The translations under genes were made by a program, and so were the position numbers. From contig JBKQPJ010000014.1 in assembly GCA_052326305.1 (NCBI GenBank), positions 9,006 through 73,005 of the forward strand: a stretch of DNA of 64,000 bases, given 5' to 3'. Below are positions 1 through 64,000 of the stretch, piece by piece. Within the stretch, counting starts at the first letter, position 1. Every line of letters starts with the position of its first letter. The stretch is from Thermoplasmata archaeon (GTDB lineage: Archaea; Thermoplasmatota; Thermoplasmata; Lutacidiplasmatales; UBA184). A model generated the notes under the pieces. That model made no database searches. It worked only from the letters and a program-made list of their open reading frames with translations, and was not told where the DNA came from.

Positions 1-17
1 GTCGCATTGCTCGATTC

Positions 18-536
18 GTGAGAGCGGAACCGAAACGGGTTCGGATCCGAGCGTATGCGGCGGCAGATCGTGGATTCCTCGAGCGAGGGCTCAACGCTCT
101 CCTGGCCGAGAAGGCTCCCCTCGCACCGACTCACGACCTGGTGCCGAGCCAACAGTGGGGTCGGCCGTACGCCGCTTCCCTACTAACCTTGGTAAGGAAA
201 TCGAGAGGACTCGCCCTCGTGGCCGAGGTCGACGGAATCCGGGCGGGGTTCATTTTCGGGGCCCCGCATCGCGGGGTCCCTAAGTGGCAGCTTCGAACCC
301 TCGCCTTTTCCCGCCCTTGTTCTATCGTCGAGATGTATGTGGTTCCACGATTCCGGCGGGCGGGCATCGGCCCCCGGCTCATGTCGGAGGTCGAGCGCCG
401 GTTCACGCGGCGCGGGTATGACTGGGTAGTGACCTTCTACCATCAAGGACATCGATTCGAAGCCGACTTGTACCGAAAATGCGGCTACGCCGTCAACGTC
501 GTAGGCGTGGGGAAGTGGCTGACCAAGCCGCGATGA
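18..536 (+). CDS. GNAT family N-acetyltransferase
   Basis: 172-aa ORF with a GTG start. It has a GNAT acetyl-CoA-binding style motif (VVPRFRRAGIGPRLM) and a typical C-terminal LYRKCGY. Confidence 0.8.
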   Translation: MRAEPKRVRIRAYAAADRGFLERGLNALLAEKAPLAPTHDLVPSQQWGRPYAASLLTLVRKSRGLALVAEVDGIRAGFIFGAPHRGVPKWQLRTLAFSRPCSIVEMYVVPRFRRAGIGPRLMSEVERRFTRRGYDWVVTFYHQGHRFEADLYRKCGYAVNVVGVGKWLTKPR

Positions 537-656
537 TACTAAGTGACCTTCGGACCCCGGGGTTGACTAGGGACAGGTTTCCTACGCCCCATCCGTAGCA
601 CGACTCCACCTTGACTCAAACGGCCCCTTCCCAAGAACGGCTCCGGGGACCGGGAC

Positions 657-666
657 TTAATCTAAT
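657..666 (+). promoter_or_regulatory. TATA-like box (TTAATCTAAT) 28 nt upstream of the cyclase GTG
   Basis: Isolated AT-rich decamer in GC-rich DNA. The spacing fits a leaderless archaeal transcript starting at 685. Confidence 0.4.
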
Positions 667-684
667 CGAAGCAATCCCAGGGCC

Positions 685-2625
685 GTGGCTTCCACCCGGC
701 GCCTGGCCGCCATCATGTTCACTGACATGGTGGGCTTTACGGCGCTCGGACAGCGGGACGAGTCGCTCTCGCTCGTGCTCCTGGAGGAGCAGCGAGGACT
801 GCTCCGACCGATCTTCCAGCGACACGCCGGTCGAGAAGTGAAGACCATTGGGGACGCCTTCCTCGTCGAGTTCTCGAGCGCGCTCGAAGCGGTCCGCTGC
901 GCCTACGAGATCCAGCGAATCGCCCGAGAGTTCAACTATTCCCGTTCGACCGAAAAGCGGGTCCACCTCCGCGTGGGGGTCCACCTGGGGGATGTCGTCG
1001 AGTCCCAGGGAGACATTTCCGGGGACGCGGTGAACATCGCCTCTCGGATCGAACCGCTGGCGGACGACGGGGGCGTCTGCCTCACCCGGCAGGTTTTCGA
1101 TCAGGTCCGAAACAAGTTCGAACTTTCGCTGACCAGCCTGGGAAGCCAGACCCTGAAGAACGTCGCGGCCCCGGTCGAGGTCTACAAGATCGTCATGCCC
1201 TGGACCGAGGACAAGGCGACCCCCACGACTCCCGCCAGCCAAAGCCGGATCGCCGTGCTTCCGTTCGTGAACATCAGTCCGGACCCGAACGACGAGTACT
1301 TCGCCGACGGGCTCACCGAGGAGCTGATCGCGAACCTGGCCCTGGTCAAGGGGCTCAAGGTGATCGCGCGAACCTCGGTCATGAATTACAAGCGGAAGGA
1401 GAAGAACGTCTCCGAGATCGGCAAGGAGCTCGGAGTCGGGACGGTCGTCGAGGGGAGCGTCCGCAAGGCAGCGAACCGAATCCGGGTCACCGTTCAGGTC
1501 ATCGACGTCGCGACCGAGGAGCACCTGTGGGCCTCGAGCTACGACGACAATCTCGACGACGTCTTTGCCGTGCAGCGGGACATTGCGATGAAGGTGGCCG
1601 CGTCCCTTCCTAGCAGTATCTCCACGTCGAGCACGCCGGTCCCCGCCCTGAAGGGCACCCGAGACCTCCCGGCGTACCTCTACTTCCTTCAGGGGGAGGC
1701 CACGATGTATCTGCGGGAGGAAGAACCGCTACGACAGTCGCTCGGCTTCTTCGGGCAGGCGATCGCGAAGGACCCCGCGTTCTCCCGGGCCCATGCGGGT
1801 GCCGCCGGGGTGTACGTCCGGCTGGGGGAAGAAGGATTCATCTCGTGGGCGGAGGCCGTTCGGAGCGGACGAGCGGCCGCCGAGAAGGCCCTTTCCATCA
1901 CTCCCGACCTCGCCGAGGCCCACTGCATGCTGGCCCAGCTCTCCTTCATGGCCGACGATCCGCTGGATGTCACGCTCCGATCCGCGCAGCGGGCCTTGGA
2001 GCTCAACCCCAACCTGGCCGAGGCCCACGACATCGTGGGACAGGTAGAGTCGGGGCGGGGAAACCTCGACTCGTCCGTCAGTCATATCGAGGCCGCCTAC
2101 CAGCTCGATCCGCTCTCGCCGCTCACCATCCGCTACCTCGGTAGGGCCTACTTCCACTCGGGAAGGGTAGACGACGCACTTCGCCACTGGAAGAAGACCC
2201 ACCATCTCGACCCGCTGAACTCGTTCCGGGGCCAGGCGGACTACTACATCGCCCAGGGAGACCTCGACAAAGCGGAGGAGATGGTGCGGGAGATGGAACG
2301 GGTCGCCCCGACCAACGAGTACACATACCTGAACCGAGGCTATCTCGCGGCCCTCCGGGGGGACCGGACGACGGCGATGGCCATGGTCGCCAAGCTGGAC
2401 GCGTCCCACGAGCCGGGCTGGTCTCGCTCTTCTTCGGCCGGCTACATCTATCTCGCGCTCGGCAACACGGACAAGTTCTTCGAGTACATGTTCACCGCCC
2501 TCCGGGATCACACGTTGCCGTTCTCGAACCTGCGGTACTCCCCTCTGTTCGCCGAGGTGAGGCAGGATCCCCGGTTCAAGGAGCTCCTCACCCTTGCCCA
2601 CCAGACGATCGGCACCTCGACGTAG
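685..2625 (+). CDS. Class III adenylate/guanylate cyclase domain protein with TolB-N-like segment and C-terminal TPR repeats
   Basis: 646-aa ORF. The N-terminal cyclase homology domain carries FTDMVGFT, KTIGDAFL and GDAVNIASRIE. It is followed by IAVLPFVNIS..YFADGLTEELI and then TPR-like helical repeats (LNPNLAEAH, LDPLSP..). Confidence 0.85.
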   Translation: MASTRRLAAIMFTDMVGFTALGQRDESLSLVLLEEQRGLLRPIFQRHAGREVKTIGDAFLVEFSSALEAVRCAYEIQRIAREFNYSRSTEKRVHLRVGVHLGDVVESQGDISGDAVNIASRIEPLADDGGVCLTRQVFDQVRNKFELSLTSLGSQTLKNVAAPVEVYKIVMPWTEDKATPTTPASQSRIAVLPFVNISPDPNDEYFADGLTEELIANLALVKGLKVIARTSVMNYKRKEKNVSEIGKELGVGTVVEGSVRKAANRIRVTVQVIDVATEEHLWASSYDDNLDDVFAVQRDIAMKVAASLPSSISTSSTPVPALKGTRDLPAYLYFLQGEATMYLREEEPLRQSLGFFGQAIAKDPAFSRAHAGAAGVYVRLGEEGFISWAEAVRSGRAAAEKALSITPDLAEAHCMLAQLSFMADDPLDVTLRSAQRALELNPNLAEAHDIVGQVESGRGNLDSSVSHIEAAYQLDPLSPLTIRYLGRAYFHSGRVDDALRHWKKTHHLDPLNSFRGQADYYIAQGDLDKAEEMVREMERVAPTNEYTYLNRGYLAALRGDRTTAMAMVAKLDASHEPGWSRSSSAGYIYLALGNTDKFFEYMFTALRDHTLPFSNLRYSPLFAEVRQDPRFKELLTLAHQTIGTST

Positions 2626-2853
2626 CCGATCACCAGCGCCCACCCGCGCCGTACCGGGGAGGCTCTCGGTTCGTCTAGGCACGCTTTTCCAAGGGAGGAG
2701 ACTCGATCTCACCGGTAGCTCGATCGCAAATGTCGGAGGGGGGCATTCTCCAACAGTTCAAATCCATGACACAGCGCGCATGCCGAGCTACCCGAGGACT
2801 GTCCCGCGCCGATTCCGGGAGTTGCCCCGGAATGAAGATATACCATTGCCACC

Positions 2854-3099
2854 ATGATTACCATGATGCCTGCCACCGACGCTATAACGAGTATTCCCCT
2901 CCACCAATCGACCCTCCGCGTGTTGCGGCGCGTCAAGAGCGCCGCGGAGACTTGGGACGAGTTTCTGATCAATGTCACCGACGACTATCTATCCCCGTCC
3001 CTTCGAGCGGAGCTCGATCGGCGATTGACGTCAGATCGGATTGTGACCGGCGCAGAGGCACGTCGCGAATTCGAGGAGCTGCGAAGGCGTGCCCGTTAA
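2854..3099 (+). CDS. Putative antitoxin (archaeal PF02697-like small antitoxin)
   Basis: 81-aa ORF. IPLHQSTLRVLRRVKSAAETWDEFLINV resembles the archaeal putative-antitoxin family. It overlaps the next ORF by 11 nt. A GATATAC box at 2837-2843 suggests the real start may be ATG 2863 or 2866. Confidence 0.6.
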   Translation: MITMMPATDAITSIPLHQSTLRVLRRVKSAAETWDEFLINVTDDYLSPSLRAELDRRLTSDRIVTGAEARREFEELRRRAR

Positions 3100-3415
3100 G
3101 GGGCCCGCGCGTGGGGGTTGGCCCGACTTTACGGAAACCGCCGGGCGCGAGTTCCTATCCCTCCCCCCGGAGGCTCAGGACCTCCTGGTAGCGGCCTTTC
3201 CCGAATTCGTGGCCCATCCCTGCCGTCCGTCCCCCACGCTGGACGTTGTACCGGTCCGGGACGATCCGATGCGCTGGCGGCTCAGGATTCCCGGCTATCG
3301 AGTCCTTTTCCAAATCCGTCACGGTCGTGCCCTGATCGAAGAAATCGAGCCCCGCACTGGGTCGACGTATGTTCGATTCGGTCGCTACGCGTCCGCTCAT
3401 TCTCGGAAGCGTTGA
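3089..3415 (+). CDS. RelE/ParE-family toxin
   Basis: 108-aa ORF with a GTG start. The C-terminal WRLRIPGYRVLFQIRHGRALIEEIEPRTGSTY matches the RelE/ParE signature (xRxRxGdYRvxy...hR..xY). Confidence 0.7.
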   Translation: MPVKGPARGGWPDFTETAGREFLSLPPEAQDLLVAAFPEFVAHPCRPSPTLDVVPVRDDPMRWRLRIPGYRVLFQIRHGRALIEEIEPRTGSTYVRFGRYASAHSRKR

Positions 3416-3619
3416 CCGAGATTCAACCCCTATCTGGAGGGGGGGCGTTGAGGCTTCCGAGTTCTAAGCTTGCAACGGAGCGATAAGCGGCGCCGATCAT
3501 CAGTGAGAAATCAGGCAAATGTGTCGGAGTGGGGCTTTCCCAGGATCCTCCCATCCCAGCGACGGGCCGGACGTCCATGCCACCACCGGCAGCCCGTCAA
3601 GCGCCTTCCCTCCTTCTGC

Positions 3620-4033
3620 TCAGGCGGGCCCGAGCGTGCGTGGGCGGCCCCTCTCCTTCGCCACTCGCATGCTCGCTCGAACCAGCGTCTGAATGAGCCG
3701 GATCGGAATCTCGCGATCCAGCGGAAGATGGACCGCCGACTTGGTCGTCTTGTAGCCGGCCAACTCCCTCCGGTGACTCTCGATGGTAGGCGGTCGAACG
3801 TACACGCCAATGTGGTGGCTCTGAAGGCCGAACCACGCGAACATCCCGTTGTGCTCAGGGCCGGGGTAGGAGTATCCGGGAATCAGGTAGCTGATGACCT
3901 CAGTTGCATCCGGTGCCGCGGCGCGGATGGCATTTCGGACCCGGAAGAGCTTGCTTCGGACCTTGGCGGGGGTGCTCGACGACCAACCCAGCGTTTGGTA
4001 CTGCAATTTCTCCGAGGGGGACGAGGTGTTCAT
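3620..4033 (-). CDS. DUF1801 (YdhG-like) domain protein
   Basis: 137-aa ORF. KVRSKLFRVRNAIRAAAPDATEVISYLIPGYSYPG fits the DUF1801 N-terminal pattern. Confidence 0.7.
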   Translation of the reverse strand: MNTSSPSEKLQYQTLGWSSSTPAKVRSKLFRVRNAIRAAAPDATEVISYLIPGYSYPGPEHNGMFAWFGLQSHHIGVYVRPPTIESHRRELAGYKTTKSAVHLPLDREIPIRLIQTLVRASMRVAKERGRPRTLGPA

Positions 4034-4223
4034 CGTCTACCCGAACCGAGTGTTCCGGTACCGTCGCGAGGATGCCGTGGGGCGCCGAGAAGCTCAGGGT
4101 TATGGGCGATCGGTGGGAGTTCCGCCCTCGCAGCTTGACTGGTCAGAGTGACCGGTCCCGGCTTGCACCGGGACACGCTCTCAAATCGGCGGTCCGACGA
4201 AAGGGGAGTCGGGACGGGTCCCC

Positions 4224-4628
4224 TTAGGCAAGCATCTCGTCAAACCCGTAGGCGTCCCCGAACAGCACCCAGCACTCCACGATCTTACCACGGCGCAGAC
4301 GGTAGACATTCACGCTCAGATCCTCGATCGAGCGATCGCCCCGGGTTGCCCGGTACACCACGCGTTGAAAGGCCACGTCGTCGTTCGCGACGACCTCGAG
4401 GAGGTCCTCGCGGAACGTTCCCCCGAACGACTGGGCGAGTCGGCCCCCCCAGTCGGCGATCGCATCGAACCCGTGGAAGTCGCCCGATAACGGCCCGCGG
4501 CCGGAGACGTGCCAAGCAACCTTGGGGTCGAAGAACGCGCGGGCGGCGTCGAGATCGCCGCGCATGAACGCTTCGAACGCGTTTCGGATCACGATCTCGT
4601 TGGGGTGAGGCATCGATCGCCCTGCCAT
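4224..4628 (-). CDS. SnoaL/NTF2-like (ketosteroid isomerase-like) protein
   Basis: 134-aa ORF. IRNAFEAFMRGDLDAARAFFDPKVAWHVSG and a C-terminal VYRLRRGKIVECW are typical of the SnoaL-like fold. Confidence 0.75.
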   Translation of the reverse strand: MAGRSMPHPNEIVIRNAFEAFMRGDLDAARAFFDPKVAWHVSGRGPLSGDFHGFDAIADWGGRLAQSFGGTFREDLLEVVANDDVAFQRVVYRATRGDRSIEDLSVNVYRLRRGKIVECWVLFGDAYGFDEMLA

Positions 4629-4655
4629 GAACAGGCCTAATCGGGAAGAGCCGAC

Positions 4656-4664
4656 CTATTTGAA
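4656..4664. promoter_or_regulatory. Single AT-rich box (CTATTTGAA) between divergent starts 4628(-) and 4683(+)
   Basis: This is the only AT-rich element in the 54-nt divergent spacer. It lies about 26 nt from ATG 4683 and about 32 nt from ATG 4628, so it may act as a shared bidirectional TATA. Confidence 0.35.
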
Positions 4665-4682
4665 GCACTCTTGGGGGCCCCG

Positions 4683-5198
4683 ATGGCTCCCGACGCTCCC
4701 CTCATCGGCCCGATTCCGCCCCCTTTGGAAAGGGAACGGATTGCGGACCCTCCCGCTCTTCGGAACATGAGACCCGACCCGCGGAAGGGCCCCGGTTGCG
4801 GCAAACTCATCCGCGTCGATACGATGGGCCCAGGAATGACAGACCGCGCCTCGAGTGCGGCCGAGGAAGAGCTCTATCCGGTACTCGGGCTGGCCTCAAT
4901 CGCTGTCGCGGTGGGACTCTTCGTCGCCGGAACGGTCCTGCTGGTGACCTGCCAACCGGAGATGTTGATCTCCGGTGGAGGCATCGGCTGCTCGTATCCG
5001 TTCCAAGGCTACGGGTTGGCGTTCCTCTTCGTCTCAGCCCTCGTGACGATACTCGCGTTCAACATCCTCATGCACTACCGAGTACTCCGGGGGACCGAGA
5101 GTCGAGGAAACCCCCGGCGATACGTGGTGTCGGTGATCGCGGGGATTGCGGCGTGCGCGATGCTTGTACTCATGGCCCTCATCATCGGACTGGTCTAG
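4683..5198 (+). CDS. Hypothetical multi-pass membrane protein
   Basis: The ORF opens at 4671 (TTG), but ATG 4683 sits at leaderless distance from the 4656 box. The C-terminal 120 aa form about 4 hydrophobic helices (LGLASIAVAVGLFVAGTVLLV, GLAFLFVSALVTILAF, VVSVIAGIAACAMLVLMALIIGLV). Confidence 0.5.
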   Translation: MAPDAPLIGPIPPPLERERIADPPALRNMRPDPRKGPGCGKLIRVDTMGPGMTDRASSAAEEELYPVLGLASIAVAVGLFVAGTVLLVTCQPEMLISGGGIGCSYPFQGYGLAFLFVSALVTILAFNILMHYRVLRGTESRGNPRRYVVSVIAGIAACAMLVLMALIIGLV

Positions 5199-5524
5199 AT
5201 CTATCCGGCCGCCCCGTTGGAGACCCAGCAGATTTCTACGGGCTGAAGCGGCTTCGCAGCCTGGCTCGACGTAGGCTGCCCTTCTGGCGCCTCTGCCCTG
5301 GGGGGACCCCAACCACGTGGAACTGGGGATCCTTTCCGCCTCGCTCGCTCACGATCTAAACGTCATACCATCGGGCGAATCAATTCCCCCGGGGCGTATC
5401 GAACGATCCTTCCGCAGACAGGTTGCCGGGCGACCCGAGGAATTTCGCAGGCCCATTCGGGGCTTCGGCCTCGGGGATCGGACCCCGCATTAGGCGCCGC
5501 TCGGTCAGCTGTCTCGGGGAGCCC

Positions 5525-5746
5525 CTACCCCCCTCGTCGGGCCCTTTGCCTTCGCTCCAAGAACGCTCGCAGATCCGTGGTGGTGGTCTCGAGCAGCTCG
5601 ATGGCCCTGCCTAGGACTTCCTCTTCGGTTGCGTTCGCACGGCTGGGATCGGCCTTCAGGAGCCCCGCGGCGCGGCCCTTGGCGCATTCCCGGATCTCCT
5701 CGATCGCCTGGTCGAGCGCTCGCTCCGTGGCACCGTAGTCCGGCAT
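5525..5746 (-). CDS. Small hypothetical helical protein
   Basis: 73-aa ORF. A GGGGGAAG Shine-Dalgarno-like element lies 5 nt upstream of the ATG and a TTCAATAA box about 40 nt upstream. I recognise no family. Confidence 0.4.
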   Translation of the reverse strand: MPDYGATERALDQAIEEIRECAKGRAAGLLKADPSRANATEEEVLGRAIELLETTTTDLRAFLERRQRARRGG

Positions 5747-5945
5747 CGATCTTCCCCCGATCCCTCGCCACCGACCCGCGTTATTGAACTTTCCAGCGCC
5801 TCGCTCGGTTGGGCTTCCCTCATCGATCCGCGTGCCGACCGCGGGACCCTCTTCACGGCGAATTCTCCGTCCCGGCGACTTGAACGGCGCGCTCGGCCGC
5901 GCTGTAGAACCGATAGTTTAAGCTGGGGTCAAAGGAGGTGGGAGC

Positions 5946-6161
5946 GTGTCCGGCCGTCCCGCTCACCCGACCGTCCGAGGAACGCTGACCCTCCGTCCGA
6001 GGGGCCAGCCCGTCCGCACGAATCCAGAGACCGTAGACGAGGTGTTGCGCAACCTCACGCTGGAGCTCAGGCAAGGAGATCGCCAGTCGCGGACCCGCCC
6101 CTCCTCGGGGATCGGGTGGGTCTCTTGGCTGACCGCCGCCTACCGCGATTCCCTTCTCTAG
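5946..6161 (+). CDS. Small hypothetical protein (promoter-supported ORF)
   Basis: 71-aa GTG ORF. TTTAAG at 5917-5922 lies 29 nt upstream, the same spacing as at 30048/30079. GGAGGTG lies at 5934-5940. Third-position GC is high. The antisense ORF 5853-6074 competes. Confidence 0.35.
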   Translation: MSGRPAHPTVRGTLTLRPRGQPVRTNPETVDEVLRNLTLELRQGDRQSRTRPSSGIGWVSWLTAAYRDSLL

Positions 6162-6536
6162 CGCCTCAGGTCAGATCTGAACGACCGAGGTGCCGGGCCG
6201 CCGGGTCCATCCGTCGGTCGATGCTCTGGGTCCGTGGGGGGCGCTCCTCTCTCCGCCTTGGGGCCGCGAGACGGCCGCGTGACCCGTTCGTTCGAAGGTG
6301 TTCTCTCGCACGTCCCGGCCCCCCGGCAGTCAGGGTCGTGCCTCCGTCGGCGCCGCTTCCCAAAGGGCGACGGGCAGCCTGAACGAAGGCGACGCTAACG
6401 CGACGACGACCAGCCCTCGCCGAGCGCGGTAGCCGGGTGCCCCCGACACCCCCCCGGGTCGGGGGAGCCGTGCCCCATCTCGCTTGAGGGCATGCGATTA
6501 AGCTCCCGCAGGAATCTAGGAGGCCGAGGGGGGTCC

Positions 6537-6737
6537 ATGGCCCGACCCGGGCTGCTGCTCGACGGCGCCGTCCTGTACCTCGCCACGGGCCTTCCCATCG
6601 CGATCATCGGTGCCATTTACAGCGTCCCATTGGGCGTGGAGCTCGGCGCGCTCCTGGTACTCCTGGGGCTCCTCTTCCTTCTCGTGCTCGGGCTCCAGTA
6701 CCTTCGCCACCGAACGCCGCGGCCGGCGGTCGAGTGA
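6537..6737 (+). CDS. Small two-helix membrane protein
   Basis: 66-aa protein from ATG 6537, preceded by GGAGG at 6519-6523. It has two hydrophobic helices (AVLYLATGLPIAIIGAIY, LGALLVLLGLLFLLVLGL). Confidence 0.45.
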   Translation: MARPGLLLDGAVLYLATGLPIAIIGAIYSVPLGVELGALLVLLGLLFLLVLGLQYLRHRTPRPAVE

Positions 6738-7057
6738 CGCCGGGCGCGGTCGAGGATCCCCTCGGGACCGGACCCTCCTCGGACCTGAGCCGCGGGCGGG
6801 ACCGGGATCCCTTCGGCGACGGGAGCCTAGGATGGACGGGCGGAGGCAGGGCCCCGTGCTCCCTCCTCAGATCTGTGGGTCACGGTGGGCTGGCCGGGCG
6901 AAAACCCATTCCCGGGGCCGGACCCCGACCCCCACTGCGGGGGGTTCCCGGCATCGAGGATCCGATCGCCTGCAGGGAGGGTTGCGGCTCCAAACACACG
7001 ATTAAGTATCCTCTCCCGCGATTCTTGCTCCCGACGTTCGGGGGTGAGCCAGGAACG

Positions 7058-8191
7058 ATGAAGTCCATCATTCAGGAAGCGATCGCGAAACACCAGGAGA
7101 ATCAGAGCCTAATCGAGGAGAGGACGCCGACACCGCCAGCCTACGCCAACGCCGCCGATGCGGAGCTTGCGAAGCTGGCCGAGACCCTCAAGGTCAACAT
7201 CCGCGTCGTCGGCTGCGGCGGTGGGGGATCGAACACCATCAATCGCTGCATGGAGGAAGGGATCATCGGCGCCGAGATGTGCGCGCTCAACACCGACGCC
7301 AAGCACCTGCTCACCATCCATGCCTCGCGCAAAGTGCTCATCGGCCTTCGGACCACGAAGGGATTGGGCGCGGGGGCGCGCCCCGAGGTCGGAGAGGAGG
7401 CGGCCCGCGAGAACGAGCAGGAGATCGGCCAGTTCCTGAAGAGCGCCCACCTCGTCTTCGTCACGGCGGGGTTGGGGGGTGGCACCGGCACGGGATCCGC
7501 CCCCCTCGTCGCCCGCCTCGCGAAGGAGGCCGGCGCCCTGACGATGGGCGTCGTCACGCTGCCGTTCGCCGGCGAGGGCGTCGCGCGGATGGAGCAGGCC
7601 CGGGACGGCCTCGAGCGCCTGCGCCGCGCTTGCGACACGACGATCGTCATCCAGAACGACAAGCTCCTCGAGCTCGTCCCCCGGATGCCGCTCGACTCCG
7701 CCTTCAAGCTCGCCGACGCGGTCCTCATGACCGCCATCAAGGGGATCACCGAGATCGTCACGAAGCCGGGGCTCGTCAACCTCGACTATTCCGACATCCT
7801 GACCGTCATGAAGGACGGCGGGGTCGCGCTGATCGGGCTCGGCGAGAGCGAGAGCGCCACCGACCGCGTGACGGAGGCCGTCACCGAGGCGCTGACGTCG
7901 CCCCTGCTCGGCTCGGTCGAGCTGAAGGACGCGACCGGCGCGCTCGTCCGCGTGATCGGCGGACCGACGATGACCGTCAGCGAGGCCGAGAAGGCCGCGG
8001 CGCTCGTCGGCTCGAAGATCTCGAAGCGCGCCCGCATCATCTGGGGCTGCTCGGTCGAGAACTCGCAGGAGATGCAGAACACGATCAAGGTGTTGCTGAT
8101 CATCACGGGCGTCCGCGCGCAGAGCCTCCTCGGCCAGAAGGGAGGCTATGCCGCCGGCGAGTCCGAGGGCGGCATCGACCTGGTCCGGTAG
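7058..8191 (+). CDS. ftsZ: Cell division GTPase FtsZ
   Basis: The tubulin signature GGGTGTG (TAGLGGGTGTGSAP) is present, with VVGCGGGGSNTINR and NTDAKHL. ATG 7058 is preceded by GGGGGTGAG. The upstream 108 codons of the long ORF are R/G/P-rich and unlikely to be coding. Confidence 0.95.
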   Translation: MKSIIQEAIAKHQENQSLIEERTPTPPAYANAADAELAKLAETLKVNIRVVGCGGGGSNTINRCMEEGIIGAEMCALNTDAKHLLTIHASRKVLIGLRTTKGLGAGARPEVGEEAARENEQEIGQFLKSAHLVFVTAGLGGGTGTGSAPLVARLAKEAGALTMGVVTLPFAGEGVARMEQARDGLERLRRACDTTIVIQNDKLLELVPRMPLDSAFKLADAVLMTAIKGITEIVTKPGLVNLDYSDILTVMKDGGVALIGLGESESATDRVTEAVTEALTSPLLGSVELKDATGALVRVIGGPTMTVSEAEKAAALVGSKISKRARIIWGCSVENSQEMQNTIKVLLIITGVRAQSLLGQKGGYAAGESEGGIDLVR

Positions 8192-8396
8192 AGCACCGAG
8201 GCTCGGCTCGCCCGCCCTCGCCCTCGGGTAGAGGGGACCCGGGTCCGGTTCGCGACACCGCGATACCCGCCGCCCGCGTACCCGCTGCGACCGGTGGCGA
8301 CATCGCGGGCGAAGGTTCGGGCGTATCCCGTCCGGCCCGCTCTCCCGAAGGACCCCCTGCGATAGCCGCTAAGACCGTCGCTGGCTTCGCCCTCCC

Positions 8397-8945
8397 ATGG
8401 TCCGATCGCTCGGCTACTCGCCCGCTGACGCGCGGGCGATCGTGGAGTACAACCGTGCCGTCTTCGAACGCTTCGTCCGCCGAGCTCGCCGCCTCCCGAG
8501 GAAGGGGGCGACCCGGCGCCGGGGGATCGGGCATGAGTCGCTCTTCGACACCCTGGTCCACATCCTCAACGTCCAGGAGGTTTGGCTCGTCTACATCGTC
8601 CGCGGACGGAACACGGACCGGGAGCTCGGAGCCCTGTTCGATGACCCCCGCCGACACCCTACGAACTGGAAGGGGTTCGACGAGTACTCCGCCCGGGTCT
8701 GGGACGAGATCGAGCGGACCGTCCAGGGGCTGACGCCGCGCTCCCTCGGCCGGAGGGTGAAGGCGTTCTGGATGCCCGGCAGCTACACGGTGCGCGACGC
8801 GCTCTACCAGGCCACGATGGAAGAGGCGCACCACCTCGGCGAGATCATCGGGGCCCTCTGGCAGGACGACCTCCGACCTCCCGCCATGACTTGGATCGAG
8901 GTCCGCCGCGGGAGCCCTCCTAAGGCGCCTCGACGGCGCCGGTAA
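8397..8945 (+). CDS. DinB-family (four-helix bundle) protein
   Basis: 182-aa ORF with SLFDTLVHILNVQEVWL and MEEAHHLGEIIGAL, which match the His-containing DinB-like helices. Confidence 0.75.
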   Translation: MVRSLGYSPADARAIVEYNRAVFERFVRRARRLPRKGATRRRGIGHESLFDTLVHILNVQEVWLVYIVRGRNTDRELGALFDDPRRHPTNWKGFDEYSARVWDEIERTVQGLTPRSLGRRVKAFWMPGSYTVRDALYQATMEEAHHLGEIIGALWQDDLRPPAMTWIEVRRGSPPKAPRRRR

Positions 8946-9047
8946 TCGCCCCGGGGCACCCGCCTCGCCGAGGGACGCGGGGCGCCCCGGAACCGGGCGC
9001 GGGGGGTCGAACCCCCTTACAAATAGTTCCCGGGACTCGGATCCGGC

Positions 9048-9638
9048 ATGGCCCCGGCACGGTGTCCGACGTGCGGAGCACCGGTCTCGCCCGGCGCCGG
9101 GTTCTGCGCCTACTGCGGAGCGTCACTGCCCGGGCCGGCCCCGGCTCCGCTCCGCTTCGCGGGAATGCCACCCTCCGCCGTTCCCCCCGGCGGGGCGCCT
9201 CCACCCTACTTTCCGGCGCATCCCCCGTCCCCGCGTCGCCGCTCGCGGCTACTGATCGGGCTGGTCATCCTGGTGGTGCTCCTCCTCGTGGTCGGTGTGA
9301 TCGGGTTCGCCTTCCTGATCGACCGCCCGCCTCCCGTTCAGGTCCTCAACATCAACATCTGGTCGCCCGACAACGTGTGCGGCCTGAACTCGACGTTGAT
9401 CTACTTCGGCGGGTACAACAGTTCGAAGGGCGCGAACGAGACGGTCGAGTTCAAGATGCCGAACTACAACTCGAGCGCCTGCGACGTGCGCCGGGTGAGC
9501 ACGACCACGCCGGGATTCGTTCTCTACGACGTCCAGGTTCCCCGCACGATCCCTCCGGGCGTCTGGGCGCCGCTGAACATCACGATCAAGTCCCCCTCTT
9601 CGCCGTTCTCCGGGAACCTGAACCTCTTCCTCCGTTAG
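9048..9638 (+). CDS. Zinc-ribbon membrane-anchored protein with extracellular beta domain
   Basis: The N-terminus is CPTCGAPVSPGAGFCAYCG (a double CxxC zinc ribbon). A Pro-rich linker and one TM (LLIGLVILVVLLLVVGVIGFAFL) follow, then a sequon-rich domain of about 120 aa. TTACAAATAG lies 31 nt upstream of the ATG. Confidence 0.7.
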   Translation: MAPARCPTCGAPVSPGAGFCAYCGASLPGPAPAPLRFAGMPPSAVPPGGAPPPYFPAHPPSPRRRSRLLIGLVILVVLLLVVGVIGFAFLIDRPPPVQVLNINIWSPDNVCGLNSTLIYFGGYNSSKGANETVEFKMPNYNSSACDVRRVSTTTPGFVLYDVQVPRTIPPGVWAPLNITIKSPSSPFSGNLNLFLR

Positions 9639-9695
9639 CGCCGGGGGGCGTCGGCGAAGCGAGAGAGTTAAGGGCGCGACGCCGGTTCCGTCGAT

Positions 9696-10136
9696 ATGGC
9701 CGTCGCGGGCAGCCCCGCGGTCATCCTGTTCGTCTCGGGCGAGCCCGGCCCGGTCGAGAATACGTTCCGCCGGGGGATCGTGTCGATGGGTCCGAGGATG
9801 TTCGGTATCCTCCGAACCCCCTGGACGCGTATCACCCCGGAGGGAGACCATGAGTACCAGTCCGCCGTCTCGCCGGATCCCGGCGAGGGGGTTACGTGGC
9901 ACGTGCCCGCCCAGGAGGTCGGGTCGGTGGAGATGGTGCGCGATGCCGCGCGCGCCGAGGCGAGGACCGTGACCCTGGTGAACGTGAACGCGCCGGGGGC
10001 CCAGCGGGACCTCGTCACCCGGTGGGTCGGGCCGGACGACGTGCTGCCGATCCTCGTCCGATCTGACGGGGCGCGCCTCGTGGGCATCGAATCGTTCACC
10101 GAGCGCGCGGTCCGGGAGTTCGTCGGGGGGCGCTAG
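9696..10136 (+). CDS. Hypothetical protein
   Basis: 146-aa ORF. TTAAGG lies 27 nt upstream of the ATG, the leaderless spacing. I recognise no family. Confidence 0.5.
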   Translation: MAVAGSPAVILFVSGEPGPVENTFRRGIVSMGPRMFGILRTPWTRITPEGDHEYQSAVSPDPGEGVTWHVPAQEVGSVEMVRDAARAEARTVTLVNVNAPGAQRDLVTRWVGPDDVLPILVRSDGARLVGIESFTERAVREFVGGR

Positions 10137-10182
10137 CCGGCCCCGGATTCATCGGCGGTCGCCCGGCGGTGCCTGGGGGCTC

Positions 10183-10821
10183 CTAGAAGGTCGGCGCGGC
10201 CGTGCGACAGTGCGTGCACGCGCGGGACCACGGAGCGTTCGTCAGCCGACACTGAGGGCAGATCCACGCACGGGCCCACCGCTGCGCCACGGTCGGGGCA
10301 GCTCCTCCGCCCCCACCCGAGCTCCCTGCGGGGGACGCCGCCAGGGAGCTGGAATCTGTGCTCGGGGACGGAAGCGCCCGCGTCGCGGAGGGTCGAGTGG
10401 ACCCGTCTGCGATCGGAGCGGCTCCGCCGCCGAGGGATGCGGTCCGTGACCTTGGAGCCGACCAGAGGCGATCGAGGAGGGTAGCAAGGTTGTACAGGCG
10501 GGCGCCCTCGGGGACGGGGGGCGCGGCAGGGGCGACTGCCGGAGAGGGGGATTCGCTCGGGGGCGAAGAGGGAGCGAGGAGGGCGGCAGGGGGCGGGGCG
10601 TCCGGGACCGCGATGGGCGGAGGAACCGCGACCGGCGAAAGCGTGGCGGTCGGGTGAATCGTGGCCGATGGCTGAGGCGTACTGGGCGGGTGAATCGTGG
10701 CCGACGGCGGAGGCGTCGGGCCAAAACCGGTCTCCTCCGCATTCGGGCCGGGGTACCTCGCTCCGCTCCACGCCGACACGACGTGGAACTTGGGGGGTTT
10801 CCGGAACTCTGCCATCGCCAT
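10183..10821 (-). CDS. Proline-rich protein with C-terminal RanBP2-type zinc finger
   Basis: The ORF extends to 10974, but ATG 10821 lies 32 nt downstream of a TTATA box (minus sense). The Pro-rich middle has the repeated PSATIHP. The C-terminus WICPQCRLTNAPWSRACTHC fits W-x-C-x2-C-x3-N-x6-C-x2-C exactly. Confidence 0.6.
   Translation of the reverse strand: MAMAEFRKPPKFHVVSAWSGARYPGPNAEETGFGPTPPPSATIHPPSTPQPSATIHPTATLSPVAVPPPIAVPDAPPPAALLAPSSPPSESPSPAVAPAAPPVPEGARLYNLATLLDRLWSAPRSRTASLGGGAAPIADGSTRPSATRALPSPSTDSSSLAASPAGSSGGGGGAAPTVAQRWARAWICPQCRLTNAPWSRACTHCRTAAPTF
10652..10720. repeat. Two tandem ~36-nt units inside the Pro-rich gene
   Basis: The core GGGTGAATCGTGGCCGA occurs at 10652-10668 and again at 10688-10704. 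Each copy is followed by ..GAGGCGT... The units encode the repeated P(P/Q)PSATIHP. Confidence 0.8.
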
Positions 10822-11011
10822 GGACCCGTCTGTGACCGAGTTTTCACCTATAAGAACCGACGTTCCAAAGGCATTTGCGGTCCCCGCCGCGACGGCTCCC
10901 CGAGGCACGCACCCCCCCTTTCGATAGGCGATCCGTCCGCGAGACGCCTCGGTGGATCCCCCGGCCGCCGACACGAACCCTTATTTTCTGTCACGGCCCC
11001 CCGGACCCATC

Positions 11012-11680
11012 GTGAGGACCCACATCCCGGAACGATCGTCGGTGTGGCCGGTCCGGATCGTGGGGGACATCCACTGGATCCTCTCGACGCGACGCCGGTG
11101 GGACTGGGCCTGGGGCGACCCATGGCATGCCGCCCTGGCGATGTACGGGGATTACCTGCGGGCGGACTACCTGTACCGCCTTGTTCGGCAATGTCGCCCG
11201 GAGATCGCGGTGGAGACCGGGGTCCATTTCGGCAAGACGTCGACCGCGATCCTGGCCGCCCTTCATCGCAACCGCCACGGGCGTCTGATCTCGATCGACC
11301 TTCCCCGCACCGCGGCGACGGTGAACGCGGACGGGCGGCTCGCCCACGCGCACGTTAGATCGCTGGACGAGACCGGCCACCTCGTTCCCCACGACCTGCG
11401 CGATCGCTGGGACCTTCGACTGGGGGATGCCCGGGTCCTGCTGCCCCCCGCCCTGGAGGGCGGCCTCGGCTTCTTCTTCCACGATTCGGATCACTCGCAC
11501 GCGCACCAGGAGTTCGAGTTCGAGACGGCGTGGCGGGCGCTGTCGGTCGGGGGCGTGCTGGCCTCGGACGACACCGACTGGTCGACCGCGTGGCCGGAGT
11601 TCCTCGCGCGCCACCGCGGGGAGCTCGAGCCGCTTCCCAATGGACCGGCCGGGATACGGGCGGTTCGCCGGACCGCCTAG
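11012..11680 (+). CDS. Class I SAM-dependent methyltransferase (CmcI/Methyltransf_24-like)
   Basis: VETGVHFGKTSTAILAAL is a motif I-type Gly loop. It is followed by LISIDL and FFHDSDHSH. The ORF opens at 10952, but GTG 11012 sits about 30 nt after the CTTATTTTCT box, so the start is uncertain. Confidence 0.75.
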   Translation: MRTHIPERSSVWPVRIVGDIHWILSTRRRWDWAWGDPWHAALAMYGDYLRADYLYRLVRQCRPEIAVETGVHFGKTSTAILAALHRNRHGRLISIDLPRTAATVNADGRLAHAHVRSLDETGHLVPHDLRDRWDLRLGDARVLLPPALEGGLGFFFHDSDHSHAHQEFEFETAWRALSVGGVLASDDTDWSTAWPEFLARHRGELEPLPNGPAGIRAVRRTA

Positions 11681-11854
11681 ACCCGTTCTGCGCCGCGCGA
11701 AATCGACTGCCCGGCACTTGGACGCCGACCGGTACGGCACGAAGTCCGGGACGATCGGTCGAGCTCCGATCCCGAGCCCGGGGAGGGGCGCCGGGGCCGA
11801 CGGGCGTCATCCGTGCCTGTCTTAACCTGACGCCGGATTCCTTTCCGATACGAA

Positions 11855-13219
11855 ATGGCCGAACAGCAACGCCCCCCCCGCCACGCTCCCTCCCCGGGAA
11901 CCGAAGTGCGGTTCGAAGAGATGGCCCTCCACCCGACGCTGCGGCAAGGGATCCGGGAGATGGGCTACCATACCGCCACCCCCATCCAGAGCAGGGCGAT
12001 CCCGGACGCGGTCGGCGGCCGCGACATCGTGGCGACCGCCCAGACCGGGACGGGGAAGACCGCCGCTTTCCTTCTGCCGATCCTCGAACGGACCCTCGAC
12101 CTTCCGCACGGCCACATCTACGCGCTCGTGCTGACCCCCACCCGAGAGCTCGCGCTGCAGGCCGAGGGTTTCGTCAAGAAGCTCGGCCACTACACGAAGC
12201 GGCGCGGGGCGGCCGTCTACGGCGGTGTGGGCATGGAGCCCCAGACCCGCGCCCTGCGCGGAGGGGCGGAGATCATCATCGCCACGCCGGGGCGGCTCCT
12301 CGACCATATGAATCGGGGGTACGTCAATTTCGACTCCCTGAAGATCCTCGTGCTGGACGAGGCCGACCGGATGCTGGACATGGGCTTCCTTCCCGACGTG
12401 CGTCGCATCCTGACCGGGATCCCGCGCGTCCGCCAGACGATGCTCTTCTCCGCGACCATGCCCCCCGCGATCGTCGAGCTCGCGCACGAGTTCCTCCGCG
12501 AGCCCCGCATGGTCCACGTCGACCCGACGACCGTCGCCGCGGTCGGTGTCTCCCACCTCGCGCTGCCGGTGCCGGGCCACCTCAAGGCCGCGCTCCTCCG
12601 CGAGCTGCTCCGCGACGAGACGATGTCGAGCGTGCTCGTCTTCGCCCGAACGAAGCACCGCGCGGACCGCCTCGCCCGCCAGCTCGACCAGTGGGGGATC
12701 TCCACCTCGGTGATCCACGGCAACCGCAGCCAGAGCCAGCGGGTCAGCGCCCTCGAGGGGTTCCGCGAGGGCGACCACCGCGTGCTCGTGGCGACCGACA
12801 TCGCCGCCCGGGGGATCGATGTCGAGGGCGTGAGCCATGTCATCAATTTCGACATTCCGGTCGAGCCCGAGGCGTACGTCCATCGGGTCGGGCGGACCGC
12901 CCGGGCCCAGCGGCAGGGGGACGCGTACAGCTTCGTGAGCCCCGACGAGCAGTCCAACTTCGGCCGGGTCGAGAGGCTCCTCGGGTTCGAGATACCGCGC
13001 GCCCGCATCCCGGGCTTCGCCTACGACGCCCCCGCCCCTCCGCGCGCCGCCGGTGGGGGGGAATCCTCGGGCCGGGGCCGCGGGGGGGGTCGGTCGGACC
13101 GGGGTCGGCCACCGCGCTCCCGCGACCGGGGAGAACGCCGCCGGGACGGCCCTTCGCGTTCGACCCGGTCCGAGGACTCCTCGGGTGGGCGGAACCGTCG
13201 GACCTACCGCCGCTGGTGA
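11855..13219 (+). CDS. DEAD-box ATP-dependent RNA helicase with RG-rich C-terminal tail
   Basis: The Q-motif/TPIQ, AQTGTGKT, VLDEADRMLD, SAT and HRVGRTARA motifs are all present. The last ~70 aa are Arg/Gly/Ser-rich. Confidence 0.95.
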   Translation: MAEQQRPPRHAPSPGTEVRFEEMALHPTLRQGIREMGYHTATPIQSRAIPDAVGGRDIVATAQTGTGKTAAFLLPILERTLDLPHGHIYALVLTPTRELALQAEGFVKKLGHYTKRRGAAVYGGVGMEPQTRALRGGAEIIIATPGRLLDHMNRGYVNFDSLKILVLDEADRMLDMGFLPDVRRILTGIPRVRQTMLFSATMPPAIVELAHEFLREPRMVHVDPTTVAAVGVSHLALPVPGHLKAALLRELLRDETMSSVLVFARTKHRADRLARQLDQWGISTSVIHGNRSQSQRVSALEGFREGDHRVLVATDIAARGIDVEGVSHVINFDIPVEPEAYVHRVGRTARAQRQGDAYSFVSPDEQSNFGRVERLLGFEIPRARIPGFAYDAPAPPRAAGGGESSGRGRGGGRSDRGRPPRSRDRGERRRDGPSRSTRSEDSSGGRNRRTYRRW

Positions 13220-13435
13220 GCTCCCTCCCTTCTGGTCCCGGGGCGTTTGCCGGGCCCGTTAGTAGCCGACAGCGCGACATTCCGGGGACGCCTTGCGCGT
13301 TCCGGTAGGTTAAGATAGGGTGCGGTTGATGCAACCCGAGAAAGCGTCCGCGGCCCCCGGTCCGCCCGTCGGTCCCCCGTCGGCGGCCCCGAGGCGTCCG
13401 GCACGCCGAGAGAACCGGGGAGGAGGGAGACCGAC

Positions 13436-14347
13436 ATGAGGAGGTCGCTGGCGCAGGCGCTGCCCCACCGGCCGCTCCTGTTCGAGCCGGTTCCCCCGTC
13501 GGCACGCACCTCGCCGGATAAGGTCGAGGCGTACGTCCGCCACGTGGTGTCGCTCCTCGCGGCACACCCGCGGGTCGACGCGTTCGTCGTCCCGGAGCTC
13601 GTGAGCGAGAACCACAACGGGGAGCCCCGGTACCGCTCGGGGGACATCCGACGTTTCGCGAGCGCCGTCTCGCGCGATTCCGGCTGCGAGGCGATCCTCA
13701 ACCGGGTCGTCGCCCATGTTCCCTCGATCCCCGAGCTCGAGGAGTGGTGCCGCAAGACGGTCGGCGAAGGGATCCGGAACGTGATGTTCATCGGCGGCAC
13801 GAGCCGCTACATCCCGTACCCCGGCCCCTCGGTGGTGCAAGCGAACTCCGGGGTCCTTCCGCTGATGAAGAGCCACTCCGGCCTCATCGGCAACGTCGTG
13901 ATCCCCCACCGGGTGGACGAAGGGTACCGGATGCTCACGAAGACCAAGACCGGCGCGTCGTTCTTCACGACGCAGATCCTCTTCGACCCGGAGCCGGTCG
14001 CTCGCCTGATCGACGAGTACGGGCGGCTCTGCCGCGCGTACGGCGTCGCCCCGGCGGCGGTGATCCTCTCCGTGGCCCCGGTCGCCGACGAGGACGACCT
14101 CGAGTTCGTCCGATGGCTTGGCGCCGAGGTCCCCGAGCGGATCGAGCGAACGCTCGTCTCCGAGGACGGCTCCGCCTCGATCTCCGCTGCGCTCGCGACC
14201 TGGGGGGGCGTCCTCCGGGAGGCGAAGGGGTGGGAGGTCGCGGTCCCCCTCGGGGTGAACGTCGAGGTCGTCTCCCCGCACCACTTCGCGACGGCCGTCG
14301 AGCTGTTGACCGCCTTCGAACGGGAGATCGGCGACGCCGCCGGATAG
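13436..14347 (+). CDS. Methylenetetrahydrofolate reductase-like (MetF-like) protein
   Basis: 303-aa ORF with a strong GGAGGAGGGAG before the ATG. GIRNVMFIGGTS and GASFFTTQILFDPE resemble MTHFR barrel motifs. Confidence 0.65.
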   Translation: MRRSLAQALPHRPLLFEPVPPSARTSPDKVEAYVRHVVSLLAAHPRVDAFVVPELVSENHNGEPRYRSGDIRRFASAVSRDSGCEAILNRVVAHVPSIPELEEWCRKTVGEGIRNVMFIGGTSRYIPYPGPSVVQANSGVLPLMKSHSGLIGNVVIPHRVDEGYRMLTKTKTGASFFTTQILFDPEPVARLIDEYGRLCRAYGVAPAAVILSVAPVADEDDLEFVRWLGAEVPERIERTLVSEDGSASISAALATWGGVLREAKGWEVAVPLGVNVEVVSPHHFATAVELLTAFEREIGDAAG

Positions 14348-14351
14348 AGCG

Positions 14352-15296
14352 ATGACCACCTATCGAACCGGGGCGACGGGGCCGTTCCCGAGGCCGGAAG
14401 AGCTCGTCCAGGCGACGCGGGACCTCGACCGGGGGAGGATCCCCCCCGAGGCGGCCGAAGCCGCGTTCGCGAAGGCCGAAGCTGAGGTCGCCGCCGTCGA
14501 GGAGCGTTTGCGCTTCGATGTGCGCACGGGCGGGTACCTCCGGTGGCCCGACCTGCTGCGGCCGTTCACCGAGCTCTGGGGCGGCGTGGAGACCGGCCCG
14601 TTGACCCGCTTCTTCGAGACGAACACCTTCTACCGGCAGCCGATCTTCCGGAGCCGGCCGACCGGCGGCAGCGGTCGGCTCGGGCGTTGGCTGCCCGACC
14701 CGACGACCGGTCGGGCGATCCTTCCCGGGCCATACACGTTCCGGGCGCTCTCCGACGTCCAGTACGCCCCCGCGGATTCGGACCTCCCGGTCGAGCACAT
14801 CGCGGAGGCGATGGCGGCGGAGCTGCGCGCCCTGGGGTCGGCCGTCCCGCACCAGGTCCAGTTCCAGGAGCCGATGCTCGTCTACGACCCTCCGCGGGGC
14901 GAGGACGCCTCCCTCGTCCGCGCCTACCGGCACCTCGCCGACGCGCTGCCTCGCTCCACGAAGATCGTCTGGACGTACTTCGGGGACGTCGGCCCGGTCC
15001 TGCCCACCCTCGCGAAGCTCCCGGTCGACGTCGTCGGCTTCGACCTGTTCGAGTCGACGATCGGACCGGGCGCCTCCCTCGCGGGAAAGGGGATCGGGGC
15101 GGGATGCATCGACTCGCGCACCACGCTCGCCGAAGAGCCCGCGGAGGTCGCGCGGCTCGTGCGATCGGCCGTGGGATCCCTCGCTCCCGCGACCGTCTGG
15201 CTCGGCCCGAGCCCGCCGCTCGACCTCCTCCCGTTCGGGGCGGCGGTCGCGAAGCTGGCCCTGCTCCCCCAGCTCAAGGAGGAGCTCTCCCGATGA
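14352..15296 (+). CDS. Stand-alone MetE N-terminal-domain-like protein (Meth_synt_1-like)
   Basis: 314-aa ORF. RFFETNTFYRQPI resembles the MetE N-barrel F-D-T-N-Y-H-Y segment. I see no His-x-Cys or Cys zinc-ligand motifs. It overlaps the next gene by ATGA. Confidence 0.65.
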   Translation: MTTYRTGATGPFPRPEELVQATRDLDRGRIPPEAAEAAFAKAEAEVAAVEERLRFDVRTGGYLRWPDLLRPFTELWGGVETGPLTRFFETNTFYRQPIFRSRPTGGSGRLGRWLPDPTTGRAILPGPYTFRALSDVQYAPADSDLPVEHIAEAMAAELRALGSAVPHQVQFQEPMLVYDPPRGEDASLVRAYRHLADALPRSTKIVWTYFGDVGPVLPTLAKLPVDVVGFDLFESTIGPGASLAGKGIGAGCIDSRTTLAEEPAEVARLVRSAVGSLAPATVWLGPSPPLDLLPFGAAVAKLALLPQLKEELSR

Positions 15297-16345
15297 CGTT
15301 GTTCCCCACCCAGGAGATCGGGAGCCTTCCAAAGGCGACCCCGGAGACGATCGCGCGGTGGGCCGAGCGCGTCGGCCTCCCGCCCGGACCCCCGGGGGCC
15401 CCGCTCCCCGAGCTGCGCTCGCGGTTCAACCTCGCCTTCCTCCGGGCCGCCGGGCTCGACCGCGTCTACGACGGGGAGGCGCACCGCATCGAGATGTCCG
15501 AGCACCCGTTCCGGTCGATCCAGGGCGCGGAGTTCGTCGGGCACGTCCGATCCTTCGACAACAAGTACTTCCGCAAGGCGGCGGTCCGCGCCCCGGTCGG
15601 GCTGGCCCATCCCTACCACAGCGACGAGTTTCGCTCGGTCCTCGCGACCGTCGGACCCGGCGGGGCGCCGACCCTCAAGGTACCCGTGACCGGGCCGTAC
15701 ACCCTCTCGGAATGGACGTTCAACGACTACTACCTCGGGCGGGCCCCGAACCGGTACCGCCGGGAGGGCCGGACGAGCGCCCAGCGGGAGCTCGTCCTCG
15801 CCCTGGCCCGCGACGTGCTGCGGCCCACCCTCGCCGACCTCGTGCGGCTCGGCGCGAAGCTGATCCAGATCGACGAGCCGGCGCTCGGCACGCACCCGGA
15901 CGAGACGGCGCTCGCCGTCGAAGGGTTCGAGACGGCCGTCCGGGGCCTCGACGCGGAGTTCACGATGCATCTCTGCTTCTCCGACTACCCGCGGCTCGTG
16001 CCCGCGATCCTCGAGGCGAGGTCGTGTCGCGAGTGGGCGCTCGAGTTCGCGAACCGCGATGCCCCGGGCCACGACGCCTACGCCCTCCTCGCCGAGCTGC
16101 GGCGCTACGGGGACGAGCGCCGCATCGGGCTCGGCGTCCTCGACGTGCACCGCGACGAGGTCGAGTCGGCCGAGACCGTCGCCGACCGGATCGTGCGGGC
16201 CAGCCGGCACCTGGGGGACCCGACCCGCATCCGGGTGAACCCCGACTGCGGCCTGCGGACCCGGTCGTGGGACGTCATCTGGGCGAAGCTGACCCACATG
16301 GTCGAGGGCGCCGCACGGGCCCGGCGCACCCTCGAGAAGTCGTAG
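15293..16345 (+). CDS. metE: Cobalamin-independent methionine synthase catalytic-domain protein (MetE C-terminal/Meth_synt_2-like)
   Basis: 350 aa from ATG 15293. It carries TQEIGSLPK, the zinc-ligand style motifs HLCFSDY and NPDCGL, and VLDVHRDEVES. Confidence 0.8.
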   Translation: MTLFPTQEIGSLPKATPETIARWAERVGLPPGPPGAPLPELRSRFNLAFLRAAGLDRVYDGEAHRIEMSEHPFRSIQGAEFVGHVRSFDNKYFRKAAVRAPVGLAHPYHSDEFRSVLATVGPGGAPTLKVPVTGPYTLSEWTFNDYYLGRAPNRYRREGRTSAQRELVLALARDVLRPTLADLVRLGAKLIQIDEPALGTHPDETALAVEGFETAVRGLDAEFTMHLCFSDYPRLVPAILEARSCREWALEFANRDAPGHDAYALLAELRRYGDERRIGLGVLDVHRDEVESAETVADRIVRASRHLGDPTRIRVNPDCGLRTRSWDVIWAKLTHMVEGAARARRTLEKS

Positions 16346-16404
16346 AATTCGGGGGAGCGCGTGGCGGGCGGGCTAGCGCGGGGCGGGGGGCGTACTGTCC
16401 CGGC

Positions 16405-17019
16405 TCAGGCCGACGTCGTGTTGTAGTACACCGTGTAGTTGCCGCTGACGCTGACCGGGATGATCACCGTCGTCCAGACGTACCCGCGGAGACCGACCGT
16501 CTGGCCGGGAACGAAGTGGAGCGGCCCACTGAGCGGCTCGGAGTACGGCGTGTTCGAGGTCGAGAAGCAGCAGTACGTCGTGATGTTGAACAGCGCGGCG
16601 TCGGGACCGCTCGTCCCCAGCGTCGGCAGGGAGAACGATTCGTCGCCGACCGCCGTGTTCGTCACGTTGAAGTAGAAGTAGATCCCGATCTCGGGCGGGG
16701 AGTACTGCGCGTAGGAATTCGGCAGCTCGGGGCACTCCGGGCAGAAGCTCGCCCCGTTGATCTGCGAGAAGTAGTTCTTGCTCGCTCCCGTGTAGTCGAC
16801 CGCCCAGACGACGTCAAGGATCATCTCGTGGTGCGGGTTGAGGTCGGGCCCGGTCGGGGCCTTGGAACCGGACGCGTGGTGGACCAGCCCGAAGAAGTCG
16901 GTCACGGCGCCCACTTCGAGCAGGACCGCGACGGCGCACGCGATCCCCACGGCGACGACGACGGGGTGGTGCTTCGCCCCCCGAAGGAAGCGGTTCGGCC
17001 GACGGTACGGGGACCCCAT
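16405..17019 (-). CDS. Membrane-anchored secreted protein, sequon-rich
   Basis: 204 aa. The N-terminal anchor is RFLRGAKHHPVVVAVGIACAVAVLL. Several N-x-S/T sequons are present (NVTN, NITT, NYTV, NTTS). The start lies 1 nt after the stop of the upstream pilin-like gene. Confidence 0.55.
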   Translation of the reverse strand: MGSPYRRPNRFLRGAKHHPVVVAVGIACAVAVLLEVGAVTDFFGLVHHASGSKAPTGPDLNPHHEMILDVVWAVDYTGASKNYFSQINGASFCPECPELPNSYAQYSPPEIGIYFYFNVTNTAVGDESFSLPTLGTSGPDAALFNITTYCCFSTSNTPYSEPLSGPLHFVPGQTVGLRGYVWTTVIIPVSVSGNYTVYYNTTSA

Positions 17020-17020
17020 G

Positions 17021-17911
17021 CTACACGATGAAGAGCGGGATCGACGCCAGGATGATCCCCGGATTCCACTGGGTGTCCACGAGATTGATCTGGCAGGCCC
17101 CCTGGACGGTGAAGCACCACGGGGGGGCGCCGTGGTAGTCGTCGCCGTCCGATATGTTCCACGTCGACATCGGCTCGATCGGGTTGGGCGCCTCGAGCAC
17201 CGAGTTCGGGGTGTGGACGTAGATGTAGAGGGTCTGGGCCGGCCCGAGGTCGTGGTTGTTGTAGTCGACCGGATCGAAGTAGCCGAGCCGATTGTAGTAG
17301 ACGCTGTTCGCCCCGCTGCCGCCCGCCTGGTACGTCGCGCACTTCCCGAGCAGCGGGGCGGTCGAGGCGTTCAGGGCCTGCGACGATCCGGGGACCCACT
17401 CCATGTAGGCGAGCGGTCCCGAGACGAGCGTCGTCTGGACGTACTTCGGGGTCGTGTTCGTGCAGATGAACTGGAACTGGACATACTTGAGGGGGATCGC
17501 CGCCGAGACGTCCACGATCTCGATCGCGGAGACGTTCATGTTGTTGTAGATCCCGACGTTGCCGTCCTCGCAGTCCGCCCACCAGGCGTTCATGTAGGTG
17601 TTGTAGAGCGTCGTCGACTTCCCGGGCCCGAGATAGTACGTTGGATCGGTCGGGTTCGGGTCCGTTCCCTTGGGGAGATCCGCCGGATTGGGGTAGCAGT
17701 CCGTGGGGTCGCCCCACACGGGGCGGCTCGCGCCGGTGACCACCTGGTACGCGACCCTCGGCGGCGCAGGCGTCAGCGGGAACTTGAGCGCGTAGATGAG
17801 CAGACAGAGGACGACCGTGATCGCCACGAGGAGGGTCATCCCGATGCTCTCGGAGATCCCCCGAGACCCCCCGAGGGGGCGGAGCCGGAACCGACGCCGG
17901 AATCGGGTCAC
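17021..17911 (-). CDS. Archaeal type IV pilin-like protein (class III signal peptide, Pilin_N/DUF1628-like)
   Basis: The N-terminus RPLGGSRG/ISESIGMTLLVAITVVLCLLIY matches the archaeal prepilin pattern (basic-G, then a hydrophobic helix with VAITVVL). A sequon-rich globular domain of about 250 aa follows. Confidence 0.7.
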   Translation of the reverse strand: MTRFRRRFRLRPLGGSRGISESIGMTLLVAITVVLCLLIYALKFPLTPAPPRVAYQVVTGASRPVWGDPTDCYPNPADLPKGTDPNPTDPTYYLGPGKSTTLYNTYMNAWWADCEDGNVGIYNNMNVSAIEIVDVSAAIPLKYVQFQFICTNTTPKYVQTTLVSGPLAYMEWVPGSSQALNASTAPLLGKCATYQAGGSGANSVYYNRLGYFDPVDYNNHDLGPAQTLYIYVHTPNSVLEAPNPIEPMSTWNISDGDDYHGAPPWCFTVQGACQINLVDTQWNPGIILASIPLFIV

Positions 17912-17993
17912 GACCGTATTAATGCCGGGTTCGATGAGATAAGCCTTACCCGGGGGACCCCGGCCCGGCCGCGGCGGGCGGCCCCTCGGGCGC

Positions 17994-18536
17994 CTACGAT
18001 TGCACGACCGTGACCTTGAGGGCCGGGGACTGCGTCGACGGACCGAGGTCGCGCACCTCGAACGTGACCCAAACCTCGGCCGTCAGGACGCAGGTGGGGC
18101 CCCCGAGGGGGTTCGGGAGGGTCACTGGAAGCGGCGCGTTCGACACGCCGGCCCCGACGTGCGTGACGACGAAGGCGCCCCCCGTCGAGGTCTCGTTGAC
18201 CTTCGTGACGGAGTAGTAGACGGCCGGATTGCAGCCGCTGATCGTGACGGTGGGGGTCACCGTGAAGGCCAGCACCTGGCTATCTCCTTCGCTGAGCCGG
18301 ACCGGGCAATGGCCGTTGCAGATGGCGGTCGCCTTGACCGCGCTCGCCCCCGACCCCGCGAAGGTGATGTCCATCGTGGCTAGGGTGAATGCCGGTAGGG
18401 GCGTTCCGCCCGCCCACCACGGGTGGGTGGTGGCGATGAGCACGACCGCCAGGGCTCCGGCGATGCAGACCGCGATCAGTGTACGGCGTCCCCACCGACG
18501 GGGGCGAGGGGGTCCCTTCGGGTCGCGGGCCGGCAC
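17994..18536 (-). CDS. Membrane-anchored secreted protein
   Basis: 180 aa with a GTG start. A CTAAGTAA box (minus sense) lies 29 nt upstream. The N-terminal anchor is RTLIAVCIAGALAVVLIATT, followed by a small beta-rich domain. Confidence 0.55.
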   Translation of the reverse strand: MPARDPKGPPRPRRWGRRTLIAVCIAGALAVVLIATTHPWWAGGTPLPAFTLATMDITFAGSGASAVKATAICNGHCPVRLSEGDSQVLAFTVTPTVTISGCNPAVYYSVTKVNETSTGGAFVVTHVGAGVSNAPLPVTLPNPLGGPTCVLTAEVWVTFEVRDLGPSTQSPALKVTVVQS

Positions 18537-18617
18537 GGCCGCCGGATGCCGCCCGGAGTTACTTAGCCCTATTCTGTCCGAGTCCGGCGCCCGGGGTCGT
18601 CCGAGGTCGGTGGAAGC

Positions 18618-19673
18618 CTAGGCCGGCCCGCGTCCGGGAGGGAACTCTGTCCCGGGCCGGGGTCGGGTCTGGCCGCCGGTCCAGGTCGGACGTGGAGGCT
18701 GGGGGGTAAGGCCTGGCGGGACCCGGGCCGAGGAGTCGCGGAACGCTTGGATGCTAGCGAAGCTGTTCACATCGAGCCGGACGTTCTCCCACCGCCGGAA
18801 CCACGTCTCCGCCGAGCGGATCCATTCCTCCCGGCTGCCGGTCGTGTAGACCCGGTATCGGGGATGGGCGTCGAGCCAGGCGACCACCCGACCCCCCAGA
18901 ACGGCGAGCGGCCGGTCGAAGATCGCGTCCAGCCGGGCCGTCGGCGGCGTGCGTTGTTCTATCGAGCGGAGGAAGACGAGAAGGGTCGCGGGGGCGGGAC
19001 CCGATACGGCGGAAGGAGGCTTTTCCGCGCCCGAGGCGCGGAGCGCGACGACGAGCTCCGCGATCGCCGAGGAAGGGTCGGGTCCCGAAAGATCGGGGGC
19101 GCCCATCGGGACCGGGACCGACGCGGGCGTTCGCTCCGGGGGCCGACCCGCCCGGCCTTCGAGGCCGAAGACGATCGCCGAGCCCCGAGAGCTCTGGAAG
19201 ACCCCCACCAGGTCGACCCGCGTCGCCGAGGGGGCGTCCGACGTCCGGATCGCTCGCTCGTTCGACAAGCCGTAGTTGCGCAGTATCCGGTGCACGGTCA
19301 TGTGGTTGGTGTTCAAGGCGCGGGCGAGCGAGCGGGTCGACCAGCCGGTCCGTCCGGATCGTGGGCGGTCGAGCTGGGCGTTCAGGACCTCGCCGACCAG
19401 CTCGTGCGGCACGCGCCGGGCCGCTCCGGCCCGAGGGGCCTCCCGCCGCAGGCCCTCGAGGCCCGTCGCGAGGAACCGTTCCCGCCAGCGGGCGACGGTC
19501 TCCGGAGCGACGCCCAGCCGGGCCGCGATCGCCGAGTTCGGCCGGCCCTTGGCCGCCTCGAGGACGATGCGGGCGCGCACGGCGAGACGCCGGGGCCGAC
19601 CACGGACGCGCGTCCAGCGACGGAGCTCCCGCCGCTCGGAGCTCGAGACGGCGACCGGGGCCGCGCGCCGCAT
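18618..19673 (-). CDS. IS630-family transposase-like protein, catalytically degenerate (possibly domesticated)
   Basis: The N-terminal 140 aa are typical IS630 HTH modules (ERRELRRWTRVRGRPRRLAVRARIVLEAAKGRPNSAIAARLGVAPETVARWRERF; GWSTRSLARAL..HMTVHRILR). The C-terminus keeps WLDAHPRYRVYTT...SAETWF. The canonical DEK and DNxxxH regions read GLEGRA and FDRPLAV. The ORF is intact. Confidence 0.65.
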   Translation of the reverse strand: MRRAAPVAVSSSERRELRRWTRVRGRPRRLAVRARIVLEAAKGRPNSAIAARLGVAPETVARWRERFLATGLEGLRREAPRAGAARRVPHELVGEVLNAQLDRPRSGRTGWSTRSLARALNTNHMTVHRILRNYGLSNERAIRTSDAPSATRVDLVGVFQSSRGSAIVFGLEGRAGRPPERTPASVPVPMGAPDLSGPDPSSAIAELVVALRASGAEKPPSAVSGPAPATLLVFLRSIEQRTPPTARLDAIFDRPLAVLGGRVVAWLDAHPRYRVYTTGSREEWIRSAETWFRRWENVRLDVNSFASIQAFRDSSARVPPGLTPQPPRPTWTGGQTRPRPGTEFPPGRGPA

Positions 19674-19692
19674 GCGAGGCAAATCGCGGCAG

Positions 19693-19703
19693 TAGTACTA
19701 AAG
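19693..19703 (-). promoter_or_regulatory. TATA-like box (minus sense CTTTAGTACTA) 29 nt upstream of ATG 19673
   Basis: AT-rich element containing the 8-bp palindrome TAGTACTA. The spacing matches other leaderless starts in the window. Confidence 0.4.
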
Positions 19704-19741
19704 GGCCCACGCGAGGCGGCCCGTTCCGGAGCGCCGGACGC

Positions 19742-20572
19742 TCAGAACCGCGCGATGCTGCCCGTGGAGAGCGCCCGGCGCTCGAAGATCTGCCAGAGGG
19801 AGATCGCGGCCCCGAAGGCGATGACCGCGCACAGGCCCACCGCCCCCCACAGCCAGACGAGGGCGCCGAGGGAGTCGCCCTGGATCGCCCCCCGGATCGC
19901 GAGAAGGCCCCACGTCAGGGGGAGCGCCTCCCCGGCGTACTGCAGGGGCACGGGAAGCTGCGAGACCGGGAAGTTGACCCCGGAGAGCAGAAGCCCGACG
20001 AACAGGAAGATGTTCCCAAGGATGATCGACGTCCTCAGATAGAGTGCGACGCCCCCGAGCAGCAGTCCGAACCCGACCATCGCGAAGGCGGTCAGGACGA
20101 TCGAGACGGCGAGCCCCGGGACGGTCGAGGCCGGGATGGACACCCCGAAGAGGACCGAGGCGTAGACGAGCCCGACCGTCACGGTCGCGAGCGAGATCAG
20201 GATCGGGATCAGGCCCCGGCCGAAGTAGAGCGCGATCCGGTTCGCGGGCGAGACGAGCAGGTGCTCCATCGTCCCCTGCTGCTTCTCGGAGTCGGTCGTC
20301 TGGCAGACGGAGAAGACGCTCGAGTAGGTCACCGTCGCGACCGCGTTGCCGACCGCGGTGAACGCGATGGCGGTGGCGTCGGGGGCCCCGCCCGCGCTCA
20401 GCTGGACGACGAACGCGAAGAAGACCATCTGCGTCAGCGGGATGACGAAGATCGTCCCGATCACGAAGTCGACGCGCATGAACCCGAGGCTCGTGCGCGG
20501 GGCGAGGATGGCGTTCGTCCAGAACGTCCGCCAGAACGTTCCCTGGTAGGCCCCGCTCTCGCTCATCGACAT
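19742..20572 (-). CDS. ABC-2 type transporter permease
   Basis: 276 aa with about 6 TM helices. It lies downstream of a paralogous permease and an ABC ATPase on the same strand. Confidence 0.8.
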   Translation of the reverse strand: MSMSESGAYQGTFWRTFWTNAILAPRTSLGFMRVDFVIGTIFVIPLTQMVFFAFVVQLSAGGAPDATAIAFTAVGNAVATVTYSSVFSVCQTTDSEKQQGTMEHLLVSPANRIALYFGRGLIPILISLATVTVGLVYASVLFGVSIPASTVPGLAVSIVLTAFAMVGFGLLLGGVALYLRTSIILGNIFLFVGLLLSGVNFPVSQLPVPLQYAGEALPLTWGLLAIRGAIQGDSLGALVWLWGAVGLCAVIAFGAAISLWQIFERRALSTGSIARF

Positions 20573-20585
20573 CGTCCGGCCCGAT

Positions 20586-21395
20586 TCAGTAGTCGGAGAG
20601 GTTCCCTTCCTCGAGGACGTGGCGCTCGACGCGATGGAAGACGCTTCCCGCGAGCGCTAGGTAGACGGCCGTCGTGCCGACCGCCCCCGCGAGGTCCCCC
20701 CAGAACCCCCAGCCGAACCCCTGGTATCCCGGGATGGCGAGGTACCGGAGGGCGTCGAGCGCCCACGTCGGCGGAAAGAAGAGCGACGGCGGCCAGGCCA
20801 GGAACGGAAGGATCACGACCGGGAACATGCACCCGGTGCCGACGTAGAAGGCGAACTCCCCGACGTTCTGGATGAATCCGGCGTAGCGCGTGTAGACGTA
20901 GAACGCGGCGAAGACCACCCCGACCGCGGCGAGCGTGAGCATCACGAAGACGAACAGCACGGCGAAACCGAGCGGGTCCGGCACGGTCGGGAAGCTTCCC
21001 GCGGCCACCACGACGACGAGGTAGACGATCAGGCCGCCGATCAGCCCCGAGACGACGTTCCACAGGACCCGTCCGAGGATCACGTAGAGATAGGGGGTGG
21101 GCGCCTGGATCGTCGGCTCGAGCGTCCCGAAGACCCGGTCCTGGCCGGTCGCCCAACCGCTGCCGTACAGGGTCTGGCCCCACATGCTCATCATCCCCGC
21201 GCCGAGGATCGCGTAGATCAGGTAGTTCTGCCCGCCCGACGTGTGGAACAGCTCGAACGAGACGAGGCCGAAGATCACGGGGGCGATCATCGACGGGATC
21301 AGCCACTGGGGGTCGGCCATGAACTGGAGCACGGCGAGCCGCAGGGACGCGGTGACCCCCCGGCCGCGGGAGACCTCGGCGTGGGCGAGCGCCAT
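20586..21395 (-). CDS. ABC-2 type transporter permease
   Basis: 269 aa with about 6 TM helices. It abuts the ATPase gene, whose stop lies at 21396. Confidence 0.8.
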   Translation of the reverse strand: MALAHAEVSRGRGVTASLRLAVLQFMADPQWLIPSMIAPVIFGLVSFELFHTSGGQNYLIYAILGAGMMSMWGQTLYGSGWATGQDRVFGTLEPTIQAPTPYLYVILGRVLWNVVSGLIGGLIVYLVVVVAAGSFPTVPDPLGFAVLFVFVMLTLAAVGVVFAAFYVYTRYAGFIQNVGEFAFYVGTGCMFPVVILPFLAWPPSLFFPPTWALDALRYLAIPGYQGFGWGFWGDLAGAVGTTAVYLALAGSVFHRVERHVLEEGNLSDY

Positions 21396-22409
21396 CTACC
21401 GCGCCTCCTCCTCGACCAGGTCGAGGTAGACGTCCTCGAGGGAGGTACGGCGCTCGCGCACGGAGAGCTCCGGGTGGCCGGGGAGCACCCGGCTCACGTC
21501 GTCGGGGGTCGTCTCGTGGGTCCGCACGCGCATGGTGAGCCGCATCACGGGCCCGAACTCCTCGCTCGCGACCTTGGAGACGCCCGGAAGCCGCCGCAGC
21601 GCGTCGAGCTCCCGGTCCTCGAACCCGTACGCTTCCGCCTCGAGGGTACGGTCGCCTCCCACGAGCCGCCGGAGGCCGTCGACCGTGTCGCGGGCGACGA
21701 TCCGGCCCTTGGAGAGGACCGCGATCTGGGGGCAGAGCTCCTCGGCCTCGAACATGTAGTGGGTCGTGAGGAAGATGGAGACCCCGTCGGAGACCAGCGA
21801 GCGCACGAGCTTGCGGGTCTCCCGCGCGCTCTTCGGGTCGAGGCCGATCGTCGGTTCGTCGAGGAACAGGATCTCGGGGCGGTGGAGGATCCCCCGGGCG
21901 ATGTGGAGCTTCTGCTTCATGCCCCGGGAGTACTCCTCGACCCGGCGGTCGGCGGCCCAGACGAGGTCGACCCGTTCGAGGACCTCGGCGATCCGACGCT
22001 CCCGCTCGGCGACCGGGACGCCGAAGAGGTCGGCGAAGTAACGGAGGTTCTCGCGCCCGCTGATCCGGTTGTACAGGCCCCGCTCGCCGCCGAGCACGAG
22101 GCCGATCCGCGGACGGAGCCAGGCGGTCTCGGTGCGAACATCGTGGCCGAGGACCTGGGCCCGTCCCTCGGTCGGCAGGAGCAACGTGGAGAGGATCTTG
22201 ACGAGGGTCGTCTTTCCCGCCCCGTTGGGTCCGAGGAGGCCGAAGATCGAGCCGCGCTCCACGACGAGGTCGACGCCCCGGAGGGCCTCGGTGTGCGTGA
22301 CCTCCCGGAAGAGGAACCCTTTGCGGCTGTCGAAGACGCGGCGTATGCCGGCGACCTCGATCGCGGGAGAGCCTTCGGTCATCGTCTGCCTGGGGTGGGG
22401 GCGCACCAA
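21396..22409 (-). CDS. ABC transporter ATP-binding protein (DrrA/ABC-2 exporter type)
   Basis: Walker A GPNGAGKTT, signature YSRGMKQKL, Walker B ILFLDEPTIGLD, and a C-terminal accessory domain. Confidence 0.95.
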   Translation of the reverse strand: MVRPHPRQTMTEGSPAIEVAGIRRVFDSRKGFLFREVTHTEALRGVDLVVERGSIFGLLGPNGAGKTTLVKILSTLLLPTEGRAQVLGHDVRTETAWLRPRIGLVLGGERGLYNRISGRENLRYFADLFGVPVAERERRIAEVLERVDLVWAADRRVEEYSRGMKQKLHIARGILHRPEILFLDEPTIGLDPKSARETRKLVRSLVSDGVSIFLTTHYMFEAEELCPQIAVLSKGRIVARDTVDGLRRLVGGDRTLEAEAYGFEDRELDALRRLPGVSKVASEEFGPVMRLTMRVRTHETTPDDVSRVLPGHPELSVRERRTSLEDVYLDLVEEEAR

Positions 22410-22450
22410 GCAGCCCTACTAAGAAGATGCGGTGGTAGGGAAGGTGAGCT

Positions 22451-22514
22451 GGAACGGCTCGGGCGGGGCCGTTCCATTCCGCGGGCGTGGGCACCGGACC
22501 CGTCCCACGCCCGC
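22451..22514. promoter_or_regulatory. Two adjacent perfect inverted repeats in the divergent ABC / dehydrogenase intergenic region
   Basis: The first repeat is GGAACGGC-N9-GCCGTTCC (22451-22475). The second is GCGGGCGTGGG-N12-CCCACGCCCGC (22481-22514), which ends 6 nt before the TTTATATC box. Confidence 0.5.
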
Positions 22515-22520
22515 GAGGGG

Positions 22521-22528
22521 TTTATATC
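22521..22528 (+). promoter_or_regulatory. TATA box (TTTATATC) for the 2-oxoacid dehydrogenase operon
   Basis: This is the best consensus-like archaeal TATA in the window. GGAGG at 22551-22555 and an in-frame TTG at 22560 follow it. Confidence 0.55.
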
Positions 22529-22559
22529 CGAGGTGTCGGTCGAGCGGCCCGGAGGCCCG

Positions 22560-23636
22560 TTGTCGGAGAGCGCCGCCCCCAGGCTCGCCCCGTCGGCGGA
22601 CTCCACCGCCTTCCCGGAGGATCGTCGGCTCGAGGCGTACCGGACGATGGTGCTCGCCCGCGCCCTGGACGAGCGGTGCCTTTCCCTCCAGCGCCAGGGA
22701 CGGATCGGCTTCTACGCGCCCCATGCGGGTCAGGAGGCGGCGCTCGTCGGGTCGGCGCTCGCCCTCGAGCCTGAGGATTGGGTTTTCCCTTCGTACCGCG
22801 AGCTCGCGGTCGCGCTGATCCGCGGAGCCCCGCTGGGGGCTATCGTCGACCAGCTGTTCGCCAACGCCCGGGACCGCGCGCGGGGGCGGCAGATGCCGAA
22901 CCATTTCGCCTTCGCCGACCAGCACTTCGTCTCCGCGTCGAGCCCGATCGGGACCCAGATCACCCAGGCGGTCGGCGCCGCGATGGCGGCGCAGCGCCGG
23001 AAGGCCCCGAGCATCGCGATCGCCTACTTCGGCGACGGGGCGACGAGCTCGAACGACTTCCACGCCGGCCTCAACTTCGCGGGGGTCTTCGAGGCCCCGG
23101 CGATCTTCTTCTGCCAGAACAACCAGTGGGCGATCTCGCTGCCCCGGGAACGCCAGACCCGTAGCCCGACGCTGGCCGAGAAGGCGGACGCGTACGGCTT
23201 CCCCGGCGTGGTGGTCGACGGCAACGATCTCGGGGCGGTCTATGCGGCCGTCCGCACGGCCCGTCACCGGGCGATCTCGGGCGGGGGTCCCACGATGATC
23301 GAGGCCCAGGTCTACCGGCTGGGGCCGCACTCGACCTCCGACGACCCGCACCGGTACCGGACCGATGCCGAGGTCCAGTCGGCTCGCTCGCGCGACCCGC
23401 TGCTCCGCACGCGGGACGCGCTGCTCGCGGCGGGCGGGCTCGACGAGGCCGGGGACTCGAAGCTCTGGGAGGAGGCCCGGTCCGCGATCTCCGCGGCGGT
23501 CACCTCGGCGGAGGCCGCCCCCGCGCTCGACCCGCTCTCCATCTTCGAGGACGTCTACGCGAGCGTTCCCGCCCGGCTGGAGGTCGAACGCCGCGAATGG
23601 GCGGCCCACGCTCCGAGAGCAGGGGAGCCGCCGTGA
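22560..23636 (+). CDS. 2-oxoacid dehydrogenase E1 component alpha subunit (TPP-dependent), copy 1
   Basis: YRTMVLARALDERC and the TPP motif FGDGATSSNDFHAGLNFAGV...NNQWAIS are present. The start is uncertain. TTG 22560 is preferred because GTG 22533 lies too close to the TATA box; ATG 22647 is also possible. Confidence 0.85.
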   Translation: MSESAAPRLAPSADSTAFPEDRRLEAYRTMVLARALDERCLSLQRQGRIGFYAPHAGQEAALVGSALALEPEDWVFPSYRELAVALIRGAPLGAIVDQLFANARDRARGRQMPNHFAFADQHFVSASSPIGTQITQAVGAAMAAQRRKAPSIAIAYFGDGATSSNDFHAGLNFAGVFEAPAIFFCQNNQWAISLPRERQTRSPTLAEKADAYGFPGVVVDGNDLGAVYAAVRTARHRAISGGGPTMIEAQVYRLGPHSTSDDPHRYRTDAEVQSARSRDPLLRTRDALLAAGGLDEAGDSKLWEEARSAISAAVTSAEAAPALDPLSIFEDVYASVPARLEVERREWAAHAPRAGEPP

Positions 23637-24610
23637 CCGAGCTCACCCTCGTCCAAGCCGTCAACCGCGGGCTCCTCGAGGCGATGCGCTCCGACCCCGA
23701 CGTGCTGGTCCTCGGGGAGGACGTCGGCATCAACGGGGGCGTCTTCCGCGCGACCGAGGGGCTCTTCAAGGAGTTCGGCGGCGACCGGGTGATCGACACC
23801 CCGCTCTCGGAGACCGGCATCGTCGGCACGGCGATCGGCATGGCGCTCTACGGTCTCAAGCCGGTCGCGGAGATCCAGTTCCTCGATTTCATCTACCCCG
23901 CCTTCGACCAGATCGTGAGCGAGCTCGCGAAGATGCGCTACCGTTCGGGCGGTCAGTATCCCTGCCACGTCGTGATCCGCAGCCCGTACGGCGGCGGGAT
24001 CAAGGGCGGGCTCTACCACTCCCAGAGCTCCGAGGCGTACTTCTGCCACACCCCGGGCCTCAAGGTCGTCGTGCCGTCGACCCCGGCGGACGCGAAGGGC
24101 CTCCTCCTGACCGCGATCCACGACGAGGACCCGGTCCTTTTCCTCGAGCCGAAGCGGATCTACCGGTCGGCGAGCGGCGAGGTCCCCGACGGCGACCACC
24201 GCGTACCGTTCGGCCAGGTGCGGACGGTCCGGGAAGGTGCCGATCTCACGATCTTTGCCTACGGCGCGATGGTCCCTCCGTCGGCCGAGGCGGCCGAGAT
24301 CCTCGCCGCCGAGGGGATCTCCGCCGAGGTGATCGACCTGAGGAGCCTCGTGCCGCTGGACGAGGACGCCGTCGTCGCGTCGGTCGAGAAGACCGGTCGC
24401 GCGGTGATCGTGCACGAGGCGCCTCGGTTCTGCGGGTTCGGAGCGGAGCTCGCCGCCCTGCTGGCGGAGCGCGCCCTCTACTCGCTCAAGGCGCCCGTCG
24501 CCCGGGTGACAGGATACGACACCCCGTTCCCGTACGCGCTCGAGCAGGTCTACCTGCCCGGGCCCGAACGGATCCTTGCCGCTGCTCGCGCCGCCATGGC
24601 GGCGGGGTAG
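23633..24610 (+). CDS. 2-oxoacid dehydrogenase E1 component beta subunit
   Basis: LTLVQAVNRGL, VLGEDVG..GGVFRAT and DTPLSETGIVGTAIGMA are typical of E1beta. The GTG start overlaps the E1alpha stop (GTGA). ATG 23597 is an alternative start. Confidence 0.9.
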   Translation: MTELTLVQAVNRGLLEAMRSDPDVLVLGEDVGINGGVFRATEGLFKEFGGDRVIDTPLSETGIVGTAIGMALYGLKPVAEIQFLDFIYPAFDQIVSELAKMRYRSGGQYPCHVVIRSPYGGGIKGGLYHSQSSEAYFCHTPGLKVVVPSTPADAKGLLLTAIHDEDPVLFLEPKRIYRSASGEVPDGDHRVPFGQVRTVREGADLTIFAYGAMVPPSAEAAEILAAEGISAEVIDLRSLVPLDEDAVVASVEKTGRAVIVHEAPRFCGFGAELAALLAERALYSLKAPVARVTGYDTPFPYALEQVYLPGPERILAAARAAMAAG

Positions 24611-24619
24611 GGGGATCGC

Positions 24620-25912
24620 ATGCCGTACGAGTTCCGTCTGCCGGACATCGGCGAAGGCGTCGCGGAGGGTGAGGTCGTCCAGTGGTTCGTCAAGGAGGGC
24701 GACCTGATCCAGGAGGACCAGCCCCTCGTCAGCGTGCTCACCGACAAGGCGAACGTCGAGATCCCTTCCCCGAAGGCCGGCCGCATCGCCAAGCTGCACG
24801 CTGTCGTGGGCCAGAAGGTGAAGGTCGGCGGAATCCTCGTCACCTTCGATCTGCCCGGCCTCCCCACCGCGGGGGCCGCGCCGGCTGCCCCGGCCGCGTC
24901 CGCTCCCCCTCCTCGGTCCTCGGTGCCCTCGCCCGCCCCCCCAGCTCCGGTTGTCCCTGCTTCTGCCGGTGGCTCTTCGGACCGGGTCCTCGCGTCGCCG
25001 TACCTGCGTCGCATCGCGGCGGAACGAGGGATCGACCTCGCCGCGGTGCGAGGTTCGGGACCCGGGGGCCGGATCACCGAACAGGATCTCGGCGGCTCCC
25101 CCGCGGCCGCCACGGCGGCCCCGTCGTCACCGACGGCCCCTCTCCCTACCACTCCCGCCGGCGTTCCGCCGGGGGCCCCTGCATCACCGACCGTTCCGGA
25201 TAGCGAGGTCGCCGAACGGATCCCGATCCGCGGGGTCCGGCGCGTGATCGCCGAGCACATGAGCGAGGCGACGCACCGCGCCGCCCACTTCACCTACGTC
25301 GAGGAGGTCGATGCTTCCGAGCTCGTCCGGTTCCGCGACCGGATGGCGAAGCACGTCGAGAAGCAGGGGGTTCGCCTCAGCTACCTTCCGTTCATCGTGA
25401 AAGGGGTCGTCGCCGGTCTCAAGGCGCATCCCCACCTCAACGCCACCGTCGACGACGCGCGCTCGGAGCTGGTCGTCCGATCGAGGTACCACATCGGGAT
25501 CGCGACGGCGGCGCCGGAAGGTCTGATGGTTCCCGTCGTGCGCGATGCCGACAAGAAGAGCCTCACCGGGCTCGCCCGGGAGATCACGGGGCTCGCGGAG
25601 CGGGCGCGAACCGGCAAGGTCACGCGCGAGGAGCTCGTCGGCAGCACGTTCACGATCTCGAGCCTCGGCCTCCTCGGCGGCGTGATGGCCACCCCGATCC
25701 TCAACTATCCCGAGGTCGGGATCCTCGGCGTCCACAAGATCGTGCGCCGACCGGTCTACCGGTCCGACGGGACGATCGGTCCGGCGGACCTGATGAACCT
25801 CTCCGTCTCGCTCGACCACCGGATGGTCGACGGGATGGAAGGGGCCCAGTTCCTCGCGGTCGTGAAGGGGTACCTCGAGGACCCGCACCAGCTGTTCGTC
25901 GAGCTGGCATGA
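24620..25912 (+). CDS. Dihydrolipoamide acyltransferase E2 component
   Basis: Lipoyl domain with VLTDKANVEI, a Pro/Ala linker, a peripheral subunit-binding domain (ASPYLRRIAAERGIDL..GSGPGGRI), and a catalytic domain with DHRMVDG. Confidence 0.95.
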   Translation: MPYEFRLPDIGEGVAEGEVVQWFVKEGDLIQEDQPLVSVLTDKANVEIPSPKAGRIAKLHAVVGQKVKVGGILVTFDLPGLPTAGAAPAAPAASAPPPRSSVPSPAPPAPVVPASAGGSSDRVLASPYLRRIAAERGIDLAAVRGSGPGGRITEQDLGGSPAAATAAPSSPTAPLPTTPAGVPPGAPASPTVPDSEVAERIPIRGVRRVIAEHMSEATHRAAHFTYVEEVDASELVRFRDRMAKHVEKQGVRLSYLPFIVKGVVAGLKAHPHLNATVDDARSELVVRSRYHIGIATAAPEGLMVPVVRDADKKSLTGLAREITGLAERARTGKVTREELVGSTFTISSLGLLGGVMATPILNYPEVGILGVHKIVRRPVYRSDGTIGPADLMNLSVSLDHRMVDGMEGAQFLAVVKGYLEDPHQLFVELA

Positions 25913-26964
25913 CTGATCCCGCCCCGGTCGAACCGCTCCACTACACCGAGGGAGAGGCCGCCGGCGCGCTCGGGCCCGAGTGGCGGGAGATCGCCCTGCG
26001 GGCCTACGGGTGGATGGCGCTCGGGCGGACGCTCGACGCGCGCATGCAGGCCCTCCAGCGCCAGGGACGGGTCGGGTTCTACGGGGCGGCTACCGGCCAG
26101 GAGGCGGTCAACGTCGCGGCGGGCCTCGCGAGCGTCGCGGACGACTGGATCTTCCCCGGGCTGCGCGAGCAGCTCATCGCGCTCGTGCGCGGCCACCCGC
26201 TGGGGACGTACGTCCACCACCTTTTCGGCGATGCGCGGGACCCGGCCCGGGGACGGAACATGCCGTGCCACCCGACCGCCCGCGAGGTCCACTACGTTTC
26301 CATGTCCTCGGTCATCGGGACCCAGATCCCCCACGCGGTCGGCACGGCCATCGGCCTGCGCCGGAGCCGCTCCCCCGGGGTCGCCCTCGCCTTCTTCGGG
26401 GACGGGGCGACGAGCTCGAACGATTTCCACGCCGGGCTCAACTTCGCCGGAGTGCTCCGCCTGCCGGTCCTCTTCTGCTGCGCGAACAACCAGTGGGCGA
26501 TCTCGGTGCCGGTGGAGCGCCAGACCCGCTCCACGTCGCTTGCCGCGAAGGCCCGGGCGTACGGGTTCGAAGGGACCCGGATCGACGGCACGGACTTCGT
26601 GGCCGCGTACGCGGCGATCTCCCGCGCCCTCTTCCGCATCCGAGAGGGCTCGGGCCCGGAGATGATCGAGTTCCTCGTGTACCGGATGACGCCGCACTCG
26701 AGCTCGGACGACCCCGGCCGCTACCAGCCGCCGGACTGGGCGGCCCGGGCGCGCTCGCTCGACCCGGTCGACCGCCTCGAGCGCTGGCTGGCCGGGACCG
26801 GTCTCCTCACGGAGGCGATCCGACGCAAGCTCGGGGAGGAGGCGGAGGCCGCCGTGCGCGCCGCGATCCAGGCAGCGGAGGAGACCCCACCGCCGCCGCC
26901 CGAGAGCGTGACCGAAGATGTCTATGGCTCCGCGGCCCCTGCCCGCCCGGGCCGGGGGGAGTGA
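25909..26964 (+). CDS. 2-oxoacid dehydrogenase E1 alpha subunit, second paralogue (no cognate beta gene)
   Basis: 351 aa, collinear with copy 1 and with an identical FGDGATSSNDFHAGLNFAGV stretch and NNQWAIS. The start overlaps the E2 stop (ATGA). Confidence 0.85.
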   Translation: MTDPAPVEPLHYTEGEAAGALGPEWREIALRAYGWMALGRTLDARMQALQRQGRVGFYGAATGQEAVNVAAGLASVADDWIFPGLREQLIALVRGHPLGTYVHHLFGDARDPARGRNMPCHPTAREVHYVSMSSVIGTQIPHAVGTAIGLRRSRSPGVALAFFGDGATSSNDFHAGLNFAGVLRLPVLFCCANNQWAISVPVERQTRSTSLAAKARAYGFEGTRIDGTDFVAAYAAISRALFRIREGSGPEMIEFLVYRMTPHSSSDDPGRYQPPDWAARARSLDPVDRLERWLAGTGLLTEAIRRKLGEEAEAAVRAAIQAAEETPPPPPESVTEDVYGSAAPARPGRGE

Positions 26965-26971
26965 CGGAACG

Positions 26972-28411
26972 ATGGCCGGAACGTACGCCCGCTCGACCGA
27001 GGTCGCCGTCCTCGGCGGTGGGCCCGGGGGGTACATGGCGGCGATCCGCGCCGGGCAGCTCGGCCAGAAGGTCCTCCTCGTCGAGCGATCGGAGCTCGGC
27101 GGTGAGTGCCTGAACCGGGGCTGCATCCCGTCGAAGGCGCTGATCCACGCCTCGCGGCTCTACCACTCGCTCGTTTCCGAAGGGCCGGAGGTCGGCGTCC
27201 GGGCCGAGGCCGCCACGTTCGACCTCGCGGCGACGATGCGCTGGAAGGAGTCGGTCGTCGCGAAGGAGCGCCAGGGCGTGGTGACGCTCCTCAAGGCGGC
27301 GGGGGCGACCGTGCTCCCGGGCGTGGCCCGGTTCACCGGACCGAAGTCGCTCGACGTCCAGGCTCCCGACGGCGGCCACGAGCGGGTCGACTTCAGCTCG
27401 GCGGTGATCGCGACCGGGTCCGTCCACTCGACGATCCCCGGTTTCGAGACCGACGGCGAACGGGTCGTGAACGCCTGGGAGCTCCTCTCCCTCCCGCGGC
27501 TTCCCCGGTCGCTCCTCGTGCTCGGCGGAGGGGTGAGCGGTTGCGAACTCGGGGAGTTCCTCGCCCGTGTCGGAGTCGAGGTCACGATCGTGGAGCTCCT
27601 TCCCCAGCTCCTGCCCGGGGTCGACCCGGACCTCTCCCGCGAGCTGACGGCCGCGTTCGAGCGGCTGGGGATCAAGGCGCGGGTCGCTACGAGGGCGACG
27701 AAGCTCGATCGGGGCGACCCGCTCACGATGACCGTCGAGGCGGCGTCCGGGACCGAGACGCTCTCGGCGGAGCAGCTGTTCGTGACCGTCGGAAAGCGGC
27801 CCGCCAGCCGCGACCTCGGCCTCGAGGAGGCCGGCGTGACGGTCGATGCGAAGACGGGGTTCATCCCCACCTCGGCCCAGATGCGCACGAACGTTCCGCA
27901 CATCTACGCGGTCGGGGACGTCGCGCGGCCCCCGATGCTCGCCCACAAGGCCTACCGCGAAGGGGTCGTCGCGGCCGAGGCGATCGCGGGAAAGAGCACG
28001 CGCTTCGACTTCCACGCGATGCCGTCGGTCGTGTTCACCGTCCCCGAGCTCGCATCGGTCGGCCTCACGCGCGCGGGGGCGGAAGCGGACGGCCACAACG
28101 CCCGCGAGGCCCGGTTCCCGTACGCGGCCCTCGGACGCGCCCACGCGAGCCACGCGACCGGAGGATGGGTCAAGGTCGTCGGGGACGACCGGACCGGGCT
28201 CCTGCTCGGGGTCCACGCGGCGGGAGAGGCGGTCGGCGAGTACATCGCCGAGGCGGCCCACGCAATCGAGATGGGCTCGACCGTGCGCGACCTCGCGCTC
28301 ACGATCCACCCGCATCCGACGTTCTCCGAGGCGCTCCAGGAGGCCGCGCTCCTGTGGCTCGGGGAGCCGATGCACATCGCGCGGAGACGGAGCGATGCCG
28401 CCGGTCGTTGA
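26972..28411 (+). CDS. lpdA: Dihydrolipoyl dehydrogenase E3
   Basis: The FAD fingerprint GGGPGGY, the redox-active disulfide GGECLNRGCIPSK, and the C-terminal interface motif HPHPTFSE are present. ATG 26972 is preferred over the ORF-opening 26918. Confidence 0.95.
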   Translation: MAGTYARSTEVAVLGGGPGGYMAAIRAGQLGQKVLLVERSELGGECLNRGCIPSKALIHASRLYHSLVSEGPEVGVRAEAATFDLAATMRWKESVVAKERQGVVTLLKAAGATVLPGVARFTGPKSLDVQAPDGGHERVDFSSAVIATGSVHSTIPGFETDGERVVNAWELLSLPRLPRSLLVLGGGVSGCELGEFLARVGVEVTIVELLPQLLPGVDPDLSRELTAAFERLGIKARVATRATKLDRGDPLTMTVEAASGTETLSAEQLFVTVGKRPASRDLGLEEAGVTVDAKTGFIPTSAQMRTNVPHIYAVGDVARPPMLAHKAYREGVVAAEAIAGKSTRFDFHAMPSVVFTVPELASVGLTRAGAEADGHNAREARFPYAALGRAHASHATGGWVKVVGDDRTGLLLGVHAAGEAVGEYIAEAAHAIEMGSTVRDLALTIHPHPTFSEALQEAALLWLGEPMHIARRRSDAAGR

Positions 28412-29063
28412 CTGGGGCCGGCGGGAGTACTCCGCGTCGCTCGAGGCGATGCGCGGCCTCGTCCGGGACCGGCGCGCCGGACGGATCGAGGACACGCTGG
28501 TCCTCGTCGAGCACCCCCCCGTGGTGACGGTCGGGGTCGAGGGGGACGACGGCGCCGCGGCCGCGAGCGGCTTGCCGGTGGTTTCCGTGGAACGAGGGGG
28601 CAAGGCGACGTACCACGGACCCGGCCAGCAGGTCGGCTATCCGATCGTCGATATCGATCGCCGGAACCGCGACGTCCGACGGTTCGTACGCGACGTCGAG
28701 TCCCTCGTGGCGCGGACGGTCGCCCCGCTCGGGATCGTCGCCGGCCACGTCGCGGGAAGGCCCGGGGTCTGGGTCGACGGTCGCCGGAAGATCGGGTCGA
28801 TCGGGATCGCGGTCGACCATTGGGTCTCGTTCCACGGCTTCGCGCTCAACGTCGACCCGGACCTCGCCGCCTTCGAGCGGTTCCATCCGTGCGGGTTCGA
28901 CGGTTCCGTCATGACCTCCGTCGCCCGGGAGCTCGGACGGCCGGTCGCGCTCGGAGAGCTCCGAACATCGCTCCTGGCCGCGTGGGAGGGGATCTTCTCG
29001 TCGCCCACGGGACGATCGACGGCCGGCGAGCCGCAGGTCGCCGCGCTCGAGCGGCCGGCATGA
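28395..29063 (+). CDS. lipB: Octanoyltransferase LipB
   Basis: The ERGGKATYHGPGQQVGYP, RKIGSIGI and FHPCGF motifs are present. ATG 28395 overlaps the E3 gene end by 17 nt. Confidence 0.85.
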   Translation: MPPVVDWGRREYSASLEAMRGLVRDRRAGRIEDTLVLVEHPPVVTVGVEGDDGAAAASGLPVVSVERGGKATYHGPGQQVGYPIVDIDRRNRDVRRFVRDVESLVARTVAPLGIVAGHVAGRPGVWVDGRRKIGSIGIAVDHWVSFHGFALNVDPDLAAFERFHPCGFDGSVMTSVARELGRPVALGELRTSLLAAWEGIFSSPTGRSTAGEPQVAALERPA

Positions 29064-29992
29064 GCGCCCCCGCGGGGGCCCCGCCCCGCCTGCTCGTCAC
29101 CGGCGGCTGCGGGGGGCTGATCGGCCGGGCGGTCCTCGAGGAGTTCCGCTCCGACCATCGGATACGGTCGGTCCATCGACACCCCGCGCCCTCGGAGGCG
29201 GCGGCCGGCGTGGAGTTCGCGGCGGGGGACGTCGCCACGATAGAGGACTGGCGTCCGTTCCTGGAGGGGGTCGACACCGTCCTCAACCTCACCTGGTACC
29301 GCGACGGACGGAACCCTCGGTTCGCTCCGGTCCGCACCGGGCTCCTCCGCCTGATCGACGCGGCGCAGACGGCGAACGTCCGGCGTTTCATCCACGTGAG
29401 CGTCCCGGACGCACCGCCCGATCTCGAGCGTGATCTGCCCTACCTCTCCCTCCGTCGCGACGTAGACCGCGCGCTCGCCGCGAGCGGCCTCGCGTACACC
29501 ATCGTCCGGCCCACGATGCTGTTCGGCTCGGGAGACCGGCTGGCCACTGTCATGCTCCGCACGATCCACCGCTTTGGGCAGCTCCCCCTGTTCGGGGCGG
29601 GGGACTACCACCTAAGCCCCGTCTCGACCCGCGACCTCGCCCGAGTGCTCCGGCTCGAGGGGGAGAAGGGGACCCGGCGCACGGTCACGGTCGGCGGGGT
29701 CCGGAAGTGGACCTACCTCGAGCTCGCGGAGCGGATGTTCACGTCCTTCCGGCGCGAGCCGCGCTACCTGAGGCTCTCCCCGGCGAACTCGGTGCGCCTC
29801 GCCCGGTTCCTCGAGGCGGTCGGCTCGACGCTGATCTATGTCTACGAGGTCCAGTGGCTCCTCTCCGACATGCTCGGGATCGCACCGTACGAAGGGCTCG
29901 ACCGACCGCTCGATCCGATCGAGCCGTTCCTTGACCGCGAGGCGGCGATCCTCGAGCCCCGCCGCCTCGGGACCCCCCGGGACGCCCCGTAG
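29060..29992 (+). CDS. NAD(P)-binding atypical SDR / NmrA-NDUFA9-like protein
   Basis: Rossmann motif LLVTGGCGGLIGRAV, then RFIHVS and YTIVRPTMLFG. The start overlaps the lipB stop (ATGA). Confidence 0.75.
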   Translation: MSAPAGAPPRLLVTGGCGGLIGRAVLEEFRSDHRIRSVHRHPAPSEAAAGVEFAAGDVATIEDWRPFLEGVDTVLNLTWYRDGRNPRFAPVRTGLLRLIDAAQTANVRRFIHVSVPDAPPDLERDLPYLSLRRDVDRALAASGLAYTIVRPTMLFGSGDRLATVMLRTIHRFGQLPLFGAGDYHLSPVSTRDLARVLRLEGEKGTRRTVTVGGVRKWTYLELAERMFTSFRREPRYLRLSPANSVRLARFLEAVGSTLIYVYEVQWLLSDMLGIAPYEGLDRPLDPIEPFLDREAAILEPRRLGTPRDAP

Positions 29993-30078
29993 GCGGGTTC
30001 CGCGGGCCGGGCCGAACGTCACGAACCGCCGCCGGAACGGAGGTAGGTTTAAGCGGCCCACCTCGCATCGCTGACGCG

Positions 30079-31005
30079 ATGGAAGCCGTGGATCTCAGCC
30101 GTCGGCTGGCCGATTTCAGTCAGGTCGCCGGGGAAGTGCTTCGCGATGTGCAGGATGCGACCGAGCAGCAGATCCGCCACTGGATCGTCAATCCGTTCCT
30201 CTCCTCCCTCGGGTGGGACCCGCACGACAAGCGGCAGGTCTACCTCGATTTCATGTCGGGCTCCCGCAAGGAGCCCGTCGACTACGCCCTCATGAACACC
30301 GAGGGCCACCCGCGGCTCTTCCTCGAGGTCCGGGAACGGACGGCGAACGTCCGGGACGTCGGTCCGGTCGCGGAGCGCGCGAAGGAGGCGAAGGTCCCGC
30401 TCGCGCTCCTGACGAACGGCCGGGAGTTCTCGCTCTGGTTCGTCTCCCCGAACGAGGCGGCGACCCCGTTGTTCGTCCTCTCGCTCGCCGATCTCGCGGA
30501 CAATGCCGAGAGCCTGCTCGGGCTGACCGCCGACTACCGCCTGAGCGACACCGGCATCCACCAGCTGCGGCGCAGCGCCATCCGCCTCGCCGTCCTGCAA
30601 ATGCTCGAGGACAACGCCGAGAAGACGTTCGACGCCCTCGTCGGCTGGGTCCAGGCGCAGGTCGCGCCGGGCGCCCTCGACGAGACGACCGCCCAGGCGA
30701 TCCGCGACGCGACGATGCTCTGGCTCACCGAGGAGCACCTCACCCTGCCGCCGTTCTCCCCGACCGACGGCAAGCGCCCGCAGGACCTCCGGACGACGAC
30801 CCCCCGGGACTGGGAGCCGTTCCCGCACGGACCGTCCGGCACGTTCCAGTACAAGTACGACTCTTCGAAGACCCTCGACCTGCGCCAGGGAGCGAAGGAG
30901 GTGCGCGAGCAGATGCGCGTCCAGGGGCTCCGGACGCCCACCGCGACCAGCTTCGGCGGTTTCTATCACGCGCTGCGGGCCCGCGCCGGCCTGACGGAGA
31001 AGTAA
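30079..31005 (+). CDS. PD-(D/E)xK nuclease-like protein (type I restriction HsdR N-terminal-domain-like) with helical C-terminal domain
   Basis: IRHWIVNPFLSSLGW...PVDYAL...RLFLEVRER...LLTNGREFSLWF follows the HsdR_N pattern (D...E-x-K, with the K replaced by R). TTTAAG lies 31 nt upstream of the ATG. Confidence 0.55.
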   Translation: MEAVDLSRRLADFSQVAGEVLRDVQDATEQQIRHWIVNPFLSSLGWDPHDKRQVYLDFMSGSRKEPVDYALMNTEGHPRLFLEVRERTANVRDVGPVAERAKEAKVPLALLTNGREFSLWFVSPNEAATPLFVLSLADLADNAESLLGLTADYRLSDTGIHQLRRSAIRLAVLQMLEDNAEKTFDALVGWVQAQVAPGALDETTAQAIRDATMLWLTEEHLTLPPFSPTDGKRPQDLRTTTPRDWEPFPHGPSGTFQYKYDSSKTLDLRQGAKEVREQMRVQGLRTPTATSFGGFYHALRARAGLTEK

Positions 31006-31063
31006 GCGGTCCGCGCCCGGTCCCGCCCGGCCCGCGGTCCCGGGCGGCGGCGACGAAATGTTT

Positions 31064-31083
31064 AATACGCATTAATGCGTATT
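31064..31083. promoter_or_regulatory. Perfect 20-bp AT-rich palindrome AATACGCATTAATGCGTATT
   Basis: Self-complementary over all 20 nt. It overlaps a TTTAATA box at 31061-31067 in an otherwise GC-rich 400-bp gap between convergent genes. Confidence 0.6.
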
Positions 31084-31093
31084 CGTTTCCGTC

Positions 31094-31318
31094 ATGGGTC
31101 CGGTCGTACCCCACCGAGGCGCCCACCGTTGTCTCGCGCGGCGGTGCGGCCACCCAGACAACGACCACGTCCCCACGCCCGAGCTCGCCTCCCCGGGCGA
31201 GCTCATAGTTTGGTGCGCCGCCTGTCTTCGCCACGAGGGCCGGAACGTTCCCTCGACGGGGTTCCGGCACCGCCCCACGCCCCGGGTCGACTCGGCGTGG
31301 GGCGGCCGCGTCATCTGA
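31094..31318 (+). CDS. Small Cys-containing hypothetical protein (possible zinc-binding)
   Basis: 74-aa ATG ORF, 33 nt downstream of TTTAATA, with very high third-position GC. Cys pairs are CLARRC and CAAC. I recognise no family, and the antisense ORF 30740-31270 competes. Confidence 0.3.
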   Translation: MGPVVPHRGAHRCLARRCGHPDNDHVPTPELASPGELIVWCAACLRHEGRNVPSTGFRHRPTPRVDSAWGGRVI

Positions 31319-31405
31319 TCCGGCCTCCGCCGTCCGGTGCCGATCCCGGCTCCGCGCCGGTCCACTCCCCGCGAGGGGCGTTTCGAGCGGCGGTCCCGAG
31401 ACCGC

Positions 31406-32113
31406 TCAGAACATTCCGACCAGGTGACCCACGAGGAACCCGGCCAGCCCGGCCCCGAGACCGATGAGGATCATCCGGGGTCCGTGGACCCAGACCGAGC
31501 TGACCGTGACCCGGGCCTCGTACCAGCCGACCGTGAAAAGGGCGAGGGCGCTCAGCACGATCGAGATGATCGCGGCGTGGGCGGGCGGGCTGATCCCGAG
31601 AAGGAACGGTACGAGCGGAACGAGGGAGCCTACCGTCGTCGCGCCGAGGACGATGAGCATACTGTTCCGGGGAGCCTCCGGGGCGACCTCGGCGAGGTTG
31701 AGCTCGAAGGCCATCATGATGTCGAGCCAGGCCTTCGGCTTCGACTCGATCATCTTGAGCATCGTCTCGACCTCCTCGCCCCGGTAACCCCAGTTCCGCA
31801 GGACGGTCCGGACCTCCTCCCGCTCCATCTCGGGAACCTCCCGCATCTCGCGCAGCTCGCGCTGGACCTCGGAGACGTAGAGGTTCCGCCGGCTGAGGGT
31901 CGAGGTGTAGGCCACCGCGCCCATCGAGATCGATTCGGCCGCAAGCGCGGCGAGCGAGGCGACGAGGATGATCCGGGACCCCGTCCCGGCGGCCGTCAGG
32001 CCGAGGAGGATCCCGAGGACGTTGACGAGGCCGTCCTGGCTGCCGAGGATGAAATCCGACAGCAGGGTGGCGCGCGGATGTCCTTCGTCGGTCGCATCGG
32101 CCTTCGGGAGCAC
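31406..32113 (-). CDS. VIT1/CCC1-family iron/manganese transporter
   Basis: The signature DFILGSQDGLVNVLGILLG is present, with a cytoplasmic helical insert and C-terminal TM helices. The GTG start lies 28 nt downstream of ATAAAT (minus sense). Confidence 0.85.
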   Translation of the reverse strand: MLPKADATDEGHPRATLLSDFILGSQDGLVNVLGILLGLTAAGTGSRIILVASLAALAAESISMGAVAYTSTLSRRNLYVSEVQRELREMREVPEMEREEVRTVLRNWGYRGEEVETMLKMIESKPKAWLDIMMAFELNLAEVAPEAPRNSMLIVLGATTVGSLVPLVPFLLGISPPAHAAIISIVLSALALFTVGWYEARVTVSSVWVHGPRMILIGLGAGLAGFLVGHLVGMF

Positions 32114-32198
32114 GGCACTCGCCCACCAACGGCCGATTTATGACCGTAGCGGAGACGTCACCGACCGCGGGCGCCGCTTCGTCGGGGACCGCGAACGC

Positions 32199-34517
32199 TC
32201 AGGCGGCCGGGGGATCGGCGGGCGGCGGCTGCGCCGCGCCACGACGTCGGCGTCGGCGCAGGGCGAGGAGCGTGGCTCCCCCCACGGCCAGGATCGCGCC
32301 CGCGCCGCCCAGCACGTAGTACCCGGTGTCTCCCGGGAGCCCGAGGAATCCTGCGTGGGGCGAGAACCTCACGCTGACGCCCTGAGGACCCCCCGAGATC
32401 TGGAGCGACCCGGACGACGGAGAGACCGCGTAGCCGGGCCGAGGAACGACCGTGAACGGGAACGCGCCGTCGGGCGCGTAGAACGTGATCGTGCGGTTCG
32501 TGGAAGAGTAGGTGGTACCGTTCGAACTCACGGACCAATGCTCGCCGGCCGCGAGCCCGCTCTCGGTGAACGTCACCGGGTACGACCCGAGGGGCACCCG
32601 GCTCGAGATGAGCGAGATCGTTCCCTGCTCGAGGTTGGTGGCGTACAGGAGCTGGTTCGTAGGATCGTAGGCCACGTCCTGGGGGTAGGCTCCGACCGGG
32701 AACGTGGCGACGACCGAATTGGTGGTGACGGAGATCAGGGTCACGTTGTCCGAGACCGAGTTGGCGACTAGGACGTCCCCCAGGGCGCTATCGTACGCCA
32801 GTCCTGAGGGGTAGGCCCCGACGGAGATGGTCGCCACGACCTGGTCGGTGGCGTCGGAGACGACCAAGGTTCGATTCCAATCCGAGCTGGAGGGTCCCCC
32901 CGAGTTCGTATCGGCCACGAACACCTCGCCGGTCCGGCGCTCGTAGGCCATCTCGTCCGGGCAGCCCCCCAAGTGGATCGAACGCACGACCCGATCCGTC
33001 CGGTCCGAGATCACGCTGAGGTTGTCCGAAGGGCAATTCGAGACGAAGACCTCCCCCGTTCCGGGGTCGTACGCGACCCCGGACGGCAGCGAGCCCACGC
33101 GGACGCTCGCCACCACCTGGTCGGTCGTGTCGTTGATCACGCTGACGTTTCCGGAGCCCGTGTTCACGACGAAGACCTCTCCCATCCCTCGGTCGTAGGC
33201 GATCCCGAACGGTTCGCTTCCGACCGGAACGCTCGCCACCAGGGCTTCGGTGGCGCCGGCGAGCACGTCCACCCGGCCCGTCACGCCCCCGACGACGACG
33301 AAGAGCTGACCCGTCCCGTTGTCGTACGCCCCGGGGCGCGCGAGGCCGAGCCCGGGGAAGCTCTCCACGACCCGGTTCGTGGCGTCGTCGATCACGCTCT
33401 CGTTGCCCCAGTATCCGTTGGCGACGAACAGCTCGCGCTGACCGCTATCGTACACGAGGTCGAGCGGCAGGGCGCCGACGCCGATCGTCACCACGAGGCC
33501 GTTCGTGAGGTCCGAGATGACCGCCACGGCATTGGCGTTCTCTTCCGTAACGAAGAGCTCGCCCTGGCCCGGATCGTAGGCGGCGCCGCCGGTGCCGCCG
33601 GCCACGATCGGGACGGTCGCGACGACCGAGTTCGACGACCCGTTGAGGACGGTCACGTCCCCCGTTCCGGTGTTCGATACGAAGAGCTCGGCCTTCGCGC
33701 TGTCGTAGGCGATGCCGTCGGGGTATCCCCCGAGGGAGAGCGTCGCCGCGACCGAATCCGTGCTGTCGTTGAGGACGCTCACATTGCCCCACCCTCCGCC
33801 GTACGATGCGACGAAGACCTCTCCGGTACGGCCGTCGTACGCGAGGGCGTAGGGCAGGAGCCCTACCGGAACGGTCGCGACGACCTCGTCAGTAGCGTCC
33901 GAGATCGCGCTGACCGACCCTCCCCCGGTCAGGGGAGACGTGTCCGCCACGAAGACCTCCTTCTCTCCCCGATCGTACGTCGCCGCCCGGGGGTTGTCCC
34001 CCACCGAGATCGTCACCACGACCTGGTCGGTCGAGTCGTTGATCACGCTCACGTCGTCTGAGATGGAGTTGACGACGAACATCTCCCCCGCCCCGCGGTC
34101 GTAGACCACGCCGGTGGGCGCATTGCCGACCGGGAGGTTCTCCAGCACGGTGTTCGTCCTGCCCGAGATCACGGAGACCTGGCCACTCAGCAGATCCGCC
34201 ACGAACACCTCGCCCGTCCGGTTGTCGTACGCCAGCGCATCCGGTCCCGATCCGACCGGCACCGTCGTGATCACCCGCTCGGTGAGGTCCGAGATCACCG
34301 TGACGTTGTTGGAAGAGAAGTCCGCGACGAAGACCTCTCCCCTTCCCGAGTCGAAGGCAGCCGCTGTGGGGCCTTGGCCGTCCGCCGCGAGGAAGTTCCC
34401 GGGCATGAGGGTGTCGTTCTGGAGAACGAGGGTGTCGACCACGTGGGGATCCGTACCGGGGGGGCTGAACGGAGAAGGCCTTCCGACGCCCGGGTCCGAG
34501 CTCGACGGGAGAAGCAA
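32199..34517 (-). CDS. YVTN-family beta-propeller repeat surface protein with C-terminal beta-sandwich and TM anchor (N-terminus disrupted or frameshifted)
   Basis: More than 12 repeats of the ...P.G.AYD...GEVFVAN..S.NVSVI.D.T..VV..I.VG type, then the FTESGLAAGEHWSV domain and the anchor YYVLGGAGAILAVGGATLLALRRRRRR. The listed ORF starts at TTG with no signal peptide. The frame stays open upstream. Confidence 0.8.
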   Translation of the reverse strand: MLLPSSSDPGVGRPSPFSPPGTDPHVVDTLVLQNDTLMPGNFLAADGQGPTAAAFDSGRGEVFVADFSSNNVTVISDLTERVITTVPVGSGPDALAYDNRTGEVFVADLLSGQVSVISGRTNTVLENLPVGNAPTGVVYDRGAGEMFVVNSISDDVSVINDSTDQVVVTISVGDNPRAATYDRGEKEVFVADTSPLTGGGSVSAISDATDEVVATVPVGLLPYALAYDGRTGEVFVASYGGGWGNVSVLNDSTDSVAATLSLGGYPDGIAYDSAKAELFVSNTGTGDVTVLNGSSNSVVATVPIVAGGTGGAAYDPGQGELFVTEENANAVAVISDLTNGLVVTIGVGALPLDLVYDSGQRELFVANGYWGNESVIDDATNRVVESFPGLGLARPGAYDNGTGQLFVVVGGVTGRVDVLAGATEALVASVPVGSEPFGIAYDRGMGEVFVVNTGSGNVSVINDTTDQVVASVRVGSLPSGVAYDPGTGEVFVSNCPSDNLSVISDRTDRVVRSIHLGGCPDEMAYERRTGEVFVADTNSGGPSSSDWNRTLVVSDATDQVVATISVGAYPSGLAYDSALGDVLVANSVSDNVTLISVTTNSVVATFPVGAYPQDVAYDPTNQLLYATNLEQGTISLISSRVPLGSYPVTFTESGLAAGEHWSVSSNGTTYSSTNRTITFYAPDGAFPFTVVPRPGYAVSPSSGSLQISGGPQGVSVRFSPHAGFLGLPGDTGYYVLGGAGAILAVGGATLLALRRRRRRGAAQPPPADPPAA

Positions 34518-34539
34518 AGCGGGCCCGGCTGGTGCCCCA

Positions 34540-34720
34540 TCATTCCGGCGATCCCTGCCGCGGACGTCGAAGCCGTCGGGACGGGCGCCGTTCGGCCGGC
34601 GACCGTCGAGGAGGCGTGCGTCGCGGTGCCGGGTCCGATCGCTAGGATCGCACAGACCCCGACGATCAGTCCGAGGGTGAGCATCCGCGAACGCCTGGGG
34701 CGAAACGGTCTGAATCCCAT
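34540..34720 (-). other. Out-of-frame signal-peptide-encoding segment belonging to the YVTN gene
   Basis: From ATG 34720 (or 34684) a different frame encodes MGFRPFRPRRSRMLTLGLIVGVCAILAIGPGTATHASS.., a classic signal peptide. It runs into the propeller ORF without an intervening gene. Confidence 0.6.
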
Positions 34721-34840
34721 GGCCCTGCGAACCCCGTGCCGGTGCTCCGGGAACGCTTCGCGGGGTAAGGAGTTATCCCCGAGTCCCGGACGGGTTAAGA
34801 TGCCCCTTTCGGTCGCCCCCGTATCTTTCCGACCTGCCCG

Positions 34841-36340
34841 ATGACGAGTCCAGAAGCGAGTTCGGCATCTCCCCTCCCGGGGGGACCCGCGGGGTTCGGG
34901 GCGCGCCGGGAGACCGCCCTCCTGCTCCTCACCACCCTCGGGACGGTGATGGTCGCCGTCGATAGCACGATCGTCATCCTCGCGCTCCCGACCATGCGGC
35001 GCGACCTCGCCGCCCCGTTCGAGACGGTGATCTGGACCGTCCTCGTCTACCTCCTGATCGCCGCCGCGCTGACGACGCAGGCGGGCCGCGTCGGCGACCT
35101 TCTTGGCCGCTCGCGGGTCTACAACGCGGGGTTCGCCGTCTTCACGATCGGTTCGGCGCTCTGTGGCTTCGCTCCGAACGCCGGGTTCCTGATCGGCGCG
35201 CGCGTTGTCCAGGCGGTCGGCGGCGCGGTCCTGTTCGCGAACGCCGGGGCGCTGATCGCGCACGTCTTTCCCCCCCAGCGGCGCGGGCGCGCGTTCGGCT
35301 ACACGACGTTCGGTTGGAGCGTTGGCGCGATCCTCGGGATCCTGCTCGGCGGCGTGATCACGACCGCCCTCGGATGGCGGTACATCTTCTTCATCAACAT
35401 CCCGATCGGGATCGTCGCGACCGCCCTCGGGCTACGCCTCCTACCCCGCATCGAGCGGCGGCCCGCGCGGTTCGATGCGCCCGGGTTCCTGACGTTCTCG
35501 GTCGCTCTCGCGCTGATCTGCTACGGGGCCGTGGAGATCGCCTCGTACGGGGCGACCGCGACGTACTCGATCTGCGTGATCGTCGGGATCGCGCTGCTCG
35601 CCCCGTTCACCTTCCTCGAGCTGCGCAACCCCCAGCCGATGCTCGACCTTCGCCAGCTCAAGCAGCGGCTGCTCGGGTTCTCGCTGGCCGCGGGGCTCCT
35701 CCAGAGCATCGGGTACCTCTCCGTCGTCTTCATGCTCACGCTGTACCTCCAGGGGCTCCGGGCCCTCTCCCCGCTCGACGCCTCCCTCCTGCTCGTCCCC
35801 GGCTACCTCGTCGGCGCGGTCGCCGGCCCGACGATGGGCCGTCTGGTCGATCGCCTCGGGCCGCGCGGCATCGCCACCGCGGGGATCGGCTGCATGGCCC
35901 TCGCCGTGATCGCCTACGCGCAGCTCGGCCTCACGTCGTGGCTCGGCTGGATCCCGGTCATCTCGATCGTGAGCGGCGTCGGGGTCGGGATGTTCTTCCC
36001 GGCGAACTCGACGGCGATCATGAGCCAGGCGCGTCCCGAGACGTTCGGCTCGGTCAGCGGTCTGCGGGGCACCCTTTCCAACATGGGGACGCTGCTCAGC
36101 TTCGTCCTCACCCTCACGATCGCCTCGGCGAGCGTCTCCCGCCCCGTCGCCTACGCCGTCTTCCTCGGCCTCGCCCCGCTCACCGGGGGTCAGGGAGTGC
36201 AGTTCCTCACCGGGATCCACGCCGCGCTCTACGGCTCGGCGTTCGTCCTGGCGGGAGCGGCCGCCCTTTCCTGGTCGCGGGGTCCCCGCTCCAGGCCGGA
36301 GGCTGCGGGCGGCCCCATCCCCGCCCGGGGAGGGCCGTGA
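34841..36340 (+). CDS. MFS transporter, 14-TM drug:H+ antiporter (EmrB/QacA-like)
   Basis: 499 aa with about 14 hydrophobic helices. MFS motifs are GRVGDLLGRSR and GRLVDRLGPRG. Confidence 0.9.
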   Translation: MTSPEASSASPLPGGPAGFGARRETALLLLTTLGTVMVAVDSTIVILALPTMRRDLAAPFETVIWTVLVYLLIAAALTTQAGRVGDLLGRSRVYNAGFAVFTIGSALCGFAPNAGFLIGARVVQAVGGAVLFANAGALIAHVFPPQRRGRAFGYTTFGWSVGAILGILLGGVITTALGWRYIFFINIPIGIVATALGLRLLPRIERRPARFDAPGFLTFSVALALICYGAVEIASYGATATYSICVIVGIALLAPFTFLELRNPQPMLDLRQLKQRLLGFSLAAGLLQSIGYLSVVFMLTLYLQGLRALSPLDASLLLVPGYLVGAVAGPTMGRLVDRLGPRGIATAGIGCMALAVIAYAQLGLTSWLGWIPVISIVSGVGVGMFFPANSTAIMSQARPETFGSVSGLRGTLSNMGTLLSFVLTLTIASASVSRPVAYAVFLGLAPLTGGQGVQFLTGIHAALYGSAFVLAGAAALSWSRGPRSRPEAAGGPIPARGGP

Positions 36341-36415
36341 CCCACCGCATTCCGGGCGACAAACGTTCTCGGACCGAACGGGGAGGAGCGCGCTGCCCCC
36401 GGGAACTGGGCGCGC

Positions 36416-36979
36416 TCAGCCGCAGCAGCTGCCGTCCTGGTTCGGGAGGTCCGGGTTCTCGGGGAAGCCATCGCACGATGGGTTCCCGCTCGCCGAGATC
36501 GTGACCGAGAAGGAGGCGCCCACATGCTCGCAGGAGTTGCCGGCGCCCGCGGCCAGGCCGAAGACGGCGTGGTAGGCGAACGTGTGGCCGGGGGCCAGCT
36601 CGACCTCGGGGGAGGCCGAGAGGAGGTTGTCCGCGTAGGTGAAGCTGGTGCATCCCCTCGGCAGGGTCGCCGAGATGTGCGGAACGAGTCCAGCGAGGGC
36701 GTTCCCCGTGTTCTCGAGCGTCGCGTTCAGCCAACAGTGGGTCCCGGGGTAAAGACCGGAAGCACTGGTGGTCAGCACCGAGGAGGTCGGCGTGACCGCG
36801 CAGACGACCGAGTGGGCGCTCGCGGCCACCGAGGTCGGGGCGACCCAGGCGATCCCCGGCTCGGGGGTGCATCCTCCGTGGTGGTGGTCGTCGCAACCTC
36901 CGCCGCCGCCCCAGGCGAAGCCCACCCCGCCCACGGCGAGGACGGCCCCAGCGAGGGCGAGGACCACGATCAGCTTCAC
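36416..36979 (-). CDS. TasA/SipW-substrate-like secreted protein, paralogue 3 (Cys/His-rich)
   Basis: GTG 36979 lies 31 nt after the upstream stop. The leader is KLIVVLALAGAVLAVGGVGFAW. The mature part starts GGGGGCDDHHHGGC, contains LNATLENTG and FSVTISA, and ends DGSCCG. Confidence 0.6.
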   Translation of the reverse strand: MKLIVVLALAGAVLAVGGVGFAWGGGGGCDDHHHGGCTPEPGIAWVAPTSVAASAHSVVCAVTPTSSVLTTSASGLYPGTHCWLNATLENTGNALAGLVPHISATLPRGCTSFTYADNLLSASPEVELAPGHTFAYHAVFGLAAGAGNSCEHVGASFSVTISASGNPSCDGFPENPDLPNQDGSCCG

Positions 36980-37010
36980 GTCGCCGAACCCCGAAACGGA
37001 AGGATCGAAC

Positions 37011-37538
37011 CTACACCCCGGCGGTGGCGGTATAGGTGACCGTGAAGGTGGCCCACACGAGGCCGCCGCATCGGGGAGGTAGGGTTCCCGAGTGCAGGCC
37101 CCAGTAGGACGTGAACGAGGCCCCGGGACCGAGGACGTCCCCCGGCGGGTCGTTGGCTTCGAGGACCTCTCCGTACGCGCCGACGCTGCAGGAGGCCGGT
37201 CCGTGGAACGTCGTGGTGAACACCCACGCCACGTTCTGGGCGGGGACGCTCCCGATGTTCTTGACGACGACCGAGATGTTGAACAGGGTGGTCGGCGGCG
37301 TGTTGTTGATCCACGCCTGGACCAACGGCGAGGGCAGCACCGTCGTCTGGACCGTGACGTACGCGGGGCCCCCGACAAGGCCCACGCTCGTGATCACGAG
37401 CCCGAAAGAGGCGGCCGACGCGTGGGCCTCGACCGTCGCCGAGCCCGCGAAGGCGGCGAACCCGACCCCGCTCGAGACGACCAGGAGCACCGCCACGACG
37501 GCGGGCACGGTCCATCGGGCGTGGCGTCCGAGGCTCAT
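37011..37538 (-). CDS. TasA/SipW-substrate-like secreted protein, paralogue 2
   Basis: 175 aa. GGAGGGAG lies 3 nt before the ATG. The leader is ...VPAVVAVLLVVSSGVGFAAFAGSATV, with a central ISVVVKNIG and a C-terminal ATFTVTYTATAGV. Confidence 0.7.
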   Translation of the reverse strand: MSLGRHARWTVPAVVAVLLVVSSGVGFAAFAGSATVEAHASAASFGLVITSVGLVGGPAYVTVQTTVLPSPLVQAWINNTPPTTLFNISVVVKNIGSVPAQNVAWVFTTTFHGPASCSVGAYGEVLEANDPPGDVLGPGASFTSYWGLHSGTLPPRCGGLVWATFTVTYTATAGV

Positions 37539-37644
37539 CGGCTCCCTCCACCGCTCCGAGGCGCGCGCGCCGACCTCAACGGTCGGGACCGCTCGCCAAC
37601 GGGGCAGTTCGGGTTCCGGGATGCGCTTCGAGCGCGGCGGGCGT

Positions 37645-38202
37645 TCAGATGCCCGCGACCCCCGTGAAGAAGACCGAGAAGAGGCCGCTCGGGGGGGCGG
37701 TGACCGACCCCGAAGGGATCCCCACCCAGATCGTGTCGACGTAGGTGCCGCCGACGGCCAGGGTCGTGATGCCGTTGACGTTCAGTACCGGCGTCGCGGA
37801 GGTCAGACCCGCCGTGTCCCGGACCGCGAAGCAGTTCAGCGACGGGCCGGGCGCGCAGATGCCGCTCGTCTCGTTGAGCTGGTTGTTGAGGACCACGGGG
37901 ACCGTGCCGACGTTCGTCACGGTCACCGAGAAGTAGCAGAAGTCGCCCGGAACGAGGTTCGAGACCCCGACGCTCACGAGGGTGTGCGACGGGTTCTCGG
38001 AGAAGCTGAACGACCCCGGCGCGGGGCCCCCGCTCGGGTACGCGCAGGCCCCTGCCTGGGGGGAGTTCAAGGCGATCGCCGCCGTACCTGCGGTGGCCGT
38101 ACCGTTCACCGTGGCCGTCGCCGTGAACGCGGAGTACCCGACCCCGACGAGCGCCGCGACAGCAAGAACTCCGAGCAGGCCCACGACCCATCGATTCGAC
38201 AT
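37645..38202 (-). CDS. TasA/SipW-substrate-like secreted protein, paralogue 1
   Basis: 185 aa. The leader is MSNRWVVGLLGVLAVAALVGVGYSAFTATATV, with a central FSVTVTNVG and a C-terminal LFSVFFTGVAGI. Confidence 0.7.
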   Translation of the reverse strand: MSNRWVVGLLGVLAVAALVGVGYSAFTATATVNGTATAGTAAIALNSPQAGACAYPSGGPAPGSFSFSENPSHTLVSVGVSNLVPGDFCYFSVTVTNVGTVPVVLNNQLNETSGICAPGPSLNCFAVRDTAGLTSATPVLNVNGITTLAVGGTYVDTIWVGIPSGSVTAPPSGLFSVFFTGVAGI

Positions 38203-38248
38203 GTCTTCTACCCAGGAGGCAGGCGCCTCCGGCGCACCATGGCCGAGG

Positions 38249-38259
38249 CTATTTAATAG
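38249..38259 (-). promoter_or_regulatory. AT-rich TATA-like element (plus strand CTATTTAATAG) upstream of paralogue 1
   Basis: This is the only AT-rich block in the 161-nt gap. It lies about 50 nt upstream of ATG 38202, which suggests an internal promoter for the subunit genes. Confidence 0.4.
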
Positions 38260-38363
38260 GCATCAGAAGGGTCTAGCCTCTTCGTCCGTAGCATCCGGCG
38301 GAATCGTCCCTATCATCGCCGAGGGACGCTGCGCGCCACGGTACACGTCCCGGCCCGGCCGGA

Positions 38364-39788
38364 TCAGCTCTTCGGACCCGTCCCTTTGGTCGGCGGAGGA
38401 GTTCCCGGGCGGTCGGAAGGAGGGCTTCCGGCGGCCCCGGAGGCGGGGGTCTTGCCCGGTGTGTCCCAAGGGCCGAGGCGGGCGTACAGCTGTCCCAGGA
38501 CGACCCAGGCCGCGTCGATGCGCCCGCGCTGTGCGAGGCCGATCGCCCGCAGCAGGAGCTCCTCCGAGTCCTGGCGCAGAGAGCTCGACGGCCGGAACCA
38601 GCGCAGCCGGTCGGAGATGCGGTCGCTCCAGACGACGAACGACTCGAGGTTCGAGGTGTCCACTCCGGGAATGCGGGGATAGCGCTGGTTCCAGTCGCGC
38701 ACCCTGGCGGTCAGGTTCTTCGGGGGCACCGGGGCGCCGGGCCGGGGCAGGGGCTCGGGAGGCAACGGCGCCTCGGCACCGGCTCGGCCGCCGTGGACGA
38801 AGACGAAGGCGGTCGTCCCCGAGACGACGTAGAAGGAGGTGGTCGCAGGAACGTCCGGGCCCGTCACCGACGGGCGGACGACGCGAACGATCGGCGAGCC
38901 GAGCGTGTCGGCCGCCTTGACGATGTCCTCCCAGGCCCGGACAGGCACGACGTTCGTCGCCCCGGGAGGCGCGCGCGCGTCGACGATCGCCTCCTCGTAC
39001 GGCCGGGTGATCGCCGCGAGCTCGCGCGTCGGCGGCACGTCGTGGCGCGTCTCCCACGTCAGGTACCCCATTGCGAGCGCGCCGCCGACCGCCCCGAAGA
39101 GGAGCAGGAAGGCGACGACCGAGACGTTCGCGCGGGCGGAGGTCGTCGGGTCGCTCCCCGGGGGAACGAACGCCCCGCTCGAGGAGGAGGTGAGGTGGGA
39201 CGGCTCGATCTGGCTCGCGGTGAAGTTGAGCGTGAGGGCCGGGAAGAACGCGATCCCGGTCGCGTCCTCGTCGAGCCCGACCGAGCTGTGGACGGACGGG
39301 GCGATCACGACGGAGTAGGAGTTCGGGGTGTACCCGGTCTGCTTCTCGATCGCCGTCGCGAGGCCGGTGATGTAACTGACGTTCAGGTTGTAGACGACCC
39401 CGAGGGTCGAGAGGGAGCCCTGCCGGACGCTCGTGCTGACGGTCTCGGTGAACAGCGTCTTCGACCACGCGGGGCTCTCGACGATTACGGAGACCGACGC
39501 GGTGTTCGTGGCGTTGACCGCGCGGTCCGCGGTGAACCGGTACGTGAAGGAGACGTTGACCCATTCGGTGATCGCGCTGAACAGCGTTCCGTTCCCGGGC
39601 GTCAGGGTGGTCGTGTTGTAGAGCGAGTTGTTCTTGAGGGCGGCGACGTACGTGAACCGGCCGTTCTGCCCGTAGGTGAACAGGGGCTTCGCCGCCGTCT
39701 TGACCGGGTGATCCGTCGCCGCGACCCAGTAGCCGGCGAACAGGGCGAGCAGCACGAAGATCACGAGCCCGATGACGACCGCCTTCAT
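38364..39788 (-). CDS. Two-TM membrane protein with sequon-rich ectodomain and cytoplasmic tail (DUF5305-like topology, unverified)
   Basis: ATG 39788 overlaps the peptidase stop (ATGA). TM1 is KAVVIGLVIFVLLALFAGYWV. An ectodomain of about 270 aa has many N-x-S/T sites. TM2 is VSVVAFLLLFGAVGGALAMGYL. A tail of about 190 aa follows. The upstream 58 codons of the long ORF overlap the peptidase gene and were rejected. Confidence 0.7.
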   Translation of the reverse strand: MKAVVIGLVIFVLLALFAGYWVAATDHPVKTAAKPLFTYGQNGRFTYVAALKNNSLYNTTTLTPGNGTLFSAITEWVNVSFTYRFTADRAVNATNTASVSVIVESPAWSKTLFTETVSTSVRQGSLSTLGVVYNLNVSYITGLATAIEKQTGYTPNSYSVVIAPSVHSSVGLDEDATGIAFFPALTLNFTASQIEPSHLTSSSSGAFVPPGSDPTTSARANVSVVAFLLLFGAVGGALAMGYLTWETRHDVPPTRELAAITRPYEEAIVDARAPPGATNVVPVRAWEDIVKAADTLGSPIVRVVRPSVTGPDVPATTSFYVVSGTTAFVFVHGGRAGAEAPLPPEPLPRPGAPVPPKNLTARVRDWNQRYPRIPGVDTSNLESFVVWSDRISDRLRWFRPSSSLRQDSEELLLRAIGLAQRGRIDAAWVVLGQLYARLGPWDTPGKTPASGAAGSPPSDRPGTPPPTKGTGPKS

Positions 39789-41134
39789 CCCGAGGGCCTC
39801 CGATGGGGGAAACGGCCAGAGCCACTGGGCCAGAAGAGGGTTCCGAGGAGGGCCGCGACCACGAGGGTCCCCGCGGTGAGGGCCGGGGACAGGATGAAGA
39901 ACCCGGCCCACGGCACGATGGCGGCGACCCGCCCGAGCACGGAAGAGTAGGGAACCGGACAAGTGTCGGCGGAGGGGTTCGCGTCACCCTTGGTCGTGAA
40001 CACGGGCCCGTTCGGGCCGCTCGCGATCGCGACCACCCGGTGGACGACCGGCGAGGGAAGGCAGGTCGTCGTGTAGGCGACGATCGTCCCGACCGTGATC
40101 TCGGAGGCGGGCACGTGCTGGATCACTACGAGGGTGCCGCGGTGCAGCGTCGGCACCATGCTGCCGGTCTCGATCGCGAGGAACGGGTGGTCGGTCCCGA
40201 GCGCGTACGGGACCCCACCGATCACCCCGACGACGACGAGGAGCGCCACGACCCCGACGACGACCGCCTCGCGGATCTGATGGCGTCGGCGCAGCTTTCC
40301 GAGGAAGCGGTCCCGGCGCGGGCCGAACGGCTCTCCCAGGTACCGGCGGGCGACGAGCTTCGGCTCCCGCAGGGTCGCGAGGATCACGAGGAGGAGCACC
40401 GCGTCGGCGAACAGCGCGATGAGGAAGACGAAGACCCACCCCGGGGAGAGGGAGACCACGGGGGTCAGGCTCGCGACGAGGAGGCCGCCCGTCCGCAGGA
40501 CGAACGGTCCGAGGAGGTTGCGGCTCGACTTGTAGTAGTAGAACGCGAGGACGAGACCGAGCGTGAGCGCGATCGCGGTGTTCGTCAGCAGGTACGTGCC
40601 GAGCTCGACCGTGCCGAGGGAGTGGAGGATCGGGAAGTTCGTGAGGGTCAGGGCGAACGTCGTCGAGGAGATCCCGAGCGCGGAGGCGAAGCGTCGCGGC
40701 GAGAGTAGCCGGCCGAAGATGTAGCCGCGGAAGACGGCCTCCTGGCCCAGCGCGCTCAGGGGGGCGAGGGCGAGCGCGTACCCGAAGCCGATCGGAGAGA
40801 GATGGGCCTGGCGCGCGAACCCAAAACCGAAGCCGGGCTCGAGGAGGACGGCGGTCTGGATGACGACGAGGAAGCCGGCGAGGCCGAGGGCCGGCAGCCA
40901 CGGCTTCGGGAGCGCGAACCCGTAGGAGGAGAGCGGTTCGCCGTCCCACCGTGTCCAGAGCAGGAAGAGGCCGAACAGGGCCGCCGGCACGAGGAGGCCG
41001 ACGGCGAGGTCGGCCCGCAGCGGGAGGTGCGGGCTCTCGTAGAGGTATCCCTGGGTGACGGCGAACGCCGCGGCAAAGAGCAGGAGGGGACGAACGAGCG
41101 CCCGGGGCTGGGGAAGACGCTCCGAACGGTTCAC
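39785..41134 (-). CDS. Fusion protein: CPBP/Abi-like intramembrane domain + S26 (SipW/ER-type) signal peptidase I
   Basis: GTG 41134 is preceded by GGAGG with a 7-nt spacer. The N-terminal multi-TM part has QEAVFRG and FPILH. The C-terminal part has GSMVPTL, VVHRVV and TKGDAN, the Ser/His-type S26 boxes. Confidence 0.75.
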   Translation of the reverse strand: MNRSERLPQPRALVRPLLLFAAAFAVTQGYLYESPHLPLRADLAVGLLVPAALFGLFLLWTRWDGEPLSSYGFALPKPWLPALGLAGFLVVIQTAVLLEPGFGFGFARQAHLSPIGFGYALALAPLSALGQEAVFRGYIFGRLLSPRRFASALGISSTTFALTLTNFPILHSLGTVELGTYLLTNTAIALTLGLVLAFYYYKSSRNLLGPFVLRTGGLLVASLTPVVSLSPGWVFVFLIALFADAVLLLVILATLREPKLVARRYLGEPFGPRRDRFLGKLRRRHQIREAVVVGVVALLVVVGVIGGVPYALGTDHPFLAIETGSMVPTLHRGTLVVIQHVPASEITVGTIVAYTTTCLPSPVVHRVVAIASGPNGPVFTTKGDANPSADTCPVPYSSVLGRVAAIVPWAGFFILSPALTAGTLVVAALLGTLFWPSGSGRFPHRRPSG

Positions 41135-41168
41135 GAGGTCGCCTCCGGCTCCGGCGCGCGAGCGTCGA

Positions 41169-41729
41169 TCAGCGGCGGGCCGGGCCCGGTCGCTTCCCTG
41201 GCATCGTGCGACCCGGGTTGTAGGACCGGCCCGGTGCCCGGGTCCGTCCGCCCGAGATCCCACCGGACGGGGCCTTCAGGTCGGCCCACGCCAGGCGGGC
41301 CAGGAGTTGGACGGCGTTGTACGGGGGCTTACCGCGGGCCTGACCGCTCCCCGGGGTCCCCGTGAGCCGGCCGAGGTTCTCGATCGCCTCCGAGACCTCC
41401 GAGCCCTTCATGAGGATCGCGTTGACCACGCCGAGCCACTCCTCGCCGGCCGGCGTCGCCGAGAGACCTACCCCGGTCGGCTCGACGAGGCCGAGGTCGA
41501 CCGCGAGGGAGGAGTAGCGGTAGAACGACGACTGGTTCAGGTTCGCCATGCCGATGATCCGTGTCTTGCGTTCCTCGGTCGACGCCGCCCGAACGAGGTC
41601 CCGGAGGACCTCGATCTTCGTCCGGTACCGCCCTGCGCTTCCTCGCACTACTGCCTCAGTTCCTCGGGACCCGGTCCCGTTCGCCCCTCCCGGAGGGGGG
41701 AGGGCCACTTGACCGGAGTGGTATAACAT
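41169..41729 (-). CDS. Winged-helix transcription regulator (archaeal HTH_45-like) with basic C-terminal tail
   Basis: RTKIEVLRDLVRAAS..KTRIIGMANLNQSSFYRYSSLAVDLGLVE fits the archaeal wHTH pattern. The start codon is uncertain; GTG 41648 is possible. Confidence 0.6.
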   Translation of the reverse strand: MLYHSGQVALPPPGGANGTGSRGTEAVVRGSAGRYRTKIEVLRDLVRAASTEERKTRIIGMANLNQSSFYRYSSLAVDLGLVEPTGVGLSATPAGEEWLGVVNAILMKGSEVSEAIENLGRLTGTPGSGQARGKPPYNAVQLLARLAWADLKAPSGGISGGRTRAPGRSYNPGRTMPGKRPGPARR

Positions 41730-41807
41730 TGCCGGCTCGTCCTGAGCATTGGGGGGATTTCACTACACCTCCGGAGGTTCCGTAAGACCCCCCCCAGGTG
41801 CCTCCGA

Positions 41808-42245
41808 CTATCGTTGACCGGCGGCCCGCGGTCGTGCCGCCCGCCGCTGCCGGAGGGCATCCCGGACGATCCGGGCGTGGTCGAACGCGAGCGGCCGGGC
41901 CCGACGTAGGGGGACCCACTCGGCGGAGGCGGCGTCGTCCGCTCCCCGGGGGGTTCCCCCCCGCCCGCGCATGAGAAAGGCCACCGTCGCGGTCGGCTGG
42001 CGGGGGTCCCGGTGGGGTCCGGAATAGACCCCTACGACCCGGTGGGGGCGTGCGATGAGGCCGGTCTCCTCGCGGAGCTCCCGGACGACCGCCGCTTCGA
42101 CCGTCTCCGCCGGCTCCACGAACCCTCCCGGGAGCGCCCAGAAGCCCGCGAAGGGGGGCCAACGGCGGCGCACCAGGAGGATGTCGTTCCCGCGGATCCA
42201 GACCGCGTCCACCGTCAGCGCCGGTCCTCGGGAGCGGGGGGCCAC
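41808..42245 (-). CDS. NUDIX hydrolase
   Basis: The Nudix box GGFVEPAETVEAAVVRELREETGL is present. The GTG start lies 27 nt from a GATTATAC box. Confidence 0.9.
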   Translation of the reverse strand: MAPRSRGPALTVDAVWIRGNDILLVRRRWPPFAGFWALPGGFVEPAETVEAAVVRELREETGLIARPHRVVGVYSGPHRDPRQPTATVAFLMRGRGGTPRGADDAASAEWVPLRRARPLAFDHARIVRDALRQRRAARPRAAGQR

Positions 42246-42265
42246 GCGACCGCGACCCGTGGGTC

Positions 42266-42356
42266 GATTATACCGTCCCGGGGACGCGCGGAAGGCCCGT
42301 GAGGGTCGTCCGGAGGCCCCTGCGGGGCGTTTCCGATGGACCCTCTGGGATTATAC
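42266..42356. promoter_or_regulatory. Divergent promoter region with two identical GATTATAC boxes
   Basis: One GATTATAC lies at 42266-42273, 27 nt from the NUDIX GTG 42245. The other lies at 42349-42356, upstream of a GAGGAA Shine-Dalgarno element and ATG 42392. Confidence 0.45.
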
Positions 42357-42391
42357 GGGCCCCGCCCCGGAGCTTTGAGCGAGGAACTGCG

Positions 42392-43096
42392 ATGAGCGAA
42401 CCCAGTGCCGAGCCGACCCCCCTCGTCCACCGAGCCGTTCGATCCGGCGGCCTTCTGATCGTGATCGCCGCCCTCCAGTTCGTCGTCGCGATGATCCTCG
42501 TCCAGTGGAAGTACTCCGGCTACAGCCTCTCCGCGAACTACATCAGCGACCTGGGGGGAAGCCACTCTCCCTGGGCTCTCCTCTTCGACGGCTCGCTCAT
42601 CGCGATGGGCGCCCTCGCCGTCCCGGCGCTGTTGCTCATCTGGAGCTCGTTCGATGCCCGCCCGGCGCGCTCGATCGGCCTTCTGATCCTGATGGCCTCC
42701 GCGGTGGGCGCCATCTGCGTGGGGGTCTTCCCCGAAACGACCCACGTGCTGAGCGGCAAGGCCCACGAGATCGCCTCGGGGATCACCTTCCTCGCGGGCG
42801 CACTGGGCCTGATCGTTCTCTCCTTCGCCATGCGCCTGCCCGAGCGCTGGGCCATCTCGGGGCGGTACACCCTCGTCTCGGGAGCCGTTTCGCTCGCCGC
42901 CCTCGTCCTCTACGGTCTCGGCTACTACCTCGGCCACGGGGCGTGGTTCTACCTCGGTCTCGGTCACGGGGGCATGGAGCGCCTCGTCGCCGCCCCGCTC
43001 CTGCTCTGGATGGTCATCGAGGGGGCCCACATCGGTCGCCTGCACCGGTTCGCCCCCGGGCTCCTCCTGCCCAAGTCGGCCAAGACTATGTCGTGA
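42392..43096 (+). CDS. DUF998-like integral membrane protein
   Basis: 234 aa from ATG 42392, preceded by GAGGAA. About 6 TM helices. The NYISDLGG motif is typical of DUF998. Confidence 0.65.
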   Translation: MSEPSAEPTPLVHRAVRSGGLLIVIAALQFVVAMILVQWKYSGYSLSANYISDLGGSHSPWALLFDGSLIAMGALAVPALLLIWSSFDARPARSIGLLILMASAVGAICVGVFPETTHVLSGKAHEIASGITFLAGALGLIVLSFAMRLPERWAISGRYTLVSGAVSLAALVLYGLGYYLGHGAWFYLGLGHGGMERLVAAPLLLWMVIEGAHIGRLHRFAPGLLLPKSAKTMS

Positions 43097-43195
43097 GCCG
43101 AAGCTCCGGCCCATTCCCGAGCCGGACGCCCGACAGGTAGGCTAGGGACCTGCGGCGGCAAGGATAAGCGGCCGCTCGAAGTGGAGGCCCTCTGG

Positions 43196-44242
43196 ATGCA
43201 GATCCTCCGGAGCAAGGCACCGCTTAGGATCAGCTTCGCCGGCGGAGGGACGGACGTCTCGCCGTACCCCGAGGAGAAGGGGGGCGCCGTGCTCAACTGC
43301 ACGATCGACAAGTACGCCTACGCGACCCTCGAGGCGATCCCGGACGGGCTCGGGAAGATGTCGGTCGAGTCGCTCGACTACAACGTCGTCGTCAACTACC
43401 AGAAGCAGGCCGACCTCGTCTACAACGGCGAGCTTGACCTCGTGAAGGCCGCTATCAAGGTGCTTCGCAAGCCGGACGGATCCAAGCGAGAGCTCGACAC
43501 CCTGCGCCTCTTCCTTCACTCCGACGCGCCCGGTGGAACGGGGCTGGGGAGCTCGTCGACGATGTGCGTGGCCCTCGTCGGGGCGTTCCAGCACTACCTC
43601 AAGGAGCCCTGGACGTCGTACGACGTCGCCGAGATGGCGTATCACATCGAGCGAGAAGAGCTCGGCTTCAAGGGCGGCCGCCAGGACATGTACGCCGCGG
43701 CGTTCGGAGGCTTCAACTTCATGGAGTTCAACGGTCGCCGCTCCGTGGTCAACCAGCTCAAGATCCGCCCCGAGGTCGCCAACGAGCTTGCGTACCGCCT
43801 TCTCCTCTGCTACACCGGGACGGGGCACTTCTCGAACGACATCATCGAGCGCCAGCAGCAGAGCTACAGCGACAAGCGGAGCGGTACGGTGGACGCGCTG
43901 GACGCGACGAAGCAGCTCGCGATCGACATGAAGAACGAGCTGCTCCGCGGTAACATCGACGAGATGGGCCGGCTCCTCGACCAGGGGTGGCAGCTGAAGA
44001 AGAAGTTCACCGAAGGGATCTCGAACGATCGCATCGATGCCCTGTACACGCACGCGAAAGAGGCCGGAGCGCTCGGAGGGAAGCTCACGGGCGCTGGGGG
44101 CGGGGGGTACCTGCTCCTCTTCTGTGACTTCGCGCGTCGCGCCCAGGTCGCGAAATCGATCCAGAGCCTCGGGGGCCGCGTGGAGGACTTCTCGCTCGAG
44201 CCGCTCGGCCTACAGACCTGGTCGGTGCGTTTGGCCGCGTGA
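43196..44242 (+). CDS. GHMP-family sugar kinase (HddA/fucokinase-like)
   Basis: APLRISFAGGGTD, the GHMP motif DAPGGTGLGSSSTMCVAL, and the C-terminal GGKLTGAGGGGYLL are present. ATG 43196 is preceded by GGAGG. Confidence 0.85.
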   Translation: MQILRSKAPLRISFAGGGTDVSPYPEEKGGAVLNCTIDKYAYATLEAIPDGLGKMSVESLDYNVVVNYQKQADLVYNGELDLVKAAIKVLRKPDGSKRELDTLRLFLHSDAPGGTGLGSSSTMCVALVGAFQHYLKEPWTSYDVAEMAYHIEREELGFKGGRQDMYAAAFGGFNFMEFNGRRSVVNQLKIRPEVANELAYRLLLCYTGTGHFSNDIIERQQQSYSDKRSGTVDALDATKQLAIDMKNELLRGNIDEMGRLLDQGWQLKKKFTEGISNDRIDALYTHAKEAGALGGKLTGAGGGGYLLLFCDFARRAQVAKSIQSLGGRVEDFSLEPLGLQTWSVRLAA

Positions 44243-44257
44243 ACCCGGGACGCTCCG

Positions 44258-45049
44258 ATGTCCGAGGCGGAGCGCTCGGAGACCGGGACGGCGCCCGCGG
44301 TCCCCGGCTTGTCGATCGTGCTCGTCACCTACAACGAACGGCCGAACCTGCCGGAACTGGTCGAGCGCTTGCGAGCGGTCTCCCTCCCTGCGTGGGAGGC
44401 GATCGTGGTCGATGACGGGAGCACCGACGGAACCCGCGAGTTCGTAGAGGAGGTCGCGGCCACCGATCCCCGGTTCCGCTTCTTCTACCATGACGGCAAG
44501 CAGACGACCGTCCGGGCCCAGAGCCAGGGGATCCTCGCGGCCCGGGGACGTTTCGTGGCGGTGCTCGACGCCGACCTGCAGCACCCCCCCGAGCTGCTCC
44601 CCGGGATGATCTCCGCGCTGGAACGCGGGTCGTCCCTCGTCGTGGCGAGCCGGTACCTGCCGGGCGGCTCCCCGGGGGCCCGGACCGCTCTTCGGGGTTT
44701 CATTTCCCGGGCGGCCGACGCGATCGCACGGGCGATGCTTTCGGAGGCACGACGCGTCACCGATCCCGTCTCCGGCTTCTTTGCCTTCCGCCGGGAGGTG
44801 TTCCTCCCCCTCGACCCGGGGTTCCGGGGCTACAAACTGCTCCTGTTCCTGTTGGTGATGACCCGGGGCCAGCCGGTGTCGGAGGTACCGTTCCGCTTCG
44901 AGCCGAGGACCGCCGGCGCGAGCAAGGTCGTCGGCGGCCTCGGCTTCGTCCGGGTCTTCCTGACGGAGGTCCTGATGGCCAAACGGATCGAGTTCGCGCT
45001 GCAGCGGGGAAAGGGGCCACCCGCGCTCGCCCGCGAAACCGACGCCTAG
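44258..45049 (+). CDS. GT2 glycosyltransferase (dolichyl-phosphate mannose synthase-like)
   Basis: LSIVLVTYNERPNL, VVDDGSTDGT and VLDADLQHPPE are typical of the DPM1-like GT2 family. Confidence 0.85.
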   Translation: MSEAERSETGTAPAVPGLSIVLVTYNERPNLPELVERLRAVSLPAWEAIVVDDGSTDGTREFVEEVAATDPRFRFFYHDGKQTTVRAQSQGILAARGRFVAVLDADLQHPPELLPGMISALERGSSLVVASRYLPGGSPGARTALRGFISRAADAIARAMLSEARRVTDPVSGFFAFRREVFLPLDPGFRGYKLLLFLLVMTRGQPVSEVPFRFEPRTAGASKVVGGLGFVRVFLTEVLMAKRIEFALQRGKGPPALARETDA

Positions 45050-45153
45050 GCACCGTCCCGCACGGGGAGCACGACGGCGATCCCTGCCCTGGAGCGCTAG
45101 GAGGAAGTGGCCCGGATTGCCTGGGTCACGTCTCGGAATATCTTCGCCCGAGG

Positions 45154-45160
45154 TTTATCT
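45154..45160 (+). promoter_or_regulatory. TATA-like box (TTTATCT) 30 nt upstream of ATG 45184
   Basis: AT-rich element in a GC-rich spacer at leaderless spacing. Confidence 0.4.
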
Positions 45161-45183
45161 GCTGGCCGGACGCAGTGGGACCG

Positions 45184-46911
45184 ATGACGCGCCGGCGAGT
45201 GACCCTCGGCGTTCTCCTGGTCCTTGCGCTCGCAGTGGGTGCGTGGACCTTCGGGGGGATCGGCTACCGGACCCCGGCCACGATCGAACGGGCCGGGGAC
45301 GCGTCGATCGAGGGGAGCGTGCGGCTCGCCCCGACGGTCGCTGTCCCCCTCCTCACCACCGTGGAGAGCGTGGAGCTCGGGAACTCGACTCACGGAAACT
45401 CCCCGGACCCGCCGGTCTACGACAGCCAGAACGGCTTCGTCTATATCCCGAACTTCAACACGCGAAACCTCACCGTGGTCCACGGGCTATCGATCGTCGC
45501 CTCCGTCGTCGTCGCCGGGAACCCCACCTCGGCCCTCTTCGACCCGGACAACGGCTTCGTCTACGTCGCCATGGACAATGCGAGCGCCGGCAATGGGAGC
45601 GCGTTGGCCGTGGTCAACGGAACCTCGGTGATCGCGGAGATCCCTACCGGCAACTGCTCGGGCCCCGTGGTCTACGATCCGAGCAACGGTTACGTGTACG
45701 CGGCGGACGAATGCGTTCCCAACGCCACGGTCGTCCACGGGACGTCCGTGGTGGCCCACATCGGCCTGCCGGCGGCGGGCGCCACGCGGTTCGGCTGGGG
45801 AGCTTCGTACGATCCGGGCAATGGGTACGTCTACTTCTCGGACGGCGAGAAGGGCGTGCTCTACGCGGTCAACGGCACCTCCTACGTAGGCTCCGTGACG
45901 ACCGGGGGCTGGCCGATCGGTGGTACCTTCGACCCCAACGACGGGTTGTTCTACGTCACGGACACCTCGACGGGGAACCTGAGCGTGCTCCGGGGCCTCA
46001 CGATCGTGGCCACGTTGTCGTTCGGCGGAACCCAGTACGCCGATGGGACCGCGAATCGGGGAACGTTCGACAGCGCCAACGGCCTGCTGTACGTGCCGTT
46101 CTTCCAAGGGGGCCTCTCGGGCAATGCCACGGTCGCGGTCTTCAACGGGACCTCCGAGCTCACGACCCTCAACGTAGGCCCCCTGATCTCGGGCTCGACG
46201 ACCTACGCCCAGTACGGGAACGACACCGGGTTCATCTACGAGAACTCCGGGGAGTCGTTGAATGGGGGTCTCGGTGCCGGGACGCTGACGGCGATCGGCG
46301 GTACGACGATCCTGGGTTCCCTGAACTACTCGAGCGAGCCCGCGGGTTCGGTCTACGATCCGGTGAACGGGCTGGTCTACCTGGCGACCCGCACGCCGTC
46401 GAACCTCGCCACGGGGCTGATCACCGACTTCCTCTACATCGTGGCCTGTAACTCCTGCAACGCGGTCACCGTCACCGAGTCCGGTGTGGCGGACGGCGCG
46501 AGCTGGGGGGTCCAGGTCTCGAACTCGTCCTCTCAGTACGCCGCGACCGCGAACGCCGTTGCCCCCTCCCCGGTCACGCTGCGTCTCCTCGACGGCACTT
46601 ACTCGCTCCGGATCGTTGCCCCGGGAGGAGCGTCGATCCAGGTGGCCTCCGCGAACGCCGACTACAACCAGACCTCAGGAACGATCCGGGTCGGGGTCGT
46701 GCCCCCACCGCCCCCCGGCGGAGGAGGCGGTCCCGGATCCTTCTCTTCGCTGCCCTGGCCGCTCTTCGGGATCTTCGCGGGCCTGGCCGGGGCGGTGGTG
46801 GTGGCCGTCGCCATCATCCGCCGGGATCGCCTGCGGTCCGAGGGCGAGGAGCTCGTCGAGGGGATGCGCAACGTGATCTCGGAAGGAGCGGGTCCGCGCA
46901 AACCGGCCTAG
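45184..46911 (+). CDS. YVTN-family beta-propeller surface protein with N-terminal anchor/signal, beta-sandwich domain and C-terminal TM anchor
   Basis: The signal is MTRRRVTLGVLLVLALAVGAW. Repeats are of the YD..NG.VYV type. VTVTESGVADGASWGV, a Pro/Gly linker and the TM segment LFGIFAGLAGAVVVAVAIIRR follow. Confidence 0.85.
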   Translation: MTRRRVTLGVLLVLALAVGAWTFGGIGYRTPATIERAGDASIEGSVRLAPTVAVPLLTTVESVELGNSTHGNSPDPPVYDSQNGFVYIPNFNTRNLTVVHGLSIVASVVVAGNPTSALFDPDNGFVYVAMDNASAGNGSALAVVNGTSVIAEIPTGNCSGPVVYDPSNGYVYAADECVPNATVVHGTSVVAHIGLPAAGATRFGWGASYDPGNGYVYFSDGEKGVLYAVNGTSYVGSVTTGGWPIGGTFDPNDGLFYVTDTSTGNLSVLRGLTIVATLSFGGTQYADGTANRGTFDSANGLLYVPFFQGGLSGNATVAVFNGTSELTTLNVGPLISGSTTYAQYGNDTGFIYENSGESLNGGLGAGTLTAIGGTTILGSLNYSSEPAGSVYDPVNGLVYLATRTPSNLATGLITDFLYIVACNSCNAVTVTESGVADGASWGVQVSNSSSQYAATANAVAPSPVTLRLLDGTYSLRIVAPGGASIQVASANADYNQTSGTIRVGVVPPPPPGGGGGPGSFSSLPWPLFGIFAGLAGAVVVAVAIIRRDRLRSEGEELVEGMRNVISEGAGPRKPA

Positions 46912-46914
46912 GTG

Positions 46915-47358
46915 ATGGGGCACGACCCGTCCTTTGCGGGCACCGGGCGTCCGTCGACGGGGCTCGACCCACCGGAATACTCCTCGACTCACCTGCCGGC
47001 ATGGGAACCGCCGCCGTCGGTCCCTCGCGGGATCCCCGGTTCGAAGGAGGATGGAGTTCGGCTGGCGCTTCGTATCGTCGTCCACCTGGGTTGGGTCGGA
47101 GCCCCACGGGACGACGGAGGGGCCCTTCCGGCATCGACCCAGCAGGGAATGGCGGCGTCGCTCGGGGCCACTCAGGGGGCGGTGTCGAAGGTCCTCGCTC
47201 GCCTGCAAGCGGTGGGCGTGGTCGGCCGGGAACGACGTCATGTTCAGGGAAAGGATCGAAGGGTCCGCGTCTACTCGCTCACCCCGAAGGGCGAGGAGCT
47301 GGCGAAGGCGATCCGGGATCGGTTCCGGCTTCCCGACCTTCCGCGTTACCGGGCCTAG
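46915..47358 (+). CDS. MarR/PadR-like winged-helix transcription regulator
   Basis: QQGMAASLGATQGAVSKVLARLQAVGVVGRERRHVQGKDRRVRVYSLTPKGEELA is a wHTH with wing. The N-terminal ~60 aa are of uncertain validity. Confidence 0.65.
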   Translation: MGHDPSFAGTGRPSTGLDPPEYSSTHLPAWEPPPSVPRGIPGSKEDGVRLALRIVVHLGWVGAPRDDGGALPASTQQGMAASLGATQGAVSKVLARLQAVGVVGRERRHVQGKDRRVRVYSLTPKGEELAKAIRDRFRLPDLPRYRA

Positions 47359-47450
47359 TCGCGAAGGGGATGCTCATCGACCCGGCCGTCGCCCGCCCGC
47401 GGGGTCGTCCCTACCTAGCAGCTCATGAAGGGGGGACCCTCGGGGGACCG

Positions 47451-47894
47451 ATGCTCGCCATCGCAGATGTGGCCGTGGTCGTCTCGAACGCGAAGGCGTC
47501 CGCCAAGTGGTGGAAGAAGAACCTCGGGTTCGAAACCTACACCGTCGGAGGCACGGGACACGCGCTCATGATCGCCCCGCCCGGAGACCGCTTTGTCCTC
47601 CATCTGTGCGAGGGGTTCGCCCCGTTAGAGCCCGGGGACAGTGGGATCGCCTTCGTGACGGACACGATGGATGCCACCGTCGCCCGCATGGTCAAAGGAG
47701 CGGTGAAGTTCCCCGTGCCGCCCAAGAAGGAGGCCTGGGGAACGATGGCCAAGTTCGCCGACCCCGATGGGAACATCTTCTGGCTCTTCGAGATGCCTAC
47801 CTCCATGGTCCGGGCGACGCTGAACTCTCGGGCCCCCACGAAGAAGCGAACTTCGGGATCCGTTCGCGGTCGTCCCCGAAAGCGACCGAAGTAG
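47451..47894 (+). CDS. VOC (glyoxalase/bleomycin-resistance) family protein with basic tail
   Basis: VVVSNAKASAKWWKKNLGF and FADPDGNIFWLFE are present. ATG 47451 lies within the longer ORF 47001-47894. Confidence 0.75.
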   Translation: MLAIADVAVVVSNAKASAKWWKKNLGFETYTVGGTGHALMIAPPGDRFVLHLCEGFAPLEPGDSGIAFVTDTMDATVARMVKGAVKFPVPPKKEAWGTMAKFADPDGNIFWLFEMPTSMVRATLNSRAPTKKRTSGSVRGRPRKRPK

Positions 47895-48000
47895 TGAACG
47901 TGCCCCCGCCCGTACGGGGGCTCGGGATGCGGGGAGCGACCCGAGGGGTTAAGTTCCCGAGTTCCCACCTCCGATTCGGGCCCGCGGGGAGTCCGATTCG

Positions 48001-49506
48001 ATGGCAGGAACGACCCAGCCCAAGCCCGACATCCTCCTCATCGTTCTCGACTGCGTCCGCTCGGACCTGTTCAACGCCGAGGTCGCCCGCGCGGAGGCGA
48101 TGCCGTTCCTCCATTCGATGCGCAGCCAGGTGCTCGAGTTCCCCGGAACGGTGAGCCCGGCAAGCTGGACGATCCCGGGCCACGCGAGCCTCTTCACGGG
48201 CCTCTATCCGTGGGACCACGGGGCGCACTTCCGCCTCGGCCCCATCCTTACCCCGGGGCCCGAGACGCTCGGCGAGTTCCTGCAGAAGGAAGGATACGCC
48301 ACGTCGCTCTACTCCGCGAACGCCTACGTGCAGGTCTCCACGGGGCTCACGCGCGGCTTCGACGAGGCCCTCTGGGGCAGCGCCCGCGAGCTGTTCCTGA
48401 GGTTCCTCTCGATCCAGAACCCGTCCTGCCCGAACCTCGGGGGCCCCGCCCTGGCATTCCTTCCCTCTTCCCCGGACAAGGCCCCCCCGTCCCCCCTCCG
48501 CGATTTCGCCCTGAAGGCCCTTTCCTGGACGCCGTCGGTCTGGGACGGCATGAACCGCGTCGGCGGGAAGGTGCTCGGCACGTACGACCGGGACATGCAG
48601 TCCGTGAGCCCGTGGATCGAGGCGAAGCTCGACAAGTGGCTCGCCCGCCAACGGACCGACCAGCCGGTATTCTCGTTCGTGAACCTCTTCGAGGCGCACG
48701 CCCCGTACCTCGCGGAGGCGGGTCTCCCCGTCGGACTCGCTCGTTGGCTCTCTTACGCCACCTTCGCGCAGGACCACGCCCGCTGGGTCACGGAGCAGTG
48801 GAAGCCGAGCCCGAGGGAGGTCGAGATCCTGAGGACGGCCTACATCAAGTCGCTGCACGTCCTCGACCGACGAGTGAAGCAGGTCGTCGAACGATTCCGC
48901 GCCCACCGGGACTGGGAGAACACGCTGTTCGTCCTCACGAGCGACCACGGCCACGCGTTCCTCGAGCAGGAGATCCTCTACCACCGGTTCCGCGTCGACG
49001 AGCCGATCTCCCGGATCCCGCTCTGGGTCCGTCCCCCGGGTGGCAAGATGACCGGGGTCCGCTCGGACGAGTGGGCGAGCCTCATCGACGTTCCGCGGAC
49101 GATCGCCCACATGCTGGGGCGGGAGACGTTCGGCGACCCGAGCTCCCGCGACCTGTTTGCCCCGGTCCCCTCCCCCGACCCCCGGACCGTCTACTGCATG
49201 ACCGATGGGATCCCCGACAAGGAAGCTCCCGGCATGTCCCCGCAACGCCGCGAGTTCCTCAACTGGCTCGGCGTCGCCGCCTATCGGGGCGACACGAAGG
49301 CGATCGCCGGGGAACGGGCCGAGACAGAGGTCTTCCGGGTCTCCCCCGCGGACGCGCCCCACTCCCCGGCCCTTGCGCCGAAGGGGGGCCCCTCCGCCGA
49401 GGTCGCCGAGCTGGCCCGGCAGGCGTTCGAGCTCGCGGCCCAGCGGATCGCCTCGAAGCAGTTCCACGGGGACGTCGAACAGCGCCTCGCTGGCTGGGGT
49501 TATTGA
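48001..49506 (+). CDS. Sulfatase-like hydrolase/transferase (alkaline phosphatase superfamily), Thr-type nucleophile region
   Basis: PDILLIVLDCVRSD is the metal-binding start. WTIPGHASLFTGLYPWDHG aligns with the sulfatase C-x-P-x-R...TG block but reads T-x-P-x-H. LTSDHGH is also present. Confidence 0.75.
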   Translation: MAGTTQPKPDILLIVLDCVRSDLFNAEVARAEAMPFLHSMRSQVLEFPGTVSPASWTIPGHASLFTGLYPWDHGAHFRLGPILTPGPETLGEFLQKEGYATSLYSANAYVQVSTGLTRGFDEALWGSARELFLRFLSIQNPSCPNLGGPALAFLPSSPDKAPPSPLRDFALKALSWTPSVWDGMNRVGGKVLGTYDRDMQSVSPWIEAKLDKWLARQRTDQPVFSFVNLFEAHAPYLAEAGLPVGLARWLSYATFAQDHARWVTEQWKPSPREVEILRTAYIKSLHVLDRRVKQVVERFRAHRDWENTLFVLTSDHGHAFLEQEILYHRFRVDEPISRIPLWVRPPGGKMTGVRSDEWASLIDVPRTIAHMLGRETFGDPSSRDLFAPVPSPDPRTVYCMTDGIPDKEAPGMSPQRREFLNWLGVAAYRGDTKAIAGERAETEVFRVSPADAPHSPALAPKGGPSAEVAELARQAFELAAQRIASKQFHGDVEQRLAGWGY

Positions 49507-49543
49507 GAACCTGTCCGCAATCTAGACTCTTGGGAACGTCTCT

Positions 49544-50512
49544 ATGAAGATACTCATCACGGGAGCCTCGGGGTTCATCGGCCGGTACCTGAGCTCCTAT
49601 GCCGCCGAGAAGGGGCACGAGGTCGTCGGGACGTACCTCTCGGCGTCCGATCTGACCACCCGCACCCCCCTGGATCCCCGGATCACGTGGGTGTCGCTCG
49701 ACATCCAAAAAAACGACGAGGTCAAGGAGCTGGTCATGGAGGCGCGGCCCGACGCCGTCTTCCACCTCGCGGCTCAGGCGTACGCCCAGATCGCTTGGAA
49801 GGACCCTCTCGACACGTTCGATACGAACGCTCTGGGAACGATCCGCCTCTATGAGGCGCTCCGGAGCGCTCCGCCGTCGCGAGGGGTACTCCTGACGGCA
49901 TCCGCTTCGGCGTACGGGGCCCCCCCAACGCTCCCCGTCTCCGAGGAGGCGCCGTTCCGGCCCACGAACCCGTACGGTGTCTCCAAGGCGAGCCAGGAGC
50001 TCATCTCGACCCAGTACGCCTCCAACTTCGGGCTGCGCATCGTCCGGGCGAGGCTTTTCGGGACGACGGGTCCGGGGAAGACTGGCGACGCGCTGAACGA
50101 CTTCGCCCGCCAGGTGGCGCTGCTCGAACGGACCGGGAAGCCGGCCGAACTGAAGGTCGGCAGCCTCGACAAGCGCCGCGACATCTCGGACATCCGGGAC
50201 TCCGTGCAGGCGCTCTGGACGGTCTTCGAGAAAGGCACCCCGGAACAGGCGGTCAACGTTGGGGCGGGACAGAGCTACTCGATCCAACACATCGTCGACG
50301 AACTGGTGCGTCTCTCGCGGGTCCCCATCACGGTCGTGAAGGACCCAGCCTTGCTCCGCCCCACGGACGAGCCGGACAATCGAGCAGATATCTCCCGGTT
50401 GAGGGCCCTCGGGTACTCCCCCCGGATCCGATTTGAGGACACGATCCGGGACGCGTTGAACTACTGGAGGGACGACAGAGAGCTCGGGACCGAAGGCGCG
50501 AGTCGAACGTGA
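49544..50512 (+). CDS. NAD-dependent sugar-nucleotide epimerase/dehydratase (extended SDR)
   Basis: MKILITGASGFIGRYL, the catalytic YGVSKASQE, and the typical length of 322 aa. Confidence 0.9.
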   Translation: MKILITGASGFIGRYLSSYAAEKGHEVVGTYLSASDLTTRTPLDPRITWVSLDIQKNDEVKELVMEARPDAVFHLAAQAYAQIAWKDPLDTFDTNALGTIRLYEALRSAPPSRGVLLTASASAYGAPPTLPVSEEAPFRPTNPYGVSKASQELISTQYASNFGLRIVRARLFGTTGPGKTGDALNDFARQVALLERTGKPAELKVGSLDKRRDISDIRDSVQALWTVFEKGTPEQAVNVGAGQSYSIQHIVDELVRLSRVPITVVKDPALLRPTDEPDNRADISRLRALGYSPRIRFEDTIRDALNYWRDDRELGTEGASRT

Positions 50513-50641
50513 CACGACCCCGCCCGGACCGACATCTTGGGGACATCGGACCGTAGTGGGGTGTTATCATGCACCTGTCAGTCCCCCTCGATGGGGCCCA
50601 CGGTGTGGGTCGTGACGGAAGAATCCCGGGACTGAGCAAAG

Positions 50642-52474
50642 ATGAACGAGCAGAGTCAAAAGCGCGGACGACCATATTCTTGGCCACACCGACCCACCGC
50701 CGAGCGTGACACGGTACGTTTCCACCGGAGGCCGGACGGCTGGTCCGCGATGGCTTTCCCACTCCTCGCCGCCGGCCTGTTCCTCCTGGGAACGGTGCTG
50801 GTCCTTCCCGCCGTTTCGCCCCGCTCCACGGACTCCCCACCGATTTCCACTAGCCACTTTCTCCCGTCTGCCGGCCCCGCGCGGACGATCACTCTGAATC
50901 GCACCTCCGGTGATTCGTTCCTTTTGCTCTACGTCGACTTGATGAATTTCGTACCCTCTGGACGGGTCACGGTCAACGTCTACAATGCCAGCGTCCCGTC
51001 GTTTGCCATCGAATCCGACCCCTTCTTCTACCTGAATTCATCGGGCGGCGTGTATCAGCTGTTCACCCCGAACTTCAAGGCCAGCGTCGGCACCTACACC
51101 TTCACGGCGAACGAGTCGGGAGCGCCCAACGTCTCGGCGACGTACACGATTCACCCCAGCGCGCTCGGTGGCGGCGTGCTCACCGTCACCGCCTCGCCGG
51201 ACACTGGTTACCTCGGCTCGAGCATGACCATCACCGAGCTCGGCTTCCTCGCGGGGCAGCCGTTCAACGTGTACCTCGGCGCCCCGACGGTGCACTACGT
51301 GGAGATCGGCTCCGGTATCACGGGCGCGCCGGCCGGGATCATCATCCCGAGCCTACCCACCGGATTCTACGTCCTGTTCATCCAGGACGACTACTTTGAG
51401 TACGCCGCGACAACGGTCATCATCACGGCAGCGCCATCCACGATCGCGCTGAGCCCTCCGCAAGGGACCCCAGGGACGGTCGTGACCGCGACCATGACGG
51501 GATTCACACCTCCGGTCGAGGTCACGTTCGACAGCGCGCAGGCGTGCATCACGCCCACCCTGACCTGCACCTTCGTGGTGCCCTCCACGACACCGGGACC
51601 GCACACGGTCGCCGCCACCGACTTCGGCACGAATTTCGCGAGTACGCCCTTCACGGTTCTCGCGACTCCGGCCATCCAGTACCCGGCCTACTTCCTTGAC
51701 TTCAAGTTCCCGGTCGGGGAGGGGATCACGACCTTCCCCACGCCCTACAACGTCGCGGGGCACCACGTCTTCCTCCTGAACAACTGGACCTACAGTGACC
51801 CGAGCGCGGCGGGCTCGCTGCAGGCGACCCTGAACTACAGCGCCGACGCCGGTAATCTCCTACTTGCCGCGGCTCTCGGGGCCCATGTCCATACGGCGAA
51901 TCTCTACGGTATGAACGATACGGGCGGCACGATCCATATCTTCCTGCGCGTCACCTTCAGCAATTCGGTCCTCCGGGCCGCGCTCGCGCGCGGTCCTGCC
52001 GGGGTCAACATCGTTTCGATACGGCTGATACCGAGCACGGTGGGCTTCAATTCCCAGCCGGTGGGGCCCGCGAGCATCCCGCCGCTCAGCTACCCCAAGT
52101 ACCTGCTCACCACGAACCCGGGTAGCAACATGAATGGCAACGTGATAGTCGGCGCGTTCGAGGGATCGCTCGTCTCGGACTACACGTTGCAGTTCACGAC
52201 GACCCATGCTTGGCTGAACGTGACGTGCGCGTGGAACACGGCGAACCAGGCGATGCTGAAGGGGGCCTTCACGGGCGCCCACATCCTCTGGCTGAACCTG
52301 CGAGAGTTTGACAGCTCGAGCTCCGTCGTGCTCAACATCGGAGAGACGTACGTCCTGATATCCGCGATCTCGGAGAGAGCTGGCGGGGGAGACCTTCCGA
52401 CGTTCGTGGTCTCCTTCGAGGCCCCTGACTTTAGCGTGACCACGCCCGGGAGCACGATCTCCGTCAACCTCTGA
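50642..52474 (+). CDS. Large secreted/surface protein with Ig-like (IPT/TIG-like) repeats, sequon-rich
   Basis: The N-terminal anchor/signal is MAFPLLAAGLFLLGTVLVLPAV. Repeated beta-rich modules follow (ALSPPQGTPGTVVTATMTGF...). About 10 N-x-S/T sequons, Arg-poor composition, and locally lower GC. Confidence 0.65.
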   Translation: MNEQSQKRGRPYSWPHRPTAERDTVRFHRRPDGWSAMAFPLLAAGLFLLGTVLVLPAVSPRSTDSPPISTSHFLPSAGPARTITLNRTSGDSFLLLYVDLMNFVPSGRVTVNVYNASVPSFAIESDPFFYLNSSGGVYQLFTPNFKASVGTYTFTANESGAPNVSATYTIHPSALGGGVLTVTASPDTGYLGSSMTITELGFLAGQPFNVYLGAPTVHYVEIGSGITGAPAGIIIPSLPTGFYVLFIQDDYFEYAATTVIITAAPSTIALSPPQGTPGTVVTATMTGFTPPVEVTFDSAQACITPTLTCTFVVPSTTPGPHTVAATDFGTNFASTPFTVLATPAIQYPAYFLDFKFPVGEGITTFPTPYNVAGHHVFLLNNWTYSDPSAAGSLQATLNYSADAGNLLLAAALGAHVHTANLYGMNDTGGTIHIFLRVTFSNSVLRAALARGPAGVNIVSIRLIPSTVGFNSQPVGPASIPPLSYPKYLLTTNPGSNMNGNVIVGAFEGSLVSDYTLQFTTTHAWLNVTCAWNTANQAMLKGAFTGAHILWLNLREFDSSSSVVLNIGETYVLISAISERAGGGDLPTFVVSFEAPDFSVTTPGSTISVNL

Positions 52475-52590
52475 AACGGAGCTAAGCCGGAGAACTCTTT
52501 CCTCTCCCCTCTTGGGACGCTACCCCTGCAGGGTCTCGGACCCGGGGGGAGTCCGGCCCGGCTCCCGAGCGGGCGCCGGGGACGCGCCGC

Positions 52591-54681
52591 CTAGGTCGGC
52601 GAGCACGCGGGCACTGCCGGTCCGGGAAGGAACAAGAAGATACCCGCGTCGCCGGAGCGGTAGAGCGCGGAGAAGTCCGGCGAGCCCGTGAGCGCCGCCA
52701 TCTTCAACGGGGAAAAGGAGACCGTCGTCGCTCCCGTGACGAAGACCTCGGTGACGTTCAGATCAAGCAGCGCCGTCCGGGTCGTGGACGAATAGACCCC
52801 GTGCGTTAAGTTGCCGATCGCGACCGAGTAGGATCGATTGACGGAGAGGGGGAGGACGGGAAAGATCAGGTGGCTATCGGAATAGAGGGGGAGGAACGAC
52901 GCGGCCGACCCCGGAGACACGAACACCCGGGAGCAGGCGGGGAGGTGGGCTCCGGCCCACGCGAGCGCGTCGAGGTCCGCGACCGTCACGTTCGCGAGGG
53001 CGTCCAGGTGGCTGTCGAGGTAGTGGGGGGCATCGAGCACGGTCACGCCTCCCCCGACCCCGAGAGAAACGACGACCATCGCCGCGGCGACGACCTGCCT
53101 CAGACCGGGGGACCTCGGCTCCCTCCGGGAGGCGCGAGGACTGACGGCCCCGGCAGCCCGGTCCGGAGGGGCGTCCACGGTCGATCCCGACGGTCTTCCC
53201 GACAAGGAGAGGAATTCCACCGCGACCAGTACCGGGACCAGTGCCAACGCCTGGTAGCAGACGAAGAGGAAGTACGACGTTTCGTCGACGCTCGAGATCC
53301 CGGAGAGCCCCGCGGCCCCCACGGAGGAGGGGGTCAGGATGACAAGGGCCGTAGTGACGAGAAAGGTCACCGTCGTGGTGGCGATTACTGGGCCGACGAA
53401 ATCGGCCGGGAGGAATCTCCGGAGCCGCCCCTTCGGGCTCAGCCCCCACAGCGCGAGCAGCACTAGACCGATACCGAGAAGGATCGTGAGCTCGGCATCC
53501 AGGCCCTGAAGGGGAGAGACCTTCGGCTTCCAGAAGACGAACGGGTCGAGGTCACCGATGAACGATACGGTCGGCGGTGGCGGCCCGACGGGGGTCGCCG
53601 CGTACGGTCGGTTCCCGATCGCCGAGAGCACGTGCGACGGGTAAGGGAACCAGACCGCGAATCCGGCAAGACTTCGGAGGATGAAACCGAGGCCCACCGC
53701 CAGGATCACGGCCACCCTCGCGGTCCATCGGGCGACACTGCCGTGGAGCCCGGGAGCGAACAGAACTAGGAACCCCACGAGGAGGAAGAACAGGAGCTCC
53801 CCTACCGCCACACTGAGGCAGGTGCAGACCCCCAGAAGGACTCCGAACGCGGCGGCCTCTCTCCAGCCCGGCGACGTACCGGTGACGAACGGCTTGAGCC
53901 ATCCCAGTACCACCAGCAGCAGCGGCAGACAGAATGCGAAGTCGAACGATCCACCCACGAAGAAGCGCGGCCAGCTCGCGATCAGGCCGAAGAACGCCGC
54001 GGAGGTCAGACCGGTCCGCGTTCCGCGCGGGGTTCCGAGACCCCCGAGGCGCTCTCCCCAGCAGTAGGCCCCCACCAGCGAGAAGCTGAGGAAGAACGTC
54101 GGAAGGGCGACCGTGCTCGAGGGGATGGACCAACCGAGCAGGAGCACCGGCAGGCTCAGCCAGACGGCGGCCCCGGCGGGATAGGTGATGCCGTAGTCGG
54201 CGTACGGCCGTAACGTCCAGGGGATCGCGTGGTGGTTCAGGATCACCTGGACCAGGAGGGACGCCCAGCTTCCGTCGATGGCATTGGGCATCGTCCGTGC
54301 GCCGGTCGAGACCACCTCCAGGACGAGCAAACCGAACGTTCCGCCGATGAGCAAGATCCCGGGCCACGAACGGACCCAGCAGAGTCCCGCCCGGAGGGAG
54401 CTACCCCCTTCTCTCCACCATACCACCGCCAGGACGACTCCGCCCACGGCCAGGAGGCCGGCGACGACGGTCGAACCGAAGGCCGGGACCGGAAGCGACG
54501 CCACGACGAAGAACAGGGCGCCCGTCGCGAAGAACGCCGAAAGGATCCGCTCGGGGGTCGAGAGGCGGAACCTCCGGCCGACCGCCCACTCGGCTCCGCG
54601 GAGGAGTACCGTCCCGAGAGGGAGCGTGACCAGGAACAGGAGGAGCAGCCCCGCCACCACCGTCAGCGGGGAAAGCGGCAC
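52591..54681 (-). CDS. Large polytopic membrane protein (>=12 TM) with C-terminal extracytoplasmic domain; possible GT-C-like enzyme
   Basis: 696 aa with a GTG start. A GGATAAGA box (minus sense) lies 30 nt upstream. Hydrophobic helices cover the first ~480 aa and a soluble domain of about 200 aa follows. I recognise no diagnostic motif. Confidence 0.6.
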   Translation of the reverse strand: MPLSPLTVVAGLLLLFLVTLPLGTVLLRGAEWAVGRRFRLSTPERILSAFFATGALFFVVASLPVPAFGSTVVAGLLAVGGVVLAVVWWREGGSSLRAGLCWVRSWPGILLIGGTFGLLVLEVVSTGARTMPNAIDGSWASLLVQVILNHHAIPWTLRPYADYGITYPAGAAVWLSLPVLLLGWSIPSSTVALPTFFLSFSLVGAYCWGERLGGLGTPRGTRTGLTSAAFFGLIASWPRFFVGGSFDFAFCLPLLLVVLGWLKPFVTGTSPGWREAAAFGVLLGVCTCLSVAVGELLFFLLVGFLVLFAPGLHGSVARWTARVAVILAVGLGFILRSLAGFAVWFPYPSHVLSAIGNRPYAATPVGPPPPTVSFIGDLDPFVFWKPKVSPLQGLDAELTILLGIGLVLLALWGLSPKGRLRRFLPADFVGPVIATTTVTFLVTTALVILTPSSVGAAGLSGISSVDETSYFLFVCYQALALVPVLVAVEFLSLSGRPSGSTVDAPPDRAAGAVSPRASRREPRSPGLRQVVAAAMVVVSLGVGGGVTVLDAPHYLDSHLDALANVTVADLDALAWAGAHLPACSRVFVSPGSAASFLPLYSDSHLIFPVLPLSVNRSYSVAIGNLTHGVYSSTTRTALLDLNVTEVFVTGATTVSFSPLKMAALTGSPDFSALYRSGDAGIFLFLPGPAVPACSPT

Positions 54682-54949
54682 GCCGCACTCCGCGGTGGCG
54701 ATTCATCTTATCCCTTTAGGTTCGCCGCGGCCGTTCGGGACGCTCGAGAGTTTTGATTTCCGGGGGATGTACCGCCCGGGACCCGCGTACCCCCGCGAAC
54801 CTCAACGAGAGTTCGGGGGCCTCTACCCGCGGCGCCCACCGGCGCGACCGGCCCTAGCTTCTCCGCTCGACCTCTCGGTCGGAGGATGACGTCTTACCGG
54901 GACTGGGAAGCTTTTAAACCGACCACCCCACCTGTCTCCGGTAGGTCGG

Positions 54950-55825
54950 GTGGCAAGCCCTCATCCACGCGACCATGATTCGAAAGGAACCGGAAGGTCG
55001 CCAGGATTCGCCACAAGTGTACGGGGCGAGTGTGCAATGAACCCGCCGGGCCCGTCGTTCCCAATCGGCTTGTCCCTCATCATCCCGGCGTACAACGAGG
55101 AGGATCGACTCGGTCCCACGCTCGACCATTACCTTCCGGTCCTCGAGGCGTATCGGATCCCGTTCGAAGTGTTAGTGGTGCTTGACGGCGCGGACGGCAC
55201 GGAGGCGGTGGCCCGGCGCTACGCGGACCGCGGGGTGCGCTGTCTACGGTACGGCCAGAAGCTCGGGCGCGGGGGCGCGATCCTGGCAGGGTTCCGTCAC
55301 GCCCGCCTGTCGCTGGTCGCCTTCGCGGACGCCGACGGGAGCGTGCCGGCGGCGGATTTTCGGAAGCTGATCGACATCGGGCTGGAACAGAAGATCAGTG
55401 TCATCGCGTCCCGGCGGATCGATCCCTCCATGGTCGTGGTCCCCGAGCCGGCCATGCGGCGGCTTATCGGATGGACGTGGCACGCCTTCGTTCGGGTCTC
55501 CCTGAACCTGCGCGTCGCGGATGCGCAGTGCGGCCTGAAGATATTCCCCCATGACGTCATCGACCTCATCCTGCGACGGCTCACCGTGACGAACCGCGCC
55601 TTCGAGGTCGGGATGCTGTTCCACGTGGTGAACGCCGGCTACCCCCTCGTGGAGGTCCCGGTCGAGTACGTTCACGACTTCAACACCCGGATGCCGATCA
55701 CCAAGGCGATCCCGGTTATGTTCCTCACCTTGATCGGCATGGCCTTGGCCAACCGGTTCAGGTACCGACGAGCCCTTCCGCTCGGGGCGATGCAGCGGCT
55801 GAACTTGATCTTCCGAAGCACGTGA
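54950..55825 (+). CDS. GT2 glycosyltransferase (dolichyl-phosphate hexose synthase-like)
   Basis: LSLIIPAYNEEDRL, VLDGADGT and FADADGS are present, with a C-terminal TM (VMFLTLIGMALA). The start is either GTG 54950, shortly after the TTTTAAA box at 54912-54918, or ATG 55037. Confidence 0.8.
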   Translation: MASPHPRDHDSKGTGRSPGFATSVRGECAMNPPGPSFPIGLSLIIPAYNEEDRLGPTLDHYLPVLEAYRIPFEVLVVLDGADGTEAVARRYADRGVRCLRYGQKLGRGGAILAGFRHARLSLVAFADADGSVPAADFRKLIDIGLEQKISVIASRRIDPSMVVVPEPAMRRLIGWTWHAFVRVSLNLRVADAQCGLKIFPHDVIDLILRRLTVTNRAFEVGMLFHVVNAGYPLVEVPVEYVHDFNTRMPITKAIPVMFLTLIGMALANRFRYRRALPLGAMQRLNLIFRST

Positions 55826-55902
55826 TTCCGTTCCCGACCCGTGACGGTTAACCCCCTTCGCCTTTTCGGCGCTGGAACTCGTAGAGCTCCCCCTCACAGC
55901 GG

Positions 55903-57135
55903 GTGTTTGTGAACGGCTCGAATCCAGCTTCCCCGGCCCTCCCGCCCTGTCCGTTCGCCGTCGTCGCACCCACCCCCTTCTACTCGCCCGGCGGGTGCAG
56001 CGCTCGGATCCTCGGCGAGATCGGGGGAATGCCCGCGACCCAACGAACGCCCACCGTGTTCACCTACGGTACGGGCGCGGACGTACCTGGGCTCCGCACG
56101 GTGCGGGTCGGTCCGAAGATCGCCGGATTCACTGGTGGTTTTCACTGGTCCCGGCCGATCTTCGACGCGCTCCTCTCGAAGGCGATCCTTTCCAGCAGGG
56201 AGCGGCCCCGCTCCCTCCACGTCCACCTTCACGAGGGCGGCCTGATCGGTCGGATCGCCCGGACCCTGAGGAACGTGCCCTACGTGGTGGACCTTCAGGG
56301 ATCCTTGGTCGAGGAAGTGCTCCGTCGCTCGAAGCAGGGGGAGACAGGTATCGCAGGAACCACCCTCTCCGGCGTCGAGCACCTCGCCGAGAACGGCGCG
56401 AGCTACGTCGTGGTCAGCTCTCCTTCGATGTACGATCGCCTTCAAACTCGGCTCCCGAACCTCCGGGAGCGGGTCTTCCTGATCGATGACGGCATCCCGG
56501 ACGCCTCGATCCTGAACGCGGAGGACCGGGCCCGCTACCGACGAGAGGTCCGTTCCACGCTCGGCGACGCGGAGGGGTCGGTGGTCATCGCCTACGTAGG
56601 TTCCCTCTCCGCCTCCCAGGGCATCGACCGCCTCATCGCGGCGGCGCCGGGCATCCTTCGGTCCGTACCAACCGCGACCTTCCGCATCTACGGGACACCG
56701 AACCCGGGGTTCAGTATCTCGAGGTACACCGAGGCTGCCCGCCGGCTCGGCGTAGAGTCGCGGATCCGGTTCATGGGGGCGGTCCCATACGAGCAGGCGA
56801 CCCGGGCCCTCGCCGCGGCCGACATCGCGGTGTCGTGGAAGGCGAATCCCTTCGAAGCGAACGGAAAGATCGCCGTCTACCTGGGGGCGGGGGTGCCCAC
56901 CGTGGCGATACGCTCCCCGATCGTCGAACGGTATCTGGGGAAGGGCGGCGAACGGGGAGGTGTGATCGCGGCCGACGCCGACGAAGCGGCGCAGTGCGTC
57001 GTGCGGCTGGCCCGCGATCCCGAGTTACGGGAACGGCTGGGGAACGCAGCGTTGAGCACGGCGCGCGACAGGCTCGGCTGGTCGGTTCGGAGCGGGCAGA
57101 TCCTCGATCTCCACCGCCGACTGTACGCCTCGTGA
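55903..57135 (+). CDS. GT4 (GT-B fold) glycosyltransferase
   Basis: The N-terminal VVAPTPFYSPGGCSARI and the C-terminal GSLSASQGIDRLI...FEANGKIAVYLGAGVPTV are typical of the group 1 family. The start codon is uncertain. Confidence 0.8.
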   Translation: MFVNGSNPASPALPPCPFAVVAPTPFYSPGGCSARILGEIGGMPATQRTPTVFTYGTGADVPGLRTVRVGPKIAGFTGGFHWSRPIFDALLSKAILSSRERPRSLHVHLHEGGLIGRIARTLRNVPYVVDLQGSLVEEVLRRSKQGETGIAGTTLSGVEHLAENGASYVVVSSPSMYDRLQTRLPNLRERVFLIDDGIPDASILNAEDRARYRREVRSTLGDAEGSVVIAYVGSLSASQGIDRLIAAAPGILRSVPTATFRIYGTPNPGFSISRYTEAARRLGVESRIRFMGAVPYEQATRALAAADIAVSWKANPFEANGKIAVYLGAGVPTVAIRSPIVERYLGKGGERGGVIAADADEAAQCVVRLARDPELRERLGNAALSTARDRLGWSVRSGQILDLHRRLYAS

Positions 57136-57177
57136 TCGATTGGGCCGAGGTGGAACCGCGGCCCGCCGGCTCCGGGA

Positions 57178-60100
57178 TCAGGCTCGGCGGCGATCCGAGG
57201 GGGCGAAACGACCGGGCCGGAGGGTCGCGAACAGAGCGAGCAGAACCACCGACCCGATGGCGCCCCCCCCGGCCGCCCCGACAAACTCCACCTGGGCCAT
57301 CCGGAGTGCTCCTTCCGGGTTGGGAGCGCTTACGTCGAGGGAGCCGATCCCCGAGACCGACGCCAGGACCACGGAAGACCCTCCATCCTTGATCGCCTCG
57401 ACCGCGTACGCGCCGGGCAGGAGCTCGAGCTGGGCTGGTTCGAGAAGTTTCAGACCGTCGACCCGGACGGCCGTCCCGGCGGGTGCGATGACCGGATAGG
57501 CGACTGACGCGCGGAGCGTCCAGAGCTCCGCCGGCGTCGAGCAGGGACCGGCCACCAAGAGGTTCCCCGAGTTCGCATCGTAGCCGAGCGATCCGGCGCA
57601 GGTCCCGGTGGCCACGAACCCGTCAAAGTTGCCGTTCGTGGAGTTGTAGATCGTGACCAGCCCATCCGCCACGCCGCCGACGAAGAGAAGGCCATGGGCG
57701 AGGAAGAAGCCGTCCGTGGACCCTCCGTGGGCGTCCACGGCAAGGATCGATCCGCTCGTAGCGTTCAGCCAGACGGTCTTTGGAGGGAAACTCTGGGTGG
57801 CGACGACGAGCGGCCCGGTAACGGCCACGTGGTTGGCGATCACCCCATAGTGGTAGATCTGAGCGAGATCCCCGGTCGAGAGATTGTACGCCGTGGCGCT
57901 GGGGAAGCGGCCGGAACCGACCAGGAGCTCTCCACGGAGCGGATCCAACGCGAGGGAAGTGCCGGTCGGTATCACGGTATAGGTCCGGAGCGTGGTGAAC
58001 GTCCCGAGATCGATCTCGAGGACCTTGCCGGAGGACGGTATCAGGGCGTAGACTGACGGGGCCTCCTCTCCGAACGCGAACGCAGTGACCGGCGCCGACA
58101 CGACCAGGGTCGCCGACAAGGTCAGATCACCGGCCAGGCCCACGGAGTAGTCGACCAAGGTATCTCCCCCGGCCGACACGATGAGCGCCGTGGCCGAGGG
58201 CGACAGACCCATCGCGAGCACCTCGGCGTGACCCGCGGGGAGGGCGACCCGGTAGTTCGATCCGGAGGCGTTCAGGACCTCGAGGGAGTCGTTCGGGGAG
58301 TCGGAGAGGTACGCCACGCCGTTCACCGGATCGACCGCGACCGCCGAGGTCGGCCCGCTCGTGGGGACCGTCCTCAAAAGGACGGATCCGACCGGCCCGG
58401 GTCCGAACCCCTCGATCTCCACGACCTGGGAGGGGATCCCTGGGTCGAAGACCGCGACGAGGTGGTAGTGGGCGGTCACGTACGAGCGCAAGTACGGAAC
58501 CTCCGACTCCAGGCTCAGGGTCTTGTTGCCGACGACCACCAACGGGACGTACGTACGGTTCCAAGTCGAGAAGATCTCGGAGAAGGTCGGGGCCAGGCCG
58601 AAGGGATCGTAACTGAGCGGGGACTGGTTCATCCGCAGCGGCACGGACGGGTAGGTGTAGTCGTCGATGATCGTGGAGAGGTTCAGGAGCACGAGCCGGT
58701 CGGCGCTGGCTGCGAACAGGCTGTCGGCGGTGAAGATCGTCGCGGCGGGGGAGGTGTGCGAATCGAGGTACCCGGCCACCTTCTCTACCTCGGGCAAGGG
58801 GTACACCCGCTGGTAGAGGTTCATGGCCGGCAGACCGTGGGCATAGGGGCTGTTGTACGGGTTCACCGGTCCCAGAATGAGGATCCCGCCGAGCGCGGAG
58901 GGGGCCGTCAGCGCGATCGCGAGGAGAACGACCCGTGCGGTGGCGCGCGTCGACCCCGAATGCGAGGTAGGTCTACTCCACCGGGTCCGGCTCGATCGCT
59001 CCACCGGGCCCTGCGCCGCCGATGTGAGCTGGGCGATCCGATCGGCCAGGTAGATCCCCACCACTAGGCTGGCCGGCGCCGTGATCTCGATGAGGTAGTG
59101 GATGAAGAACGCGGGATAGAGGAAGGTGAAGAAGACCAGGGGGAGGGCGGTCCAGGCGATGAAAAACGGGAACGCCACGCCCTCCCGGGTGCCCGACGCC
59201 GGATCGTCTGGAACAACGTCCGTCCGGACGATCGCCCAACCGACGAGGATGGCGCCGAACAGGACCGGGAGTCCGAGAAAGAACGACTCGCCCTGACCCC
59301 ACGACTGGTAGCTGAGACCGTAGAGCAGCACGAGGATCGTCGCGATCCCAGCGAGCCGGGTCGCCCACCTCGCGGCCCGTGGAGGGCCACTTCCCCGGAA
59401 GTACCACGCCGCGGCTCCGATCATGCCGAGGGCGATCGCCGGGAGGAGCAGGATCCCGTAGGCCAGCGCCCCGAAATGATACGGGGGGAGAACGTGATTC
59501 CGAGAGTACGTGGCCCCGAACCCGTACTGGGCGTAGACCCATGGAAGGGAGGTACGGGCGGCAAAATATCCGAGGATCCCGCCCAGCAGGCCGACGAACC
59601 CGGCGATGGCCGCAATCGTAGAGGCCCAACGGCGTCCGTCGGGGGACCGATAAATCGCGACCGCGAGGAACAGCGGAACGAGGAGCGCGGTGTCCCTCCG
59701 GGTCAGGACGGCGACCGCCAGGAGGACTCCGATGCCGAGGGCCCAAGGAGCGGTCAACGACCCTCTTCTTCCGAAAAGGATCGCGGCGGCGAGGACGAGG
59801 GGGGCGAGGGAGGCGGCCTCGATGATCACGATGCTGTTGTAGTACAGCGAGAGCGGGCTGAACAGGAACACGGAGGCTGCGATCAGCCCCGCGCCCTCGC
59901 TGTGCTGGGAACGGCCGATGGCATAGAGGCCGAGCGCTGTCGCGAGAACTAGCCCGATGAGCTGAAGCCGGGCCACCAGGAGGCTGGCCCCGAACAGCCG
60001 GACCCCCAGGGCGAGGTAGTACGGCACCACCGGTTCGATTCCGACGAAGTTCACGAAGGGGACCTGGCCGTGGGCGATCTGCACCGCGGCGAGGAGGTAG

Positions 60101-60231
60101 CCCCCCTCGTCCAGATCGGTCCACTGGAGCAAGGCGAGGATCGTGTAGACGACAACGCCCCCGATGAGGAGGAGGAGTATCGGGAGCGATCGGGAGAGAC
60201 GTTCGCGAACGGCCAAGAACGAGGCTCTCAT
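57178..60231 (-). CDS. Giant fusion protein: GT-C-type polytopic glycosyltransferase-like N-domain + beta-propeller-like ectodomain + Ig-like domain + C-terminal TM anchor
   Basis: The first loop motif WTDLDEGGY lies after TM1, with about 13 TM helices. NPYNSPY...QRVYPL...TYVPLVVVG follows. Propeller-like repeats (AVDPVNGVAYLSD.., LDPLRGELLVG.., YDANSGNLLVAG) come next. The anchor is GAIGSVVLLALFATL. ATG 60231 is preferred; the ORF opens at 60399. Confidence 0.7.
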   Translation of the reverse strand: MRASFLAVRERLSRSLPILLLLIGGVVVYTILALLQWTDLDEGGYLLAAVQIAHGQVPFVNFVGIEPVVPYYLALGVRLFGASLLVARLQLIGLVLATALGLYAIGRSQHSEGAGLIAASVFLFSPLSLYYNSIVIIEAASLAPLVLAAAILFGRRGSLTAPWALGIGVLLAVAVLTRRDTALLVPLFLAVAIYRSPDGRRWASTIAAIAGFVGLLGGILGYFAARTSLPWVYAQYGFGATYSRNHVLPPYHFGALAYGILLLPAIALGMIGAAAWYFRGSGPPRAARWATRLAGIATILVLLYGLSYQSWGQGESFFLGLPVLFGAILVGWAIVRTDVVPDDPASGTREGVAFPFFIAWTALPLVFFTFLYPAFFIHYLIEITAPASLVVGIYLADRIAQLTSAAQGPVERSSRTRWSRPTSHSGSTRATARVVLLAIALTAPSALGGILILGPVNPYNSPYAHGLPAMNLYQRVYPLPEVEKVAGYLDSHTSPAATIFTADSLFAASADRLVLLNLSTIIDDYTYPSVPLRMNQSPLSYDPFGLAPTFSEIFSTWNRTYVPLVVVGNKTLSLESEVPYLRSYVTAHYHLVAVFDPGIPSQVVEIEGFGPGPVGSVLLRTVPTSGPTSAVAVDPVNGVAYLSDSPNDSLEVLNASGSNYRVALPAGHAEVLAMGLSPSATALIVSAGGDTLVDYSVGLAGDLTLSATLVVSAPVTAFAFGEEAPSVYALIPSSGKVLEIDLGTFTTLRTYTVIPTGTSLALDPLRGELLVGSGRFPSATAYNLSTGDLAQIYHYGVIANHVAVTGPLVVATQSFPPKTVWLNATSGSILAVDAHGGSTDGFFLAHGLLFVGGVADGLVTIYNSTNGNFDGFVATGTCAGSLGYDANSGNLLVAGPCSTPAELWTLRASVAYPVIAPAGTAVRVDGLKLLEPAQLELLPGAYAVEAIKDGGSSVVLASVSGIGSLDVSAPNPEGALRMAQVEFVGAAGGGAIGSVVLLALFATLRPGRFAPSDRRRA

Positions 60232-60655
60232 GACGGTGGGAAGAGGAACGCGGGCCCCCTCGTCGTGCGGGGATCGCGAGCCAGGGGGCGTGAGACCGAC
60301 GTCACCCGCCAAACCCTCGCGCCCCGACACGAAGCCGGACTCGGGTGCCATATTTAGCCCGTCGGCAAGCACAGGCTCGTCGAGTTGTCCTCGTGGCACT
60401 CGGGACCGGGTCGCGGTCGGCCAACCCTGTCATGGTGAGCCTTCCCTTCGGAACTGCCATCTATCCCCTCGAGTTGGGAGCGAGCGAAGGTAGGTTCCCT
60501 TGACCTCCGTCGGTCTAGTTTCCGCGACTAGCCCCCGGGGGATGCCGCTGTGGAGCGCCCGAGTTCGTTTCACACTTCACGCCGGAACCCTTCTCCTGCG
60601 CTTTCCTTCGGTGACGCTCCACCTCCCACGGGGTCTACGTGCCGCCTCGAAGGCG

Positions 60656-61447
60656 ATGGAGGCCCGTGTGACGGAGGAGTTCCAGAGATCCCCGGTGGAC
60701 ATCGGTCGCATCGGAGGTGCCCGGGTCCATCTCAATCCACGCAACACGCTGGCCCAGAACGCTTCGATGGCGATCGCCGGATGGTACGAGCCCGCGGTGA
60801 CCGAGGTGCTCTCTTCGCTCTGTCGCCCGAACGGGCTGGTCGTGGACGTCGGGGCGAACATCGGTTGGTATACCTTCCTCGCCGCCGAGAGGGTGGGCAC
60901 GGGGGGCCGCGTGCTCGGGTTCGAGCCGGACCCGGAGAACTTCCACCTTCTCTCGACGACGCTCCGGGAGAACCCTCGGCCGCAGATCCGAATCCATGAA
61001 TCCTGTCTCTCGGATCGAGACGGGGAGGAGCAGCTCTTCCTTTCCGAGGAGGCCGCCTCCTACCATTCGATCTCCCGACCGGTCGGGGTCCGGTCGATTC
61101 CAGTATCCGCGACCCGACTGGACACCGTGGTCGAGAAGGAGGGGATTCGGTCGATCGATATGGTCAAGGTGGACGTGGAGGGCGGTGAGCCCAAGGTACT
61201 CCGCGGTGCCTTGACGGCGCTCCGATCGGGCGTGATCCGGAGCCTGATCATCGAATGGCGACCGGAGTCGTGGGGGGCGGAAGAGTCGCTCTGGAACGAG
61301 GTGACTGCAATGTTTGATGTGTTTCGGCTCGTGCCGTCTCCCCGCCTACTCGTGGCCTTGTCGGACCCGACGGTCGCGCGGGTCAGTGGGGAGACCACGG
61401 TGGCAGGGATCCACGGACACGACCTGTTCCTCTCATGGAAACGGTAG
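60656..61447 (+). CDS. FkbM-family SAM-dependent methyltransferase
   Basis: VVDVGANIGWYTFLAAE, VLGFEPDPENF and IDMVKVDVEGGEPKVLRGA are present. The start is uncertain (ORF opens at 60500; ATG 60542 or ATG 60656). Confidence 0.8.
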   Translation: MEARVTEEFQRSPVDIGRIGGARVHLNPRNTLAQNASMAIAGWYEPAVTEVLSSLCRPNGLVVDVGANIGWYTFLAAERVGTGGRVLGFEPDPENFHLLSTTLRENPRPQIRIHESCLSDRDGEEQLFLSEEAASYHSISRPVGVRSIPVSATRLDTVVEKEGIRSIDMVKVDVEGGEPKVLRGALTALRSGVIRSLIIEWRPESWGAEESLWNEVTAMFDVFRLVPSPRLLVALSDPTVARVSGETTVAGIHGHDLFLSWKR

Positions 61448-61493
61448 CCGGGGCCGATCCAGCGCGGTCCGTGCAGGACGCCGGACCCCGGGA

Positions 61494-64000
61494 CTATACC
61501 GCGTCCTCCCGTGGACGGGTCGCGGGCCGGGCGGGTGGGGGGAACCAGAGGACGAGTGCGGCGATGAGGACCGCCCCTCCCGTGACGCTCACCTCAAAGA
61601 GCGTCTGGAGCGCCCGGACGGCGCTGATCGAAACCCCTAGGGAGGGGGACCAGACCGTGTCCGCCGTGAAGGTCAGTACGAACTCCTGGGGGCTTACTCC
61701 GGGTCCGGTGACGTTGATCGAGTACTGACCCGGAAGGATTCTGAGGTGGGCCGGTGTGGCGACCGGGAGCCGGCCGATTGTCACGCTGCCTCCCACCCCG
61801 GGGTTACCGACGGTCAGATTGACCATCGGTCGGAGCGTCCATTGATCGACCGACCCACTGCACGCGCCCGTCAGGACGAAGGAACGGGGCGTCGCAAGGA
61901 AGCTCAGGGAGGCCGGACACTCCCCGGTGAGGAGGGATCCCACGAATGTGCGGTTCGCGACGTCGAAGAAGGAGACACGGCCTGTACCATATGACCCGAC
62001 CGCTAGAATGTTGCCGTGGACCGCGAACCCTTCGGCCTGAGGCCCAGCCCCGACCGAAGCCAGGACCCCACCGCTCGTCGCGTTCAGCCACTCGAGCAGA
62101 CCCGTCGCGGCCCACGTCACCACGAGTACGGATCCGTTCACGTAGACATTGTCCGCCTCGAAGCCCAACTTGAAGACCGTTGCCTCGACCCCGGTCGACG
62201 CGTTGTAGACCCCCAGGACCGTGGTCGACCCGGAGGCGACGTACGCGTCGTTCGAGCTCGAACTCACGGACAACGCGGCAGGGGAGGCAACGACCGGGAA
62301 GCTTTCGATGGACGCTCCCGTGGACTCGTTGAACGCATAGAGCGTCGACGTCGACCGGCAGACGACTAGAACGGCGTTCAGGCCCGGATCGAATGCGAAG
62401 GCGGTCGGGGCCGCGGCAAGGTTCAATTCGAACGCCTGCGAGGTCGCGCATGCCGTCTCCACGTTCTCCACCACTATGTGGGAGGATAGGGCGGCCACCC
62501 AGATCTGTCCCGTTTCCGGATTGAATCCCACGGAACGAACCCCCGCGATTCCCGCCGGTAGCAGGAGCGAACCGCATTGTACCATCGTGGACCCATTGAA
62601 CAGATCGATCGCGGAGGAGTTCCAGGCCGAGGCAACTACGAGGTCGTCGCGCGGGCTGAAGGCTGTGAACGAGGAGCTCGTCCCCGGACCCGGCACGCTG
62701 ACCGAAAGGCTACCGGAAGGGGGTGGGCGGCCGAGCGCCCAGACCTGGACCGCCGACAACGCGAGTTGATTGCCGAACGTCTGGAGCATGTCGTACCGGC
62801 TCGCGATGTAGGTGGAGAGGTACGGGAAGTTCAGTTCGAGCGAACGGGTCCGGGCCCCCACCACGACCATCGGAACGTACGTCCCGTTCCACTTCTGGAA
62901 GATCTGGGCCCACGAGGGGGCGAGGTTCGTGCGGTCCGGACCCAGAGGAAGTGCGTCGAATGGACGGGGGCGATCGTACAGGTCTACAATGACCGTGATG
63001 TTGAGCAGGTTCGGCCGGTCCGCGGTAGTGATGAACGCAAGGTCCCCCGTGAACACGGTGGATCTCGCCGGCGTGTTGGCATCCACGTAACTCGCCACCT
63101 GGGAGACCATGTCGAGCGAGTAGACCCTTTGATTCGCGTTCTCATCGGACAAACTGCTCGCGAGCGGCTCGTTGTACGGGTTCGACGGACCCAGCACGGC
63201 GACGGCCGAGAAAAGACTCGACCCGACCAGTAGGAGAACCACCGCCGTGGCTAAGGCGCTCGGGCGGGGCGCGCGCTGTCGACCAAGTACGGTCGTGCGA
63301 GCCTCCCTGGCTGACTTTGGATCATCGCTAGGGGCCGGCTGGGCAACGGGGGCGAGAACACGCGTGAGGAGGATCCCTCCCCCTACCGAGGCGGGAACCG
63401 AGAGCTCGAGGGTTCGGTGGGTGAAGAAGCTCGCCGAAACCACCCCGTCGACGACGATCACCAGGGCGACCCATCCTAGGCAGAACGATAGGAGCAGGAG
63501 CTCGGCCGAGCCGGCCGACAGGCTCCAATCCGCGCGCTCGAGGGACCGGAAACCGTAGAACCAGCTGAACAAGAGGAGGCCCGTGAGGACCACTACCCCG
63601 TAGAACAGGAGGTCCCCGGTTCCGTAGCTGAAGTAGGTGACGGCGAGCCACGGAAGGGCTATCATGACGAGTCCCGCCAACTCCCCGGCCCTCTTCCCCC
63701 ACCAGCGATGGCCCGAAAGCATCAACAACATGCCGGGGACGAGGGCGAGTAGCGTCAGAAGCGTGGGTTCCAAGACCGCTGTGTAGCCCAACGCTCCCAG
63801 GCGCAGGGTGAGCGGCTGACCGTGGCCGAGGTATCCCGGCCCGGGACCGTACTCCACCCACATCCAGGAAAGGGAGGTCAGCCGGACGAACGCGAGAAGG
63901 ACCGTACCGAAGGTGAGGAGAACCCCGACCGATACGGCACCCAGCCGGAGGAGACAGGTCGCGAGGCGGTTCCGGTTCTGCCAGGCGACGACCAGGAAGA
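61494..64000 (-). CDS. Paralogue of the membrane + beta-propeller fusion protein (5' end outside window)
   Basis: Collinear with 57178-60231: NPYNEPL...QRVYSL...TYVPMVVVG...WLNATSGGVLA...TGECPASL...WTLRP, with a C-terminal TM GGAVLIAALVLWF. The reading frame stays open and hydrophobic upstream of Met 63863 to the window edge. Confidence 0.7.
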   Translation of the reverse strand, partial: FLVVAWQNRNRLATCLLRLGAVSVGVLLTFGTVLLAFVRLTSLSWMWVEYGPGPGYLGHGQPLTLRLGALGYTAVLEPTLLTLLALVPGMLLMLSGHRWWGKRAGELAGLVMIALPWLAVTYFSYGTGDLLFYGVVVLTGLLLFSWFYGFRSLERADWSLSAGSAELLLLSFCLGWVALVIVVDGVVSASFFTHRTLELSVPASVGGGILLTRVLAPVAQPAPSDDPKSAREARTTVLGRQRAPRPSALATAVVLLLVGSSLFSAVAVLGPSNPYNEPLASSLSDENANQRVYSLDMVSQVASYVDANTPARSTVFTGDLAFITTADRPNLLNITVIVDLYDRPRPFDALPLGPDRTNLAPSWAQIFQKWNGTYVPMVVVGARTRSLELNFPYLSTYIASRYDMLQTFGNQLALSAVQVWALGRPPPSGSLSVSVPGPGTSSSFTAFSPRDDLVVASAWNSSAIDLFNGSTMVQCGSLLLPAGIAGVRSVGFNPETGQIWVAALSSHIVVENVETACATSQAFELNLAAAPTAFAFDPGLNAVLVVCRSTSTLYAFNESTGASIESFPVVASPAALSVSSSSNDAYVASGSTTVLGVYNASTGVEATVFKLGFEADNVYVNGSVLVVTWAATGLLEWLNATSGGVLASVGAGPQAEGFAVHGNILAVGSYGTGRVSFFDVANRTFVGSLLTGECPASLSFLATPRSFVLTGACSGSVDQWTLRPMVNLTVGNPGVGGSVTIGRLPVATPAHLRILPGQYSINVTGPGVSPQEFVLTFTADTVWSPSLGVSISAVRALQTLFEVSVTGGAVLIAALVLWFPPPARPATRPREDAV

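Follow-up and report, generated by a model that had tools for sequence, protein, structure and literature searches.

Does a six-gene cluster in an uncultured soil Thermoplasmata archaeon build a protein fibre on the cell surface, and are its components new? The sequence-only reading of the window (the whole 64-kb stretch of DNA that was analysed) had proposed a fibre system at this place. Our analysis favours that idea, since the subunit profiles match AbpX and TasA, and the linkage of the peptidase and DUF5305 genes is kept across genomes. The cluster is most likely the builder of a cell-surface protein fibre akin to those of TasA and AbpX, and we put the probability that it encodes a TasA-superfamily extracellular fibre of AbpX type, together with dedicated processing machinery, at roughly 0.75. 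Because the cluster layout has already been described in papers of 2025-2026, the locus adds a new lineage to a system already known.

The six ORFs lie where they had been placed previously, all on the minus strand, in the order regulator, peptidase, DUF5305 protein, P1, P2 and P3. The following features were distinguished:

36416..36979, minus strand: P3, divergent paralogue of 187 aa, putative terminal subunit (tip cap or membrane anchor), recognised by hhalign
37011..37538, minus strand: P2, paralogous putative minor/adaptor subunit of 175 aa (hhalign; conserved in orthologous loci)
37645..38202, minus strand: P1, putative major fibre subunit of 185 aa (profile matches, AF2 model)
38212..38233, minus strand: stem-loop GGAGGC-n4-GCCTCC in the presumed P1 5' leader, 10-30 nt before the ATG (RNAalifold)
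38250..38258, minus strand: TATA-like A/T box TATTAAATA, 48-56 nt ahead of the P1 ATG
38281..38308, minus strand: conserved spacer block (GACGATTC...GAATGCTACGGACGAA) ahead of the promoter-like box of P1 (intergenic alignment of six loci)
38364..39788, minus strand: DUF5305 (TafG-like) two-TM protein (Pfam; ATGA overlap, topology, conservation pattern)
39785..41134, minus strand: protein of 449 aa and about ten TM helices, with a CPBP/Rce1-like 8-TM N-terminus and an archaeal/ER-type signal peptidase I C-terminus
41169..41729, minus strand: winged-helix (HTH_45 / Sso10a-like) putative transcription regulator (Pfam, NCBIfam)

The subunits and their relatives

The three small secreted proteins had been regarded as paralogues, and pairwise hhalign comparisons (probabilities of 88-96%) bear this out: P1 and P2 align over 159 columns (96%, E=2.9e-9), and P3 aligns with both P1 (88%, E=3.5e-6) and P2 (88.5%, E=2.7e-6). 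A profile of 64 "AAFT"-type relatives (A4) matched AbpX of Pyrodictium abyssi, the best relative of solved structure (PDB 9sj2, E=9.9e-10; 9rhp, E=7.5e-9), over profile positions 27-167, nearly its full length, the next match having E=0.02. A broader profile (A2) matched AbpX at E=4.4e-19 and TasA (8aur/5of1) at about 5e-6 (4.5e-6). The TasA/camelysin family Peptidase_M73 was matched in 18 of 88 relatives, but P1 alone stayed below the threshold (13.9 bits against 22.5); P2 and P3 gave no Pfam match. The SipW-cognate signal model TIGR04088, also suggested earlier as a check, had no match at E<=1 among the locus proteins, unlike in the Bacillus subtilis system. The segment SNLVPGDFCYFSVTVTNVGTVP of P1 aligns with the PG...N.G..P core of AbpX and TasA. 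These similarities support the placement of the small proteins in the TasA superfamily, with AbpX as the closest relative.

The signal peptide of P1 ends in GVGYS, and the predicted mature N-terminus, AFTATATVNGTATAG, would be the donor strand preceding a 10-strand beta domain with four conserved cysteines; that of P2 is predicted as AFAGSATVEAHASAASFG. Residues -3 and -1 are small in the subunit leaders (G-Y-S, G-F-A), and the predicted cut falls one residue ahead of an aromatic, as in AbpX and TasA, for which the mature N-termini have been defined experimentally (10.64898/2026.01.04.697558). F26 of P1 aligns with W2 of AbpX, which has an N-terminal donor strand with an aromatic at mature position 2, as predicted for the donor-strand subunits described here. 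TasA (AFND) likewise begins with x-aromatic and shares the PG...N.G core motif.

The similarity to AbpX does not extend to its acidic calcium-binding donor-strand residue (E4), in place of which the nearly uncharged subunits of this locus carry Ala, Thr or Ser; Asp and Glu account for 3% of mature P1 as against about 15% of AbpX. Because of this low content of acidic residues, calcium-triggered assembly of P1 is unlikely, and the fibre would presumably form independently of calcium. Further differences from AbpX are the richness in cysteine (4, 2 and 9 conserved residues in P1, P2 and P3, respectively) and the host, a soil archaeon rather than a hyperthermophile.

The peptidase, the DUF5305 protein and known fibre systems

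The peptidase starts with a GTG codon located 7 nt after GGAGG, as had been noticed from the letters. Hydropathy analysis predicts about ten TM helices, eight of them in the CPBP-like module. Residues 119-213 match the Rce1-like family PF02517 (31.8 bits, cut-off 22.4), and residues 290-434 match archaeal signal peptidase I, TIGR02228 (86.4 bits, cut-off 51.85). The GSMVPT, VHRVV and KGDAN boxes reported earlier are present, and Ser325, His365 and Asp384 of the signal peptidase are invariant in an alignment of 32 homologues.

The predicted coupling of the next gene was also found, its start overlapping the stop codon of the peptidase gene by 4 nt (ATGA). The product matches DUF5305 in Pfam, as anticipated, with E=2.2e-6 and 27.7 bits, slightly below the cut-off of 29. 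The ectodomain had been estimated at about 270 aa; because the second TM helix lies at approximately residues 222-240, this sequon-rich part comprises about 195 aa instead, with about 230 aa on the cytoplasmic side, where a conserved domain of some 75 aa is followed by a helical tail.

The large membrane protein and the fused peptidase had both been considered an undescribed part that would serve secretion, assembly or anchoring; that they are undescribed is a view corrected by the Tafi literature and the AbpX preprint. DUF5305 is known as TafG in the gene cluster for the haloarchaeal Tat-fimbriae (Tafi), a proposed helper of the signal peptidase TafD (PMC11821415, PMC12337348), and deletion mutants of tafD neither process TafA nor form fibres (PMC11821415). 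In abpX loci, the preprint describes genes for a signal peptidase I with ten TM helices and for DUF5305 as its accessory protein, besides minor and tip subunits and transcription factors (10.64898/2026.01.04.697558). Most of them share the layout of our locus: a major, an AbpX-like minor and a terminal ("tip") protein, a signal peptidase I of approximately ten TM helices, DUF5305 and a transcription factor. The main text of this preprint mentions neither Thermoplasmata nor the CPBP/Rce1 kinship of the peptidase (10.64898/2026.01.04.697558).

With Tafi (tafA-G of Haloarcula hispanica, TafE of Natrinema sp. J7-2) the locus shares a dedicated signal peptidase I beside DUF5305 (TafG), a regulator, and several small paralogous subunits, jelly-roll proteins with donor-strand assembly in Tafi and predicted to be such here; in Tafi, the requirement of TafD for subunit processing was shown genetically. 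However, TafD has four TM helices and an N-terminal catalytic domain, whereas the peptidase described here has about ten and a C-terminal one. The twin-arginine motif of Tafi is absent from the leaders, which begin MSNRW, MSLGRHARW and MKL, and the subunits show no sequence match to DUF1102 or TafA/E. The tapA-sipW-tasA operon of B. subtilis also combines an ER/archaeal-type Ser-His signal peptidase with TasA-superfamily subunits, but no TapA homologue was recognised at our locus, the peptidase scores 43 bits against the SipW equivalog (cut-off 190) and carries the extra 8-TM module, and the DUF5305 partner has no counterpart in the Bacillus operon. The archaeal bundling pili (AbpA/AbpB, Pyrobaculum calidifontis, PDB 7UEG) are likewise donor-strand fibres of the TasA superfamily made by an archaeon, and their operon includes a wHTH regulator. 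That operon has the TapA-like AbpB and lacks a dedicated signal peptidase and DUF5305; AbpA was absent from the matches of our sequence and fold searches.

Assembly model and alternative readings

According to the proposed model, P1 (major) and P2 (minor/adaptor) would be exported via Sec with an N-terminal signal peptide and cleaved after GVG[YF][SA] by the signal peptidase I of the locus, which would act as a partner of the translationally coupled DUF5305 protein. The N-terminal strand would then enter the open beta-sandwich groove of a neighbour (donor-strand complementation), giving a head-to-tail polymer. It is unlikely that the small proteins are instead monomeric secreted or surface-attached beta-sandwich proteins (adhesins, S-layer-associated), whose unusual leaders are simply served by the dedicated peptidase. 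Polymerisation in this clade is admittedly a prediction, all homologues coming from uncultured organisms, the calcium-binding features of AbpX are absent, and the fold search yielded only generic beta-sandwiches (CBMs, Ig-like domains). The AF2 model of mature P1 (pLDDT 92.4) has ten strands, with residues 1-18 outside any strand; Foldseek searches of the PDB with both P1 models gave nothing below E=1e-3 and left TasA, AbpA and AbpX outside the top 50, the best matches being CBM86, tailspike domains and the PapG pilin domain (TM-scores 0.27-0.47). Yet profile comparison relates the P1 family significantly, and over its full length, to AbpX, whose donor-strand fibre has been solved, and the most conserved stretch of P1 is its post-cleavage N-terminal strand (residues 20-39; G20-G39 is nearly invariant, the mean column identity over the whole protein being 68%). 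Moreover, the genes are arranged exactly as in fibre loci that have been studied by experiment, and one paralogue, P3, specifically lacks the donor strand, a pattern expected of polymer end subunits.

Which end P3 would occupy is a separate matter. All three leaders had been assigned a common motif, and the signal/anchor helix of P3 does end in GVGFA, but W-GGGGG-C-x9-C then replaces the AFTATATVNG-type strand; the protein ends in CCG. P3-type genes occur in about 19 of the 33 Thermoplasmata loci, mostly with ...VAFA-C-GGGG..., so that in most species the residue next to the cleavage motif is a lipobox-like Cys. Of the earlier division into major, minor and tip, two donor-strand subunits and one terminal subunit fit the sequences, while the name "tip" is not established: given the missing donor strand, the poly-Gly linker and the lipobox-like Cys, P3 may serve either as a tip or as an anchor. 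Since it keeps the beta domain without a donor strand, it would be confined to one polymer end, as a distal cap or a membrane-proximal anchor. We regard the anchor within the same fibre system as a serious, though tentative, option with somewhat less than an even chance. P3 would be held in the membrane by its N-terminal helix, or cut before the Cys and lipid-modified in most species, and its empty groove would be filled by the donor strand of the initial subunit, P2 or P1, the fibre growing outwards from a fixed base. The V-A-F-A-C-G-G-G-G motif of most Thermoplasmata species fits the PROSITE lipobox pattern, followed by a Gly-rich linker of the kind typical for lipoproteins. The hydrophobic helix, poly-Gly tether and jelly-roll-like domain also resemble the layout of TafF (TM helix and jelly-roll domain), the proposed Tafi membrane anchor (PMC12337348). 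On the other hand, Trp takes the place of the +1 Cys in the window's own subclade, the GV[GA][FY]A motif of P3 recurs in the cleaved subunits and suggests the same signal peptidase I cleavage, lipoprotein biogenesis is not established in Thermoplasmata, and comparable components were named "tip proteins" in the AbpX preprint (10.64898/2026.01.04.697558).

Intramembrane glutamic protease activity of the CPBP module, serving a second subunit maturation step (e.g. trimming of the C-terminus, known from CPBP-dependent sorting systems) or an Abi-like immunity function, is highly improbable. Its PF02517 match exceeds the gathering threshold, a weak NCBIfam match to MrtJ-type CPBP was obtained (E=0.96), and FxxxH (NFPILH) is retained in the window protein. 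However, the first Glu of EExxxR is never present, the pair reading QE, AE, YV or TA (variants such as QEAVFRG, AEAGLFFG and AYVAVLDG), the second Glu and the His of motifs 2 and 3 (FxxxH, HxxxN) are not conserved in the 32 homologues, and a hydrophobic sorting signal is missing from the C-termini of the subunits. Protease activity is therefore unlikely, the catalytic motifs being degenerate as opposed to the invariant signal peptidase triad; with these motifs lost, the 8-TM module is probably a scaffold or substrate-binding module.

Conservation and control of the cluster

The expected co-occurrence of the gene families was observed: among 33 species genomes of Thermoplasmata, about 31 have the peptidase gene next to the DUF5305 gene and subunit genes beside the two, and the neighbourhoods around this triad vary among the 33 loci. 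The same six genes are found in L001, L002, L005, L006 and L007, and also, in different neighbourhoods, in L008 and L009; the triad occurs in Syntrophomonadaceae and Bacilli as well.

The regulator matches Pfam HTH_45 (E=2.7e-6) and NCBIfam Sso10a_fam (E=5e-9), and in 22 of the 33 loci the peptidase gene is preceded by an orthologue. The gene and its family agree with the sequence-only reading, but since the orthologues start immediately ahead of GRYRTKIEVLRD, translation probably begins at the internal GTG at 41648. The cluster may be controlled by this winged-helix protein, with P1 under a putative promoter of its own. The AT-rich, promoter-like box noted earlier, TATTAAATA, is the sole 9-nt A/T-only run in the window; this count alone is not significant, since 0.7 such runs are expected by chance and 39 of 100 shuffles contain at least one. 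A TTAA core is nevertheless conserved at the matching position in the orthologous spacers of five related loci, which is consistent with a P1 promoter element. In the alignment of DUF5305-P1 spacers from six loci, the block at 38281..38308 is a candidate regulator-binding site. There are also hints that the stem-loop ahead of P1 is conserved among five close relatives: RNAalifold predicts eight pairs, two of which are kept via two-sided changes (e.g. GAGAC/GTCTC in L001).

Architecture of the locus and its three small secreted proteins

The locus comprises six open reading frames on the minus strand at 36416-41729, as they had been described in the sequence-only reading:

41169-41729, minus strand: regulator with matches to the HTH_45 and Sso10a families
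39785-41134, minus strand: signal peptidase fused to a CPBP/Rce1-like module (449 aa), GTG start 7 nt after GGAGG
38364-39788, minus strand: DUF5305 protein (DUF5305 match, E=2.2e-6), its ATG overlapping the peptidase stop codon as ATGA
161 nt, minus strand: spacer between the DUF5305 gene and P1
37645-38202, minus strand: P1, putative fibre subunit (185 aa)
37011-37538, minus strand: P2, putative fibre subunit (175 aa)
36416-36979, minus strand: P3, putative fibre subunit (187 aa)

The true start of the regulator is probably an in-frame GTG at 41648, because its orthologues begin just before GRYRTKIEVLRD. The sequence TATTAAATA (38250-38258, minus strand), which had been taken for an internal promoter-like box, is the sole 9-nt A/T-only run in the whole window. 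The number of such runs is within chance expectation, but a TTAA core is kept at the same position in related loci.

Other intergenic elements are also conserved. A stem-loop (GGAGGC-n4-GCCTCC, 38212-38233, minus strand) lies just 5' of the P1 start codon, and is found at the same position in the related loci L001, L005, L006 and L007; one of its pairs is preserved by two-sided changes in L001 (GAGAC/GTCTC). It may act as an mRNA stabiliser of the major subunit or as a gate on its translation. The block GACGATTC...GAATGCTACGGACGAA (38281-38308, minus strand), placed 5' of the TATA-like box at a distance of about 25-55 nt, is common to six loci, the distant L009 among them, and is a candidate for the site bound by the wHTH regulator of the locus.

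Profile-profile comparison of orthologue alignments confirmed that the three small proteins are paralogues: P1 and P2 were matched with a probability of 96% (E=2.9e-9, over 159 columns), P1 and P3 with 88% (E=3.5e-6), and P2 and P3 with 88.5% (E=2.7e-6). P1 and P2 have in common a leader end GVG[YF][SA], which is followed by A-F-[TA]-x-[ST]-A-T-V, and residues 20-39 of P1 are near-invariant among its relatives, compared with a mean column identity of 68% over the whole protein. The leader motif had been attributed to all three paralogues. P3 does retain GVGFA, but this is followed by W-GGGGG-C-x9-C, and P3 therefore lacks the N-terminal strand of P1 and P2. The number of conserved cysteines is four in P1, two in P2 and nine in P3.

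In most Thermoplasmata species the N-terminus of P3-type proteins reads ...G-V-A-F-A-C-G-G-G-G..., which fits a prokaryotic lipobox followed by a Gly linker (L009, 11306-11878; also L013, L021, L025, L028-L030, L039 and L040). The lipobox-like Cys is replaced by Trp in the subclade of the window (P3 N-terminus, 36900-36979). A lipid-anchored terminal subunit is thus a possibility raised by these sequences.

Several other interpretations of the small proteins were considered and rejected. The mature proteins contain almost no His, Glu or Asp, which argues against camelysin-type metalloproteases. The type IV pilin (class III signal peptide) reading was discarded since the cleavage motif is located after, and not before, the hydrophobic stretch, and it is also countered by the absence of ATPase and platform genes from the locus. 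The P3 sequence CDDHHHGGC was dismissed as a metal site, as its two Cys residues alone are conserved in orthologues and the His run is not.

The signal peptidase, the DUF5305 protein and their genomic linkage

The peptidase matches TIGR02228, the archaeal-type signal peptidase I model, at residues 290-434 (86.4 bits against a trusted cut-off of 51.85), and residues S325 (GSM), H365 (HR) and D384 (GDAN) are invariant across 32 homologues. Hydropathy analysis revealed about ten hydrophobic segments, with the signal peptidase domain located between the last two. Similarity to SipW, which had been part of the sequence-only reading, did not reach the level of the SipW equivalog NF046067 (43.3 bits, below the cut-off of 190), and the SipW-cognate signal model (TIGR04088) had no counterpart in P1-P3, for which a scan of the six locus proteins gave no NCBIfam match at E<=1.

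Residues 119-213 of the peptidase match the Rce1-like/CPBP family PF02517 with 31.8 bits (Pfam gathering cut-off, 22.4), and the peptidase homologue P0187 does so with 30 bits. The match is detectable in part of the Thermoplasmata clade only, and was not found in the homologues P0209 and P0212 or in bacterial counterparts. The catalytic motifs of CPBP proteins are EExxxR, FxxxH and HxxxN/D. Among the 32 homologues, the first of these is degenerate (QEAVFRG in the window; AEAGLFFG, AYVAVLDG and ATAAVFLG in relatives), the His of the second is present in the window peptidase and otherwise unconserved, and the His of the third is absent, with Tyr or another residue in its place. We infer that the N-terminal module is an inactivated CPBP-like scaffold. 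This suggests that the eight additional helices of the "ten-TM signal peptidase I" derive from an inactivated CPBP/Rce1-like protease, which provides a concrete hypothesis for the function of the eight-helix module. Compared by hhalign, the N-terminal modules of archaeal and bacterial enlarged peptidases were collinear over 163 columns, with a similarity that was not significant (4.5% probability, E=0.009).

The second membrane helix of the DUF5305 protein was placed at about residues 222-240, and its sequon-rich ectodomain therefore measures about 195 aa, rather than the 270 aa previously estimated; the cytoplasmic part comprises about 230 aa. In these loci, conservation of the family is strongest in a domain of about 75 aa that follows this helix on the cytoplasmic side, whereas the ectodomain is less conserved. 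Since the cytoplasmic domain is the most conserved part, this hints at a role of the protein beyond merely aiding extracellular cleavage. A search of the PDB with the DUF5305 profile produced no relatives and no solved structure. The cytoplasmic domain displays the pattern PY.EAI...W.DLVK.ADTLGKPIL...FYV.DG..AY (cytoplasmic part at approximately 38364-39060 in the window). A long helical C-terminal tail occurs in the loci with the longer DUF5305 protein and subunit genes downstream, and is missing from the forms of ~350 aa.

The peptidase, DUF5305 and subunit genes are clearly linked across genomes, contrary to the lack of conserved linkage that would have refuted the sequence-only reading. 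Four distinct close relatives, represented by five contigs of which two are near-identical, have all six genes in unchanged order. Peptidase homologues at a greater distance (47% and 41% identity) are located in unrelated neighbourhoods, yet they too are accompanied by a DUF5305 gene and then by one or three subunit genes, including, in L009, a P3-type gene reading ...VAFA-C-GGGGG-C.... When GTDB was scanned with one genome for each species, the enlarged peptidase was detected at full length in 33 genomes, all of Thermoplasmata. According to HMM annotation, the DUF5305 gene adjoins that of the peptidase in about 31 of these 33 loci, subunit genes are adjacent in nearly all, and about 19/33 have a P3-type gene and 22/33 the regulator. 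There are two locus layouts, with the subunit genes either downstream or upstream. The same scan revealed, in Syntrophomonadaceae and Bacilli, a multi-TM::SPase protein of 375-415 aa encoded with AbpX-like subunit genes on one side and a DUF5305-like gene on the other. Such bacterial triads are found at L062, L073, L078, L080, L081, L083 and L087, and neither CPBP motifs nor a Pfam Rce1-like match were detected in the N-terminal module of their peptidases.

In one of the archaeal loci, L014 (628-5204), P1-like genes form a tandem array of four, and this array, with P2 and P3 behind it, lies upstream of the genes for the regulator, the peptidase and the DUF5305 protein, which suggests subunit amplification or antigenic diversification.

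Relationship to the TasA, AbpX and Tafi systems

Close relatives of P1 are few (only 12, all from Thermoplasmata metagenome bins), and their profile retrieved 487 representatives among 1.8 billion proteins. Peptidase_M73, the TasA family, was the commonest Pfam match in 88 profile-linked relatives (18/88 at E<=0.01). P1 itself scored 13.9 bits against this family (PF12389; E=0.05), under the gathering cut-off of 22.5, and P2 and P3 had no Pfam match. Against the PDB, the broad profile (A2) matched the AbpX fibre subunit (9sj2) with E=4.4e-19 and TasA (8aur, 5of1) with about 5e-6 (best 4.5e-6). The profile of 64 "AAFT"-type relatives (A4) matched AbpX over nearly its full length (E=9.9e-10), with the next match at 0.02, and the profile restricted to close relatives (A1) did so with E=0.002. 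The top PDB match of the latter profile, MreC (3e-4), was judged spurious, as it covered a short C-terminal stretch and was not reproduced by the deeper A4 profile. A phmmer search of PDB sequences with P1 alone returned nothing relevant. In the alignments, the PG...N.G..P core shared with TasA corresponds to SNLVPGDFCYFSVTVTNVGTVP of P1.

The AlphaFold2 model of mature P1 (pLDDT 92.4) is all-beta with ten strands, and its first 18 residues are outside any strand; the N-terminal strand, which is conserved and amphipathic, is not self-complemented, and this lends indirect support to polymerisation by donor-strand complementation. Foldseek searches of the PDB with the full-length (pLDDT 75) and mature models yielded nothing below E=1e-3. 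The matches were generic beta-sandwiches and the PapG pilin domain (TM-scores 0.27-0.47), and TasA, AbpA and AbpX were absent from the top 50; the AbpX entries may post-date the fold library.

AbpX has been solved as a calcium-dependent donor-strand fibre, and the gene content reported for most abpX loci includes minor subunits resembling AbpX, tip proteins, transcription factors and a ten-TM signal peptidase I, together with a DUF5305 "SPase accessory" protein whose topology is exactly that found here (10.64898/2026.01.04.697558). The window locus has the published abpX layout, including the ten-TM signal peptidase I and the DUF5305 accessory gene, and the membrane components, which had been presented as undescribed, are therefore already part of the Tafi and AbpX literature, where their function is only proposed. 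The subunits are also alike in having an aromatic donor-strand residue at mature position 2: W2, the "aromatic clamp" of AbpX, aligns with F26 of P1, and P2 likewise has A-F. At position 4 of the donor strand, in contrast, AbpX has an acidic residue that binds calcium, and this residue is described as conserved among AbpX-like proteins (10.64898/2026.01.04.697558), whereas Ala, Thr or Ser occupies the position in nearly every P1/P2-type sequence examined from Thermoplasmata (the exceptions being Asp in L016 and Lys in P2 of L014). Moreover, AbpX is acid-rich (about 15% Asp/Glu, pI about 4), whereas mature P1 has 3.1% D+E and a single basic residue, and its pI of 4.1 results solely from the near absence of charged residues. 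Since the P1 family lacks two of the features by which the preprint defines the AbpX clade, we assign it to the TasA superfamily, where it is an AbpX-like relative rather than an AbpX orthologue. Its fibres would probably assemble without calcium.

The haloarchaeal Tafi cluster (tafA-G) contains the signal peptidase TafD, which is genetically required for TafA processing and fibre formation, as well as the DUF5305 protein TafG, a regulator, several subunits and a proposed anchor, TafF; analogous Sec-dependent clusters occur in Thermococcales and Archaeoglobales (PMC11821415, PMC12337348). A TafG-type DUF5305 protein beside a signal peptidase is shared with the window locus (PMC11821415). However, the window subunits have no Tat signal (a feature in which the non-halophile relatives in the literature, also using Sec, agree with them), and the RR motif is absent from the n-regions of P1-P3 (MSNRW, MSLGRHARW and MKL). 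Neither P1-P3 nor the 88 relatives match DUF1102, and there is no similarity to TafA/E. Finally, TafD has four TM helices and an N-terminal catalytic domain, whereas the catalytic domain of the window peptidase is C-terminal, after eight TM helices. For these reasons the locus is not a member of the Tafi group either.

The sequence-only observation is thus confirmed with small corrections, and its interpretation as a fibre locus is partly supported, by the TasA/AbpX homology and the conserved linkage, but not in its claim of undescribed membrane parts. The locus is a new, lineage-specific case of an already known kind of fibre system, and the basic Tafi/AbpX picture is unchanged. The particulars of this lineage (charge-poor subunits, the proposed degenerate CPBP origin of the enlarged peptidase and the lipobox-like terminal subunit) merit mention without being surprising. 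Our analysis extends TasA/AbpX-type fibre loci to uncultured high-GC soil Thermoplasmata (about 33 species-level genomes). Among the subunits of the family are charge-poor, Cys-rich ones that lack the calcium-binding residue of the donor strand, and the calcium-trigger model proposed for AbpX may therefore not be general.

Possible assembly pathway and neighbouring genes

Most probably, P1 and P2 would be exported via Sec and cut one residue before the aromatic by the dedicated signal peptidase, acting with the DUF5305 protein. The freed N-terminal strand would then enter the groove of a neighbouring subunit (donor-strand complementation), and P3, since it has no donor strand, would terminate one end of the fibre. 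This end may be either the tip or the membrane anchor. Such a component would be named a tip protein in the AbpX preprint, while in its layout (helix, Gly tether and jelly-roll-like domain) P3 matches TafF, and the Cys in a lipobox-like context after the cleavage motif in most species would suit an anchor.

A more far-reaching model, which we regard as rather unlikely, treats the pseudo-CPBP::signal peptidase and the DUF5305 protein as a dedicated membrane assembly platform, in which signal-peptide cleavage would be mechanically coupled to donor-strand insertion, in a chaperone/usher-like manner without a chaperone. Within this platform, the leader helix would be held by the dead CPBP module, the groove left open on the last subunit would be covered by the ectodomain of the DUF5305 protein, the strongly conserved cytoplasmic domain of that protein would provide a connection to the translocon or to a regulator, and P3 would form a lipid- or helix-anchored base. 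If true, fibres of the TasA superfamily would be assembled on a new principle, and this in both domains of life.

The GC content of the window is 63-73% throughout; ARAGORN detected no tRNA genes in its 64 kb, and a scan against Rfam at gathering thresholds was equally without a match. A 772-aa protein encoded at 32199-34517 (minus strand) contains many YVTN/NHL-like beta-propeller repeats (…G..P.G.AYD...GE.FV.N...VSVI…) and many N-glycosylation sequons, and ends with a membrane helix followed by RRRRRR. A relative of its gene directly follows P3 in L001, and is unlinked in more distant loci. Just beyond the locus, at 43181-45049 (plus strand), there is a GHMP-kinase-like gene with a family-2 glycosyltransferase gene. 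This pair is syntenic with the locus in the close relatives L001, L005 and L006, and absent from distant loci; it is joined by a sulfatase gene in L001 and L006, and by an unannotated 573-aa gene in L005. The GHMP-kinase-like and glycosyltransferase genes may be connected with surface glycosylation.

Follow-up and report, generated by a model that had tools for sequence, protein, structure and literature searches.

What is the function of two paralogous membrane proteins that join a predicted glycosyltransferase domain to a β-propeller resembling those of archaeal surface proteins? Every domain of life has glycosyltransferases of the GT-C class, which attach sugars on the far side of a membrane, and their choice of acceptor is understood for few accessory domains, namely MIR, TPR, carbohydrate-binding modules and the outer domain of STT3. 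The enzymes of extracellular glycan tailoring or O-glycosylation in archaea are largely unknown, which gives the protein family described here its value. Its founding genes, A and B, lie in a 64,000-nucleotide stretch of DNA, hereafter the window, from an uncultured soil Thermoplasmata archaeon.

Genes A and B are complete paralogues with a common layout

57178..60231, minus strand: gene A (P0001), predicted 1017-aa GT-C glycosyltransferase with a propeller ectodomain and a C-terminal anchor, assigned from its open reading frame and a PMT_2 match of 37.7 bits
61494..64000, continuing to window coordinate 64586, minus strand: gene B (P0003), paralogue of A, full protein 1030 aa, motif WVDLDEGLY, PMT_2 match of 50.1 bits

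The elements described in an earlier, sequence-only reading of this region (open reading frames, the WTDLDEGGY motif, juxtamembrane motifs, propeller blades and a terminal transmembrane (TM) helix) are present where it placed them, although calling proteins of about 1020 aa "giant" was an overstatement. That reading had only part of gene B, which runs past the window edge. Using the rest of the contig, we recovered the 5′ end and obtained a complete gene. Its start ATG and the stop of the sulfatase-like gene upstream of it overlap by 8 nt, and its product carries the same kind of first-loop motif as A. The proposed collinearity of A and B is borne out by BLASTP (30% identity over 755 columns, E 4e-91), and by sequence the two are paralogues, both encoded by complete genes. 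The start of A is uncertain by a few residues, since the protein has 1012 aa in the public gene call and would have 1073 aa if translation began at an upstream GTG (60399); its orthologues, 46–55% identical, are all about 1000–1040 aa long.

A and B share one layout, in which 13 TM helices are followed by an alpha/beta juxtamembrane domain, a seven-bladed YVTN-like propeller, a small β-sandwich and a C-terminal TM helix. In gene A the parts are as follows.

58867..60231, minus strand: residues 1–455, GT-C membrane domain, 13 TM helices, N-terminus inside and C-terminus outside (AlphaFold model and Foldseek)
60097..60123, minus strand: residues 37–45, WTDLDEGGY, acidic motif of the first outer loop, with D41-E42-G43 conserved family-wide
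58396..58866, minus strand: residues 456–612, alpha/beta juxtamembrane (extracytoplasmic) domain, motifs GPxNPYN, QRVYP, FTxD and WNxTxVP..GxRT
57517..58395, minus strand: residues 613–905, seven-bladed YVTN/WD40-like β-propeller with a conserved Cys878/Cys897 pair
57337..57516, minus strand: residues 906–965, small β-sandwich (PEGA/Ig-like, "LLPGxY" motif; model strands 898–959)
57178..57336, minus strand: residues 966–1017, linker, C-terminal TM helix (model helix 972–1004) and basic cytoplasmic tail

Automatic names within the family vary between "GT family 39", "ArnT family" and "hypothetical protein", and the family stands as a caution against such annotation.

The membrane domain is predicted to have a GT-C fold and carries an acidic first-loop pair

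The Pfam family PMT_2 (PF13231, clan GT-C) matches A and B above its cut-off of 26.1 bits, as it does all 37 relatives (best E 2.4e-21). Our AlphaFold model of full-length A, built from 8 sequences, was poor in its TM and linker parts (pLDDT 30–70, with the linker domain at 30–40), and a Foldseek search with it returned propellers only and no GT-C match. We therefore remodelled residues 1–612 from a 37-sequence alignment. The resulting model (pLDDT 90.9, pTM 0.92) contains the 13 TM helices and the alpha/beta domain, the latter also at high pLDDT. When this model was searched against the PDB, all matches at E below 1e-3 were GT-C enzymes: the best was ArnT (5f15, E 4e-8), followed by STT3 (8age), ALG12, AglB (7e9s) and PglB, with ALG9, AftB and Pmt4 among the further ones. 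The Foldseek list also includes AftD, PimE and Emb. Pmt4 ranked 22nd, and Pmt1/2 ranked 36–38 with partial alignments. At the sequence level, a HMMER profile of the TM domain alone had a single match among PDB sequences, the Dol-P-Man-dependent GPI mannosyltransferase 1 (E 6e-5), and detected no similarity to ArnT; of the 259 matches to a whole-protein profile, the best 60 comprised propellers only and no GT-C. The family match and the structural model together indicate that the N-domain of A and B has a GT-C fold, as the sequence-only reading had proposed.

The acidic pair singled out by that reading is kept in homologues. Across an alignment of 16 diverse sequences D41, E42 and G43 never vary, in the 37 sequences their conservation is at least 90%, and gene B has WVDLDEGLY at the equivalent place. 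The position of D41/E42 is taken to correspond to that of the active-site acidic pairs ArnT D55/E56 and Pmt1 D77/E78, going by their published description (PMC7801869). D41 or E42 is lost in four family representatives, so not every copy need be an enzyme.

No match to the MIR domain was found by Pfam in any of the 37 family members, and PMT_4TMC matched one of them, weakly (E 0.005). The missing regions rule out strict PMT membership (GT39 PMT1/2/4). The NCBI name of one gene A orthologue, "glycosyltransferase family 39 protein", is therefore not to be read as PMT, given also the weak or partial matches to Pmt structures.

The juxtamembrane domain, which in gene A contains NPYNSPY, QRVYPL and TYVPLVVVG, is the best-conserved part of the family (mean pairwise identity 38%) and is also present in shorter, propeller-less relatives. 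Neither this domain nor the β-sandwich matches a named family in Pfam or NCBIfam.

The propeller ectodomain is predicted to face the outside of the cell

The full-length model of A shows a propeller of 28 strands, arranged as seven blades of four, at pLDDT 80–90. The best match of an ectodomain sequence profile is the YVTN propeller of the Methanosarcina mazei surface protein 1L0Q (E 1.4e-13). Foldseek aligns the propeller of A with 5yzv at a TM-score of 0.82 and with 1l0q over 386 columns, and Pfam propeller models match family members only sporadically. The β-sandwich resembles PEGA in its motif only and has no Pfam match. Every full-length family member ends with a TM segment, in which region F983 and R1005 are invariant among close homologues of A.

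Several features place the ectodomain outside the cell, as had been suggested: the number of TM helices before it is odd (13, N-terminus inside, with basic loops on the inner side), N-glycosylation sequons are in 2.7-fold excess (304 in 27 ectodomains vs 112 expected; the TM domains have almost none), and the propeller has a conserved Cys pair. The basic C-terminal tail is predicted to lie inside, in agreement with this topology. Topology, sequons and Cys pair together rule out a cytoplasmic propeller.

The propeller is also the least conserved domain (mean identity 24% vs 38% for the juxtamembrane domain). Its conserved residues are nearly all structural Gly or Cys, and the family alignment reveals no conserved surface residues marking a fixed binding site. 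The earlier proposal of a propeller that recognizes the acceptor finds no support in this pattern.

The fusion is rare and arose once

A search of 1.84 billion representative proteins yielded 39 relatives. Within the class, 6 of 401 Thermoplasmata genomes encode the fusion, usually in two copies, as counted by a profile search that scored two candidates per genome and would miss any further ones. Proteins of this architecture, about 1000–1095 aa long, populate about 27 independent clusters at 50% identity, drawn from many assemblies, and are encoded by six species genomes, indicating that the fusion is real. This recurrence rules out an assembly artefact, the doubt that the sequence-only reading had itself raised.

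Searching 60 near relatives for the ectodomain gave weak propeller matches, nothing more. Sister proteins consist of the GT-C core and juxtamembrane domain, after which they either end or continue with a different C-terminal domain; in one this domain matches 3keto-disac_hyd/DUF1080, and four more share a C-terminal motif that looks similar by eye (P0024, P0027, P0032, P0036 and P0040 in all). In our tree the propeller-bearing proteins fall into a single clade (100% support), and the propeller fusion arose once, in soil Thermoplasmata. We found no description of a GT-C + propeller architecture in the literature on archaeal GT-C, archaeal O-glycosylation and Thermoplasmata GT39, which agrees with the earlier impression of novelty. 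A GT-C domain with a propeller and a second anchor is a rare and apparently undescribed layout of a well-known enzyme class.

A and B sit in a conserved accessory locus

50642..52474, plus strand: 610-aa secreted sequon-rich protein, candidate acceptor or partner
52591..54681, minus strand: 696-aa polytopic membrane protein
54950..55825, plus strand: GT2 of the polyprenyl-phosphate-sugar synthase kind (GtrB/ArnC/DPMS-like; PF00535)
55903..57135, plus strand: GT4 glycosyltransferase (Pfam Glyco_trans_1_4 and Glycos_transf_1)
60500..61447, plus strand: FkbM-family methyltransferase, between A and B

The genes around A and B form a conserved accessory locus that contains a GtrB/ArnC/DPMS-like GT2, a GT4, sulfatase-like genes, often an FkbM gene, and a secreted sequon-rich protein. 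We compared it with the loci of four other genomes, L003–L006. The GT2 has its best PDB matches in GtrB (5ekp), ArnC (8vxh/9bhc) and Pyrococcus furiosus DPMS (5mlz), and its NCBIfam similarity is to PpgS, ArnC, haloarchaeal Dol-P-hexose transferase and AglJ. Orthologues 44–73% identical to it are syntenic with the GT-C gene in all four genomes, and by sequence it is the likely candidate for the donor-making enzyme. A second GT2 paralogue, 37% identical, lies just outside the window. The GT4 likewise has orthologues, 41–68% identical, that adjoin the GT-C gene in L003–L006.

The gene between A and B encodes an FkbM-type methyltransferase, as the sequence-only reading had recognized (PF05050, E 2e-20; TIGR01444, E 1.5e-26, 93.6 bits vs a cut-off of 37.7), and is oriented divergently from A and convergently with B. 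It adjoins the B-type gene in three of the four loci examined that have one (the window, L005 and L006, but not L003), and the orthologue in L005 and L006 is 59% identical. No signal peptide and no TM helix were found in the protein, so any methylation by it would be cytoplasmic. Neither its distribution nor its predicted location lends support to the idea that it modifies the transferred sugar.

Homologues of the 610-aa protein adjoin the locus in L003, L005 and L006. Among the 401 class genomes, strong matches to it are confined to the three with A/B-type genes, and it is the only secreted protein co-inherited with the locus. The stand-alone YVTN proteins of the window, which had been put forward as acceptors, gained no support. 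The 610-aa protein belongs to no named Pfam or NCBIfam family. For the 696-aa membrane protein, L003 (from the closest relative) holds an orthologue at 63% identity, and searches of Pfam, NCBIfam and the PDB gave no match. A flippase gene was not found in the locus; the GtrA family (PF04138) has no match anywhere in the genome, and Wzx-like genes (PF01943 matches) are confined to another contig.

Proposed function and alternatives

On balance, we favor the reading that A and B are catalytically competent ArnT/PMT_2-like GT-C enzymes, which would move a sugar from dolichyl phosphate to a surface glycoconjugate outside the cell. In this scheme, the neighbouring GT2 would place a monosaccharide on dolichyl phosphate at the cytoplasmic side, the lipid-linked sugar would be flipped across the membrane (with no flippase gene in the locus), and the GT-C domain would transfer the sugar to a surface glycoconjugate by means of D41-E42 in outer loop 1. 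By analogy with Haloferax AglD/AglR/AglS and the bacterial Gtr/ArnT three-component systems, the acceptor is most likely a glycan already present on a secreted or surface glycoprotein. In Haloferax, Dol-P-Man is the product of AglD, and AglS transfers its mannose to a protein-bound glycan outside the cell (PMC3871713), and the same GT2 + GT-C logic operates in the bacterial systems (PMC11127046).

We envisage that an ArnT-like core of 13 TM helices and an alpha/beta outer domain gained an archaeal surface-protein module, comprising the YVTN propeller, the β-sandwich and the C-terminal TM anchor. Since each end of this module would be attached to the membrane, the propeller would be held beside the catalytic domain, where its probable role is in docking or in selecting acceptors. 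The paralogues A and B probably differ in sugar, linkage or acceptor, or act as a pair. Counted against this explanation are the lack of a flippase in the locus, the lack of a conserved propeller surface and the existence of copies without the motif.

The GT4, GT2 and GT-C set would suit the synthesis of a lipoglycan or glycolipid equally well. In an unlikely but serious alternative, A and B elongate a lipoglycan, glycolipid or exopolysaccharide in the manner of mycobacterial PimE, MptA, Emb and AftD: the cytoplasmic GT4 would start a glycolipid, which would be flipped and then extended by the GT-C enzymes with a Dol-P-sugar, and the propeller would hold the lengthening glycan much as AftD and Emb use their carbohydrate-binding modules. 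Membrane lipoglycans are abundant in Thermoplasma relatives, and the combination of a GT4, a polyprenyl-P-sugar-synthase-like GT2 and a GT-C mirrors the PIM/LM pathway. AftB, AftD, PimE and Emb are among the Foldseek matches, the best PDB match of the TM-domain profile, GPI mannosyltransferase 1, is a GT-C with a lipid acceptor, and a genome with two or more GT-C paralogues would be suited to stepwise elongation. However, the locus contains no polymerase, chain-length regulator or initiating phosphoglycosyltransferase, the YVTN propeller is not a known carbohydrate-binding module, and a secreted protein is the sole conserved product of the locus that is exposed at the surface.

That secreted protein would also fit direct protein O-glycosylation, in which A and B transfer a sugar from a Dol-P-sugar to Ser/Thr of surface proteins and the propeller selects the substrate as MIR or TPR domains do. 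We give this reading less credence than lipoglycan elongation. The PMT_2 match, the D-E motif shared with Pmt1 and the "family 39" name of an orthologue point in its direction, GT-C O-mannosyltransferases with built-in protein-binding repeats exist in TMTC (PMC7801869) and TMEM260 (PMC10214176), and archaeal O-glycosylation has no known enzymes (PMC4973528). Yet the top structural match is ArnT and not a PMT, whose members follow far down the Foldseek ranking; MIR is absent and PMT_4TMC is nearly so, and the propeller lacks the conserved surface residues noted above.

More doubtful again is a built-in substrate clamp, by which A and B would be the first archaeal protein-directed O- or glycan-specific transferases. 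Here the 14th TM helix would close the propeller onto the GT-C domain to capture the 610-aa glycoprotein as it leaves the membrane, and A and B would form a Pmt1-Pmt2-like heterodimer with one partner catalytically dead in some genomes. Finally, a mainly structural role, with propeller, sandwich and anchor in the surface layer and the GT-C domain a degenerate scaffold (pseudo-enzyme), recalls the layout of sequon-rich archaeal surface proteins (1L0Q, YVTN + PKD) and the four motif-less representatives, but is very improbable, as D41-E42-G43 and many TM and juxtamembrane residues are kept in A, B and most relatives, both of those domains are more conserved than the propeller, and the genes stay beside a donor-making GT2.

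Under the favored reading of a dolichyl-phosphate-dependent transferase, the candidate donor synthase and the co-inherited secreted glycoprotein make the family a testable entry into archaeal extracellular glycan tailoring, possibly including O-glycosylation.

Comparison with known systems

ArnT (GT83; Cupriavidus metallidurans, 5F15/5EZM) and its partner ArnC offer the closest parallel to the core: ArnT likewise has 13 TM helices, a D-E pair in outer loop 1 and an alpha/beta outer domain after TM13, and ArnC, a GT2, synthesizes the polyprenyl-P-sugar donor. ArnT stops at the outer domain, whereas A and B continue with the propeller, the β-sandwich and a 14th TM helix, and its substrate, lipid A, is absent from archaea.

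AglD/AglR/AglS of Haloferax volcanii complete the N-glycan outside the cell by adding its last sugar in a Dol-P-Man-dependent step, and similarly pair a GT2 Dol-P-sugar synthase with a multispanning PMT-related transferase that acts on a protein-bound glycan (PMC3871713, PMC4973528). Unlike that system, the A/B locus has no AglR-like flippase. To our knowledge, AglS has neither a propeller nor a second anchor.

The bacterial GtrA/GtrB/GtrC systems also pair a GtrB-like synthase with an adjacent GT-C, in surface-glycan loci that are variable and horizontally mobile (PMC11127046). They differ in that the A/B host is an archaeon whose genome has no GtrA-family gene, and in that the Gtr GT-Cs are propeller-less.

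PMT, TMTC and TMEM260 (GT39, GT105 and GT117) share with A and B the GT-C/PMT clan, an acidic pair in loop 1 and a non-catalytic domain, MIR or TPR, thought to engage the acceptor (PMC7801869, PMC10214176). In A and B, by contrast, the accessory domain is a C-terminal β-propeller re-anchored in the membrane, MIR and TPR are absent, and PMT_4TMC is found, weakly, in 1 of 37 members.

In mycobacterial AftD and EmbA-C, too, the GT-C core is followed by a large outer accessory region at the C-terminus, but that region consists of CBM-type β-sandwiches and lacks a terminal TM anchor, and the acceptor is arabinan. The Methanosarcina mazei surface-layer fragment 1L0Q (tandem YVTN propeller + PKD) has the same order of propeller and then β-sandwich, but is a secreted surface protein on its own, not joined to an enzyme. 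Among these systems, the A/B family represents a further accessory solution, in which an ArnT-like core carries a grafted surface-protein module that is tethered at each of its ends.

The loop-1 acidic pair of the GT-C enzymes A and B is intact

We analyzed the paralogous genes A and B (proteins P0001 and P0003) in the 1.94-Mb genome (68% G+C, 95% complete) of an uncultured host. The sequence-only reading had proposed two GT-C-propeller fusions flanking an FkbM methyltransferase gene, and each of these elements lies where it was placed.

Genes of the A/B locus and its surroundings (window coordinates, the window being C14:9006-73005, unless marked C14, the contig)
48001-49506: sulfatase-fold gene
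50642-52474: secreted, sequon-rich protein, 610 aa
52591-54681, minus strand: polytopic protein, 696 aa
54950-55825: GT2
55903-57135: GT4
57178-60231, minus strand: gene A, ORF of 1017 aa
60500-61447, plus strand: FkbM-family methyltransferase gene, between A and B
start past the window edge: gene B, complete ORF of 1030 aa on the contig
64579-66090 (past the edge; L002:4538-5959, C14:73584-75095), minus strand: sulfatase-fold gene directly upstream of B
C14:77688-79226: third sulfatase-fold gene
near A and B: NDP-sugar epimerase/dehydratase

Read from a GTG at 60399, the A protein would gain 56 residues; public annotation calls it at 1012 aa. The alignment of A with B spans 755 columns at 30% identity (E 4e-91), and both proteins exceed the Pfam gathering score of PMT_2 (PF13231), as do all 37 family members examined. 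The membrane part was poor in a full-length AlphaFold model made from an 8-sequence input. A second model, of residues 1-612 on a 37-sequence alignment, has a pLDDT of 90.9 and a pTM of 0.92; its 13 TM helices lead into an alpha/beta domain spanning residues 455-612. Using this model, Foldseek retrieved nothing but GT-C enzymes from the PDB at E < 1e-3, including ArnT (5F15; E 4e-8, TM-score 0.55 on the target), yeast and mammalian STT3, ALG12, AglB, PglB, ALG9, AftB and Pmt4, with AftD, ALG3, PimE and PIG-M-type enzymes lower in the list. The sole match reached by the TM-domain sequence profile is GPI mannosyltransferase 1 (E 6e-5).

D41-E42-G43 comes directly after TM1. It shows no variation among 16 diverse members, and its conservation across 37 is at least 90%; the first loop of B, read from the contig beyond the window, is WVDLDEGLY. 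Published alignments place the active-site pairs of ArnT (D55/E56) and Pmt1 (D77/E78) in the first loop (PMC7801869). Further family-wide residues are G55, P58, P67, G81, P126, E138, G168, R178/R179, W231 and Y379. The PMT_2 scores, the structural matches and the retention of D41-E42-G43 bear out the claim that the N-terminal half is a GT-C domain, and show that A and B both belong to this enzyme class, their loop-1 acidic pair being intact.

Four family representatives (P0025, P0026, P0038 and P0039) have lost D41 (WASSSEG, WGDSGEG, WGTTGEG) or E42 (WGNLDSG). P0026, which is copy b of another Thermoplasmata genome (G087, locus L015), is a degenerate copy in tandem with an intact one (WAMDDEG), a hint that motif-lost copies may be catalytically dead partner subunits.

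The C-terminal part is extracellular and carries a propeller

Domains of the A protein after TM13
residues 456-612: juxtamembrane alpha/beta domain (motifs GPxNPYN, QRVYP, FTxD, WNxTxVP..GxRT)
residues 613-905: propeller, 28 strands in seven blades (AlphaFold pLDDT 80-90)
residues 906-965: beta-sandwich ('LLPGxY' motif)
residues 966-1017 (57178-57336): C-terminal TM segment

The A protein has 13 helices, a basic N-terminus and basic loops at residues 155-160, 196-200, 279-292 and 407-430. This pattern places its N-terminus inside the cell and all that follows TM13 on the outer side. Independent signs give the same orientation: N-x-S/T sequons are in excess in 27 ectodomains (304 observed vs 112 expected from shuffles) and nearly missing from the TM domains, the last propeller blade has a conserved cysteine pair (Cys878 and Cys897), and a basic tail comes after the terminal TM helix. 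All of this evidence points away from a cytoplasmic propeller and shows that the large C-terminal part of A and B lies outside the cell.

The juxtamembrane domain occupies the same place as the outer domain of ArnT and has the highest mean pairwise identity, 38%; the TM domain reaches 32% and the propeller 24%. It contains a W-N-x-T sequon (W-N-R-T at residues 557-560 of A, window 58552-58563) kept in at least 85% of propeller-bearing members, which could be either a structurally required glycan site or part of a substrate-binding motif. For the propeller, the family profile matches the YVTN propeller of the M. mazei surface protein 1L0Q (E 1.4e-13), which was also retrieved by Foldseek, with TM-scores of up to 0.82 against seven-bladed propellers. 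The one feature by which the sandwich recalls a PEGA-like domain is its 'LLPGxY' motif. In clade II of the family, a recurring G-P-S-L-x-G-I-x-x-L-Q-x-x-F-x-x-E-V precedes the C-terminal TM segment, and F983 and R1005 are kept in close homologues of A; the segment is more than a generic anchor and may pack on the GT-C bundle as a 14th helix.

The architecture is confined to a narrow lineage

With the 570-aa ectodomain as query, phmmer was run exhaustively over 1.84 billion representative proteins and gave 39 matches at E up to 1e-3. About 27 are 1000-1095 aa long and match at the same position, indicating a common architecture. About 10 short forms (566-863 aa) have in common the GT-C core and juxtamembrane domain and nothing else; they stop there or bear a different C-terminal domain. 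One of these matches Pfam 3keto-disac_hyd/DUF1080, and by eye a similar C-terminal motif occurs in five, including that one (P0024, P0027, P0032, P0036 and P0040). Named members come from Thermoplasmata or Thermoplasmatota MAGs, and one short form, named 'ArnT family glycosyltransferase', from a Hodarchaeota MAG; database names across the family are 'GT family 39', 'ArnT family' and 'hypothetical protein'.

Six of 401 genomes sampled across the class carry the full architecture, all in the window's own family and in three genera, and five of the six have two copies, a lower bound since two candidates were scored per genome. A first sample covered 36 further species from the window's genus, none of which had it. 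In a maximum-likelihood tree, all propeller-bearing proteins group in a single clade (SH-aLRT 100) that excludes the short forms; this fits one fusion event. Inside clade I, A and B make up sister sub-clades; other genomes pair members of clades I and II or II and II. Ordinary archaeal surface proteins show the same propeller-sandwich-anchor order; most simply, an ArnT-like gene would have fused with a surface-protein gene lying downstream of it.

The genes are inherited with a donor-type GT2 in a glycan island

The GT2 best matches GtrB, ArnC and Pyrococcus dolichyl-phosphate mannose synthase in the PDB, the class of enzymes that supply lipid-linked monosaccharide donors to GT-C enzymes. At loci in four other MAGs (L003-L006), GT-C genes are again flanked by orthologues of the GT2 (44-73% identity), GT4 (41-68%) and sulfatase-like gene (31-66%). 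L003 has orthologues of both A (55%) and B (63%); L005 and L006 have a B-type gene, then FkbM, with no A-type gene on the part of those contigs covered. These loci show that A and B are inherited together with a donor-type GT2.

The 610-aa protein has no family assigned. Its homologues adjoin the locus in L003, L005 and L006, and strong matches occur in 3 of 401 class genomes, precisely those with A/B-type genes; strong homologues always lie beside such genes (G172, G425/L005, L006). The 696-aa protein has no match in Pfam, NCBIfam or PDB sequences and could be an unrecognised glycan-handling enzyme or flippase. It has a C-terminal outer domain with sequons, and its counterpart in L003, the locus most closely related, is 63% identical; on contig C16, where the Wzx-like genes lie, a paralogue adjoins a Wzx/Polysacc_synt-type flippase gene. 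The source genome has no GtrA-family gene. Its STT3/AglB candidate and third PMT_2 protein are on contigs other than C14; the former, its sole STT3/AglB-type match (C6:137579-138652), scores 25.3 bits, barely above the cut-off, and sits in a 2215-aa open frame, far above the usual AglB length.

The three sulfatase-fold paralogues are 28-30% identical, have no signal peptide and share W-[ST]-x-P-[SG]-H vs C/S-x-P-x-R in true sulfatases. The stop of the copy upstream of B overlaps B's ATG by 8 nt (ATGGCTGA), and the identical overlap in two other MAGs (L005, L006) suggests coupled translation and a joint function with the GT-C.

Past the window edge, C14:75.1-81.6 kb (window ~66100-72600) has 56% G+C over 6.5 kb, against ~67-71% for the genome's contigs. 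It contains a second GtrB-like GT2 (37% identical to that at 54950), two GT4-like genes, the third sulfatase-like gene and a methyltransferase, and seems to be an extension that the glycan island acquired recently. What follows at the contig end reads, from our own inspection of its N-terminus, as a putative transposase fragment. Together, the features of the locus identify it as a variable, probably mobile, surface-glycan island.

Proposed function and relation to known enzymes

The architecture of A and B is real and unusual; for its function, we infer a three-step route. The GT2 would make a dolichyl-phosphate sugar, a flippase would turn it across the membrane, and A and B would move the sugar onto a surface acceptor. 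We favour a glycan already present on a secreted glycoprotein as the acceptor, the 610-aa protein being the best candidate target. Tethered between TM13 and the terminal helix, the propeller stays beside the catalytic domain, and its most plausible role is docking, either of the acceptor or of the surface layer. The docking role is tentative, since the propeller is the fastest-evolving domain and the family alignment reveals no conserved patch on its surface.

Extension of a lipoglycan or glycolipid, as by PimE, Emb or AftD, fits the combination of GT4, GT2 and GT-C genes, as well as the envelopes of Thermoplasma relatives, which are rich in lipoglycan. Direct protein O-glycosylation of the PMT/TMTC kind is possible, but the structure is nearer ArnT and PMT hallmarks are missing. 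The catalytic half is conserved, which makes a purely structural role unlikely.

Taken singly, the class of enzyme, the logic of its donor supply and the fold of the propeller are already known. Literature searches found no description of the core-propeller-sandwich-anchor combination. What is new is that an ArnT-like core carries a propeller and a sandwich plus a TM helix that anchors the protein again, and that this form occurs as paralogue pairs in a narrow archaeal lineage.
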